Made by a program: the position numbers and the translations under genes. The notes beneath the pieces were generated by a model. It did not search any database. It was given only the letters and a program-made list of their open reading frames with translations, and had not been told where the DNA came from. Below, piece by piece: positions 1 to 64,000 of a DNA stretch of 64,000 nt. The stretch is from Paragordius varius. Lineage: Eukaryota > Animalia > Nematomorpha. The DNA lies in NCBI GenBank assembly GCA_964247055.1, contig OZ176050.1, positions 14,074,001 through 14,138,000 of the forward strand, in the 5' to 3' direction. The stretch's first letter is position 1. Each line of letters opens with the position of its first letter.

Positions 1-642
1 TTTTTGAATTACGCATTTCTACGTTTAACTTGAGAGACGTAGACATTTTTTTAAAATATTATTGTTTTGCTTGTTATATGTAGTATATGATATATTTTAG
101 TAATATTTTTGGAATGAACCATTATAATTTTCACCAAAAAATCTTATTTAACAAAATATGCTCAAATTTCGACATTTTCTGATATGATATGGAGGCACAA
201 ATGCTAATAACTTTCTTAAATCTTACTCGTAAGCCCAAGTCAAAGCCAAAACGAGGCGTAACTTGCATTTCTGGCGCCCATTGGATGAAACCGTAATATC
301 GCCCCCTCTTTTCCTCCCCCTATCTACTGGTCGGAGGTGTACACTTTGGTATAAAATCTTTTTAATATACCCCCTTTACATGATTGTTTTATAGTTTTTT
401 TTCTTCTATTGAAATATTGTGATTCTAATAAAATTTTATGGTCCAAAAAAAATAGATAATAAATATATTTCATTACATAGGCTTCTTTTGGTGTAACACC
501 TAATAGTAATCATTAAAGTAAATATTGACTGATGCATCATCCAAATACATCAATTTTCAGTCGACTAAGATAATAAAAATTGTTTATTTGTAAATTGGCA
601 AATTTTTAGCTTAATTCATTTAACACATTTTTAATTTCAGCC

Positions 643-3600
643 ATGTTGATAAGCAACTATTCACTGATCATTTTATCGATAACTTCACTATTTTTGATTC
701 TAAGCCATATCGGTAAAAATTAACTTAAATTGATTTTAAGGGTCAAGAATTTAATCTTTGTCTATTAATTTTTTAGATGCCCTCATACCAAATGATCAGG
801 ATATTCAAACAATATTGGAATTGCATAATCGAGAACGTTCCAACCTAAATGCGAAAACAATGATGAAACTGGTATTTTAATTTTGAAACTTTTTAACTAT
901 ATCTATATATGGGTATTTTTATAAAAAGTAATCTAAATATAATGCCTATTACCATATACCATTTATAATTCAAATTTATCCTATAAATAAATTATGTGTT
1001 TTCGGTATATATAACTCATCATTAATATGAATATTCTTATGGCATATTTTATTATTTTTTCAGTATTATATTAATTATAAACAAAATTTCACCTTCTAAA
1101 TATATAAAAAAATATAAGTAATTTTTGATTTTAGAAAACCATATAATTTATTTTAGGGTTAATTTTAATTGTTTGAGGGTGAATTTGAATTGTTCAGGGT
1201 AAATTTGAATTGTTCGGGTGTGAATTTGAAATGTAAATGGTATATTTTTATATTTAAACTCAAATATTTATAATAAATCTCGACGGGCAAAGCATGGTAA
1301 ATCAGTCGATTTCGGCCATTTTGTTATAAATGAAAAACTTAAAATGTTGTATGATGGTTAACTATGTTTGAATCAATATAAAACTGCGTCATAATATAGA
1401 TAATAACAAACAAATAAAGCAAACACATATAGATAAATAGTAGTCAACTAATGGTTTAATAAGAAAGAATAGGGTGATCATATTGATTTTAAAAATTAGT
1501 ATAGGCTGTAACTTATTATACAAAACATTAATCTTTGTTAATTTTAACAAACCCTGTTTAAAGACAAATTAGAAATATAATAAAAAAACATATTTTGAGC
1601 TCTGTATATCAACAAATGATAAAATCAATCCGGGGTATAATATTATAAGCTTAAAAACAACCCAAAATTATTTAATATTCTCTTAGTTTGGTTTCAACTA
1701 TCCATTAACTAGAGGTAACGATTTCGTGTGTGCAATAATTAAAACATATATAGTTTTTCAGGGTTTGACAACTAAGCCAAATCAAACCGCTTCTATTTGA
1801 GCACAAAGGGAAATGTTAATTACATATATGTAATAGCCAGGCAGGTTATCCCGTTAAACTCAAACATTGAATGCCTAAAAAGGCTGTTACATTTAATTAT
1901 TTTATATCAATATCATAGGAGTGGTATGCAGAAGGCGCAAAACAAGCAGAAAAAAATGTTGCCGACTGTATTTATAAGCATGATGACCCAAAAACAGCAG
2001 GTTAGAAATTTTAAAATTTAAAAAATTGAAATATACCATTTACGATTCAAATTTAACTTAAACAATTCAAACCTTGAACAATTTAAATTTACCCTAAAAA
2101 ACAATTATGTCTCGAACTAATATAACCCATTATTAATTTGAAATATGTCTTTATGGCATAGTTATTATTTTTTCGGTATCCTTTTAATTTTAAACAAAAT
2201 TTAATTTTTTTAAAATATATATTAAATATAGGTCATTTTTAATTTGAAAACACATAATTTATTTAAGGGTAAATTAAATTGTTTAAAGGTGAATTTGAAT
2301 TGTTCAAAAGTTAATTTGAATTGTTCAAGGGTGAGTTTGAAATGTAAATGGTATGTATTTTTTTATATACTAACATATAAAAATGCTTTAAATAAATTAG
2401 AAGGAAGTCTAAATAAAATCGTTTATAATTAATTTTAATTTATTATTAGATTTTCCCGAAGGAGGTGGTCAGAACATTGCTGCGACTTACGGTACTACTG
2501 ATTGGGAATATGCTTTTAATGGCTGGAACGATGAAAAACATTTATTTAAGTAATAATAGGCCCTTATTGCTCTAATGATAATATAGATTAAATTATAAGG
2601 ACAAATCATAAAAAAAGTGTTATTACAATGTAAAGAGATTGTAAAATATTGTTCTATTAAAAAATATGTATTATTAAGTTTAAACGTTTTTTTTATTATT
2701 TTATTTTAACTGTATTTGATAGATACGGTGATAATTTTCAGGATTATCGAGCAATCGGCCATTATACCCAAGTATGAAACTAATTACCTTTCAATTATTT
2801 TATTAAAAATGAATTTAGAGTAAAAATTAAATTTACATAGACAAAATGTAAGTGCTACAAGACAAATATTTTTTTCAAAGGCAACCAGACTTTTTTATAT
2901 CTTAAATCTTCTAATATAAACTATTTAATTACAGCTGTAATATATATAATTGATTGTTTTATAAACATTACAATTTTAAACATTGATTTTATCTGACAAA
3001 AACAATTAAGGGTATGGTCGTCAAAAAAAAACATATGTCTTTATGTTTATACATTTTGTTAGTATAATATCAATTTTAACCGTATTGATAGATTGTTTGG
3101 GCAAATACAAGGTTGATAGGCTGTGCCCTTAAAATCTGCCCAACGGAAACTTTATACGCTTGTAATTATTATCCAGGGTAACTATATTTTATATATTACT
3201 AATTGTATATATTTATATATATAAGCTTTTACGGTTTTATTCAAAAATTGAAACGGTTAAATGTTAAACTATGATTAAAAGTGATTGGCAATTTAAAATT
3301 TATCATACCTTGCCTCTCGACAAATATTAATTATAATACAATCCCACATTTAGCGGTAATGTGCAAACCTATATAGGCATCCCATATGAAAAATCTGTAA
3401 ATAATCAAACCTGCATCTGTCCATCGAACGGGAAATGTTCAAAACAATATCCGAGTCTTTTGGAGACATGTGGTAAAGAAAAAACATTTTTTTACAATAT
3501 AATTATTTGATATCATCAAAATTAATTTGTGTTATTTTTGACATACCCATGTCAATTTATATCAAATATAACTACAGACATACATAATTTTTGAGGTCGA

Positions 3601-4846
3601 TTTTAAAGCACAGTAAAAATTGAAATTATGCGGACAAAACGTTATAATATAAACACACATTTTTCAAAATACAACCATACTTTTTCAAACCTCAATTTAT
3701 CCTAAAAATTGTTTAATAACATTCGAAAACATGTAATTGAGATTTTGTTACCATATACATCCCTATTTCATTCTTTGCAATCCTTAAAAATGAGGTAAAT
3801 TAAAAATTTAGACTTAAAAAGCATGGTGTCTTTTAGAAAAAATATTAGCCTTTATTTACCTTTTGTCCGTATAATTCCAATTTTTACTGTATCTTCCTAT
3901 GTGCATATAATAAAAGTACTATTTATGATAATTTTTCTTAAGGATCCTAACCCACATTTGACATAATTTGTTTTAGATTTGTGTACAAATAAATATTCGA
4001 ATTGTGAATCAATTTGCACTGGTAACCGTGAAATCTGTAATTTGTCTTGTGATCCTGCCTGCATTTCTCAAACATGGCCTCCCCATAAAAAGAATTTGCC
4101 TAACGTTGCTTCCAACAAATTGCCCCCCATGTTTAACAATAATAATAATACCAATGTTAAAAGGTATCCTGATCATAGCGAAAATCATAATTATAACAAT
4201 AAAAATGTTGGCCGAATGCCTAACCAAGAGCACAATTATAATTTTGGATGGAGATCTTACGATTGGCACAGATTTTCAAATCATCAAAGACCACGTAAAT
4301 ACAAAATTATATCCGTATAAACAAATAATTGACGAATATTGAAATACACTGATAGAAGGCGTGATGGTATAGTACCCGAAACTACGCAATTTTTCTATTA
4401 TCAGTGTGAGCCCTAGAGGGCAGGCGAGTGTTAGAGCCTTCACATGTCAGGATACAATTTAAGTCCTTATCCTATTATAAAATAGGGAAAAAAGAAACTC
4501 TAAACTGTTTATTTTATTGAAATATACTGATAAAATGTGTTAAATATAAAACAGATATTATTTTAAAAAAGACAACCATGTTTTTTGATCTTGATTTGCT
4601 GTTATGCAAGATAACTCAAAATTATTGAAAGTAGAATTGTATTATTTAATAACATCGTTTTTTAGTTTTTTCGTTTTATCTGTATAATTTAAATTTTTCG
4701 GTGTATTAGAGGTGCACGATTTCTATGATAACCCTAGTCTAGAGGATCAAAGTAAAGTCTTAGACCCTGTGGATTATTATGAATCATCGCTTGAACACAA
4801 CCCACCAAAAAACAGAAATCGCAATCGATATTGGAATTTCTTTTGA
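643..4846 (+). CDS. Secreted CAP/SCP (CRISP/antigen-5/PR-1) domain protein with Cys-rich hinge, ICR/ShK-like Cys module and Asn/His-rich tail; 9 exons
   Basis: Exons 643-712, 777-870, 1919-2000, 2450-2549, 2723-2772, 3092-3177, 3354-3472, 3977-4294 and 4710-4846 splice in phase. Signal peptide MLISNYSLIILSITSLFLILSHI; CAP motifs ILELHNRER, MMKLEW, CIYKH, GQNIA, WNDE, GHYTQIVWANTRLIGC, CNYYPGGN; C-terminal CTNKYSNCESICTGNREICNLSCDPAC. Confidence 0.9.
957..1242. mobile_element. Foldback-like MITE, family F1 (TACCATTT termini, 21-bp subterminal units)
   Basis: TATACCATTT...AAATGGTATA ends; right arm has about 4 GGGTGAATTTGAATTGTTCAA units; lies in CAP gene intron 2. Confidence 0.8.
2034..2353. 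mobile_element. Foldback-like MITE F1
   Basis: Same termini and 21-bp units on both arms; CAP gene intron 3. Confidence 0.8.
3611..3889. mobile_element. Tc1/mariner-type MITE (TIR CAGTAAAAATTGAAATTATACGGACAAAA, TA target site)
   Basis: About 30-bp inverted termini; related copies at 5570-5861, 8855-9128 and 50687-50960, plus a remnant at ~2830-3060. Confidence 0.75.
4358..4510 (+). mobile_element. Putative tRNA-derived SINE-like repeat
   Basis: Starts GGCGTGATGGTATAGT, resembling the 5' end/A-box of eukaryotic tRNA-His. 4375-4510 recurs in reverse complement at 8158-8290, where a GTTCGAACCCC B-box is retained. Confidence 0.45.
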
Positions 4847-5569
4847 TCAGGAAAATAAATGTTTGACAAACTATTTCCATTAATTAAGCATTATAAACAA
4901 TGAAAATTTATGATGACATATTATGGTTTAATAAATTTGCTGAGCTCATAAATTAAAAAACTAAAGTAGGCAGATTTCCAAGTAAATCCCTAATATACGG
5001 AAGGTTGGAAATTAAATTTTTTCGAAAGCGATTGTTTATAATTGTAGGCAACAACAGATCAAAAGAGTGATAAATTTGCTATCATTGTGGTTTATAAAGA
5101 TGTTTTTAAATGCTTGTGCTTTTTCATCAATGATGAATCATATTTTAAAAAACTAATTTGGTCACCCTTTTATGCATGGGTTAAAAAAATTTAAAATGCT
5201 TTCAATCACTTACTTTTATAGCCGTAATAAAACTATGTATTATGATAGATTATAATGTATTCTTAATGATTTTAAGTATTTTTGTCTGCTATACTAAAAT
5301 TAATGGTCTCCAAAATCGATATGTTATCGCAAGAAACTGTGAAATTATTAAAAAAATTTAACTTGTCTTCTTTTGTGAGTTAATACTGTAAAAAGTTTTA
5401 CGTCTCACTTATTTTAATCGAATCTTGGCAATTAAATCTTTGTTTGGATATTAGTGTATATGATAAGCCTTAAATGAGTGAGTGAAACGTTAAGTACCCT
5501 ATAACAGTCTGCTAGAAACCGATTGGACCACTCAAACTATAAAATTAGTACTATCTTTGATTAAAAATA

Positions 5570-5861
5570 CAGTAAGAACTGAAATTATACGGACAAAATG
5601 TAAAAATATAATATAATGACAAATATTTTTTCAAGACAACCATACTTTTTAAAAACTCAATGTTTCCCATATACGATACTTAGTTACAATTGTAAATATA
5701 GAATTGATTGTTGGTTTTATATATCTCTATTTCATAATTTGCCATTTAGAACAATGAGTTATATTGATATAAATCTAGAATAAAAAGTATGGTTTTGGTT
5801 GTCTTTTAGAATAATATTTGTCTTTTTTTACGTTTTGTCCGTATAATTTCAGTTCTTACTG
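5570..5861. mobile_element. Tc1/mariner-type MITE (CAGTA family)
   Basis: TA-CAGTAAGAACTGAAATTATACGGACAAAA ... TTTTGTCCGTATAATTTCAGTTCTTACTG-TA: near-perfect TIRs with a TA duplication. Confidence 0.85.
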
Positions 5862-6260
5862 TAAAATGGTTAATTTTTTTTATTTAAAGACAAACCCACA
5901 ATTTAAACTGTGACCAAAATAAAATACCACAAAGATATGGTATCAAATAAATCAATTGATGTTTGCCATGATAAAAAATACCCGTAAAAAAGTTGAACTA
6001 GGAAATAAACTCATCAATTTATACAATTATTGAGAAATTTCTAGATATGTCTTTACCTACTTTAATGTATACATGCTATTTAATTTAGATTTTGTTGAAA
6101 AAGTATTCGGGGGAAATTTAAGCAATATTAGTTGTATATTATTTAATCATAAAATAATTTTAAAATTTATTTCAATAATAATAATAATGATAATATGATA
6201 ACGATAGCACTTTCTACCAAATGGTAAAAAAACAAATTTATATGTAAAAAAATACGGTTT

Positions 6261-9200
6261 TTAATTAGCAAAAGATTCCGTCAAATGTTGAATAAGTTTA
6301 ATAATCCATGCTAAACCTGGTATAAAGCTAATGAAATAGCTTACAAGTGATAAATATTCACCTTCATCGATTGTGAATACCTATATAAATATAATCATTA
6401 AAATTGGAAACACAATAAAAATTTAAAATTTTATATTTTTAACCGTGATTATCTATAAAACCTCTATCCTTTAGCGTTACAAAAATAAGGAATAGACATG
6501 TGAAATGGTATCATACACTCAATTTTATCAAACTGTTTAATGATTATTAGTAAAAGATAACAAATTAATTTTTTTTCACAAGAAAATTAACATTTTAAAT
6601 TTTTGTATTTTCGTATTCATGTGATTTAAAACTTTATTTTAAAACAAAAAACATAAAACATCATCAAAAAAGAAAAAAAATCAAACCTTTCTTTGGTTTA
6701 AAGATCGTTGTAGGGCAGCTCTGGCCTGATTACGATTCGATAAAGCCGTAATGTTTTGTACATTAAGGAGATTGTTAACATTATAATTGATTGTTCCACT
6801 CACTTGCTTAGTGTTGGGTGTCATATTAAAATTTATTCTGCCGGGTGTTACAAACTGATATAATTATAAAAAACTTATGTTAAGATTAATTTTTAATATA
6901 TAATTTTAAACAGATACAACCACCCCTTTGTTCAATAAACAGCGTCTATAAACTAATTAGCTCTTACTGATTATAATAAACTTTTCAATTTTAAAAATTC
7001 TATTTTCAAGCTTTGATCGTTAAAATGAAGAAAATTATTTTATTCATATTTTGCGTTGATTATACCATTTAAATATCCAAATAACCCTTGAACATACAAA
7101 TTCACTATACCATTTACACTTCAAGAGTGTCCTTGAACAATTCAAGTTGGTCCTTGAACAATTCAAGTTGATCCTTGAACAATTCAAGTTGGTCCTTGAA
7201 TTCAAGTTGGTCCTTAAAATTTATAAATTTTGATTTAACCATAATTTTTGCATTTTTTTTTATTTAATTATTTATTAACCTAATTTTCTTTATTTATTAT
7301 ATATTTATTCATTTAAAAATAAATTTTTTTTATTGAAAAACCACTTTTTTTGTTTAAAACTATTTTTTTTCAATTGAACAAAATTATTGACTTTTAAATG
7401 TTTTTAATGAAAAAATTTAATTAATAACCCAGAAAACTTATATATTTTTTCATTTCGTGTTAAAATATAAATATTTAAATTTATTTTCAGAAATTAATAA
7501 AGATATACGGTTTTTAAAAGATTAAAAGTTGATATCGATTTAAAATTTATGCTAAATAATAGAAAATAGGTTAAAAACAATAAAATAGACGAATTATTTT
7601 CGATTTGATTGATAAAAGTTAAAAACAAAACAAAAAAGTTAAAGGACCAACTTGAACTGTTCAAGGACCAACTTGAATTGTTCAAGGAAACTTGAATTGT
7701 TCAAGGACACTCTTGAAGTGTTAATGGTATATTAAACATTTACAAAATAACCCTAAAAAATTATATGTTTTTGAAGATCAAAAAATATTTAGAAAATTCT
7801 TTTAAAAATATAATTTTGTATAAATCTAACATAACATACAAAAAATATTAGGCCAAATAAAACTATATCATATCAAGAAATAGTTAAAGAGCCCCCAAAA
7901 CACATCATTCATTTTCAAGGTTATCGTAATGTCTGAGGGTAAATATGAAATGTTCAAGGGTGACGTAAATGGTTTAACCTGCAGACAATTCAAGAAGATC
8001 TAACGAACCATATAATTGGATGCAGACTTAGCTCATAAAAGTACGTTATGGAGAAAACAATTACAAGAGACTACGCGTTCCTTTTGGGATAACCTCTTGA
8101 ATAAACTTTTGTCTTTTAACTATTAAGATTTTTATGTTTTATTAATTAAAAAAATATACAGTTTAGAGTCTCTTTTTTCCTTTTTATTAAAGGGTAAGAA
8201 CTTAAATTGTATCCGGACACATGTGAAGGCTTTAACACTCGCCTGCCCAGGGCTGACAGTGATGATGGATAAAATGCGTAGTTCCGGGGTTCGAACTCTG
8301 GCATATAAATTATTATTAAGTTTTATATTTTATAACGGCCAACAAAGTTTTATTGGCACCTCTCCGTGGTGTTGACTGGGGCATGAAAATGCGCTAATAG
8401 CGGAGGCCAGTTTCTAACAATCTGTAAAATCATTAGTTTTACACAAGGAGCATGTATTAAGTAAAAAAATCGCCTCAATTTACCCACGAAGGATAAAATA
8501 CTATGAATATGAAATATTTCGTGGTACGAAAACTCCAAATCCGGAGTCCTACCCTTTATGATAATGATATTGATGATTAAGTAAAAACTCGAACCTTTTC
8601 TTCGTTAACATTGGTGATAGAGGATGGTTTTATAGGCATAACTCCAATCATTACAGTTAAACAATTTTGTGAAATATCGTTTGATTCAATTAATCTGCCA
8701 TTTTGTCTCAAAGCTTGACAAGCCTCTAATTTGCTCGCGTAACGTAAATCAATCCAGTTTCCACACTCTGAAGCAAACTAATATACATAATATATATATA
8801 TGTATATATGCACACAATTCACATTATAATTGCCGATTGTCAACAAGTAACGTACAGTAAAATTTAAAATTATACGGATAAATCGTAAAAATATAAAGAT
8901 AACCATACTTTTAATACCATAATTTATCCTATAACAATCATTTAATTACAATTGTAAAATAAACAAATAATTTGTTACCAATATACATCTCTATTTTATA
9001 TTTTACAGTTTTAAACAATGAGTTTTATTTTATAAAATCAAGATATTAAAAGTATGGTTGTTGTAGTTTAAAAAAAATATTTGTCTTTATATTTTTACGT
9101 TTTGTCCGTATAATTTCAATTTTTACTGCAAATGGGTATAAAAACAACAAAAATGTCGAAAAACAATTTTATCCTTTAATTTATATAATGATGGAGACAA

Positions 9201-10000
9201 AATTTGTTTTAAAACACACGCTACTGTAGCATTACCAATTAGCCACAATAATTATGAAAATAAATAAAAAAAATCAATAGGAACTTTAAAAAAGATTGCA
9301 ATATATATGTGCATCAAATTTTAAGTTATTAACAATATCTGGAGTTGTATGACATAATCTAATAGGTTTTTATGAAAAATGTACAATCTTGTAAATATGT
9401 CCTTTCCAGAAGATAACATGTCAAAAAAACTAACCTTGTGTTCAATTATATCGCCATATTCAGAAAAGATGGCAATGATAAGATTCGTAGCGGAATTAGG
9501 AAACCTGTAAAAATATAAATAAAATTGTTTTACCCAAAAACCCGAATCCAAAATTGATTTTGGCCTTCATAAAAAGAGTATGGATAATTTATGCTTTGGT
9601 CCGGATTAATGGAAAAACTAAATTTTTTTTAAAAAAACTCTACTTTTGGGTATTGTTTGATAAAAATGTTTTAGATTGATTTGGAAGTTCAAATGAATCT
9701 TGCATGTCTTCATCCATCATTTCTTTAACCGGTGGTTTATTTCTAGATATTTTATCAGGAGATACTTTAAAAAATAAGATGAGGGTGGTGTTTTGGGATA
9801 AGCTTGGTTCTTGGGTTCAAATGTATCTGGAGCAAATTTAATGGTTCTGTTTTTAGGACTCGAAAAAGAAGAGTTGACAGTTTTGTTAGCATTATATATT
9901 TTTTGCTAAATCTATTAAATAAAAACCATACAGTTTCTGGAGAGTTTGTGCCAAACAAGTAGTTGGGCAAATAATCCTTTCTGACGGGGCGCGTTTCCAT
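6261..10000 (-). CDS. NUP35: Nucleoporin Nup35/Nup53 (RRM-like domain, C-terminal amphipathic helix); 8 exons
   Basis: Exons 10000-9932, 9905-9766, 9742-9644, 9617-9534, 9504-9435, 8777-8595, 6854-6687 and 6380-6261 join in phase. They give WIRVFGFPNSATNLIIAIFSEYGDIIEHKFASECGNWIDLRYASKLEACQALRQNG...VMIGVMP, matching the Nup53 RRM consensus (WVTVFGFP...GNWMHIRY.SKLQARKAL..DG...MIGV); N-terminal YLPNYLFG. Confidence 0.85.
7108..7729. mobile_element. Foldback-like MITE, family F2 (unit TTGAACAATTCAAGTTGGTCC), nested in an F1 copy
   Basis: TA-TACCATTTACACTTCAAGAGTGTCC ... GGACACTCTTGAAGTGTTAATGGTA-TA; 3-4 tandem 21-bp units per arm; F1 remnants at ~7062-7105 and ~7930-7975 flank it. Confidence 0.85.
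7975..8100 (+). pseudogene. 3' remnant of an RTE-like LINE ORF
   Basis: Frameshifted translation TIQEDL...ADLAHKSTLWRKQL resembles the C-terminus of RTE reverse transcriptases. Confidence 0.35.
8158..8302 (-). mobile_element. Second copy of the tRNA-derived SINE-like repeat
   Basis: Reverse complement of 4375-4510; B-box-like GAGTTCGAACCCCGG. Confidence 0.45.
8337..8404 (+). ncRNA. HDV-like (delta-like) self-cleaving ribozyme, solo copy with decayed P2
   Basis: P1 GGCCAAC/GTTGACT, P3 ACC/GGT, L3 TCTCCGT, P1.1 GGG, P4 GCAT-GAAA-ATGC, J4/2 GCTAA. It is followed by ~120 nt homologous to the RTE LINE 5' UTR at 24850-24956. Confidence 0.75.
8855..9128. mobile_element. Tc1/mariner-type MITE (CAGTA family) in a NUP35 intron
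   Basis: TA-CAGTAAAATTTAAAATTATACGGA ... TTTTGTCCGTATAATTTCAATTTTTACTG. Confidence 0.8.
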
Positions 10001-10669
10001 TTATTTAAGAATTTCGCAATAATTAAAAGTGAATATTCATATGACCATATGAAATTTTTAGATATATACTTAAATCCTCAATTACGGGGTAGTTATAATA
10101 ATATATATATTAAAATATATATATATACAGTCGAATTTAAAATTATGTTTTTTTAGTGCTGTAGGCGGATTATATCATAAAATTGTTTTTAAAAAAATTT
10201 AAAATTGTAAATTTTCATCACAAAATTTTTTGCCGCCATTTTTTTCAAAAAAATTTTATATCACCAATGCAACAGGGAAAATGTATTATAATTTGAATTA
10301 ACTTTAGAAGCTTGCAGGCAAAATTTCTTTACCAGCAAAATTTTATATATTTTGATTTTAATATCAGCTGTTTGCTTCATTGGCGTTTGGGAACTGACCC
10401 AATTTTATATGCTAAAGCAATAAACTGTAAAAAAACTTTTATCTAATACATCTAAACAATGTTGAATTATTTTTAACTATAATAACGAAAACTGTAGTTA
10501 ATTTAAAAAATTAGGCTCTGGGATATAAAACTACCCCAAAAAGTAATATAGTACAAACAAACGAAAAGTTAAGGAAGTTTTAACTTTATTATCTTTTAGG
10601 GTAGTTTCTAACCCGAAAGCCATTTTTAATTTAAAATTCTAATTGGTCGATAAAACCAAAATCATTCAT

Positions 10670-11190
10670 TTTCCTTCGATTCAAATTAGGTTATTTAAAT
10701 ACCCCTGTTTAAAATCAAATATTTTAGAAATATAAAATTTGAAGCGGCAAATAGTTGCACTTAAATAACATTATAAACCAATATATAACAAAAACTCATT
10801 TAAAAATACTTGATATTACATATTTTAATAAGACTTAAAGGTAAAAATTTAATTAGCCTGACATGTCTGCATTACCTAAATTTAAAAATAATATAAAATA
10901 AACCGTTTTTCTTTCTATCAATGTTAGCTGTGATTAAATTAAAAATTAGAGTTGATTGTAGTTTTAATTAATGAACTTAATATTTTGAAAAAATGTTGTT
11001 AAATAAAAATGGCGTAGAAATAGTTTGATACGAAACTTTTTTACAAAACTAAATTTATTTAGAGACGGCTTATTTATATATTATATAGAAAAGAAGCATA
11101 AATTTAAATTGAGTCCGTTTCCTTAAGTGGTTTTTAAAAATATCAACTCAAATATAGTCTGGGGCATTTAGATACCCCAATTTGAATCGG
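10670..11190. mobile_element. Degenerate TTAA/CACTT (piggyBac-like) MITE
   Basis: Contains CTTCGATTCAAATTAGG...ATACCCC and GGGGCATTTAGATACCCCAATTTGAATCG, shared with the 32175-32747 family. Confidence 0.6.
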
Positions 11191-12425
11191 TTACTCCTAA
11201 TTTAATTTTAATTAAAATTTGATAATTTTTTAATCGCTTATAAAATTCTACATATTTATTTATAATATCCCTGTTTGATTCTATCATGTGAGCTATCCGA
11301 ATTAGTGACTAAGTATAAAAATAATCTAAATACACGAGAAGAATTTATAATCAAATTTCAACCAAAAGCAGGTTTACTTTAAACTCTGAGCTATAAACTA
11401 CCCCTTAGTGTCATCGCTAAAACTAAGCAGGACAATTTTTGATGATTATGTTCTAACAAAATAAATTTTTTACCTTATCATATCTTTTTTTCCAACAATT
11501 AACAAGTAACCATGAATGCAAATTATATATTTTTTAAAACTATTTTTATATATAATACAGTGATTACATCATCGAAGGGTATAAAATAACCTGATGAGAT
11601 ATTTCCGAGATCAAGGGTATCATGGTGCATTTGGTTTTGACTCTTATGAGTGATTTAAGAAAGTTTTTTACAATTTTGTGTGGGCTCCATATTAATAAAA
11701 TGACATCGCGCAAATACTTTCAAATAATTTTTGTTGGTGATTACTAGACACTTCATTCCAAAATATATCACTGAAATATATCATAAATTACAAAAGCATA
11801 ACATTATTTGCAAAAAATTCTGATTGTGGGCTCCAACAGTCCCAAATGTTATTGCTAATATGATAGTAGTCTTAAAATAACAAAAATGTGGGTGCGCCAT
11901 AAAAATTTTAAATATATGTTAAATTTCAGCATCAACTAAAAATATTTTTTTATTGCATAATTCTAAAAAATTGTATTATTTTGTGGAAGCTTACTTCATA
12001 TTATATTAAAGCATAATGGAAACGGTTTAAAAACGCTTTATAATATAATATGAATATGTTTTAGCTGAAAATTTCTATCGCCCTTTAGCAAAGCATTCGT
12101 TTGTCTTCAAATTAATGTTTGTTGAGTTTATGAAAATTGACCAACATCCTTATGCAAACGAACCTTTAAATTAAATTTCTGAGGCATTAGAAATGTTGAG
12201 CATCCTAAAATTATGTAAAAAAAGTGTTTTAATAATACAAAATACACCACCTTTTTATTTTCATCACTGTTAGATGTGAGTTAAATAAACGGTTTGCTTT
12301 AATTTTACCTTTAAAATAAAATGAATTTGTAAAAATCGTCGTCGAAGTAGTTTGACATGTTTTTTTTTTCTAGAACGAATTTTATGATATTTTGACTTAT
12401 TTATATAATTTTTATTAGAATAGAA

Positions 12426-14245
12426 CAGGTCTTCTTAAACTTTTGTAATTCCTGACCCCATTTATGGTTGAGAGTTTCTTAACGACCCCAAGAAATTTAA
12501 AGAAGAATAAATTAATATTTTTTGATGATATATTTATTAAGTAACAATATACAAATGCTAAAATTTAAGGATTCCATACGTGAATGACAATATAATAATT
12601 AATTTGGCAAACGTATGAATATATTATTAACAAATAAAAAATTTATTAATAAAGCTTATATTTCGACCATGTTAGCATGATCTTGATCACAGTGGTGAGA
12701 ATGCATTTAATATATAAATTTAATTTGTTTTGAAACATAAAAAAGTCTAATATTGAAATTTGGACATGTTAAAGAAATGTTTTTATTATAGTTTCAAAAC
12801 ATAAGTGGATTCTTACCGTATTAATACTAATAGTTGGGTAGTAAATATCAAATTAAAGTTTACGTAAAAATTTAATGAGATGGATGTGCCTGTTTTTTAT
12901 TGCATAAAAAATCAAATCTTGATGAAATGTTTGAAACTGCTAGACGTATGTCCTCTTTAACATTTTTTTTCGCTGAACGATATTGGTTTAATGTGTGTTA
13001 AAGCTAAGAAAGTAACTTCACATAAATATGTGGTGTTGAATGGCAGAAGTACATTTAGGCCATATCGGCGAATGTGGGAAATTCAGTTCTAGGTCCAATC
13101 CAGAATTCAGTCAAGGGCTTTATTTTAAATCGTAGTTTTAAGTTCTTACGAGAAGTCAGCAAATTCCTCTTGAGCTTTAAGTGGCAAATGATCAATCTCA
13201 CTTAAGCCAATCCAAAACGGCTTTTGAATCCAAACTATTTTTTGCATAGCAAATATAAAATATGTCCGGACACAGTTTGGATAGCCACAAGTCATTTTAA
13301 AAAAGGCAGCGAATTCACATTTTCTTTCAGTTAAAAATTCGATCCCTTTGTAAACGATAATCTTTTTCAACTTGACCTCTTGACAACCCATCTTACTTCT
13401 GCATGTAATAACAAAGTTTTGTAGTTGGAATCCGTATCCTCACAGAGATTAGAAAATAAGCGACTGTTAAGGGCACTCTTAATAATAAGACCTTATCAGC
13501 ATCCTGAAGCACATCATTAAATTCTGGTGCTAATTTCTATGCTGCAAGAGCCTCTCGGTGAATAAGGCAATGAGTAAAGTTAGAAGAACCGCTTTTTGGA
13601 GTAATAATTACCATAAAAACCTTTTTTTTATGTCATACAAGAAATGTAGTTGATGATAATTGTTATAAAAACTTGAGAAATATTTAAAACTATTTATTAA
13701 AACACAATAAAAAACAAAATCTTAAATCGATGAATGTCTTGCAACTTGTATTTTACTAACACTAACACTTTCACCGATATAAAAATAAATTTTTTTAATT
13801 GGCTGGTGCTAGATCCAATATACGAGTATAAATGGAATTTTTTTTAACTAATTCGAAATAACATGCCATTCGTTCACAATCATACAATGGCTAAATGAAA
13901 ATAACACGAGAAATGTTTATATAGTTTCTTCGAAATAACACTTAGAAATTTTGTTGATAATATTTATCAGGATTATTTTGGTTTTAAGAGATTGACAAAT
14001 ATAAACATTTTTAAAATTTTCTATAACATCTTCTGATTTATATTAAATTTAGACAAGATATTATAATGATCGGTATAGAAATGCTGGTATAAACAGTTCC
14101 GAACCAGAAGTATTTATGATATATTTATCTAAGATAATTTTTAATTTTCTTTATTATAATAATTTTACAAGTTAAAATAATTATTTGTTAAACTGTATTT
14201 ATCACTCGCGACCCCAAATGGGGTCGCGACTCATAGTTTAAGATG
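12426..14245 (-). mobile_element. hAT (Buster/Charlie-type) transposon fossil with transposase pseudogene
   Basis: Left TIR CAGGTCTTCTTAAACT; subterminal CGCGACCCCAAATGGGGTCGCG; 8-bp TSD GAATAGAA/GATTAGAA (nnnTAnnn). Minus-strand remnants THCLIHREALAA and LLPFNTTYLCEVTF...RFDFLCNKKQAHPSH are typical of ZBED5/SCAND3-like transposases. It is inserted into a TTAA MITE. Confidence 0.85.
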
Positions 14246-14761
14246 GATTAGAAGCATAAATTTAAATTCAAACCGTTTCTTTCATTAGTTTTTTTATAAA
14301 TATTAATTTAAATTTAGTCTGGTGTATTACCCCAATAATCGAAGTGATAATGTACCTTTCAACAAAATTTTACTAATAATTAAATTTTCAAAAAATATGC
14401 CATTTAAAATATATTTTTAATTGATATTTAAAATTTTTATCGATTCTGGCGTTTAAGCGTTTATGTTTAGAATACAATTTCGGGAGGCCAAAATGGGACT
14501 TTCGGAGCCCAAATTTAATTTAAATTTTTTGAAAATATGATTTATTATTATGATTTAAGTGATATTTTTGAATGAACCCTCTAGTCGCCAAAAAATTTTA
14601 TTTAAAATGGCGCAAATTTTGCCATTATCTGATATGAAGCACTATCATAAAAGTAATATTCTCAAATCACTTTTAAGGGACAAACCCAAAATCGTGGTAC
14701 TTTTTCCTATCAGAAAACATATATTTCATCTTAGTATTTTTTTGGAGGCACTATGTATATT

Positions 14762-15427
14762 TTAGTGAAATGACTTGGTCAGTGACTATTTATTTTTTGA
14801 CCATGGTCATAACAGCTGTTTTTTGCAAAATTGCTGGTAAATTTTTGAAAGAGTAATACTAAGATTTTATTGTTTTTTAAAATATTTTTTTTTAAAAAAT
14901 ATAAATTAAATATTAAAATATGCTTATTTAACAATATAAATTTGTTAAACATGCATGGTTATAACATTAGCGTTTAAGCATATCCAGTAATTTCGAAAAA
15001 CAAAACAATCAAGAACTTCAAAATATGCAATTATTCCATATATGTAAACCAATAAAATGAAAATCATTTTATAAATTGAATATTACAATGATGAAAGAAA
15101 GTATAAAACAAACTAGATAAAATTTCATTAAATACACAGTGTCAAAAGCAATGTATTCAAAGATTTGGAAGGCCACAATGTGACAAAATTTATTTGAAAA
15201 CAAAATTCTAATTATATTTGATTGAAATATTTGTAAATAATAAATATAAAAAAAAATGAATACCAAACTTTTTAGAAAAACTATGTCATTATTAGTGAAA
15301 CGCAAGTGTCGTAGAACATTAACTCCACAAGCCAATATCGCATGATATTTACTTAATTAAAAGTGGTCATGACCATTGTCTGACTTGACCAAACTTTCTT
15401 GAAAAAGCAGTCAAATGCACAACCCTA
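14762..15427. mobile_element. hAT-like non-autonomous element (CAACCCTA end, TGACC/GGTCA subterminal motifs)
   Basis: About 600 bp homologous to 51215-51852; right end GCACAACCCTAG. Confidence 0.6.
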
Positions 15428-15552
15428 GATATAACTCTTTTTGGTTCTTTAAGATAACACCTATTTCACGCTAATTTAGCCATAATGTGCGAGCGCTAAA
15501 TACATTGTCAAATATAGTTTATAGATTTAAGCTAATATTTTCGCACGTTTAA

Positions 15553-17558
15553 CACTTGGATACAACGCCTTCATTTCAGTCCTTCGATTCAAATTGGGGT
15601 GGTTAGATACCCCAAGCTTGCTTTAAATTAAATATTTTAAAAATATGGAATAATTTGAAATCATGGCAAAGGTTTACACCGCACATTAAGAAACCGAAAA
15701 GGAAAAAAAATCATTCAAAAATACTTGATATTACTTATTCAGAGGCTATACCCAAAGGTAAAATTAGCCAACATGACATGTGTACATAAGCTAAATGTTA
15801 AAATAATGCAAATTGTTGAATGTGATTTTAATAAAAAGGAAAACTTAGTTGTATGTTTACCATCAAATAACGATATTTTGCAAAATTGCTGTAAAAAAGG
15901 CCTACAATTTTTTAGAGATACTTTGATTTATGTGAATATTAGAGAAGCATAAATTTTATTTTGGAACCATTTTTTTTAGTAATTTTTTTAAACAACTTAA
16001 AATTGTGTGGGTGTTAAGTTGTAAGAAGGGGATATAATATAAGAAATGTGAAATGAACTGAACTGCAATATTTATTTGGTTTTTTAAGGTGTCTATATAG
16101 CAATTTTAACTGTCCATGATTTGCATTATATCAATAAAATTTCAAGTAACAAAGATTGTATATTTACATATAACACAAAAAATATAAAAAATAATACAAT
16201 TCAAATAAGGGTTAAAGTTATAATATATAACCAAGGTATATGTATTTCACATTTGCATGTACACAGAAAATTATGATATAAAAATAAAGTATCTTTCAGA
16301 TTTGCATAACATCACTTCCCCCTTAAGAGAACCCGACCGGCTTCCGCCGAATTCTCTCGGGGTAACGACGCTCGTGCGGATTTTCATTGATTTTGTCATT
16401 ATTGCTATTATGTTATTATTATCCATAATGTTACCATTAATATTAGTATTGTCGTGATCACTATCATTACTATTGTTTGAGTGACCGGTGTCGTGGGTGT
16501 GTCGACGAATCTTAGTTTGAAAGATAACATTCTATGTTAGGTGTGTCGACGTGTTTCTTTTGTTCTCTGCCTGCCACCCTAGACCATTCCTTTGAAACTG
16601 ATCCAGGCGCACTGATATACTATGGGCGCTGTAACGTAACAGTGTCCTTTTGTAACTGACACATCCTCTTATTGTTGAAATCGTCGAGGTGTAGCTTTAA
16701 CTCGGCCTGGGGAGGTAGGCGTCTTACCGATCAATCTTATTACAAGTTTGTCCGCGCCAATCTTACTTACCCATCCATCAGTTGTTGAATGATGTGGGAG
16801 TCCTCCCCAGCCATTTGTTGATAATGATTTCAAAGTTGCTATAGATTATTAGCCCGTTCGCTTTCAGTGCAATGGCGGTTGAACATATTTTTGGCAGTGT
16901 TTTTTTTCTACATTAGCGAAGTGGTTGGGTTTTCCGCATTTGCAATTGCGGTTCCAGGCGGGACATTTGTTTGGCCCATGAACACTCCCATAACCCTTGC
17001 GCGAATGTGTCAGAGGTTGATTGTTGTGAAAAAATTATTACCATTGTTCTAATTGGTATTATCATTAGATTTTTTACTGGACATGCTGGTGATATTGGCA
17101 ATTGACATTGTCATGGTTGTGGAACTTTGGACTCTAACTCCCCATCCGAGTTTGGAACCCGGAGGTTCCACTGTTGTGTTAGATTAGTTGTTAGATTAGT
17201 TCGATACTCGAATTGCCACCAGTTGTTAACTTGTAGATAAGAGATAATAAAATAAAAATGTGAAATGAACTGAACTGCAATATTTATTTGGTTTTTTAAG
17301 GTGTCTATATAGCAATTTTAACTGTCCATGATTTGCATTATATCAATAAAATTTCAAGTAACAAAGATTGTATATTTACATATAACACAAAAAATATAAA
17401 AAATAATACAATTCAAATAAGGGTTAAAGTTATAATATATAACCAAGGTATATGTATTTCACATTTGCATGTACACAGAAAATTATGATATAAAAATAAA
17501 GTATCTTTCAGATTTGCATAACAGTGGGGTATTTAGATAACCAATTTGAATCGAAGTG
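15553..17558. mobile_element. TTAA-flanked piggyBac-like MITE interrupted by an LTR element
   Basis: TTAA-CACTTGG...GAAGTG-TTAA termini; body homologous to 32175-32747. Confidence 0.8.
16012..17523 (-). mobile_element. Non-autonomous Ty3/gypsy derivative (TRIM-like, family A1), 300-bp LTRs
   Basis: LTRs 16012-16311 and 17224-17523 (TG...CA); perfect 5-bp TSD GTGGG; PPT AAGGGGGAAGTGA; PBS-like TGGTGGCA. The internal 912 bp holds only decayed gag zinc-knuckle and RT scraps. Confidence 0.9.
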
Positions 17559-17614
17559 TTAATGAATGTTTTAATATTACGATACCATATAAATTATTGC
17601 ACATATATTAAGCC

Positions 17615-17986
17615 ATGTGTAAAATAAATTTACATAGAATGCCATTCTTAACCACATATTCGGGAGAAGCTAATATTGATCAATATTTTTTACCGCTAAT
17701 TGAAATTTTAGATCCCAAAAAATCATTATATAGATCTACTTTCAGGTACTTAATAGTTAATTTTAGAGGGCGCTTATTACATGGCAAACAAATAGATAAT
17801 GAAAGTTTGGGAAAGGAAAAATCCTTACGCATTTTTGCGTTATCTGACAAAAATGATTCAATAGAATGTTCAATAAAACCAATAGAATCTTTTATTCATT
17901 GGGAATGGGATATCACTCCAAATCTAGAACAAAATTATTCCAATATAACTGATTGGATGGATCTCATGAATATTATTCATAAATAA
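17615..17986 (+). CDS. RNASEH2C: Ribonuclease H2 subunit C
   Basis: LHRMPF...YSGEANIDQYF...FRGRLLHG...FIHWEWD...ITDWMDLMNIIH matches the RNase H2C family pattern (LH.LP....G.A.V..YF...FRGR.L.G...F..W..D...W...A..IH). Possible 21-nt intron at 17746-17766. Confidence 0.85.
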   Translation: MCKINLHRMPFLTTYSGEANIDQYFLPLIEILDPKKSLYRSTFRYLIVNFRGRLLHGKQIDNESLGKEKSLRIFALSDKNDSIECSIKPIESFIHWEWDITPNLEQNYSNITDWMDLMNIIHK

Positions 17987-18029
17987 ATTTATTTTATAAA
18001 TTATTCATATATAATAATCATATTTTAAA

Positions 18030-18722
18030 TTAAAAACATCTGCGGGGTGGATATAAATTAGATATAGGACTAGGGGAAAATGTATTGCTATGATGACTCC
18101 CATTATGTTTTGTATTGCAATTGGGCTGTGGAGATGCGTAATACTGATTAGAATCTTCAAAAAATACGGAATTGTGTTTAACACTAGATGGGGGAATAAG
18201 ATCGAACTCTTGAGAATACTTTTGACTATCGTGTGTTGAATGAGGCATATCAAAAAATTTTAGTGTGTCATAATAGGGAGTAATTGAATTTTTGTTGCAA
18301 TTTTGATGATCAGGATAAAGAGTCCAAATATCTGGACTTGCCTGTATAAATGGTAATGATTGTTGGGATGATTGGGAAGGTACTCCATTAAAAATTTCGG
18401 GCGGTGTTTCCTAAAAATTTTATTTACGATTGTACTTTAATATGGGAATAGCATGGGGTGTGATATTCATTTGATGCATTTTGATCTGGAATGTCGATAT
18501 GTGTCGAATTATTGGCAAAAACAAAGGAATATTTGGATTTAAAATGAGAAATTTTATAATTTCGATAATCTTTTTAATTAAAAAAACAAACCATATGTAT
18601 CGCATATATTATCAAGCCCTTTACTTATTTCCTCAGCCCAACCATTTAATTCGTTTTCTTCTGATGATTTTTCGGTTAATTTCAGTCTGAAATATAAAAA
18701 AAATAAACTTTTTTCTCGCCAT
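18030..18722 (-). CDS. Orphan 207-aa Ser/Pro/Asn/His-rich protein; 4 exons
   Basis: Exons 18722-18709, 18686-18592, 18569-18436 and 18410-18030 are separated by GT..AG introns of 22, 22 and 25 nt. Phases close exactly (624 nt, no internal stop). Confidence 0.7.
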
Positions 18723-18796
18723 GCTTTTACATATTCATGCGTGGTTATAAGCACATGTTTGTAAATTTTGAATCAATCTAATGTAAAAATCTTTAA

Positions 18797-18880
18797 CACT
18801 TGGATACAATACATTTAATTCAGTTTTCGTTTTATGGGGTAGCTGGTGATTTAGCCTTGTTCAAAATCAAATTTAAAAAA
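18797..18880. mobile_element. Remnant end of a TTAA/CACTT MITE
   Basis: TTAA-CACTTGGATACAATACATTTAATTCAG...GGGGTAGCTGG matches the family's long terminus. Confidence 0.55.
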
Positions 18881-19693
18881 TACTAAATACATAATGACGC
18901 GATGACATATGGATGTTGTTTTATACAGAGCTAAATCATAATAATTACTATTTTATTTATTTCAATTAAAAGTAAATCATTGTTCCTCTGTATTAGATAA
19001 ATATATTTTTTCCAGTTTTGTAACCTCTAAAGGCTAAAACTGGGACACCTTTAAAACACGAATCAACTGATTTTAAAATCGAAAAATAAGTTTTTGTTGG
19101 TAAAATGTAATCTTCTTCTAACCTTTACATACATTTTCCCAATTTTATCTAATATAAATATGGATTTTTTTACATTTTTTTAAAAAATATGTTTTTATAA
19201 TGCGCCTAAAAGGGTAAAGAAATCAGGCCAAATATTCGGCTAAGTGTTTTTAAAATAAGTCGCTGAAGCTATCAAATAAAAATAATATCTGAAGATATTA
19301 GAAAACTTTTGAGAGCATATGGAATAGTGGTTTCAGGTTTCCAGTTAGTATCAGAGGCAAAAATTTTGTTTAAGCGCTTTTTTATCAGCAACTGGGAAGG
19401 ACTCTTCTATATGTAAAATATACCAGTATATAGTAACAACCATATGCTGAAACCTTTCGGAAAACTTATGTGGCTTGATATATTAAGAGGTTTGCACCGC
19501 TTTAAAGGAAATTTTTTTAGCATAATTACAATCAATCATATTAAATACGCCACCAAAAATTGTGTTAGGAGTAGTTTAATGTTATGTTAAAATAATATAT
19601 TAACCATTTAAAAAATGATAGTGTCCACCGAGTCCTAAAACGGAGCATGACAGAATGACACACTAAAAATATTTCTTAGATAAAACAATAATA

Positions 19694-19942
19694 TACCATT
19701 TACAAATCAATTTCACCCTTGAATTATTCACCCTAAAAATGAATTGTGTGTTTTTGGGCTAATATAACTCATCATTTATAAGAAATATATTCTTATAACA
19801 TAGTTTATTTTTTCAGTATTATCTTAATATTAAACAATTTTATTTTTTAAAAAGATAGCGCTAATTTTCAATCGTAAAAAACACATATTTTTTTCAGGCC
19901 AAATTCGAATTGTTCTAGGGTGAATCTGAACTGTAAATGATA
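19694..19942. mobile_element. Foldback-like MITE F1
   Basis: TATACCATTTAC terminus; shared core and GGGTGAATCTGAACTGTAAATG end. Confidence 0.7.
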
Positions 19943-20125
19943 TTTTTTAAATTAATGAAAAGGTATAACAAATTTTTTTACTCGGCCAATGATCTTTTTT
20001 TATTTTAAAAAGAAAATTGACAAAATAAAATTTATCATAAACAAAATTTTTTTTGTTAGTTTAATTGATTGTTGTGTTGCTCAAAACAATATACCAATCA
20101 TTAATTCACTATCAATTAACATAAT

Positions 20126-20479
20126 ATGAACTTGAAACATGAATTACTACAAATTTTACATCCGAAAAATTCTTTGGCCAAATATATAAATGATGATGAA
20201 ATCTATAAAAAAACTTCTGATTTTAAATATACCGTATCGACACCTTTAATTAAAGCGTATAAAGAGACTATGACAACAAATATTTTAAATAAAGCTGCAC
20301 CTATAAAAAAGAAAAAATCGAAAATATCCATAGAAATCAGTCGACAAAAATCTAAACTTCTAGCTTTCCACAATTCCAAAATCCGGCCTAATATTCTTAA
20401 ATATACGCAAGGTAATATACATTTTGCCACAAAGGGGATTATGAAATATTATAATGATAAATGTATTTTCCAGTCATAA
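20126..20479 (+). CDS. Hypothetical 117-aa basic protein (or an exon)
   Basis: Stop-free 354-nt ORF in very AT-rich DNA, not part of any repeat seen in the window, with a KKKKSK NLS-like motif. No family recognised. Confidence 0.4.
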   Translation: MNLKHELLQILHPKNSLAKYINDDEIYKKTSDFKYTVSTPLIKAYKETMTTNILNKAAPIKKKKSKISIEISRQKSKLLAFHNSKIRPNILKYTQGNIHFATKGIMKYYNDKCIFQS

Positions 20480-20859
20480 TCCAAAAACATTAATAACTAT
20501 ATATATTTAAATGGTTCGTTTATGCGTATATCGACATGAAATTATCGATATTAAAAAGTTTAACGTGCCCTAATCATATAAACCATATTGAAAACTAATT
20601 AAGACTATTAGTATTATTAGGGTTAGAAATTTGAGACAAATCGATAAATTAGGACTAAACGGTTTATGCATTCATATACTATTGTTGTAAAAATGTTTCA
20701 AATAAGATAATCCACCTTGATACCCTATATACAATTACATTTAATATATATTACACTGAACGAAAAAGGATGTTTTTAACAACAATTATTTAGTTATATA
20801 ATATTAACATTTAGCCAAAATATACATATCTTTGTGTAATCCATCGATTATTTATACTA

Positions 20860-21654
20860 GTTCGCACGTTAAGTGACCAAGAGTATGGACGATACATTGA
20901 AGGAGAAACACCCATACTAATACATATTCCGACTATGGGATACCCGATTACCATTTGCCCACCTCTAATGTTTGCAGCACAACCAGTAGGCAGATATCAT
21001 TCAAGTTATGCCTTTATGCTTAGAGAAGAAAATGCACGTTTCTTAAGGCCCATCCTGTGGTTTTTATTGGTGTTACTAATTCTATTTCTTTTGTGTTATT
21101 GCTTTTGTCATTGTTGTGGCCTATGGGTTCGCCAAGATGATGGTCGCCGTAAAAATGGTGTTTCCAACAAAAATTTAGGACTCGTGCAGAAATGGCTACT
21201 AAATTTTGTACATCCACAAAATGTTCACAAGTGTGATTCAAATTTGGCATGCTGGTGTATTCAAAAAGACAAGGAAGAATCCAATCAAATAATAAGGAAA
21301 AGTTCAATTAATTACCCATTTTCTAATCAATATCAACCGTCAGCAATGTACTCTAAATCCAACATGGACAAATCTGCTGCCAATGATACCATTAGCATTA
21401 GTTCGGATGTATATTTCATGCCTCAAAGAAATTTATTTTCGCCCAAACGTAAAACCAGTTTAATGCGGGAGAATTATGATTTGGAAAATGGGACACGAAA
21501 TGAAAAATTTACCCAACCAACATATGAAAGAATGGCAAGAGAAAAAAGTAAATCAAATTCGGTAAGGGCCGGTGTTCAACCCTTTCGCCCATCCTTCGGG
21601 CCAAAAAATGATGTTTCCGAAGTAGAAAGTATAAAAACGCTTACACCTTCATAA
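20860..21654 (+). CDS. Orphan single-pass membrane protein with a juxtamembrane Cys cluster
   Basis: The ORF extends upstream of Met 20935 to an acceptor at ~20859. TM helix ILWFLLVLLILFLL is followed by CYCFCHCCG, then a ~170-aa polar tail. The true start is unresolved. Confidence 0.7.
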   Translation, partial: VRTLSDQEYGRYIEGETPILIHIPTMGYPITICPPLMFAAQPVGRYHSSYAFMLREENARFLRPILWFLLVLLILFLLCYCFCHCCGLWVRQDDGRRKNGVSNKNLGLVQKWLLNFVHPQNVHKCDSNLACWCIQKDKEESNQIIRKSSINYPFSNQYQPSAMYSKSNMDKSAANDTISISSDVYFMPQRNLFSPKRKTSLMRENYDLENGTRNEKFTQPTYERMAREKSKSNSVRAGVQPFRPSFGPKNDVSEVESIKTLTPS

Positions 21655-21796
21655 CAAAAAACATTTATCATTTTACATAATATATCGCTAGTTTACCTTT
21701 TATAGAGCCTAATAAATCGATAAAATGGTAAAAAACCAAATTTAATATATTATAAAGCAAGGTATCCAACACAAATGATTTCACGGGCCGCATTTG

Positions 21797-21798
<2 letters not shown>

Positions 21799-21834
<36 letters not shown>
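21799..21834. repeat. (TA)n microsatellite at the LINE 3' junction
   Basis: About 18 TA units seen directly. Confidence 0.95.
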
Positions 21835-21836
<2 letters not shown>

Positions 21837-24800
21837 ATGGATAATTTTAGGACTCTATATTCGGAGTTTTGTGTCCGCGAAGTAATTTCCTCCATAAATT
21901 ACGATCTTTACATTGTTCTGTGGAAAGGCTACGTTGATTCAAGTCCATTTTTATATTATTATTATAAGAAAAAAGTGGTCGTCCCTTTCTTCTATTGCCC
22001 TCAACATTAATGTTTTCAACAGTTTTTAACGGATGGGTGGCGTCCCTTCTCTGAGTATGACCGTAGAGACGCAATCTGTTAGTTTGAATTATATAATCGA
22101 TTTTATCGGTTTTTTTGATGAAAATTGGTATTTCTGGTGTACGAAAGCAGCTTTTGAGTATTCGGTTCTCACTGGTTAGGAGTTTTGTTTGATTTGTTTA
22201 ATGCCCAGGTTTCAGAACCATAGGTAAGAGCAGGTCTTATTCCTGCCTTGTAAAAATACCATTTATTACGATTGTTAACATTTTTGTTTTGGAAAACATA
22301 TTTTCACTGATTATATTTTATCCAACCTTGTTGTATTCTTCTTTTGATAGCCTTTTGTAGGCTTCCCTGAGATGATATGACATCTCCTAGGTATACAAAA
22401 GAGTCTACCTATTCGATGTCATGTCCATCAATGTTAAGTAGCTTTGGTCGATTAAAATTATTATTGCTTGGGTCTAAGCAATTTAAACATTTAAAATATA
22501 TTATATTTGTTAACTTGTCTTTTACTTTAGAGCACTTTTTGTGTACCCACATTTGACATGATATGCATTTAATGGAATTTGAACGTACTTCCTTACTGCA
22601 AATGGAACAGGGGTATCTGGGTGTTTCACTTTCACCCGTTATCATTATTTTTGTTTTTGTGGCGTTTATAATCATTCCATATTATTCAAGGCATTTCTTC
22701 CACTTGGTATATGTATTTACCAGTTGATCCCATGATCGTGTCGTTATCACGAGGTCGTCGGCGAATAACATTTCCCAAGGGCATTCAGTTCTTATGTCTT
22801 TGCCGATATTGGTTCTAACGTTGGTTGTTGTATTTTTATAGAGTAGTAATAAGATTTGTATAGTATGTTCTTCTATTCCCTTTTTACGTAGTGCCCATTG
22901 AATTGTGGAGCGTGGTATTTGGTCAAACGCACGTTCCAGATCTACAAAGACATGGTATAGCTTTTGGTTCTTTTCCAGATATTTTTCTTGTAAGCGTCTT
23001 AGGATAAACAATGGATCTATTGTGCTACTGTTTGGACGGAATGCAAACTGATTCGAATCTATGTTTAAATGTTTTTTCAGCCTGTTTTCTAATATATTTT
23101 CGAATATTTTCAGTGTGTGTTCCAGAAGTTTTAAAGGTCGGTAGGACGATGTTTTTAGTCGATCGCCTTTATTTTTATAAATGGGGATTATTATGCTGTT
23201 CTTCCAATCGCTGGGGGTTTGGTTTGTAATTATTATTTGGTTAAAGAGTTTTGTCAGATACTCTGCAGTGTTTTTGATGGGTCGAATGTGGTCGACTGAA
23301 AGGCTGCTTGGGCCTGGAGCTTTGTTACTTTTTAATTTATTGATTGCAGTTGTGACTTCATCTATGGTGATTTCTTGTATGGGACCAGCTACTGGTGAAA
23401 CCGTGCTAAATTGTTTGGTCGAGTTTACTTGGTTGAGTTGTTTTTCTAAGTTCGTTTTCCAAATTTCCTTTACTTTCGAGGGATTCGTTATTATATTATC
23501 ATTATCATCTTTAATACATTCTATGGTTTTAACATCTTTATTACTATTGTTAAGGTTTTTGAGTCTTTTAAAAATCGTTTTGTTTTTAAAGTCTTTTTCT
23601 AAACTTTCAGCGATTTTAACGGATTTTTCATTCATAGCGTGTCTAATGTTTTGGACCTCTCGTTTTTTATCATCATTATTTTTGGTACTTTTCCATTTTT
23701 TATATGCTCCGCCCTTTTCACGCCACAATGGTTTTATTTCATTTTTCCACCACCAGCTTTTCCGTTGCCTCATTGGTTTAGTAAAGCCACAATGTTTTTT
23801 AGCGGATGTTAGAATTGTGCTTTTAAAATTTTCCATAGAGTTTCAACATTGTTTTGTTCGGGTATATGTAACTCTGTGTTTTTGGTATATTCGGTTAATA
23901 ATTTTGAATCCTTTAACTTTGCTATATTTATTTTTTGAGGTTGGAATGCGGTCTTACGGATTTTCTCAATGATTAGAAATGTTGTTATTAGCTTGTGTTG
24001 GTAAGAGGATTGATAGAAAGTTTTGATGTTTGTGAGAGGTTTCCTAATGTTTTTTGGAATTAATATGAAGTCTATCATAGATGAGTGGTCACCGGAATTA
24101 TATGTTATATGCTGGTTGGTTTTTTTCTTAAAATGGGTATTTGCGACTATGAGTTGATTTGCAATGCAAAAGTCTAGCAAACTCTCGCCCATCTTATCGA
24201 GGGTTCCGACGCCATTTCCACCATGGACGCCATGGTATTCATTACTATCATTATTAAAATGGGAATTAAAATCACCAGCAACAAAAGTTTGTTCGCTAGA
24301 AGAAGTTTTGTTCATCAAATCATAGAGGGCTTCCCAATCGTTTTTTGATGTTTCGCTTAGACCAGATTGTAAGTTGAAACTATATTTATTACATTATCAT
24401 TCATCAATATTTTTATTTGAATCATTCTTGGATTATGTCTTATTACATCAATTATGTTATCACGATAGATGTTTTTTATGAAAATCGCAATACCACCTTG
24501 TCCCTTGTCATTTCCTTTATAGAATATTGTATAAGTGTCTAAGTTTTTCAATCCCTCTCCTTTCATTCTGGCCTCTTGGATGCAACATATATCTATATTG
24601 TTATGTAGAGTGTTTGTTACCATTAATATTTTGTTAACTAGGGTACCCACATTCCATAAGGCAAATTTCAGAACTGTTTTATTATTATTATTAACGGTAC
24701 TATTTATTTTCATAGTTATTTTGGTAATTTTTATTATTCAAAGTATATATCCAAAAATATAGGGTATAAAAGTGTAAATAGGAAATATTATCAAAATAAT

Positions 24801-25018
24801 TATTATAAGTTGAATTATTATTGTTATTTGAGATGATAAGGTTTTAATGTTCTTTCATACTCATATTATTATACTTCATGGTTTATTGAGGCAATTTTTT
24901 ACGTAATACATGCCCTTGTGTACAACTAATGATTTTACAGATCATTAGAAAACTGGCCTTTGCCGTTAGCGCATTTTCATGCCCCAGCCAACACCACGAG
25001 GAGGTGGCAATAGGACTT

Positions 25019-25019
<1 letters not shown>
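21835..25019 (-). mobile_element. Near full-length RTE-clade non-LTR retrotransposon (APE endonuclease + RT), inactivated
   Basis: APE motifs FALWNVGTL, IDICCIQE, FVAGDFNSH, IDFILI; RT motifs YRPLKLL, QFAFRP, FVDLERAFD, LFADDLV; PHD-like CxxC...HxxC finger; C-terminal LYGHTQRR...RKGRP. Several stops and frameshifts; (TA)n on both flanks. Confidence 0.92.
24957..25019 (-). ncRNA. HDV-like ribozyme at the LINE 5' end (P1 5' strand lost)
   Basis: Minus strand: AAAGT CCTATTGCC ACC TCCTCGT GGT GTTGGCT GGG GCAT GAAA ATGC GCTAA C GGCAAAGG. P2, P3, L3 (UCCUCG), P1.1, P4 and the catalytic-C J4/2 are all canonical. Confidence 0.8.

Positions 25020-25058
<39 letters not shown>
25019..25058. repeat. (TA)n microsatellite at the LINE 5' junction
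   Basis: About 20 TA units with one interruption. Confidence 0.95.
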
Positions 25059-25593
25059 TGGGAATTTATTACTTTATCAGATTTCAAACATAAAACTGTA
25101 AAAAGAAAACAGCAAACAATGTTTTCTTGTTTGCCAATTGGATAGACTTATTCATAAAAGATTTTTGGGAAATATCATTCTAATAAAATTTTGTGCCCAT
25201 AATTTCGTAAATATTGGATTTGCAAATTATTGGCGGGCCGGCCGGCCGAACATTATCCCTTGTAGGGCCGCATATTGGCCCAACATAAAGCGCTTATAAA
25301 AATTTATCAAAAGGTATAAAATAATAAAAAATTTTCACAAGTTGAAACATAAAAGTTACAGATGTGATTAACAGCTTTTGTAGTTATTAAATAAAAAGAC
25401 GCCAAATTAACCAATTCAATTTCTAAACTAAAAAATGTTAAGTTTGAAAAGGGGTAGGAAAGCGCATCAAAATATAGTAAACCACTAACATAATATATAT
25501 ATATATATGAAAAATCAGTGGGTATAGAAAATTTATTTATTAACAAAAAGGTATTGTCAAAAACACCAAAATATAAAACTATAATGTAATGTT

Positions 25594-28500
25594 TTAATTA
25601 GCCAGAGACCCCAAATTCAAACCAGACTTAAGGAGTTGTTGTTTAATTAGTTGAATATTTTTTTGTTGATCCGGAGGTAATTGGGCTATTTGGGCATCAG
25701 TTAATTTCAAAACCTGTTGAATTAACTGATTTTTTTCAGTATCGTTTTTAATTAGGGATGGTGGTGCTGCAGGAATAGAAGAACTAGATCTATTTTCTTC
25801 CAATCTTGTCCGTTTAGCTTCTAAATTAATTATTAAAAAAGGTAAAACAAATTTAAGCATATCTTGTAATATTAATAGGATAAATAAGTTTTATCACAAA
25901 ATTTACGAAAAAAAACGTGAAATAATTAAATTTTATACAGTATGCATTTTAATAATTGCTTATTACACACTTGTTGGGCAATTTTTAACACAAAAAACAA
26001 CCAAATGTAGAAAAAACAATTTTTTCCTTTTTTTCTATACACTACTGTATTCTAGGAGTATAGTGTGAAATCATAATGATTAGTATTAATTTTCGAATTA
26101 TAAATTGATAAATAAAAATATATCAATCAATATCGAAATGATTCTTTTAACATAGATATCCCTCATAATAAGATATTTGATAAATATTTACCAGTGTTGT
26201 AAGTATTGGGTGAATTGGTTGACAACATTGTTTTATTACCATCCTAAAATAAATTTAATTACACAATTAAAAGAAAACCAAAGATTCTAATCAAGTTTTA
26301 CAGAAATTGTTATGAGCAAAAAATATTCTATTCCATAAAAAATCCGTTATAAAAATTAATAAATATACCCTTTGTCCAGCATTCATTGATTTAGCTGAAA
26401 GAGCACGCATATCAATGTCACCACTGGCCCCAAAATCAGGGAAAATATCTCCTTTGACTGTTTTACTGGTATCTAGAGCAAAAAAATTTATTTTATTTTC
26501 ATTGCAAAATGCAATTAAAAAAATTTAACGTAAAAACCAAATGTATTATTTTTTATAAGCAACAAAACAATTGTAAATTTTTAAAATTTAATATTTGCAA
26601 AATTTGATAGTTAAATGTTTTGCTATAAATCAAAACAAAAATTAGTTTTTAAAACCCAATAAAATCACCAAAAAACCTGAAAAAAAACATTTTATACAAT
26701 AGGAAAAAATAATTAAAGATTTAAAACGTCAAATTTTAGTACGTTACTATGGCCTAAAAAGTTTTGTACTAATTTCTTTTTTTCATACAGCTTATAATAT
26801 AATTCAAATCTTTTAACTTGATCCAGGAGTAGGAGGTATAGAAGAGACAACAAAAGTAGACGGTTGAGAATTTTGTTGAATTTGATTTTGCTGTTGAATT
26901 AAGAAAGCCGGAGGTTCAAGCTTAGGAGGTGGGGGTGGTATGACCGGTGAAGGATTAGTCTCACCACTTATTTAAAAAACAAAAAAAGGTTAACAAATAA
27001 TTTATTTTCTTTGTTAAAGTTTTTCAATATTGTAAAATAAAGTATCTAGTTTTAATACAGTATGCATTTTAATGCCTGCTTATTTCACACTATATTAGGG
27101 CAATTAGCAACACAGTAGTGGATGGAACAAACAACGAAATGTTAAATAAACAATTCCTTTCTTTTTTCCAACTCCTGTGTTGCGAATTGCCCAACTATAG
27201 TGTAAATAAGCAACCATTAGAATGCATAATTGAATCTATAAACTCTGGTAGTTTATGTTATTGTATAAAAACCACCACGGAAGGTTAAATAAAAATATTT
27301 ATCGTCAAAATTAATTTTAACTAAATTTGATGATTTAAGATGCACCAATCCTTCTAAATAAACCAGTAAGTAAACTTAATACATAATAGAAGAGTATTAT
27401 GATATAAATAATACCATTTAAATACTTTAAGTTGGTTTTTAAGCATTAGAATAGGTCCTTAAACACTTCAGATTGGTCCTTTAACATTTCAAGTTGGTCC
27501 TTGGACGTTTCAAATTGGTTCTTGAACATTTCTAGCTGGTCTTTCGACTTTTTTAAATTGTGTTAACTTTTTTTAATCAAACCGTGTATCATCAATATAT
27601 ATATTATTGTTTTTACTTTATACCCTTGATCTAACCAAACTTTTAAATTCAATATCAACTAATTTTGATCATTCAGAAACTGTTAAGCTTTAATAAGTTC
27701 TAAAGAAATGGATATTTCATAAGAAAATGTAATAAATTTTACAATTTTTATTGAAAAGCTTTACAATTGAATAATATTGTTGAATTGGCGAAAATCGAAT
27801 CAAAAATTTGATTTTATATTAAAATTATCAATTTTATATAAATAAATATATATTAAATCAAGAAAATTATAGAAATTAATAAAATAAATAAATACATGCA
27901 AAACTTAAAAAGTTTAAAGACCAACATGAAATTTTCAAGAACCAATGTTTAAGGATTAACTAGTGTCCAAGGACCAATTTAAAGTGTTCAAATACACTCT
28001 TGAAAATGCTGTATTCTACAAAATATTTTGGAAAGGAAATATTACAAAAACATAAAAAAATAATAACGGACCTTATCTTACACACCATAATTTTAGTTTT
28101 GAAGTATAAGCTATGTTACCTATAATGTATTCGGTAAAAAAATTTTTAATAACTACCGAACGCACTATATAAAAGATAGTATGTTTAACCCTCTAAGCCC
28201 CAAAAACATAAGGTGTTTTTCATTTTTTTATATGAAAAGTGTAAACATTAATCAATGAATGTCAAAACAAATAACTATATAGAAAAGAATTAATTCTTAT
28301 AGGCATATACTAGTTCAAAATAGTTTTAAATGGTACAAAATAGTAATAACTTTGTCTTTGTCTAGGTTAAAAATTAACCCTAAAATCTTAAAAAATATTT
28401 TTGCCAAAAACATAACCTAGTTAGAAAAACTGTAAACTCTCATGCTTTAAGTCGCTATACTATATAATCAATATTTTTTGAGGTAAAAAGTTTAAGGAAT

Positions 28501-31500
28501 GCTTCCTTTTAACAAATTTTTTAGAAAAAAAAACTAATGTAGCCAGCCTGCTATATCTTATTTATGTATATAATTACATTAATTGTAATGAAATTTAAAC
28601 ATTGAAAATAAAATAAAATAGGTAAAAAAATACCCGTAAGGTGATGATTGGTAGGCAAAAGGCGGTTGTTGAGATTGAAACTCTAATTAAATAAAATATT
28701 TTGCATAAGGGTAGATATATATACATATATATATAAGTTTGCTTTATATCATTTGTTGTAAATACTAATTTTGCTGGTCAAATATTTTTCCAATCCTAAA
28801 TCGCAAAAGAATACAAAATAACCCAGTAAAAAAAGCCTAAAATGGGGAAATATGAGACTTTTTAACCTGGAATCAAAAAGCATTCTCTAAACCATATTAT
28901 GATATTCGCTTTCCCTAAATTTCTCTGAGTATGGATAATATATACCATTTACAATTCAAATTCACCCTTAAACAATTTAAATTCACCCTCTAACAATTCA
29001 AATTAACCCTTTGACAATTCATATTCACCCTAAAATAAATTATGTGTTTTTTCAGATTAAAAATTACCTATACTTTTTATATTTTTTAAAAAAATACGTT
29101 ACTAATTAATATAATACTGAAAAAATAATAAACTATGCCATAAGAATATATTTCTTATTAATGATGAGTTATATTAGCCCAAAAACACATAATTTATTTT
29201 TATGGTAAATTTGAACCGTTCAAGGGTTAATTTGAATTGTTCGAGGGTGAATCTGATATGGATTATATATGTTTATTGCGTAAAAAACTACTTTTTTTCA
29301 AAAAATGAATATCGTAGCAGAAATAAAGCTATAAATATTTTCCTGTCAAAGATCATTCATTATAAGGGCTGCCCACAAAATTTGATAAAAATAATGTTAT
29401 ATAACAAAAGATTTATACGTGGAGCTTGTAATGGCATATTTTGAGAAGGGCTATTGGTAACTAAAGACTCTTGCATAGGTTGCATACTGGGAGCTATATG
29501 GGTTACCTTTATATAAAATCATGTTAAATATTAATTTAGAGATGGAATCGATTTAGCACATACAGACAGACAAAATGTAAAAATTAAAAGACAATTTTTT
29601 TTTCAAAAATGATTTTTTTAGAAAAATTAACAATTAATTACATATTTCAGAATTGAAATTTATATAGTTTGTGTAGAAATAATTAGGGTTAAAAAAAGTG
29701 TGTTGCCTTTAAAAACAATTATTCTTTTAACTTTTGTGTTTTTGTATGATTGCAATTAAAAATTATTTTCTTGTAGTATAAACAAAGATCTCATTTACAC
29801 ATCAAATCCCTAAATAATTTTGTGTGTTTTTACGGGCTATTATAAATCATTAATAAGAATTATATCTTTATGGCATAGTATTTCATTTTTTTAGTATTAT
29901 TTAAATTTTAAACAAAATTTGATTTTTTTAAAAATTTAAAAAATATATAGGTAATTTTAATCTAAAAACATTATTTTTTTCGGGTGAATTTGAAGTGTAA
30001 ATGGTATATAAACAAGTTTTTTACAAATGCATAAGCGTTTAAACTTTAATCCAATTTTTTGTAATGTTCAGGTGTCAAATAAATGAAATGAGTTTTTCCA
30101 TAAAAAATATTTAAAAAAAATGTGATATATATCCCATTATTTTTATATAGAATTATAATTTTGAAGAATACAAATTATTTAAATCATAATAGATCAAATC
30201 ATTTATAAATTATTAATAATAGCCGTAAACAAATTACTATTATTAAAAAATATTTCTGAACAATAAAAAGCATACCATAGTGGGTAAATTAGATTTTAAA
30301 TTCAACGTTTTTGGGGCTTGTGCTTCTGCCCGGTTTTTGGTTAAAAATGTCTAAAAATGAAAAGAAATTATAAATTAGAAGATGTATAATAATTTGGCAT
30401 TTCTGGTAAAAATTATAATTATAAAGAATAAATATAAACATAGGCGCGTAACTATGTTTTTTTACTTGTTTTGTGATATTCAATCTTTATAAATTATTTT
30501 TTTACTTATACTATCCCCATAAAGGGTGGTAAATACTGATAAAATCGAAACGAATAAAACATAAAAAACTAAAAGATAAATAATTTTTTAACGATATCAC
30601 ATATATATTTAAAGGCATATTTTAATATAAGCTATTTTAGTTTACAAAAAAAGGGATAAATATGTAAATTTGGTTACACAGACATACAACACACTTAACT
30701 ATATATTTTAATTGTAATATATTATATATTATAAAAGTACAGGTTTAAAGGTATGGTTATCTTTAAAAATGATATTAGCCATTCATTTGTGCTTTTTATG
30801 TATTTTATTTTAATATTTTAGTTTTTTTAAAAAAAAATTCCATTCTATAACCTTATTCATTATTTTGCTACCCAAAGCGCTAGCTCATATGTCCAAAAAC
30901 AAGGTTATTAAAATATTTTAATGAGAAAATACTAGTCTTTTATACTTTCTGATTTCAAATTTTACTGTAAAGAATAAAAAAAATAAAACAAAAAACCAAT
31001 GCAGTGTTCCCATCAACCAGGCCCATCATAACTTGAACTTGAAGGAGGGCATAAGCCAGTTGAGGATTTTGTAATAACATATTCCTTGCTTCATTGTAAT
31101 TATTACGAACGCAAACCTAATATATACCATTTACAGTTCAAATTCACCCTTGAACAATTTAATTTCACCCTTGAACAATTCAAATTCACCCTCGAACAAT
31201 TCAAACTCACATGTTTTTTAAGATTAAAAATTACATATATTTTATATATTTTTCAAAAATGCAATTTTTGTTTTAATATAAGATAATACTGAAAAAATAA
31301 TAAACTATACTATAAACATATGTCATATTAATGATAAGTTTTAGTTCAAAAACACATAATTTATTTTTAGGGTGAACTTGAATTGTTCGAGGGTGAATTT
31401 GAATTGTTCAAGGGTGAATTTGAATTGTTCGAGGGTGAATTTGAATTGTTCAAGGGTGAATTTGAACTGTAAATGGTATATATAAAAGTAATTTTAGAAA

Positions 31501-34500
31501 AAAATTTAATTTAACCCAAATAAAAAATCATCCTTAATAAAAAAACATGAAGGACTTTATTGAGATCCCTTGTAAAGGGCAAAAATTATTTTATTATTTA
31601 CTCTTGTAAGCGGTTTGATTCTAAGACAAATTGTATATATCTATATATATACAGTATGCATTTTATTGTATGTTAAGTAATTTTATTGCCAGTTAAATAA
31701 AAGAAATGGTTTATCAAATGCGTAAAATACTGCTTTACAAAATTATTACGTAGTACACATATGAAAGAGGATTGACGTGAGAATTAACAAAAGCTTAATT
31801 TAATGGATATTTTGTAATGTTAAATCTTAAGAATATTATAGCAATTTCTATGTTAACATTTGTAATATTGTTACGTATTTAGATGCGGAATTTTGTGGGT
31901 TTTTATCTTTGAAATAAATAGTAAAATAGCTATGTTAAGATTATTTATATTAATTATTCTTAACTAAATTTGATAATTAATATTTTTTAACATGATAATA
32001 AATACCTGTATTATACAAAATTGGTATTTTCTTATTTTATATTGTTATTACTAATTAATAAAAACAGAGGTAAATATCTATTTTGTGAAAATTTAGGTAG
32101 ATTTTAAATATTTTTGTTTTTTTAGCTTTAGCATTGTTAATTAATTATAATTTTTAAATATCTTGACATATTAGCACTTGGATACAACACATTTATTAAA
32201 GTCCTTTGATTCGAATTGGGGTAGTTGGGTACCCCAGGCCTGTTTAAAATTAAATAATTTAAAAAATATGGAATGAATTGAAATCATGGCAAAAATTTGC
32301 ACCTACATAATATTATAAATTGAAATATATAAAAAATATATTTCAAAAAAATTTGATATTCCTTATTTTAAGGTAAAACCTCAAGGTAAAATTTAGTCAA
32401 CATAACATGTGTGCCTTAGCTAAATTAAAAATAATACAAAATAAACCACTTTTTCTGTTAATATTATTGTTAGATGTGATTTAAATAAAAAATATTTAAT
32501 TTTAGCCTTAAAATTAAATAAACACGATATTTTGCAAAAATGTTGTAAATTAAAAATGGCGTCCAATGAGTTTAACATGGTACTTTTTTTCAAATATAAG
32601 TTTAATTTATATATTTCGGCATATTTATAAAATTTTTATTAGGATAGAAGCATAAATTTAAATTGGGACCGTCTCTTTCAATAGTTTTTTAAAAACATAA
32701 ACTTAAATATAGTCTGAGGTATTTAGACACTAATTTGAATCGAAGTGTTAATAAAGATATAAAAATATTTGGGTTTAAGGAAATTTATGTAGATTTTAGA
32801 TTTTCTTTTGTTTTTTATGTTTTGCGAATTATTAATTAATAATTTAAGTGTTTCGGACTTAAATTTAGTCAATTATAATTTTTTTATTTTATTTTTAACA
32901 TTGTTAATTATTAATATTTTTTATACATTTTTGAAAAACTATAATAAAGAGAGGTAAAAACATTCAGATTTAAAAAATATTTTTTGTTTTCCCTGTATTG
33001 CATTGTTAATAAAATACTTTTGTTTTTGACATATATAATAAAACAGGTTAAAATCAATGTTTTTCGGTTTTATATGTAATTGTAAATACCAACCAATATG
33101 ATTATTTATCCATACTCGCATAAAACATCCATCGCTGTATGCAAATAAAATATATTTAAATTCAAAAGTTTAGAGGTTTGATAGATAACAAAGACCTAAT
33201 ACTAATTAAATCACACATAATATACTAAACCGATGTTTTTTCATCACCCTCTATTAGGTATTCAAAAGCTATGAACAATAAGCAAATAATTTTTTTATAT
33301 ATAAATAAATGTATTATCATCTTAATATAAATCATTAATTTAATTAATGTTGGAAGGCATTATATGGGAAATCTTATTATAATGTAATATATATATAACA
33401 TATATATATTAATATATATATGTTAATACAATAAAGCCAGATAAAGATAAATATTGGGGTAAAAGTGTTTGAATATAAAATGCTAATATTGCTTCTTAGG
33501 TTCAAAAATTTTGAAATTTGAAAAAAAAACTCAACTACATAAAATAAATATTGCGAAAAATTATGCAAATTTAAAAAGTACTCATAAAAATAGAAAAAAT
33601 AAATGCCACTCTATATTCTCACCGGTATAAAAATGAATACAGATTATCTAAAATGGTAAAATATACCTTTAAAGGGCAAAAATTACAATATTAGAAAAAC
33701 CTAAAATATTTAACTGTTAACATACAATCTGACTAATTTTCGCCTTACTCTGCGTCCAATAATTTCTGATATTAAGGTTTTTTTAAAGGCACTCTCTCAA
33801 CGCTAAACTGTTATGTAGAAAGTATGTATAAAAATTTTTATTAGTAAAACTTTTCAATTCATTTTTAATTCCGAAGAATTTGAGTTCTGATTTTATAAAC
33901 TTCTCTTTTTAATTGGGAAAAAAGCTTTATGGGATTAATTTGGGGACTATAAGGTGGCAGATATTTTATTTTTATAACTATTCGAAATTTTTGCGTGATG
34001 AATTGGCGCATTGTCCATAATTATAATTTGATTATTATTTAATTTTAATGAAATAGTTTTTAAAAAACTCAAAAAATTTTGGCCATTAAAAACGCCATCG
34101 CCTTTTTCATAGGACAACACACCTTTTAGCCCAATAACACATATAAAAAAAATATTTCGGGCTCTTTTTGACTCTTTAAGAACCACTTCTTCATTTCTTC
34201 CCACCCACACCCATTTTCTGTTCCTAATCATAACAAATGAGCATTCATCAAGATACATATTTGATCTTCAGCCCTTACATACATAATTTCTTTTGCAAAA
34301 TGATATCTAAAATATAAATTTTTTAAATGAGAGTTAAAAAAATATATCGAATACCTCGCCTTTGCATTTTTAGGCGTGCTAACGTGCAATAGATTCACGA
34401 TGTGGATGCTCTTTTACAACATCCATTTCTTTGAAATATTTTCCGAGAATGGCTGATGACATTTGTAATTCTTCAGGCCAACAATTTAGGATATCCTATT

Positions 34501-37500
34501 GCGTTAAATTGGGATACTCTTTATAGCTCTGTGAGCTATATTAGTATTTTTCGACGTATACCTCCCTTTTTAGAAATGGATGTTGTGAAAAAGCATCCAT
34601 ATCGTAAACCTATTGCACGTAATACGCCCGAAAATGCAGAGGCGATGTATTCTATATATTTTTTCAACTCTCATATTAAAATTTTTTTAAATTTTAGATA
34701 TCATTTTGCACAAGAACTGATGCCTGTAAGGGCTGAAGATCAAATGTATCTTGATGAATGCTCATTTGTTATGAATAGGAACAGAAAATGGGTGTGGGTG
34801 GGAAGAAATGAAGAAATGGTTCTTAAAGAGTTAAAAAGAGCCCGAAATATTTCACTCATATGTGTTATTGGGCTAAAAGGTGTGTTGCCCTATGAAATAT
34901 GCGATGGCGCTTTTAATGGCCAAAATTTTTTGAGTTTTCTTAAAAACTTTTCCATTAAAATTAAATAATAATCAAATTATAATAATTATGGACAATGCGC
35001 CAATTCATCACGCAAGAATTTTGAATAGTTATAAAAATAAAATATCTGCCACCTTATAGTTCCGTCCAAATTAATCCCATATAGCTTTCTTTCCAAAACT
35101 AAAAGTAAAATTAAATTCTTTGGAATTAAAAATGAATTTAAAAGTTTTACCAATTAAAATTATTATAGATACTTTCTGCATAACAGTTTAGCGTTGAGAG
35201 AGTGCCTTTTAAAAAAAACCCTTGGTATCAGAAAATATTGGACGCAGAGTAAGGCGAAAATTAGTCAGATTGTATGAAAACAGTTAAATATTTTTAGTTT
35301 TTTAATATGGTAATTTTTGCCCTTTAAAGGTAGGTTTTACCTTTTTATATAAACTGTATGACATTTTATACCGGTAAATAAGTATTATTTAAATTTGCAT
35401 AATTTTTAGCAATATTTATTTTATGTAGTTGAGTTTTTTTTTATCAAATTTTATATTTTTGAACCTAAGAAGCAATATTAGCGTTTTATATTCAAACACT
35501 TTTAACCCAATACTTATCTTTATCTGTCTTTATTGTATTTATTATTTTTATATAATATTATAAATAAGATTTCCCATATGATGCCTTCGAACATTAATTT
35601 ATGATTTATATTATGATATTACATTTATATATAAATAAATTTATTTAAAATTAAAAATTATTTGCTTATTGTTCATAGCTTTTGAATAACTTATAGAGGG
35701 TAATCGAAAAATATCGGTTTGGTATATTTTGTGTGATTTAATTAGTAATTATTATCCATCTTTTAAACCTCTAAAATTTATAATTTAAATATATTTTATT
35801 TGCATACAGCGATGTTTTATATAAATATATATTATTTTTCATATTGGTTGGTATTTATAATTATATACACAACCAAAAAACATTGATTTTTACCTGTCCA
35901 AATTTTTTTAAAAAATTGATAATAACATGCAAAACCTAAAAAACAAAAAAAATTAAAAAATAATAAAATTTTTCTCACATCCAAATATTTTTACCTGTTT
36001 TTATAACAACAAAAATATTTTAAAATCATTATTAATTAACAATGCAATACAGAAAAAACAAAAATTTTTCAAACCTGAATGTTTTTACCTCTCGTTAATA
36101 CAGTATGTCAAAAATATTTAAAAATTATTAATAATTAACAATGTAAAAAAACCAAAAAAATAATTTGACTAAATTTATTAAAATCGCACCTTTTACCTGT
36201 AAATATTAAAATGTCCAAAATACTTATGAATTATTAATTATTAACAATGGAAAACATAAAAAACAAAAGGATATAAAATTTACATAAATTTTCTTAAACC
36301 CAAATATTTTATGTCTTTATTAACACTTCGATTCAAATTGGGGTATCTAAATACCGCAGACTACATTTAAGTTTTTGTTTTTAAAAAACTACTGAAAGAA
36401 ACAGTCCCAATTTAAATTTATGCTTCTAACCTAATAAAAATTATATAAATATGCCGTAATATATAAATAAAACTCATATTTAAAAAAAAGTTCTATATCA
36501 AACTCATTGGACGCCATTTTTATTTTACAGTTGCAAAATATCATGAAAATTAAAGCTAATTTTTTATTTAAATCACATCTAAAACTTTGTATTATTTTTT
36601 AATTAGCTATAGCAAACTTATCATGTGGACTAAATTTTAACCTAAAGGTTTTACTATAAAATAAGAAGTTTTTTAAAAAATTCTTTTGATATATTCCAGT
36701 TTAGAATATTATATGAGTGCAAATTTTTGCCATGATTTCAATTCCTTCCATATTTTTTGAATTATTTAATTTTAAACAGGCCTGGGGTATCCAGCTAACC
36801 CAATTTGAATCGAAGGACTGAAATGAATGTGTTGTATTCAAGTGTTAATATGTCAAAATTTTTTAGATTTATAATTATCTAAAATCTATTTAAATTTTCA
36901 CAAACCTATATATATTTACCTGTGTTTTTTTAATTAATAATTACAACTATATAAAATAATAAAAATACCAATTTTGCATAATACAGGTATTTATCATGTT
37001 GAAAATATTAATTATTAAATTTAGCAATAATTAACATAAAAAATCTTAAAATGCGTATTTTACTATTTATTTATTTGTTAAAGATAAAAGCCCACAAAAT
37101 TCCACATCTAAAATATTAACCTAAATTGCTATAATATTCTCAAAACTATTTAGCATTACAAAATATCCATCAAATTAAGTCTATGTTAATACACGTCAAT
37201 TTAAATATTTTTTTCGAAAAAAAGTTATGCTATACAATTTATTAAAAATAAAAATGAAGGGACTAACACAAAAAGCATTAGCTATTCAACTAGTCTTTTG
37301 GAAAAAATACGGCTTTGAATTTTATATCAGAAGTAAATTACCATATCCCGATTTATATGCTTATTTTTTGCCCATCTAATTAATTATATTGTATCAAAAT
37401 ATGTATATAGGTGCTATGTAAATCTAAAAATATTATGACCAAAATCAGAACTAGTATTCGTTTAAAAAATTGAATAATAAACAAAAACCAATAATCCGAA

Positions 37501-39094
37501 AAATGTTAGGTCTCAAAAAACAAATATAAAAACTCCAACAAATAAAACAAAAAAGTATTGCCTAAATATCTTATATTACCGTATCAATACTTAAAATATT
37601 TTCAGATCAAATACTCAATACAGTATATTTTTGCAAAAAAAGTAAAATTATTTGACGCCAAAAAAATAAAATCAACCTTCATTTGTTTCATAAGTTCAAA
37701 CATTTGTTCAGCCGGTAAGCTAGCTACGGCTTTTACAATAGCTTCTGCCCCATTGGTATTCAAAGACGACTGTTCATTATTCGCTGTTTGAGAGGGTTCA
37801 ACATTTACATTGTTTTCTCCATTTTGTAATGCATGTGGTGGTTTCTGAACTAGATTATAGCATAATAAGAATCGAAATTGTATAAATACGGTAAAAAAAA
37901 CTTCACAATAAGTCAAATTCTTAAAATCATTAAATGTTTACTTTATATATATATATATATATATATTCTACTTTATACATAAATTTTTTAATGATGGCAT
38001 TAACACAAACATAAGAGAAACGTTTCATCAGCGCTGAAGATTACATACGCCTAATGTCAACGCAACTAAACCCACAAGAACTCCGCAATCACATATAAAT
38101 GGAGCCAATAGACAAATTTATCCACCGTATGAATCCTGATAATCCGATTAGAACCTCATCTGACTCATTCTACCTTGAAACAATAAGCCCGGTCGTCCTC
38201 GTTTAACTTGGGCTAAAAAATCTATATTTCTGAAAACTCAAACTGCAAAAACAGATTGTATTGGTAAAAAAACTATTTCATAAAAAGCTGGATAGTTTAC
38301 GATGGTGAACCATCAAAACTCATTGTTAAACAAAAACAACATGCATACAGTTCATAAAATTTTTAATATACATTCATCAACTAAAAAACTTAACCATTTT
38401 CAACAATTAGTTTTATGAAAATTGGACCGGAATAAGTAATATATCAAAATTTGGAATTAAAAAGTGATCATGCACAAAAGGGGTTCGAGTAGTTTTGTTT
38501 AGAAAAACAAAGGTGCATAGCACCGTTAATATATTTTTTATTGTGATTTAACAGTAGAAAAACATTTAAAATACAAAATTACAAATAAAAGGTACATCAA
38601 TGACTTAATACACTGTGAACGATTATTTATTATTTAAATAAAATAGATTATTATTTAAAATACTTATTCTTAATTAAATATTCATTTATTTTATGATCGA
38701 ATATGTGAAATAAAAAAATTTGATAATGCAAAAATATGACAGAAAAAGACAATATTTCCATAAATGGCCAATTATGCGAAAAACTTGGGATATACTTTGT
38801 GTGCAAATCAAAACAGTTTCTAAATGTACGATTTTGGTTTTAAGGCATACGAGTAATTGCACCAAATTTGATAATTATATCCCAATAAAGCCAAATTCAA
38901 TGGCATATGCTGTAAAATGCTTATTTTTATTAAAATTATTTTAATAAATTAAAAACAAAAAAGCATTTTAGGGCAGACGATTAATTAATTGATAGACAAA
39001 ACGAGCTATAAGACAAAAAATATTTTTAAAAGCAGCCATTTAAACTTTATCGTTGTGGGTTGTGTGAGGAATAGAGATTTAAATTGGTAGATAT

Positions 39095-39127
<33 letters not shown>

Positions 39128-40896
39128 CATAAAAAAATCAAGATATAATAAATGTTAGTTGTTTGATTGCTATTAATTTTTGCCTTATTAATTCAAAATT
39201 TTAGATAATATAAACCAACTTACCCTATGCCTCTGTCAGCAACCCAAAATGATAGAATATTTATAAAAATTAAGGTGTAATATAATATGATTGCCTTTAA
39301 AAAAAATATATCAATCTTTCAACTCTGAATTTATGTCTTTATAACTCAATTTTTATTGTCCTCATTGTAATTAAATTTTTAATCAAATTCACTAACTTGG
39401 GTTGTTGGTTGTTCCACTCATATCCCTATTATTAAAGGTAGAAGGTTGAGACAAACCGCCCACTTGTTGATAATTTAATGGTATAGAAGTATGTTGGTTT
39501 ATATTAGGCATAGATGCAAGGCTCATAGGAGCTATATTTGCGCCATATGGAACATTACCAAAATTCATAGCATTATTCATAATAGCGTTGTTGTTGTTTA
39601 AATTTTGATTTGTTCCATCATAAATAAATGTAGATGAACCCTGGGAAATAGAGAAATAATTTATGATTATTACAAAAAAATGATATTAAAAGGAAAAATA
39701 TTATTTTTAGTTTATTTATTAAATAATGTCTATTATTTTAAAAGTTTAGATAACGTTGCTACAAAAGAAAAAAATCGTAATGTTGTTGATAGTGAATTCT
39801 CTGATTATTAAATAAATTTTGTCACTTTTTTGCAATGAAATGATGTGATCTAAAGACACTTAGATAAAGGGTACCCTTTTTCGAAAAATATCAATATTCA
39901 CATTATTTTGAAATAGAAATACTTAATAAACACACTGTTTGGAAATAATCTTATATTGATCTTACTGTATAAGGCGCCGAGGTATTTAAAGGATTTATAG
40001 GATTATTCTTGGAAGGATCAAAGGAAATATTGAAAGTTGACCTAGCAGTTTGCGCATTAATATCAGAATAATTTACGTTTGGATTGGGTTGTTGATTATA
40101 GAAAGCGTTGGCGTTGGTATTAATGTTGCTTGAGGCCGCATACTGATTAACTAAGAGGGTAAATAGATAGATAGAATATATCATTGGAGATTCTTCGTTT
40201 TTATAATTTTATAAAAACTTATAAATTATTTTCCTCAGTAAAATATAATTATTATTATAATTGCCGTAAAAATGAGTTAAAAATATAGGATATTTTTCCA
40301 ATTAGATTAAAATATTATTTTAACATATTAATTTTTACGGAACCGATTTATATTTACTTATAATTAAAAAATTAAACTGATACATATTCACCCAACAAAA
40401 CAGAATTCAAAAAGTTTAAATTTAATAACTCTTTATAATTATAAGATAGCATTGATTATCATTTTATAACTTATATTCTTAAGATCAATTATTGGTAAAT
40501 TAAAATAATAGTTAACTAGCGATAAAAAGTTGAAGTTCAATACTAAAATTTAAAAATTACAAGAGCCTTTTTCGCTTAGAGCGCTGTCCACTCTCAAAAT
40601 GCGACCATGTATTTCAACATTTGTTAGATTCCTTAAAGCTGAAAGGGCTGTTTCAGGGTCTTTGTATTCACAAAACCCATAACCCTTGGGCTTGCCAGTT
40701 TCTCGATCATACATCAGCCTTAAAGTTAGATTTTAAACAATATACTTGAATGACAATATAGGTCCAACTTCTGAAAACACTTCTTTCAATTTTTCTTCGG
40801 TGGCTTCATAGGGAATGTTTCCAACTTAAAATTAATTTGAAAGTTACCAAAAATGCTCCTAAGAGGGCGATCAGTGGTGAACGCAGGGTTAGCCAT
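25594..40896 (-). CDS. CSTF2: Cleavage stimulation factor 64-kDa subunit (RRM, hinge, C-terminal domain); 14 exons by hand
   Basis: Exons 40896-40848, 40824-40746, 40718-40561, 40150-39966, 39640-39397, 37849-37677, 31116-30997, 30350-30276, 29506-29419, 28682-28634, 26966-26818, ~26474-26369, ~26244-26193 and ~25821-25594 join in phase. [52 protein letters not shown]; hinge [34 protein letters not shown]; [23 protein letters not shown]. Confidence 0.95.
25938..26095. mobile_element. Small TA-flanked MITE (CAGTATGCATT family)
   Basis: Homologous to 27058-27232. Confidence 0.55.
27058..27232. mobile_element. Small TA-flanked MITE (CAGTATGCATT family)
   Basis: Imperfect TIRs of about 60 bp (GCTTATTTCACACTATA..GGGCAATT.GCAACACAG and its reverse complement). 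Confidence 0.7.
27412..28010. mobile_element. Foldback-like MITE F2, degenerate
   Basis: TACCATTT terminus with decayed TTCAAGTTGGTCCTT units; mirror units at ~27915-28005. Confidence 0.65.
28943..29260. mobile_element. Foldback-like MITE F1
   Basis: Four left-arm 21-bp units and a shared core. Confidence 0.75.
29790..30006. mobile_element. Foldback-like MITE F1, short-armed copy
   Basis: Shared core; right end GGGTGAATTTGAAGTGTAAATGGTA-TA. Confidence 0.65.
31125..31478. mobile_element. Foldback-like MITE F1, best-preserved copy
   Basis: TA-TACCATTTACAGTTCAAATTCACCC...GGGTGAATTTGAACTGTAAATGGTA-TA; about 3.5 left and 5 right 21-bp units. Confidence 0.9.
32175..32747. mobile_element. TTAA/CACTT piggyBac-like MITE (left arm of the palindrome)
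   Basis: CACTTGGATAC...GAATCGAAGTG-TTAA. Confidence 0.8.
33930..34570 (-). pseudogene. IS630/Tc1/mariner (DDE_3) transposase fragment with an intron, left arm
   Basis: [36 protein letters not shown]; candidate intron 34354-34307. Confidence 0.8.
34572..35085 (+). pseudogene. IS630/Tc1/mariner (DDE_3) transposase fragment, right-arm mirror copy
   Basis: [36 protein letters not shown]; candidate intron 34647-34697; frameshifted downstream. Confidence 0.8.
36324..36844. mobile_element. TTAA/CACTT piggyBac-like MITE (right arm of the palindrome)
   Basis: TTAA-CACTTCGATTC...CAAGTG-TTAA. Confidence 0.8.
37990..38280 (+). pseudogene. 5'-truncated RTE-like LINE 3' remnant next to (TA)n
   Basis: Decayed ...[11 protein letters not shown] motif; (TA)n at ~37945-37965. 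Confidence 0.45.
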
Positions 40897-40939
40897 ATGT
40901 AAAATTTTAGACTATACAAATCATGATTTAAAATATAAA

Positions 40940-41366
40940 CACTTCGATTCAATTGAAGGATATTAATCAGACTATTTATAAATTAATATTTCCATACCGA
41001 AAAAAAACAGTCCCAATTAAATTTTTTACTTCCATCCCATTAAAAATTATATAAAAGTCAAGATATCTAAATAAAATTTTGTTTTGAAAACATAATCCGT
41101 GTCAAACTATTTGGACGCCATTATTATTTTACAAAAATTTGTAAAATTTTGTATTATTATTCAATTTACCCAAAGCACATATGTTTCATAGACAAACCTC
41201 TGAGTTTTACATTAATTTTTTTTTATATATTTCAGTTTTATAATGCAATATTTTGCCATGGTTTCGATTCCTTATTTATTTTTAAGTATAAATTCAAACA
41301 GGACAGGGGTATCCAACAACCCCAATTTGAATTGAAGGACTGAAATGAATGACTTGTATCCAGGTA
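40940..41366. mobile_element. TTAA/CACTT piggyBac-like MITE immediately upstream of CSTF2
   Basis: CACTTCGATTCAATTG ... GGGGTATCCAACAACCCCAATTTGAATTGAAGGACTGAAATG...TTAA. Confidence 0.75.
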
Positions 41367-41899
41367 TTAATACAATGTAAATAATTTGGAGAAAAATTTA
41401 ATAATAATCCTAAAAATTACGCAACTAAACCTTTTTCATTTTTTAGTTTATATTTCAAAAATCTACTAAGTTTCTATTATATTGGGCCGTATCAAAAAAA
41501 TATATATTAATGGTATAGGAGGATTTTTTTGAAGATTTTAAATAATAATAGCAAACTTTTTGCCGTAAAATTCTTTTTTGTTTAATTTTTATATCGGGTT
41601 TAATATTTTATAATTAAATTATGGATTTTTCCTCTACACATTTTAACAATTTGTTTTATTTTAGTAATAGTAAAATCTACAGTGTTTTTATATTTTTTAT
41701 TACAGTAATTACATTTGAGTACAACACATTCAGTTCAGTCTTTTGTTTGTAATTTAAGCCCGCCTTATAGAGTCAATTTTTAATTTGGAGTATCCAGTTA
41801 TTTCAAATAGTATTAAAATGTGCTCACAGGTTACTGTTTTTTTAAATTTTAAAACAGTTAGACACATTTGAATTTAGATATATTATTTTATTTAAATAC

Positions 41900-42560
41900 A
41901 CAGCATAGTTACCCCTTTTAATTATCTTATATCCAGCTATTATTTTTTTAAGAAAACTAAGTGCTCTAATTAGAATACTGATTATGATTGTGTTTTGTTT
42001 CAAAACAAAGACACTTTTGGCCAATGCTTTAGCAGTGGGGTTGAGCTCTACCTTTTTAAAGACCACTATACAAGAACGACCAAGCTTTGAATTTTCGGAA
42101 AACCCATGAAACCATAAGGGAAGAAATACATTAATAGCTAAAATTTCGGACGCTGTTTTATATAAATATCTGGTTTCTTATCTGTACACCATATAAAACC
42201 GATATATCGTATAAATGTTTGCCACATTGTATTAGCCCATAATTAGTGTTGTGCCGTCAGGTACGAAAAAATAAACTAGGTCATTTTGATTTCATTTTTA
42301 ACGTAATGGATTTTGCCAGTTAATCGATAGATTTACCGACTCCAAGAATTGTCTTCACTAGTCAGGAGAGTTATTTTATACCCCTTCAAGTAGTGCTGGA
42401 AGTTATTTATGCATTAATATGTACAAATTCCCAGAGAAACTGTTTGGATGAAAATCGTTTAAATAAAGTAATGGCCGTTAAATTAACTATTATTGATTTA
42501 AATGAGGATGATATATTTATTGATTGATTTTGTGTATTTGTAATGTTAATAATTGTATTT
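41900..42560 (-). CDS. Possible multi-exon hypothetical gene
   Basis: Stop-free protein-like stretches (QSLPNTIINITNTQNQSINISS...FLWEF / HYLKGYKITLL / ASEILAINVFLPLWFHGFSENSKLG...) are bounded by plausible short GT..AG introns. Start and end are unresolved. Confidence 0.3.
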
Positions 42561-44219
42561 GGCAATGACTGGTGTATATATTTGGATTAAATAAAATCCT
42601 TCGACAATTCTTTTCGCTCTTAATAATAATTTATAACTTGTTTTGTTACAAATTTAATTCTTAACGCAAGTCTTAGATTTAAAACTTTCTATAAGGCCTT
42701 GTTTATGATAATGAATTTTAAATTATCATTGTATTTGTGATAGTATTCTTTAAAATATATTTTCATTTTAAAACCTTTTTTAAATAATTTTTATATGTAT
42801 TTATGTATGTAATATTTATTTTTGAGTTTACATTTGGTTTAACCTAGGTCAGACCCCTTTTTCAAAAACGGGGTCAAAATTAAAACCCTAGCCATAACAA
42901 GTACAAATTATATGAATAATTTAAGGCCACAAAAAGCACTTTTAGGGCTGCATGTAGCCAGTGAGCCTCGGTTTAAATACAACTGCTCTACATAATATTT
43001 GATGGGCATACATGTAAGGTGGCAAAAATATTTAGTTTGGCGCTTTTTATAAATGAGGTATTCTTTCTACCCTTTGTTAATAATGTCCTATAAAACAACA
43101 TGGCTTTAAAGTAACTTATTATGAGATAAGCTATATATATAATCATTAAGGTTTTAGGAATTTTTCCATAAAAGTTTTTTCCCAGAGTTTTGGACTAGCC
43201 GTTTGTTTAGCGAAATAGGCGTCAAAAATTTAAGTAAATCGAAAGTGATTTTTTGTCCAAGTTATGACATAATCTTAATGATGATTTCAAATACTTCCCG
43301 TACACGAGGACAAATTTTAGTCGAGTGCTTTTTTAAATTCGCTCCCTAATGATGTCTAAATTTTTATTAAATACGCCATAATATGAAAAAGGGTAGCTTA
43401 AAGGCATTTTTTGGCTAGCTTATGCCTATGTGTCATTCAATAACATAAATAACTCAATAACTTTTTTAACACATAGTTACGGCCATAAACTATCCTAATT
43501 TCGCCACCATACAAATATATCTTAGATTAGAATTTTTCGGATATAAAATTATATGGATTGAAGAATGATAGACTATATTTCCCATTTAATCGTTAAAGTT
43601 AAGAATATTTCCAATTGATTCAAAAAGTTTTATTAAAACTCCTAAGAATGGACAAAAAAATTTTTGTATTAACAAACGAATGGTGTTTTTGATATATAAT
43701 AAATTATAATCACTTTACTTTTAATATTATTTATTGAAAAAAATTAGTTATGACTAAACGGAAAACCCGCTTAAAATTTAATTATATTTTAAAATTTCTT
43801 TGGTAAATAATTAAACATTTATGTGATACAATTAGAGATTGGGGACAAAGCCTAATAGATTAAAATATGGGTTATTAATAAAATATATTTTTAGACTATA
43901 AAAATATATTAAAATTAAAATTAAACAGTTTTAATTAAATTATAAACCAAAAAATATAATTTATTTTATTTATTCTGTTTCCAATGTTTAACACTATATA
44001 AACAAAGGGATACCTATATATAATATATCTATATAGATATATAATGCAATCATTTGTTTGATATATTTTAATAAATTTTAAATTCAATATATAAATTTTT
44101 TAGTAGGTCATCCATTATAAAACAATGAGATCAGCATTTGTCAAAAATCAATCAATAATAAATATGAATATTTAAAAAAAAATTCAATTGATTTTACGAT
44201 TGGTATATATTAAATTTAA

Positions 44220-46518
44220 ATGACAACTGCTCAATACTTATCTTTCAATCGAAGCTGGAATCCACTGCCGAAAAAGGGGTGGGACCTGTTTTTTGCTACA
44301 ATATTTTGTTTTCAAGCAACTTTTTTGGTTTACTTTCTCTATTCCAACAATAACTATCGATCAAATATCGTAATAATTGATTCAATTAAGCATCCACCAT
44401 TTATAAATGTATTACCGAAAAATCTGCCACCATCATCTTTCATTACAGAAAAATCAATATCTATTTTCCCAAATGTAAAGACAAATATTTTATCTTTTTT
44501 TCAACAGAGTCCACGATATCTTTCAACGCCTGCAACAAATAGTATCAATGAACTTCAAGTATTTTTTGACTATATAAAACAGTTTTTGGGTAAACTATAA
44601 AATTTAAATTTTGTAATATTTTAGCATCAAACTAAATCTCAACTTCGATTGACGCCTGTAATAGCTCCTTCCCAAGAACCACCCAAGCGGACCCCATCTT
44701 TCAATGATAAAACTAATCAAAGTACATATCAAAAATTTATCAATTTCCAAATATTGCAACTAAAAATTACCCTAAAACAGTTTAGAACGAACGTTCGAAA
44801 TCATTCCTTATATTATTAAAAGTATCAATATAAACATCCTAAAAATATAAAGGCTAACTCTCAGTTGAAATCAATATTTTTGGCATATACTGTATTTGTA
44901 TTTCAATTCTAGTAGTTTGTTTGATAAATACATTCACAAATTAATTATATAATAATTTATATCACTTCAATAATTGAATAAAATTTTTTATTAGCAAACG
45001 AGAATGGAATAGAAAAAAAATGGTAATGTAAATTATTATTAATCTCCCCCATATTTTTTATCATACTATTTTTCTGTCGAACAAACTAAAGGGTATTTTA
45101 AGGAAAATTATATTTAAAGTTAAAGATTCATTAAAAATTTAAATAATATACAATTAATATTTTGCCTCTATTATTAAACAGAACTAACCAGTGAAGAAAT
45201 TAATTACAATACCTTGTTACCAAACATATTTTTTGTGCGAGGATCTCGCTTGGCTGGATCATCTGTTCAGAACATCCTATTCCGTTTTGGATTAATCAAT
45301 AATTACACCTTTATACTACCTGAGTTTGATAAGTTTGTCGAACAAATTAGTAAAAATTATGCTAAAAAGAGTCCATCTCTAATATTTCATTCAAATCTTG
45401 AACAAATAATTGAGAATTTGATTAAACTTAAAAATATTAAAAATCATGCCAATCCATTTATGATATGTCATGAATTTGCCCAACCTATGGATGTGAAACA
45501 AATGAAAGCGCTGGAAAATGCTTTATATAGTATAATGAACATATATAAAATATTGAAATAAAAAATTATATTGTTCATTAAAGTATTAATTTTTTCATGA
45601 ACTTTTATGAGGTTACACTTATCAAAATTAGCGATCAAATTTTAACTTTTTCATAGATTTAGTCAATCTTTTTCTTATAAAAATACCCGCTCCTACAAAA
45701 ATTACATACAACTAACTAGCATGGAAACAACCTTATTTAAAACGATATTTTAATTATATAAAATATTTTTAACCACAGGAGGTCAGGACTGACAACATAT
45801 TAACTTTAATAATCCCATTTTTGAACTGTGGATCGGCCAAAATTCTGATACTAAAACTGATTAAAATAATTTTTCACATGTAAATAGCTGCAATTTGGCA
45901 TTATAAATTAATATTTTATCTATCTATAACTTTTTTTGCCATAGAAGTAAATGGGCGACCACTTCTGCGTATTGGTATGGTCCGGGATCCCGTAAAAGTC
46001 TTTGAATCCAATTACGATTACAATCATATAATGAGATATAATTGGGGCGTAAGATTAGATGAATACATTAAAGATCCTATAAGAAATTGGATACACTATC
46101 TAAATTACAAGGCTAAAAATGATTTAACAAGTCAGCTTAATGTGGACTCTAAAAAGATAGAATCTTATATTTTTAGGATTACAAAACTCTCAAGATCACT
46201 GAGAGACACAATTTTGACCGAATATGGCTGGAACTTTGGGTGGAAAAAAATTCAAAGTAATGTTAATCAATTAATATGATTTGTGAATTATTTTAGATTC
46301 TACAAATGTACAAGATTTTTCTCACTATAAAAACCTCAAATTATTGGAAAGGTTATATCGGTCCAATGTTAGACAATATATGGCTAGCGTATTGGAACAT
46401 TTTGATCTTATTATGGTGGCTGAATTTATGGAAGAAAGTTTGGTGTTGTTAAAAGATTTGCTACAATCATTTTATGACAAACACATGCTTTTTACGGAGG
46501 ATAATAATGACAAAGCAA

Positions 46519-46557
<39 letters not shown>

Positions 46558-49500
46558 TTTTTTCTAAACTAATGTATATATTCTATCGCTTAATTAAGAC
46601 TTTTGAAGGGTTTAGTCATAATTTACCGGCTTTTACTAAAATACATGTAATTTTGATAGGTCCTTATTTCGCCCATCTCCCAGATAATATATGAATGGTG
46701 TGTCAGAAAAATTGAGTGGTTTTATAGAACCATTCGTCATTTCACACGTTAGCCTGCCCCATTATTGAAAACTTATATAAGCAAGATGATGTCTAAAATA
46801 AAATTCCATAGAATCAATTTTAAGGTGGCTTTTACTGGTTTTGCTAAGGGAGACGGAGCGGGGTATAAACATGTGGTGAATTCACTTTGACATATTTTCT
46901 GGCCAACCTTGGTGTTTTTGAATTAATGCATGGTTTAAAGTGTTTGTTTGTTGGCGAAAGCGTTGTGTATAAGTGCTACAATCGTTCTGGTCCCACCAGC
47001 GGAAAATCTTTCTAAAGCGATTTGGCATTGGTGCTGATGGGCCGGCTTTTAAGGTGAAAGCCGTAATTTTTACTCCCAGTTTTTAATGCAAAAATGATTT
47101 TCTTTCATGACGTTAAACAGGATTTCGGGAATCACTTTGTGATTTTCCATTTGACAATTGTTCAAAGTTTATCACCCATTTACCGCTCAAGGTTTTTTGT
47201 GAATGCTTGTGCCAAATTCTGTTAAATTTGAGAAGCATCATCATCCAATAATTGCACCCTATCGTCTTCACAGTTGTGTGGTTAAAGCGCCCACTTTTAA
47301 CATGAAATCACAACTATTATTATTGTGAAACCATGTATTTAGTCAATAAAGGATGTTTAATTGTTTCTGCCAGCAGACAAAATTTTAAGCAGACTTTTTC
47401 ATCTGTTGGTAATTCGTGCCGCAAATATTCTTTTTCAGGCACAAAATTCGATATAATTACTGAATGATTAAAATAAGTCACTAGTTTTTGGCCTACTTAA
47501 CTTGTGTATTTGTCATTTCGTGGAAATTTTAATGGAGTGTGTATCAAAATTTGGTTACTTTTCGCTATTCTCTCCTTTGAAATGGTAATTTATGACTCCT
47601 ATAACAATTTTAAAATAAGTTATGATTTTATGGTCTAGAGAAATATTATTATAAATATTTTTAACAATAATAAAAAACGTCAGTAACTTCCATCCAATTT
47701 ATGACATTTATACCGTTCAGTTAAAATAACATTTTTTTCCACCAAATGCAACATTTTTGCGACCGAACGCAAAATTTTCATACAAACCCTATTCAAGTAA
47801 CGCAACATTTTTTGAACGCAACACTTTATCATCCAAACGCTAAATCTTTTTAAGCAAACCCAAGGTTTTTAGTTGTCTATGCTTAAAAAAATGTTGCGTT
47901 TACATGAAAAAATGCGTTTGGATGTAAAATTTTTTTTTGATTGAAAAATGGTATAACAGCAATTACTGTCGCTCACCCAAAATATTAAAAAGCATGTTTT
48001 ATTTTGAAATATCAAATATAAAATGTAAAACTGCTATACAGATTATTATGATGACGATGATATAATCGTAACATGGCCACACAATGTCCGCAAACATGAT
48101 GAAAAGTTTGATGTACTTTACATGAAATCCCTTAATCCCCTGAATGAAGAATTAGATCAAGAAGATCCTGAAAGCGAGCAAATTAGTGATGAATTAATGG
48201 AGGAATATCCGCAACAAAATGCTTCCCATCCCTTAATAACCGCAAATAATTTTGATAAAGGTCAAACTTTTAAGGGGTTCGAACGTGCGGAAAATGATTA
48301 TACAAAATTAAAAAAACTAAAAGATTCCGAACCTCAAAATAGTCGTAAAAGTCATCATGCGCTCCGGTATATATAAACTAATAATTTTAAGCTATTTATA
48401 TTTGGACAATTATATCTTTAATAATTTTTGGATGCGATTAATGTATTGAAAATATTTATCAATATAAACATAAATTGGTATCAAAATTTATATTGCACCA
48501 GGCAAATTTATAATTATATCTTTATAATAATTTTAGCGATGTCTATTATAATGTATAAAAAATACGGTTTAACTAAGAAGAATCAAAACACAACTTTTAA
48601 TCAAATTATGAATAATTTTATTGCACCAGTCAAATTAATATTATATATATTTATCAAATTTTTTTTATAAATTTTTAAATCTCTTTAGCCCTATAGATTG
48701 GTATAATACTACTCCAATGAACCCCCAAAAATTAATAAGATTAGCTAATAACATGCGAGAAGAAATGATCGCTAGAGTCTTGGATTGGAATAGCGGTGAC
48801 GTTATTTTTTACAATGGTGTCCGTCAAAAACTATTTGAACGAATTAGTGAGTATGGACATATTCGGATGCGAAAAGATGTGGAAAAATTAAAGTCTCGTA
48901 CAAGGCTTTGGCAAAACATTTGCATTGAAAGGTATATATATATTATCATATTTGTAAAATCAAAATAAAGATTTTTTAAATGTATGTTTAATAAAACATA
49001 GTTGTTGACTTTCTCCATCGAGTTTTTGCAAGATCAAAAAGGTAATATATTATGAAATTTGTATATCAAACAAATATATGCTAATATATATACTTTAGAT
49101 AATTATTCTGTCTGATTTTGTCTCTTATAGCGTTTTTAGGACATTAGTCTTTTTAGAGAATAGATTATGAAATCTAATAAAAATATTAGTACATGCTTAT
49201 AAAATTTAATTTTATTTTTGACGTCTTATATCGCATTATAAACAATGATCTCAGGGTAAAAAGCTCTTCCAATCATTTTAAGATTAGTTTTTCTTCTATA
49301 TAAATCTCGTTTTTAATTCAGTGATCTCAAAGGAAATAAATAAAAATTGCTTTTCAGGTATATGTTTATAAAATGCTTTACCTTTGATGTCTTAAATCGT
49401 GTTATTAAAACATTTTAGGATAATAGATAATGAAGAAGCTTTCCCCGGTAATGATCAACCTTTACCTTGGGTCTATACGAAATCTATAAATTTCTCTCAA

Positions 49501-49794
49501 TTGAATGTGTCAGTAGGGTTAATTCCACCTATTAGGATAGATCCTAACGTTTTATATTTTCCATCGGCTTCGGTTCAAACATGGTCGTACAAATTATTTG
49601 ACTTTAAAACTAATTTAAATCTAAACAAAGACAATAATTTTAAATATTTTGTAATAACAAACATATTATTAAACCACATAGAGGCAAATAATTCACCAAA
49701 TAATTTATATAAATTATCTCAAATTTTGATGGCGAAATGTCAAAGCTTTGCCAGATCAGAAACATCTTACACTATGCATTTGCATACTTATTAA
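44220..49794 (+). CDS. Galactose-3-O-sulfotransferase-family type II membrane protein (multi-exon)
   Basis: N-terminal TM (LFFATIFCFQATFLVYFLY); NIFF..[5'-PSB]..NILFRFG; FMICH; IGMVRDPVKVFESNYDY (3'-PB); FDLIMVAEFMEESLVLLKDLL; DWNSGDVIFYN...YGHIRMRKDVEKL; C-terminal LPW...CQSFARSETSY. Several small exons are not resolved. Confidence 0.8.
46520..46552. repeat. (TA)n microsatellite directly after a 5' splice site
   Basis: GCAA|GTATATATATA... Confidence 0.85.
46690..47520 (-). pseudogene. Highly decayed mariner (Mos1-like) transposon in a sulfotransferase intron
   Basis: Remnants SNFVP, QLLDDDASQ, GKWV, HERKSF, PNRF...WWDQ and SPH-like (LHDNAPSH) blocks occur in Mos1 order. Confidence 0.7.
47711..47953. 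mobile_element. Foldback-like MITE, family F3 (AACGCAACATTTT units)
   Basis: TA-TACCGTTCAG...TTGAAAAATGGTA-TA; tandem subterminal units mirrored on both arms. Confidence 0.6.
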
Positions 49795-50336
49795 TTTTTT
49801 CTCAAAAATAAATGGTTAAATATGTATTTTTGGATATCATTAAAAACATTTTGCTTGTTTCAGCCCAATTAGATCCCAATATTTTTGGAAAAATGATGAT
49901 AATTATTTAAGGTTTAATTTTAGTTCGATAAATTTTACATGCCTAAAAGTTATATTATGAATATATAATAATGAAAATGTTGTAACTTCATGTATTGTGG
50001 ATTATAGACAAAATATATAAAAATTAGCTGATACAGACCTTTTGATTTTCTTATGCAGCGTGTCCCAAATTAAAACTCTCCTTCGTTAAATAATTTAAAA
50101 CATTACTTACTAGGTGAAATCAATGTTAAAAACACTTAAATCACATTCATTTCGGTCGTTAGATTCAAATTGGGATTTTGTTGAACCTAGGCCTGCCAAT
50201 ATGACATGTGTGCATTAGCTATATATGCAAAACAGTTTTTTATTTATAGTACTGTTGGTACTATTTAACTTTAATTTTAGAGTAAAACACAAAAAACGCG
50301 ATATTTTGCAAATATATATATATAATTTTTACTAGG

Positions 50337-50623
50337 TGTTAACTTGTAAAGATGAGGATATAATAAAAGAAATGTGAAATGAATTTATTCGGTTTTTTAG
50401 GGTTTATATATACTAATTTTAGTTGTACTTAATTTGCATTATATCAATAAAATATCAAGTAACAAAGGATATAATATTTACATAGTACACAAAAAATATA
50501 GAAAATAATACAATTCAAATAACGGTGAAAGTTATGATACACAACCAAGGTATGTATTTCACATTTGCATGTAACACAGAAAATTATGATATAAAAACAA
50601 AGTATATATTTCAGTGCATAACA
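50337..50623 (-). mobile_element. Solo LTR of family A with 5-bp TSD CTAGG
   Basis: CTAGG-TGTTAACTTG...TGCATAACA-CTAGG; homologous to the 16012-16311 LTR. Confidence 0.9.
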
Positions 50624-50686
50624 CTAGGATATACTTATAAAAAATTAGAACTGTTCTTTCAGAAGTTTTTTTACAGTATCAATTTA

Positions 50687-50960
50687 CAGTAAAAACTGAA
50701 ATTATACTAACAAAACGAATATAAAGATTAATATTTTTAACTAAAAGACAACCATATTTTTTTAAACCTTAATTATTCTTGAATAATTTGTTACAATAAG
50801 ATATAGTATTGATTGTGTTAGTAATATATATATTTCAAACTTTGCCATTTTAAACAATAAGGTAATATATTTCAAAAATTAAGTTTAAAATGTATGCCTG
50901 TAAAAAATATTTGTTTTTATATTTTTACGCTTTGTCCGTATAATTTGAGTTTTTATTTTT
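50687..50960. mobile_element. Tc1/mariner-type MITE (CAGTA family)
   Basis: TA-CAGTAAAAACTGAAATTATAC...TTTGTCCGTATAATTTGAG. Confidence 0.65.
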
Positions 50961-51214
50961 TATGCAATAAGATTTTTTGATTAAATGGACGAAATTTATA
51001 ACACTTTTAATAAATCTTTTATAAATCTTTAGAATATTTTTGGTGCAGGATTATAATGATACTAAAAGATTTTGCCACACGGAATAATCCAACTTTAAAA
51101 TAGCAAAATAATTTTTAATTCTTTTTAATATAATTTATGGAAGCGTAAACTTTCAGCATGATGATTTTTAAATTTCTGGTAATAGCTAATTATATTTTAA
51201 TTATAATATATTAC

Positions 51215-51852
51215 TAGGATTGTGCTGACAATGTCATGACCCGGTCAAGTGACCGGGTCATGACATGTTCAGTGACAATTTATTTTTTGACCATGATCAT
51301 TTAAAAATAGCTGTTTATGAAAAATTTCTAGTAATTTTTTTGGAAGAGAGATAGTAAGATATTGTTTTTTAATATATTTTTAAGAAAAATTAAAAATTAA
51401 ATATTTAAATATGCTTATTTAACAATATATTAAAAATTGTTTAACATGCCTCCTTATAACATTAGCAATTAAGCATATCCAATTATTTCGAAAAAAAAAC
51501 AATCAATTTTGCAAAATATGCAATTATTTCATATATGCGAACCAATAAAATCATCCTATAATTGGATATTTTAATGATGAAAGAAAGTGTAAAACAAACT
51601 AATTATTTGAAATATCCAGTATTAAAAGCTATGTATTTAAACATTCAGAAGGCCACAAACATTGGCAAAATTTATTTGAAAACAGATTCTGAATAAATTC
51701 AATTGAAAATGTAAATAATAAATATCAAAAAAATATAAAATACAAACTTTGAAAAAACATGACATTATTAGTACGCAAGTGTAATTCGAACATTTTGACA
51801 ATCCAATATCGTATGATACTTACTTAAGTAAAAAGTGGTCATGACCACGTGG
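51215..51852. mobile_element. hAT-like non-autonomous element truncated by the gypsy cluster
   Basis: Left end CTAGGATTGTGC; body homologous to 14762-15427. The right end is replaced by a gypsy LTR after GTGGTCATGACCA. Confidence 0.65.
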
Positions 51853-54800
51853 ATATATTACAAACAAAACATTTATGATATACCAAAATCACACATGGGT
51901 GTGTGGTATCAGAATACAGGAATTTATATACTAATTATTTTGCTTGAAGCTACAATTGACATTAACTACGGGTATCACAAAGAGTTATAAGTGTTTAAAA
52001 TTATATAGGTGCGTTTGTGTCCACGAAAGTAGGATCTAACTTAACATCCGTCTTTCCCTGTCCTTGATACATATATGGTGGGGTCAGATTCGTTAGGTAA
52101 GGTATCGCCGTTCTGTGTGAGTGTCAGTGATAGGCGCTATGGTGGGTGTTTGTTGGGATGGCAACTCAATGATGAAATCCGAGGGTTTGAGCGGAGGTAA
52201 TGTCGTGGCTTCGGTCGTGGCAGTAAGGTATCTGACATATAGGCCATGCGACGGTGGAGTTTCTTCGGACGAAGTTGTCTTTTCCATTATTCTTTCACCT
52301 CTTTACCTTGGTCTTAGAAAATCGGCGTGTTTTCGGATGATTTTGTTCTTATCTCGTATTTCATATGAGAGTAAACCGAGTCGTTTATTTACGATTACTT
52401 CTCGCCAACCATTCACTAGTTCATTTTTTATATATATTTTTTTGTTTTCATGGTATTCATGATTCGGTTGTACATCCTCTAAGAAGTTTATTTATATTTT
52501 AGCCATGTGAGTGGATTGGGCGGGGTACGTTTTAGAAAAAGTTGTGCAGGACATGTATTTGTAGCACTGTATATGTTAGTGCGGTATCCCCAACGCGTGT
52601 ATTTTTTATTGTGGGTCACCGTCTTCTGCTGATCGATGTTTTGAGGGTATATATCACTCGTTTCACCAATCCGTTCGTTTTTGCATGATAGGGAGTTGAT
52701 GTTACATGTTTAATGTTTCCCGTTTACATGAATTTTTTAAGCTCCTCAGATGTAAAATAAGACGCGTTGTCGGTTACTATCATTCTTGGTATCGACTGAA
52801 ACATTCGTCTAGGAAATTTAAAATATTTTTGGTCGATATTTTTGATAGTTTAACTTCGACCCATAAAGAATAACTGTCTATAAGAACTATCCAATAATAA
52901 TTGTCTATCGGGCCTGCTATATCTTGATGTAATCTCTCCCATATTGCTGTATTAGTGTTCCAATTGTATGTGGAATTCAGTTTTCTCATCGGACGGTTTC
53001 TTGACATTTTTTACACGTATCTACCCACTATTTCATGTCGCTTTCCATGTTGTGCCAAAAGACTATTTCTCTTGCCTGTTCGTAAATTGCTTTGGACAAC
53101 GGGTGTCCGACGTGTAATAATTGTAAGATATTTCCTTTTTGCGATTCGGGGATTATTAATCTATCATTCCAATAAAATAACCCGTACGTATTTCCAATTT
53201 TATTTCTAAAACTGTTGAATGGATGTAATATTTTATTAGACCAGTTGTTTGTTCTTAGCGCACTTATTACCTGTTTTACAGGGTCTGTTTCGGTCTGGTT
53301 TCTAATATGGTCACGATTTATATTAAATGGATTAAACACATGTTCTGCTGTTTAAAAGCTTTCTGTATCTTGTTGTTGTGGTTCTGCATGCGGGACAATG
53401 GATCTTGAATGTTTTCGTGTCTTTTAATGTACGTAGATTGTAATTAAATTCGCTAGATTTATATATCCAACGTAGTAGCTTGGGATTATTTATTTATCTT
53501 AGTTTACAATTATTTCCAAACAGCTTTATTGGTTTGTGATCAGTACGCAGTTCATACTTCTTTCCCGTAATAAACGTTTTAAATTTTTCAAAAGCCAAAA
53601 GTATGGCTTGTGATTCCATTTCTATTACTGAATAATTTTCGTTCAGACACTTTCTAGGAATGTAGGCAATATGTTTATTTATGCCCTTCTGCGTGGTCGT
53701 AGTAACACTGCTCAGTACCCTTTTTTCGAAGCGTCTGTTTCGATTTATAGGTAACTCAGGTTTGAATGGTGTTAGTTTAACAGTAAGACCTATTAAATTT
53801 TTGGTTCTGTTAAAACTGTCCTCGTGGTTTTTGGTCCATATCGTTTTTTCATAACTCCTTAGGTCATGAAGTATAGCCAAACTTCCATGCAATTTCGGGG
53901 TGAATCGTGTGTAGAAATTAATTAAGCCTGAGGACTTGAATGTTGTTTTGTCAGCGGGTCTTGGGAAGTCTTGTATGGCTTTAACTTTAACGGCGGCTGG
54001 TGATATGCAGTTTTTTGATATAACATATCCTAAATAGCTTACAGATGGTTGAAAAGTTTCAGTTTGCTTTTAGTTATTTTAAACCAGATTCATCTAGTAG
54101 ACGCTTAAGTATCCTTTCTTAATTTCTTTTATATTCGTTTCGGTTTTTCCCTGTTATTAAAATATCGTTTAAATATACAGTTGTTGGGCAGTCACTTAAA
54201 ATCTTATCCATTAATCTTTGAAAAATTCAGGGAGCGCTTGTTAGTCCAAAGGGAAACCTTTAATATCTAAAATACCCTAGGGATGTGGTAATTGTTAGTA
54301 AACTTTCTTGATCTATTGGCGATTGCAGATATGCGTCTTTCAGATAGGTTACCGAAAATAAATTCTCTTAATCCTATTTTGGAAACTAATTCATCAAATG
54401 TCGGTATATTATGACTGTCATTACTCGATTTGGATTTATTGTAAAACAATAATCTGCACATAACCTTAACACCATTCGTTTTTGTTATACAAACAATAGG
54501 TTATGCCCCAGGTTAGTGTCTCAGTCGTAGGGTCTGATGGTTTCAATATGTCCGCTATAAAAATCTCTTAATTTCAGAGTCGACTTGAGGCACTTAAAAT
54601 TTTTTAGTTTCGTATTGTTTTTAAAAAAAGTTTGATAAGGTTTCCAGTGAAACAATTAACAAGTGAATTTTCCTCAAATATAATTATTAAAATATTTACA
54701 ACAATTTGTCAACTGTGTAATGGGATTCGGGAAATCTTGTAGCTAATCCCAACCAAGAATTGCTGAAGCCTTCTTGCCGCTCAAACCATACACGCCAAAG

Positions 54801-55815
54801 ATTTTGTTTTACCATCGTTTTGTTCACTGACACCTACCCTTGGAATTGATTCTTTGTCCACCATAGCTGTATCTGAGCCTGTTTGTTGCAACTCGGGCTC
54901 CCCAATATTTTCCCACTCTTGACAATCAATTATAGATACACTTGAACCTGTGTCTAAAATCATGAGTATTGGCTTACCATTAATTACTATTGTTATCTTA
55001 GGGGTGGCTTCACATTCGATATGCTAAACGTTGCTAATCATTTTCTTCTTACAGTACGTAGAAGTGATTCCAGCCTTGACACTTATGAAATTGCTTGTCC
55101 CAAGCTGGACATCTGCCGGGTGCATGATCTGACCCGCAGAATCGAGACTTGTTTTGGTATTTCCGAGTTGTAGTCCGCAATATCTGGCCATCTCTTGTTG
55201 CTAATTGATGTTCTTTTTTTATAGTTGAGAGCAATGTCTACCACTTGTTTTAAGGTTACGGTTTTGTTTCTTCACATGGAAAATTTAGTAAACAGATCTA
55301 ATTCTAATTTTTCGACTCCCATACCTGCAATGAACGCGTTGCGCCTTTTTTCATCGACGTCAAGCTTGAAGTTGCATTTTCCGGCTTCGGTTTTGACTCG
55401 TAAAAGGAATACCGTAAATGTTTCATTTTCTTTCTGACGAAGTTTTACAAAAATGGCCTGGAATATATTTGTCCTATTCGATTCGTGAATTTTTCTGTCG
55501 GCTTCAATTATGCCGGCCAGGAGGTATTATCAAGCGTGGGTAAAAAAATTGTTCGAATTCTTTGTGACCGACATTCCTGCGCAAGGGGGAAATAACATCC
55601 TGCATATATTATCGCTTGTCGTGATGTTTGCAGCTAGCATTCGTGAATGTATAAAACGTATCGGTCAAAATTTTCTTTTTCATCAAAGCCTTCCAATTTT
55701 TGCCAGGTTTATCGACGCGCTAATAATGGGAGTGCAGTTATATTACAAAGAAAACATTTATTAAATACCATCAAACATGTGTGTGTGATATCAGAATTCA
55801 GTAATTATATACTAA
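51853..55815 (-). mobile_element. Ty3/gypsy element B1 (Mag/K02A2.6-like), complete domain set but degenerate
   Basis: Order gag (zinc knuckle), PR (ILDTGSS), RT, RH, INT (WERLHQDIAGP), then the W..G.V..RLG..SYE...H.DQL tail. PPT is followed by an LTR starting TGTTAAG at 52046. Many stops and frameshifts. Confidence 0.9.
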
Positions 55816-58800
55816 TGTTACATTGCAAATTATAAATATATATTTTGTATGTATGATATAGTTTTTAGTGGGATTTGCATTGTCTTATTTTTATATTTTT
55901 GTATTATGTAAAACATCTTCATTAGTTACTCGAAATTTTATTTGTTTTATTTGATATCATGCAAATTAGTTCGCTTAAAAATAGTTTATAAAGAGATAAA
56001 AAATGAATAAATATCTTTCAAGCTTTTCGATTTACCTTTTACATTTAGTGGCCAGTCGAATTCCGAACTAACCTAGTGCTAGTGGAGGTCTTACCGATAT
56101 CTGAACGAACATGACAACGCCAATCACCAATCTCGCTAACTTATGCATGGAGAAATATAATGATAATATTAAGTTTGAGGAATACGTTGATTATATGACA
56201 AATGTTATGGAGGCGAAAGATATCTCTGTAAGAACATGCTCTCAAAACAACCTTGCTTGCCTATAGTGGTCTATTGGTTGTGTGCAAAATAAATCAACGA
56301 CTGTATCCCAAAATAAAACATACATCATGGAGCATGATAATGAGAACAGGACAAAAACTATTTAATCCCACAAAATCAAAATTTCAAAGCAATTTGATTT
56401 TATTCTACTTCTGCGGAGCAACGCTGAATCTTTTACCCAATTTTTAGAACGGTTTAATATCGTAGCCGAAAAGGCCAAAATAATTCGATTGAGGAACGCA
56501 TTCGAAATGCTTTCGTCTTTGGTTTACAACCTCAATTGGAAATCGATTTACATTCAAGGTATCCCGATGCCGAGAGCAACAGACAACCCGTGCCTCTAGA
56601 AACGATAGTGGATCGCACTAGTACACGAAACCGCCAAGGCTGGCCTTTATAACAATAATGATAATACCAATTATAACAATGGTAATAATTTAAATCCATT
56701 ACAACACACCAATAATAATAATAATAATAATAAGGGCATGCGTTTACGACAGCCAACAGCAAAACCCCTAACACATTCGTGCAATCGTTGTGGGAGTAGC
56801 CATGGACCAAACAAATGTCATGCCTGGAACCGCAGTTGCAATAAATGTGGAAACTCCAACCACTTCGCTAAAATGTGTATATCAAAAAACGCTGCCAAGA
56901 GTATGTTCAACCGCCAGATCCATAGAAAAGCAATGCCAATCTCACCATGGACCGTAAGAATAATGATAAACAACACAGAACAAATATTTATCTAATACAC
57001 TAGAGCTGACATCATAATCCTTGAGACCTGGAAACAAGGCAAGCCCAATATTAGACCCATACCGCCAGTAAAAGCCTACAATAATAGTATAGTGCCTCTA
57101 CTGGGCGTAACAACAGTCACAGTGCAAATCAATGGGCAAAACTTGGGGGACGCAGAATGTTGTGTATTGAAAGAAAATGTCAAAGGCACCGCTCATTTGT
57201 GGCTTGGATTGGATCACAAGATTCAACATCGATATTCCTAAAGTACGAATTAACTTTTTTAAACTTGATAAAATTATTGAAATTTTTCCTAATCTATTTA
57301 AAGAGGAATTAGGCTGTTACATTGAGCCGGTTAAAATTCATATAACATCTAATGCCTCCCCAAGGTTGTAGCGTTTTCAGAGTTACGATCAACAAATGGC
57401 TGACAGAGGACTATCATTCCCACATTTGGTGATATAGTAAGTAAGATTGGCGAAGGCCAAGTTTTCACTAAGATTGATCTGAAAGATGCCTATCTACAAA
57501 TACCGTAACTAAAGAATCACAACCCCTCCTAACAGCAACGCACAAGGGATTTTTTCGCTACAAAAGGATGCCTTTCGGACTGTCAGCACCAATATAATTT
57601 CAACGAGTCACAGGTTATAAAAGATGGTCCCGGCACTTGTGCAATATAGATGATGTTTTAGTAACTGGAAAATCTGACCAGGAACATTAAATACATCTTT
57701 ATAATGTTTGAAATCGGTTGGAATTGGCGGGTTTTGAAAAAAAATATAAAATAAAAATGGGTGAACGTTCAGTAAGTTATCTGAAATTTGAAATGAGTAA
57801 TAAAGGTATAGTCTTTGCAAGAATAAAGTAAAAGTAATCAATGATTTAAAAAAACCTGTGGATAAAAAATCTTTAAGAAGTTTTTTTAGGATTTTGAAAG
57901 TTACATGAAAGATTTGTACCCAAGCTTCAATTGATTGTAAGTGATTTACATATTTTAACAAGTAAGAACGTCAGATGGAATGGTCGGAAAAACACGAGAA
58001 AATTTGGAAAGCAGCGAAGAAATTATTAAGTGAAAAGTATTTTTAACACCATACAATCCGGATAGAAAGTTATTAATTGAAACCGATGCCTCAGACATAG
58101 GGTTTGGATGTATTTTAAGTCATCTAGTAAAAGGTGAAAGGAAACCCATTGCTTATGGTTCAAGAAAATGTAGTACCGCGGAATTCAACTATTCCACCAT
58201 AGAAAGGGACTCAAAGGCTATTGTTTATTCATTAGAAAAGTTTCATAACTTCGTTTATGGTAGATGGTTTGAAATATTAACAGACCACTTTCCACTGGTG
58301 AGGTTGATAAATAGGGATAGAAATCTGAAAGAAATTCAGAATGCAAAAGTTTTAAGATGGGTTAACCGACTGAATGATTATGATTTCGAATTAAGTTATC
58401 AGGCGGGTCCGAAAAATAGAGCCGATTAATTGTCAAGATGCCCCGGGGAAGATAATGTTGACACAATTGTTAGGGATTACATGGTAACGTTAGGCTCCTA
58501 AATTGTCATAACGTTCATTTAAGTTGAGATCCGAAGAGAGAACAAGACCGCAGAGGTAGATAGAAAACCGGTAGATTCCAACGTAGTGATATTACTTATG
58601 CAAATATTCGTCGACACACCCAACAATGATGTTTTTCAAACTAGTATTATTTCTTCCTAAGGGTGTTGTGATGTTACATATGCAAATAAATATATATTTT
58701 GTATGTAAGATATAATTTTTAGTGAGATTTGTATTGTCTTATTTTTATATTTTTGTATTATGTAAATAACATTAGTTACTCGAAATTTTATTTGTTTTAT

Positions 58801-58904
58801 TTGATATCATGCAAATTATGTTCACTTAAAAATAGTATATAAAGAGTATAAAAAAACGAATAAATATCTTTCAAGTTTTACGATTTTTGTTACTTTCTAC
58901 AACA
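55816..58904 (+). mobile_element. Ty3/gypsy element A2, integrase deleted, inserted into a B LTR
   Basis: LTRs 55816-56043 and 58672-58904; gag knuckle CNRCGSSH..CHAWNRSCNKCGNSNHFAKMC, PR, RT (KIDLKDAYLQ), RH (ETDASD..G..L, ILTDH). The sequence then goes directly to the tail and PPT. Confidence 0.85.
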
Positions 58905-59225
58905 TTAACTACGTGTATAACAAAGATTATAAGTGTTTAAAATTATATAGGTGCGTCTGTGTCCAAGAAAGTAGGATCTAACTTAACATCACTATTTCCC
59001 TGTCCTTGATATCTATCTAGTGGGTGTCGGATTCGTGTAGGGTATCGCCGTTCTGTGTGAGTGTCAGTGGTAGGTGCTATGGTGGGTGTTTGTTGGGATG
59101 GCAACTCAATGATGTGGGCGGAGGTAATGTCGTGGCTTTGGTCGTGGCAGAAAGATACCTGACATATAGGTCATGCGATGGTGGAGTTTCTCAGGACAAA
59201 GTTGTCTTTCCCATTGTTCTTTCAA
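58905..59225 (-). mobile_element. 3' tail and remaining LTR half of gypsy element B2
   Basis: Homologous to 51960-52290; LTR start at 58988. Confidence 0.8.
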
Positions 59226-59429
59226 TGAATGACTTGACTAACATTAAGGGCATTTATTGCTTCAGAAACTATGGCACTTCGATGTGAATATGTCGTACAA
59301 ATTATAAATTTATTTGTGGGCAAATTCCGTTTTTCTAACCCACAAACACCCAAACCTCCAAAGCCCAAATTATTCGTCTATCTTCGTTAATTAAAGATAT
59401 ATTATTTTTGAACAAATCTTGATCTCCAA

Positions 59430-60470
59430 TTAATCGTAAATTACATCTAGATATAGCAGGCTCGATAGACAATTATTATTGGATAGTTCTTATTTACAGT
59501 TATTCTCGATGGGTCGAAATTAAACTATCGAAAATGATATCGATTGAAAATATCTTAAATTTCCTACACGAATGTTTCAGTCGATATGGATTTCCAAGAA
59601 TGATAGTAACTGAGAACGCCTCTTACTTTACATCAGGAGCTTAAAAAATTCACAGAAACGGGAAACATTAAACATGTAACATCAGCGCCCTATCATCCAA
59701 AAATGAACGGAATGGCGGAACGAGTGATATATACCCTCAAACATCGGTCAGCAGAAGACGGTGACCCACAATCAAAAATACACCCTTTGGGGAAACCGCA
59801 CTAACATACACAGTGCTACAAATACATGTCACGCACAACTTTTTCTAAAACGTACCCTACCCAATCCAATCACATGGCTAAAATATAAATAAACTTCTTA
59901 GAAGATGTACAACCGAATCACAAATATTATGAAAACAAAAAAATATATATAAGAAATGAACTAGTGAATGGTTGGCGAGAAGGAATCGTAAATAAACGAC
60001 TCGGTTTACTCTCATATGAAATACGAGATGAGAAGAAAATCATCCGAAAACACGCCAATCAACTGAGACCAAGGGAAAGAGGTGAAAGAATAATGGGAAA
60101 GACAACTTCGTCCGAAGAAACTCCACCGTCGCATGGCTTATATATCAGGTACCTTACTGCCACGACCGAAGCCACGACATTACCTCCGCCCCAACCCTCG
60201 GAACCCATAATTCAGTTGCCATCCCAACAAACGCCTACCATAGCACCAATTACTGACATTCCCACGGAAGGGCGTGATGTTAAGTTTGATCCAAATTTCG
60301 TGGACACAAACGCACCTATATAATTGCAAAAACTTATAACTCTTTGTGATCACGTAGTTAATGTTGATTGTAGCTTCAAGCAAAATAGTTAGCATATGAT
60401 TCCTGTTTTGTGATATCACACACACATGTTTTATTTTGGTATTTAATAAACGTTTTATTTGTAAATAACT
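59430..60470 (+). mobile_element. Inverted gypsy B integrase-tail-LTR segment
   Basis: LHLDIAG...HPKMNGMAER, MNGWREGIVNKRLGLLSYE; LTR 60278-~60470. Confidence 0.85.
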
Positions 60471-60479
60471 CGAATCCTA

Positions 60480-61890
60480 TTATTATAGGTAACTCAGGGT
60501 TGAACGGAGTTAGTTTAACAGTATGACATATTAAATTTTTGGCTCTGTTAAAACAGTCCTCGTCGTTTTTGGTTCACATCCAGGATTTTTTATAACTGCT
60601 TAGGTCATGAAGTATAGCTAAACTTCCATGCGATTTCGGAAGGAATCGTTGTGAAAATTTATTAATCCTAAGAAGGATTGAGTGTTGATTTGTCAGTGGG
60701 TCTTGGGAAGTTTTGTATGGCTTAAACTTTATCGGCAGCTGGTGTTGCCGTTTTTTGATATCACATATCCTAAATAGCTTACAGAAGGTTGAAAAAGTTT
60801 TAGTTTGCTTTTAGTTACTTTTAAACCAGATTCGTCTAGACGCTTAAATACCCTTTCTAAATTTTTTTATATTCGTTTCGGTTTTTTCATGTTATTAAAA
60901 TATCGTCTAAATATACAGCTGTTCCTGGGCAGTCACCTAAAATCTTATCCATTAATCTTTGAAAAATGCAGGGGGCGCTTGTTAGGCCAAAGGTAAGCCT
61001 TTTATATGTAAAATACCCTAGGGGTGTGGTAATTGTTAGCAACTTCTGACTTTCTTGATCTATTGGCAATTGCAGATATGCGTCTTTCAAATCGGCTACC
61101 GAAAATAAATTCTCTTAATCCTATTTTGGAAACTAATTTGTCAAATGTCGGTATATTATGACTGTCATTACTCGATTTGGATTTATTGTAATACAATAAT
61201 CTGCACATAACCTTAACACCATTCGTTTTTGTTATACAAACAATAGGGTATCAGGTTAGTTTCTCAGTCGTAGGGTGTAATGGTTTGAATATGTCCGCTT
61301 CAAAATGTCTCTTAATTTCAGAGTCGACTTTTCTTTTAACGGTATCGGGATGAGGCACTTAAAAAATTTTGGTTTTAGTATGTTTTTAAAAAAAAATTTG
61401 ATAAGGGTTTCAGTGAAACATTTGACAAGTGAATTTTTCTCCAATATATTATTATTAAAATATTTACGACAATTTATCAACTGTTTTATGGCATCCAGGA
61501 ATTCTTGTAGCCAATCCAGGCCTTCTTGCCGCACACAACCATACGCGCCAAATTTTTTTCACCCTCAAATTGTACCCTGGCCATATATCTATTCTACGAA
61601 TTGATTGTTTGTCCACCATAGCTACAAATCTTGCCCTGTTTGTTGCAACTCGGGCTCTTCAATTTTTTCCCACGCTTGACAATCAATTATAGATACACTT
61701 GAACCTGTACCTATAATCATGCATATTGGCTACCATTAATTACTAATGTTATCTTAGGGGTGGCTCTACATTCGATATGCTGAACGTTGATAATCATTTT
61801 ATTCTTACAGTACGATTGGAAGTGATTCCAGCCTTGACAGTTAAAACATTGCTTGCCCCAAGCTGGGCATATCGACCGCCTATAATAGGA
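60480..61890 (-). mobile_element. Gypsy element B3: gag end, PR, RT, start of RH
   Basis: KDAYLQLPIDQESQKLLTITTPLGYFTYKRLTFGLTSAPCIFQRLMDKILGDCPGTAVYLDDILIT; most of gag is deleted next to the LTR. Confidence 0.85.
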
Positions 61891-63930
61891 GTGGAGTTAT
61901 ATTAATTAAACATTTATTAAATAAATCAAACATGTGTGTGTGTGTTATCACAATAAAGGAATTATATACTAACTATTTTGCTTGAAGTTACAATTAACAT
62001 TAACTACGTGTATCACAAAGAGTTATAAGTGTTCACAATTATATATGTGCGTTTGTGTCTACGAAATTCGGATCTAACTTAGCAACACTCTTTCCCTGTC
62101 CTTGATACATATATGGTGGGGTCGGATTCGTGTAGGTAAGGTATCGCCGTTCTGTGTGAGTGTCAGTGATAGGTGCTATGGTGGGCGTTTGTTGGGATGG
62201 CAACTCAATGATGAAATCCGAGGGTTTGAGCGGATGTATCGTGGCTTCGGTCGTAACAGTAGGGTACCTGACATATAGGTCATGCGATGGTGGAGTTTCT
62301 TCGGACGAAGTTGTCTTTCCCATTATTCTTTCACCTCCTTCCCTTGGTTTCAGTTGATCAGTGTGTTTTCGGATTATTTTGTTCTCATCTCGCATTTCAT
62401 ATGATAGAGTAAACCGAGTCGTTTATTTCATTTTTTATATATTTTCATTTTCATGGTATTCGTGATTCGGTTGTACATCGTCTAAGAAGTTTATTTATAT
62501 TTTAGCCATGTGATTGGATTGGGTGAGGTACGTTTCAGAAAATGTTCTGCGGGACATATATTTGTAGCACTGTGTATGTTAGTGCGGTATCCCCAAAGCG
62601 TGTATTTTTGATTGTGGGTCACCGTCTTCTGCTGACCGATGTTTTGAGGGTATATATCACTCGTTTCACCAATCCGTTCGTTTTTGGATGATAGGGAGCT
62701 GATGTTACATGTTTAATGTTTCCCGTTTCCATGAATTTTTTAAGCTCTTCAGATGTAAAGTAAGACGCGTTGTCGGTTACTATCATTCTTGGTATCGACT
62801 GAAACATCCGTCTAGGAAATTTAATATATTTTTGGTCGATATCATTTTTGATAGTTTAATTTCGACCCATATAGAAAAACTGTAAATAAGAACTATCCAA
62901 TAATAATTGTCTATCGGGCCTGCTATATCTAGATGTAATCTCTCCCATATTGCTGTATTAGTGTTCCAATTGTATGTGGGATTCAGTTTTCGCATCGAAC
63001 GGTTTCTTGTCATTTTTTACACGTATCTACCCACTATTTTATGTCGCCTTTCCATGTTGTGCCAAAAGACTATTTGTCTTGCCTGTTCGTACATTTCTTT
63101 GGACCCCGGGTGTCCGACGTGTAATAATTGTAAGATTTTTACTTTTTGAGATTCTGCCAATATAATAACCCGTACGTATTTTCAATTTCATTTCTAAAAC
63201 TGTGGAATGGATGTAATATTTCATTGGACCAGGTGTTTGTTCTTAGTGCACTTATTACCTGTTTTAATACACGGTCGGTTTCGGTCTAGCTTCTAATATG
63301 GTCACGATTTATATTGAATAGATTAAACACATGTTGTGCTGTTTGAAGGCTTTCTGTGTCTTGTTGTTGCGGTTCTGTCGGCATGCGGGACAATGGATCT
63401 GCAATATTTTCGTGGCTTTAAATGTACCGTAGATTGTAATTTAATTTGCTAGCTTTATATATATATTCAACTTAGTAGCTTGGGATTATTTATTTGGTCT
63501 AGTTTACGATTATTTCCAAATAACTTTATTAGTGGTTTGTAATCAGTACCCAGTTCAAACTTCTTCCCATAATAACGGTTTTAAATTTTTCTAAAGCGAA
63601 AAGTATGGCTTGTGATTCCTTTTCTATCACTGAATAATCTACGGGTTTAGACCACTTTCTAGATGCGTAGGCAATAGGTTTATTTGTGCCCTTCTGCGTA
63701 GTCTGCAGTAACACTGCTCCGCACCCTTTCTTCGAGGCGTCTGTTTAGATTATTATAGGTAACTCAGGGTTGAACGGAGTTAGTTTAACAGTATGAAAAA
63801 TTAAATTTTTGGTTCTGTTAAAACAGTCCTCGTAGTTTTTGGTTTAAATCCAGGGTTTTTATAACTGCTTAGGTCGTAGAGAGCCAAACCTCCATGCCAT
63901 TTCGGGAGGAATCGTGTGTGAAAATTTATA
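61890..63930 (-). mobile_element. Gypsy element B4: RH, INT, tail and an LTR (61890-62087) shared with B3
   Basis: PIAYASRK...YSVIEKESQAILFALEKF, WERLHLDIAGP, SAPYHPKTNGLVKR; PPT AAGGACAGGGAAAGAG precedes TGTTGC. Confidence 0.85.
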
Positions 63931-64000
63931 TTGACAAATTTGGATTTATATTCCAATTGTAGCGTTCACAACGCTGTTAACCTTAGAAGGGAATGACTAG

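Follow-up and report, generated by a model that had tools for sequence, protein, structure and literature searches.

A truncated LINE with a ribozyme-like head

The window, by which we mean the whole 64,000-nucleotide stretch of DNA that was analysed, contains on its minus strand a 3187-bp copy of an RTE-like LINE, which was delimited by blastn comparison with the full-length element L062 and is 92-96% identical to it. This copy is truncated by 7-8 nt at the 5′ end and has an internal deletion of ~90 bp, and its ORF is broken into pieces of 118, 169, 384 and 88 aa that carry Exo_endo_phos, RVT_1 and PHD domains. Its 5′ end was found to hold a full set of HDV-like ribozyme parts, lacking only the P1 5′ strand, and the element is flanked on both sides by (TA)n. 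Among the neighbouring ORFs of the window, no clear host-gene context for co-transcription was found. The main features of the locus are as follows:

21799..21834: (TA)n microsatellite flanking the element at its 3′ end, representing the second half of the target or a target-site duplication
21833..21840, minus strand: 3′ terminus of the LINE, CCATCCAT, a short tandem repeat ~8 nt past the TAA stop, common to L061, L062 and L063
21833..25019, minus strand: whole RTE-like LINE copy
24957..25019, minus strand: HDV-like ribozyme without the P1 5′ strand, running from J1/2 to the P2 3′ strand, a predicted inactive relic (direct reading; 31.3 bits with RF01787; 84 bits with model R1)
25019..25059: (TA)n microsatellite, (TA)20, on the element's 5′ side, at the place of the missing P1 strand (Tandem Repeats Finder)

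When the minus strand was read from 25019 to 24957, the ribozyme parts named in the initial annotation were all found, in the order in which it had given them (by direct reading unless another basis is stated; the 49 aligned copies are described below):

25019-25015, minus strand: J1/2, AAAGU
25014-25006, minus strand: P2 5′ strand, CCUAUUGCC
25005-25003, minus strand: P3 5′ strand, ACC
25002-24996, minus strand: L3, UCCUCGU
24995-24993, minus strand: P3 3′ strand, GGU
24992-24986, minus strand: P1 3′ strand, GUUGGCU, partnerless in the window copy (GGCCAAC occupies positions 1-7 in intact copies; P1 pair counts)
24985-24983, minus strand: J1/4, GGG (P1.1)
24984..24985, minus strand: P1.1 guanines, pairing with the L3 cytosines at 25000-25001 (alignment columns 42-43, G in 49/49 copies)
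24982-24971, minus strand: P4, GCAU-GAAA-AUGC
24970-24965, minus strand: J4/2, GCUAAC
24969, minus strand: J4/2 cytosine (alignment column 79, C in 49/49 copies)
24964-24957, minus strand: P2 3′ strand, GGCAAAGG

P2 of the window copy consists of 8 bp with one bulged A. The J4/2 cytosine at 24969 (minus strand) corresponds to C75, the catalytic cytosine of HDV. The L3 sequence of the window copy is UCCUCGU, as had been annotated, and that of HDV is UCCUCGC; most copies of the family have UCCCCGU, and the position that is U in the window copy was found to be C in 36, A in 7, T in 4 and G in 2 of the 49 copies.

Genome-wide occurrence of the ribozyme

At Rfam gathering thresholds, no match was found in the whole window. 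In E-value mode, the window copy matched RF01787 (drz-agam-1) over the whole model with 31.3 bits (E 1.5e-4 in a 351-nt search), which does not reach the gathering cut-off of 37 bits for this model. The genome-wide scan with HDV-like descriptors that the initial annotation had proposed was carried out on the 110.5-Mb, 44-contig assembly. With RF01787, it gave 53 matches at E<=1, of which 19 were above the gathering score, the best at 50.6 bits. The intact copies of family A, to which the window copy belongs, scored 38.9-41.2 bits and those of other families 44.7-50.6 bits, and these copies are therefore members of the Rfam family.

A covariance model, R1, was built in this analysis from 14 copies. 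It gave at least 144 matches in the genome among the 150 candidates scored; because only these 150 were scored, 144 is a lower bound. The score of the window copy with R1 was 84 bits (E 5e-16, whole window, filters off), and a second copy in the window, at 8337-8406 on the plus strand, was also picked with 68.4 bits. In addition, the first 173 nt of the element were found at 40 or more scored places (196 candidates) at 86-98% identity in a genome search, and the 58-nt core had a single occurrence in the window and was absent from all 100 shuffles. These comparisons confirmed, as far as sequence allows, that positions 24957-25019 hold a real but disabled copy of an HDV-type ribozyme heading an RTE-like LINE.

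Ribozyme families, covariation and conservation

It was found that the ribozyme copies sort into at least three families:

Family A (that of the window copy): 70 nt; P1 GGCCAAC / GUUGGCU; P2 CCU-A-UUGCC / GGCAA-AGG; P4 of 4 bp
Family B: 77 nt; P1 GGACAUC / GAUGUCC; P2 CCU-A-CCUCC / GGAGG-AGG; P4 of 7 bp
Family C: 71 nt; P1 GGCCAAC / GUUGGUC; P2 CCU-A-CUGCU / AGCAG-AGG; P4 of 5 bp

The P1 5′ strand that had been predicted from the window copy, GGCCAAC, is present in intact copies directly before AAAGUCC, and in family A it can pair with GUUGGCU along its whole length, G1 forming a wobble with U. The description of the ribozyme as compact, with a 4-bp P4, likewise holds for family A as a whole.

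An alignment of the three families with MAFFT misaligned the 3′ half of family B, and a model-based alignment was used instead. Pairs were counted in 49 copies aligned to R1, with both pseudoknots entered in the structure line. Standard pairs were present in 90.5% of the cells, compared to 31-48% when the 3′ partners were slid by 1-3 columns. P2, which crosses P1, was paired in 92.7% of the cells and showed compensatory double changes at 5 of its 8 pairs; such changes were also found at 2 of the 7 pairs of P1 (C-G to A-U and A-U to U-A) and at 2 of the 4 pairs of P4, the length of which varies from 4 bp with a GAAA loop in family A to 5 bp in family C and 7 bp in family B. The values for P3 and P1.1 were 98.5% and 100% paired, respectively, and because these pairs barely vary, they provide evidence of conservation and not of covariation. 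All 49 copies agreed at the J4/2 cytosine (column 79), which sits within C-(U/C/G)-A-A, at both guanines of J1/4 and at the U that opens L3. A lack of conservation or covariation in other genomic copies would, according to the initial annotation, have spoken against the ribozyme; instead, P1 and P2 covary, and P3 and the J4/2 cytosine are conserved. The covariation represents few independent events, because only three or four lineages contributed the double changes, and the shuffle control is inflated by the young age and relatedness of the family A copies.

At least 6 of the 7 P1 pairs can form in 29 of the 49 copies. The remaining 20 have fewer, mostly due to loss of the first bases and in a few cases due to decay by point changes. 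Pseudoknot-free folding gave z-scores of -0.09 to -1.88, none of them significant, which is expected for a pseudoknot yet provides no support either. In such folds, an intact copy forms P1, P3 and P4, and the truncated window copy forms P2, P3 and P4, which are the two nested halves of the pseudoknot.

The identity of the ribozyme between distinct families was 64-70%, and 83% between family A and its close variant L066. In contrast, the next 150 nt of the 5′ UTR were 51-60% identical between family pairs, relative to a shuffled background of 50-53%. The higher identity of the ribozyme than of the adjoining 5′ UTR points to selection on the predicted ribozyme across LINE lineages.

The host LINE

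Full-length elements are 3313-3343 bp in family A and 3408 bp in family B. The best ORFs, of 901 aa (L062, family A) and 1032 aa (L064, family B), encode an AP endonuclease (Exo_endo_phos), RVT_1 and a PHD-like finger, and the proteins of families A and B were 45% identical in the sole pair compared. The 3′ UTR extends ~15 nt after the stop; its terminal repeat is (CCAT)2 in family A and, in family B, (GGAT)n. RTE elements have been described as ~3.3 kb long, with a single AP and RT ORF, a very short simple-repeat 3′ UTR and short target-site duplications (PMC2887409). The elements found here are similarly ~3.3 kb long and have a single ORF with an N-terminal AP endonuclease and RT, without RNase H or a gag-like ORF1, as well as an extremely short simple-repeat 3′ UTR and target-site duplications of 10-12 bp. 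The RTE label given in the initial annotation is supported by this architecture (size, single ORF, 3′ UTR and target-site duplications), which is the basis for calling the element RTE-like.

A PHD-like or C1-like Cys-rich finger was observed immediately beyond the RT motifs (E 4e-4 to 3e-5 with Pfam PHD), at residues 647-690 of L062:667-3372, at residues 781-824 of L064:381-3479 and at 22409-22675 (minus strand) of the window, and the combination of RVT_1, Exo_endo_phos and PHD was also found in other protein atlas clusters. Antisense to the RT region of the window copy lies an ORF of 263 aa (23181-23972, plus strand) with no Pfam match, which is probably a chance ORF.

Directly after the ribozyme, a hairpin was observed in each of the three families, and less distinctly in L066, its sequence differing between families: CUAAUGAU-CUGUAAA-AUCAUUAG in A, CGAUUU-GAGA-AAAUCG in B and GGAUGUU-…-AACAUC in C. 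This hairpin lies at 24916-24948 (minus strand) in the window and at the matching place in L062, L064, L065 and L066, and it is followed, before the first ATG, by the conserved motif AAGGGCA…GUAAA…UUGCCUCAA. The first ATG (ACCAUGAAG), at ~24879 (minus strand) in the window and in L064:305-427, is also conserved and opens only a short ORF. The length of this ORF is 11-13 aa in family A and 37 aa in family C; in family B, it has 40 aa and runs into the beginning of the main ORF, which is in a different frame. This short ORF recalls the early stop or frameshift described for RTE elements (PMC2887409).

The 5′ boundary of the element

In four full-length elements belonging to two families, target-site duplications of 10-12 bp directly abut G1, the first nucleotide of P1, and the 3′ tail:

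L061, family A: TAATAATAAAAT, 12 bp
L062, family A: ATATAAAATAT, 11 bp
L063, family A: ACTCTTTATTT, 11 bp
L064, family B: GTAAGGTGTGT, 10-11 bp

Upstream of intact copies, the adjoining 40 nt are unrelated to one another, with a mean identity of 0.34 that equals the background. Therefore, target-site duplications that abut G1, together with unrelated flanks, indicate that the RNA that was reverse-transcribed began at G1. Because the first P1 nucleotide is where HDV-like ribozymes cleave (PMC4908430), the element's 5′ end coincides with the predicted cleavage site. This boundary is strong but not exclusive support for cleavage, because initiation of transcription at G1 would give the same end.

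Insertion and decay of the window copy

The initial annotation held that the P1 5′ strand is missing from the window copy and has been replaced by (TA)n. The strand is indeed missing; it was not replaced, since (TA)n flanks the element on both sides. The two tracts therefore indicate insertion into a TA microsatellite with loss of the first 7-8 nt of the element, and small 5′ truncations of 1-12 nt were found to be common among the sampled copies. At the position of the P1 5′ strand, the window copy has UAUAUAU, in which only 3 of 7 positions can pair. Due to the loss of its first 7-8 nt, the window copy would be unable to form P1 or to cleave at the canonical site, and judging from its sequence, it is a dead relic with no likely function.

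The two flanks of the (TA)n that holds the LINE have a motif in common, AUGCGGCCC, at 25235-25290 (minus strand) and 21775-21798 (minus strand) of the window, and the upstream flank also contains a GC-rich GGCCGGCCGGCCCGCC run amid AT-rich DNA. The microsatellite that holds the LINE may lie inside another repeat element.

Proposed mechanism and alternatives

We consider it highly likely that the locus is the decayed head of an RTE-like LINE in which the first 70 nt of the family encode an HDV-like self-cleaving ribozyme that works as follows, and the family of the window copy is predicted to be very probably catalytically active. From the sequence features we infer that the LINE, which has no demonstrated promoter of its own, would be transcribed by read-through from upstream DNA, and that the nascent RNA would fold into the nested double pseudoknot (P1, P1.1, P2, P3 and P4). 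The J4/2 cytosine and Mg2+ would then bring about scission immediately 5′ of G1, and the freed LINE RNA, with G1 as its first base, would later be copied into DNA at a nicked target. If the LINE RNA starts at G1 in this way, full-length insertions would be expected to begin exactly at G1. Any role of the ribozyme in translation would be additional to this.

It could be argued that the 70-nt head merely resembles the HDV fold and does not cleave, being instead some structured part of the 5′ UTR, such as a promoter within the element or a module for translation or protein binding, with G1 as the point of transcription initiation. The G1 boundary considered alone would fit such a start equally well, the lack of significance of the MFE z-scores is compatible with it, and the 5′ UTR has more conserved features after the ribozyme (the hairpin and the motif before the ATG). 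However, we regard this as unlikely, given that all the catalytic-core positions of the HDV family are present and invariant, that two crossing helices covary and that intact copies score above the cut-off set by Rfam for an HDV-like family with an experimental foundation.

Two other functions come to mind, namely cutting in trans by copies that lack P1, or a translation-initiation module made up of the ribozyme, the hairpin and the short upstream ORF; that one or the other exists is a conjecture to which we give little weight. By their makeup, the copies with damaged or missing P1 (20 of 49) correspond to the "enzyme half" of an HDV ribozyme that has been split in two, and if transcribed, for example in introns, they could bind and cut N-GGCCAAC RNAs in trans. 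If this were true, the targets would include the transcripts of their own LINE family.

It is also very improbable that the window copy is still active by drawing a surrogate P1 5′ strand from host DNA further upstream, which would make J1/2 very long. On the minus strand, four wobble-compatible heptamers, about 1 being expected by chance, were found at a distance of 224-393 nt upstream:

~25412, minus strand: GGTTAAT
~25280, minus strand: GGCCAAT
~25247, minus strand: GGCCGGC
~25243, minus strand: GGCCGGC

There is a precedent in that some R2 ribozymes take in upstream 28S sequence. Involvement of sequence from outside the element in the R2 fold has been documented (PMC3774820). Against this, J1/2 would exceed 220 nt, whereas fast cleavage has been tied to a short J1/2 or a structured insert (PMC4908430), the heptamers are located within an unrelated GC-rich stretch, and the ORF of the element is broken, so that there would be no selection for ribozyme activity in the window copy. 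Finally, chance resemblance in AT-rich DNA, which would suit the sub-threshold Rfam score of the window copy considered alone, is negligible in view of the R1 E value, the number of related copies and the absence of the core from the shuffled sequences.

Comparison with known ribozymes

HDV-like ribozymes at the 5′ ends of retrotransposons were reportedly described by Ruminski et al. in 2011, Eickbush and Eickbush in 2010 and Sanchez-Luque et al. in 2011. The precedent at R2 and RTE 5′ ends to which the initial annotation appealed is established, such ribozymes having been found at the 5′ ends of RTE, R2, R4, Baggins and L1Tc elements, where they are proposed to release elements that have no promoter from co-transcripts and possibly to aid the start of translation (PMC3774820, PMC6765202, PMC4908430). 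As in these retrotransposons, the predicted ribozyme described here is the first feature of the element, and the predicted cut is at its first base. The difference is that the LINE families found here are new and carry a PHD-like finger following the RT, and the ribozyme activity is predicted.

The helix order is the same as in drz-Agam-1 (RF01787) of Anopheles gambiae, and P3, L3 and the start of J1/2 are nearly identical to it (ACC-UCCnCGu-GGU and AAAgU-CCU), J4/2 being CUAAC. P2 has 9 continuous pairs in drz-Agam-1, whereas the P2 described here has 8 bp and a bulged A, which lowers the RF01787 score, and P4 is ~10 bp in the Rfam consensus compared to 4 bp with GAAA in family A. The host genome, of 110 Mb, is also a different one. 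In comparison to genomic HDV, the nested double pseudoknot, the 7-bp P1 (with a G1-U wobble in family A), the 3-bp P3, the 7-nt L3, the 2-bp P1.1 and the catalytic J4/2 cytosine are shared, whereas P2 has another sequence and P4 is far shorter here. HDV is a circular subviral RNA, whereas the host here is a retrotransposon.

The known link between HDV-like ribozymes and RTE-type LINEs is extended by these results with several well-populated ribozyme families, which comprise at least 144 copies. For a case built from sequence comparison, the support is unusually clean: the target-site duplications adjoin the predicted cut, and the crossing helices covary across LINEs with 45% identity in protein. 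The compact 70-nt form, with its 4-bp P4 and GAAA loop, is a convenient candidate for biochemistry, and in genome annotation the ribozyme could serve as a marker of true full-length LINE 5′ ends.

Other unusual copies

The second ribozyme copy in the window is part of a segment at 8337-8553 on the plus strand, in which GGCCAAC is intact and P2 has decayed (68.4 bits with R1). In this segment, the ribozyme is followed by ~125 nt of LINE 5′ UTR, to which the final ~40 nt of the LINE are directly joined (…AAAACTCCAAATCCGGAGTCC…). The segment therefore resembles a SINE-like derivative made of head and tail, with an internal deletion, and not a solo fragment. In L017 (G000:C2:12934742-12934811 region), a partial second ribozyme head lies just upstream of a full copy, with …AAAGTCCTATTGCCACCTCCC joined to GGCCAAT…, which suggests a tandem or template-switch joining of two LINE 5′ ends.
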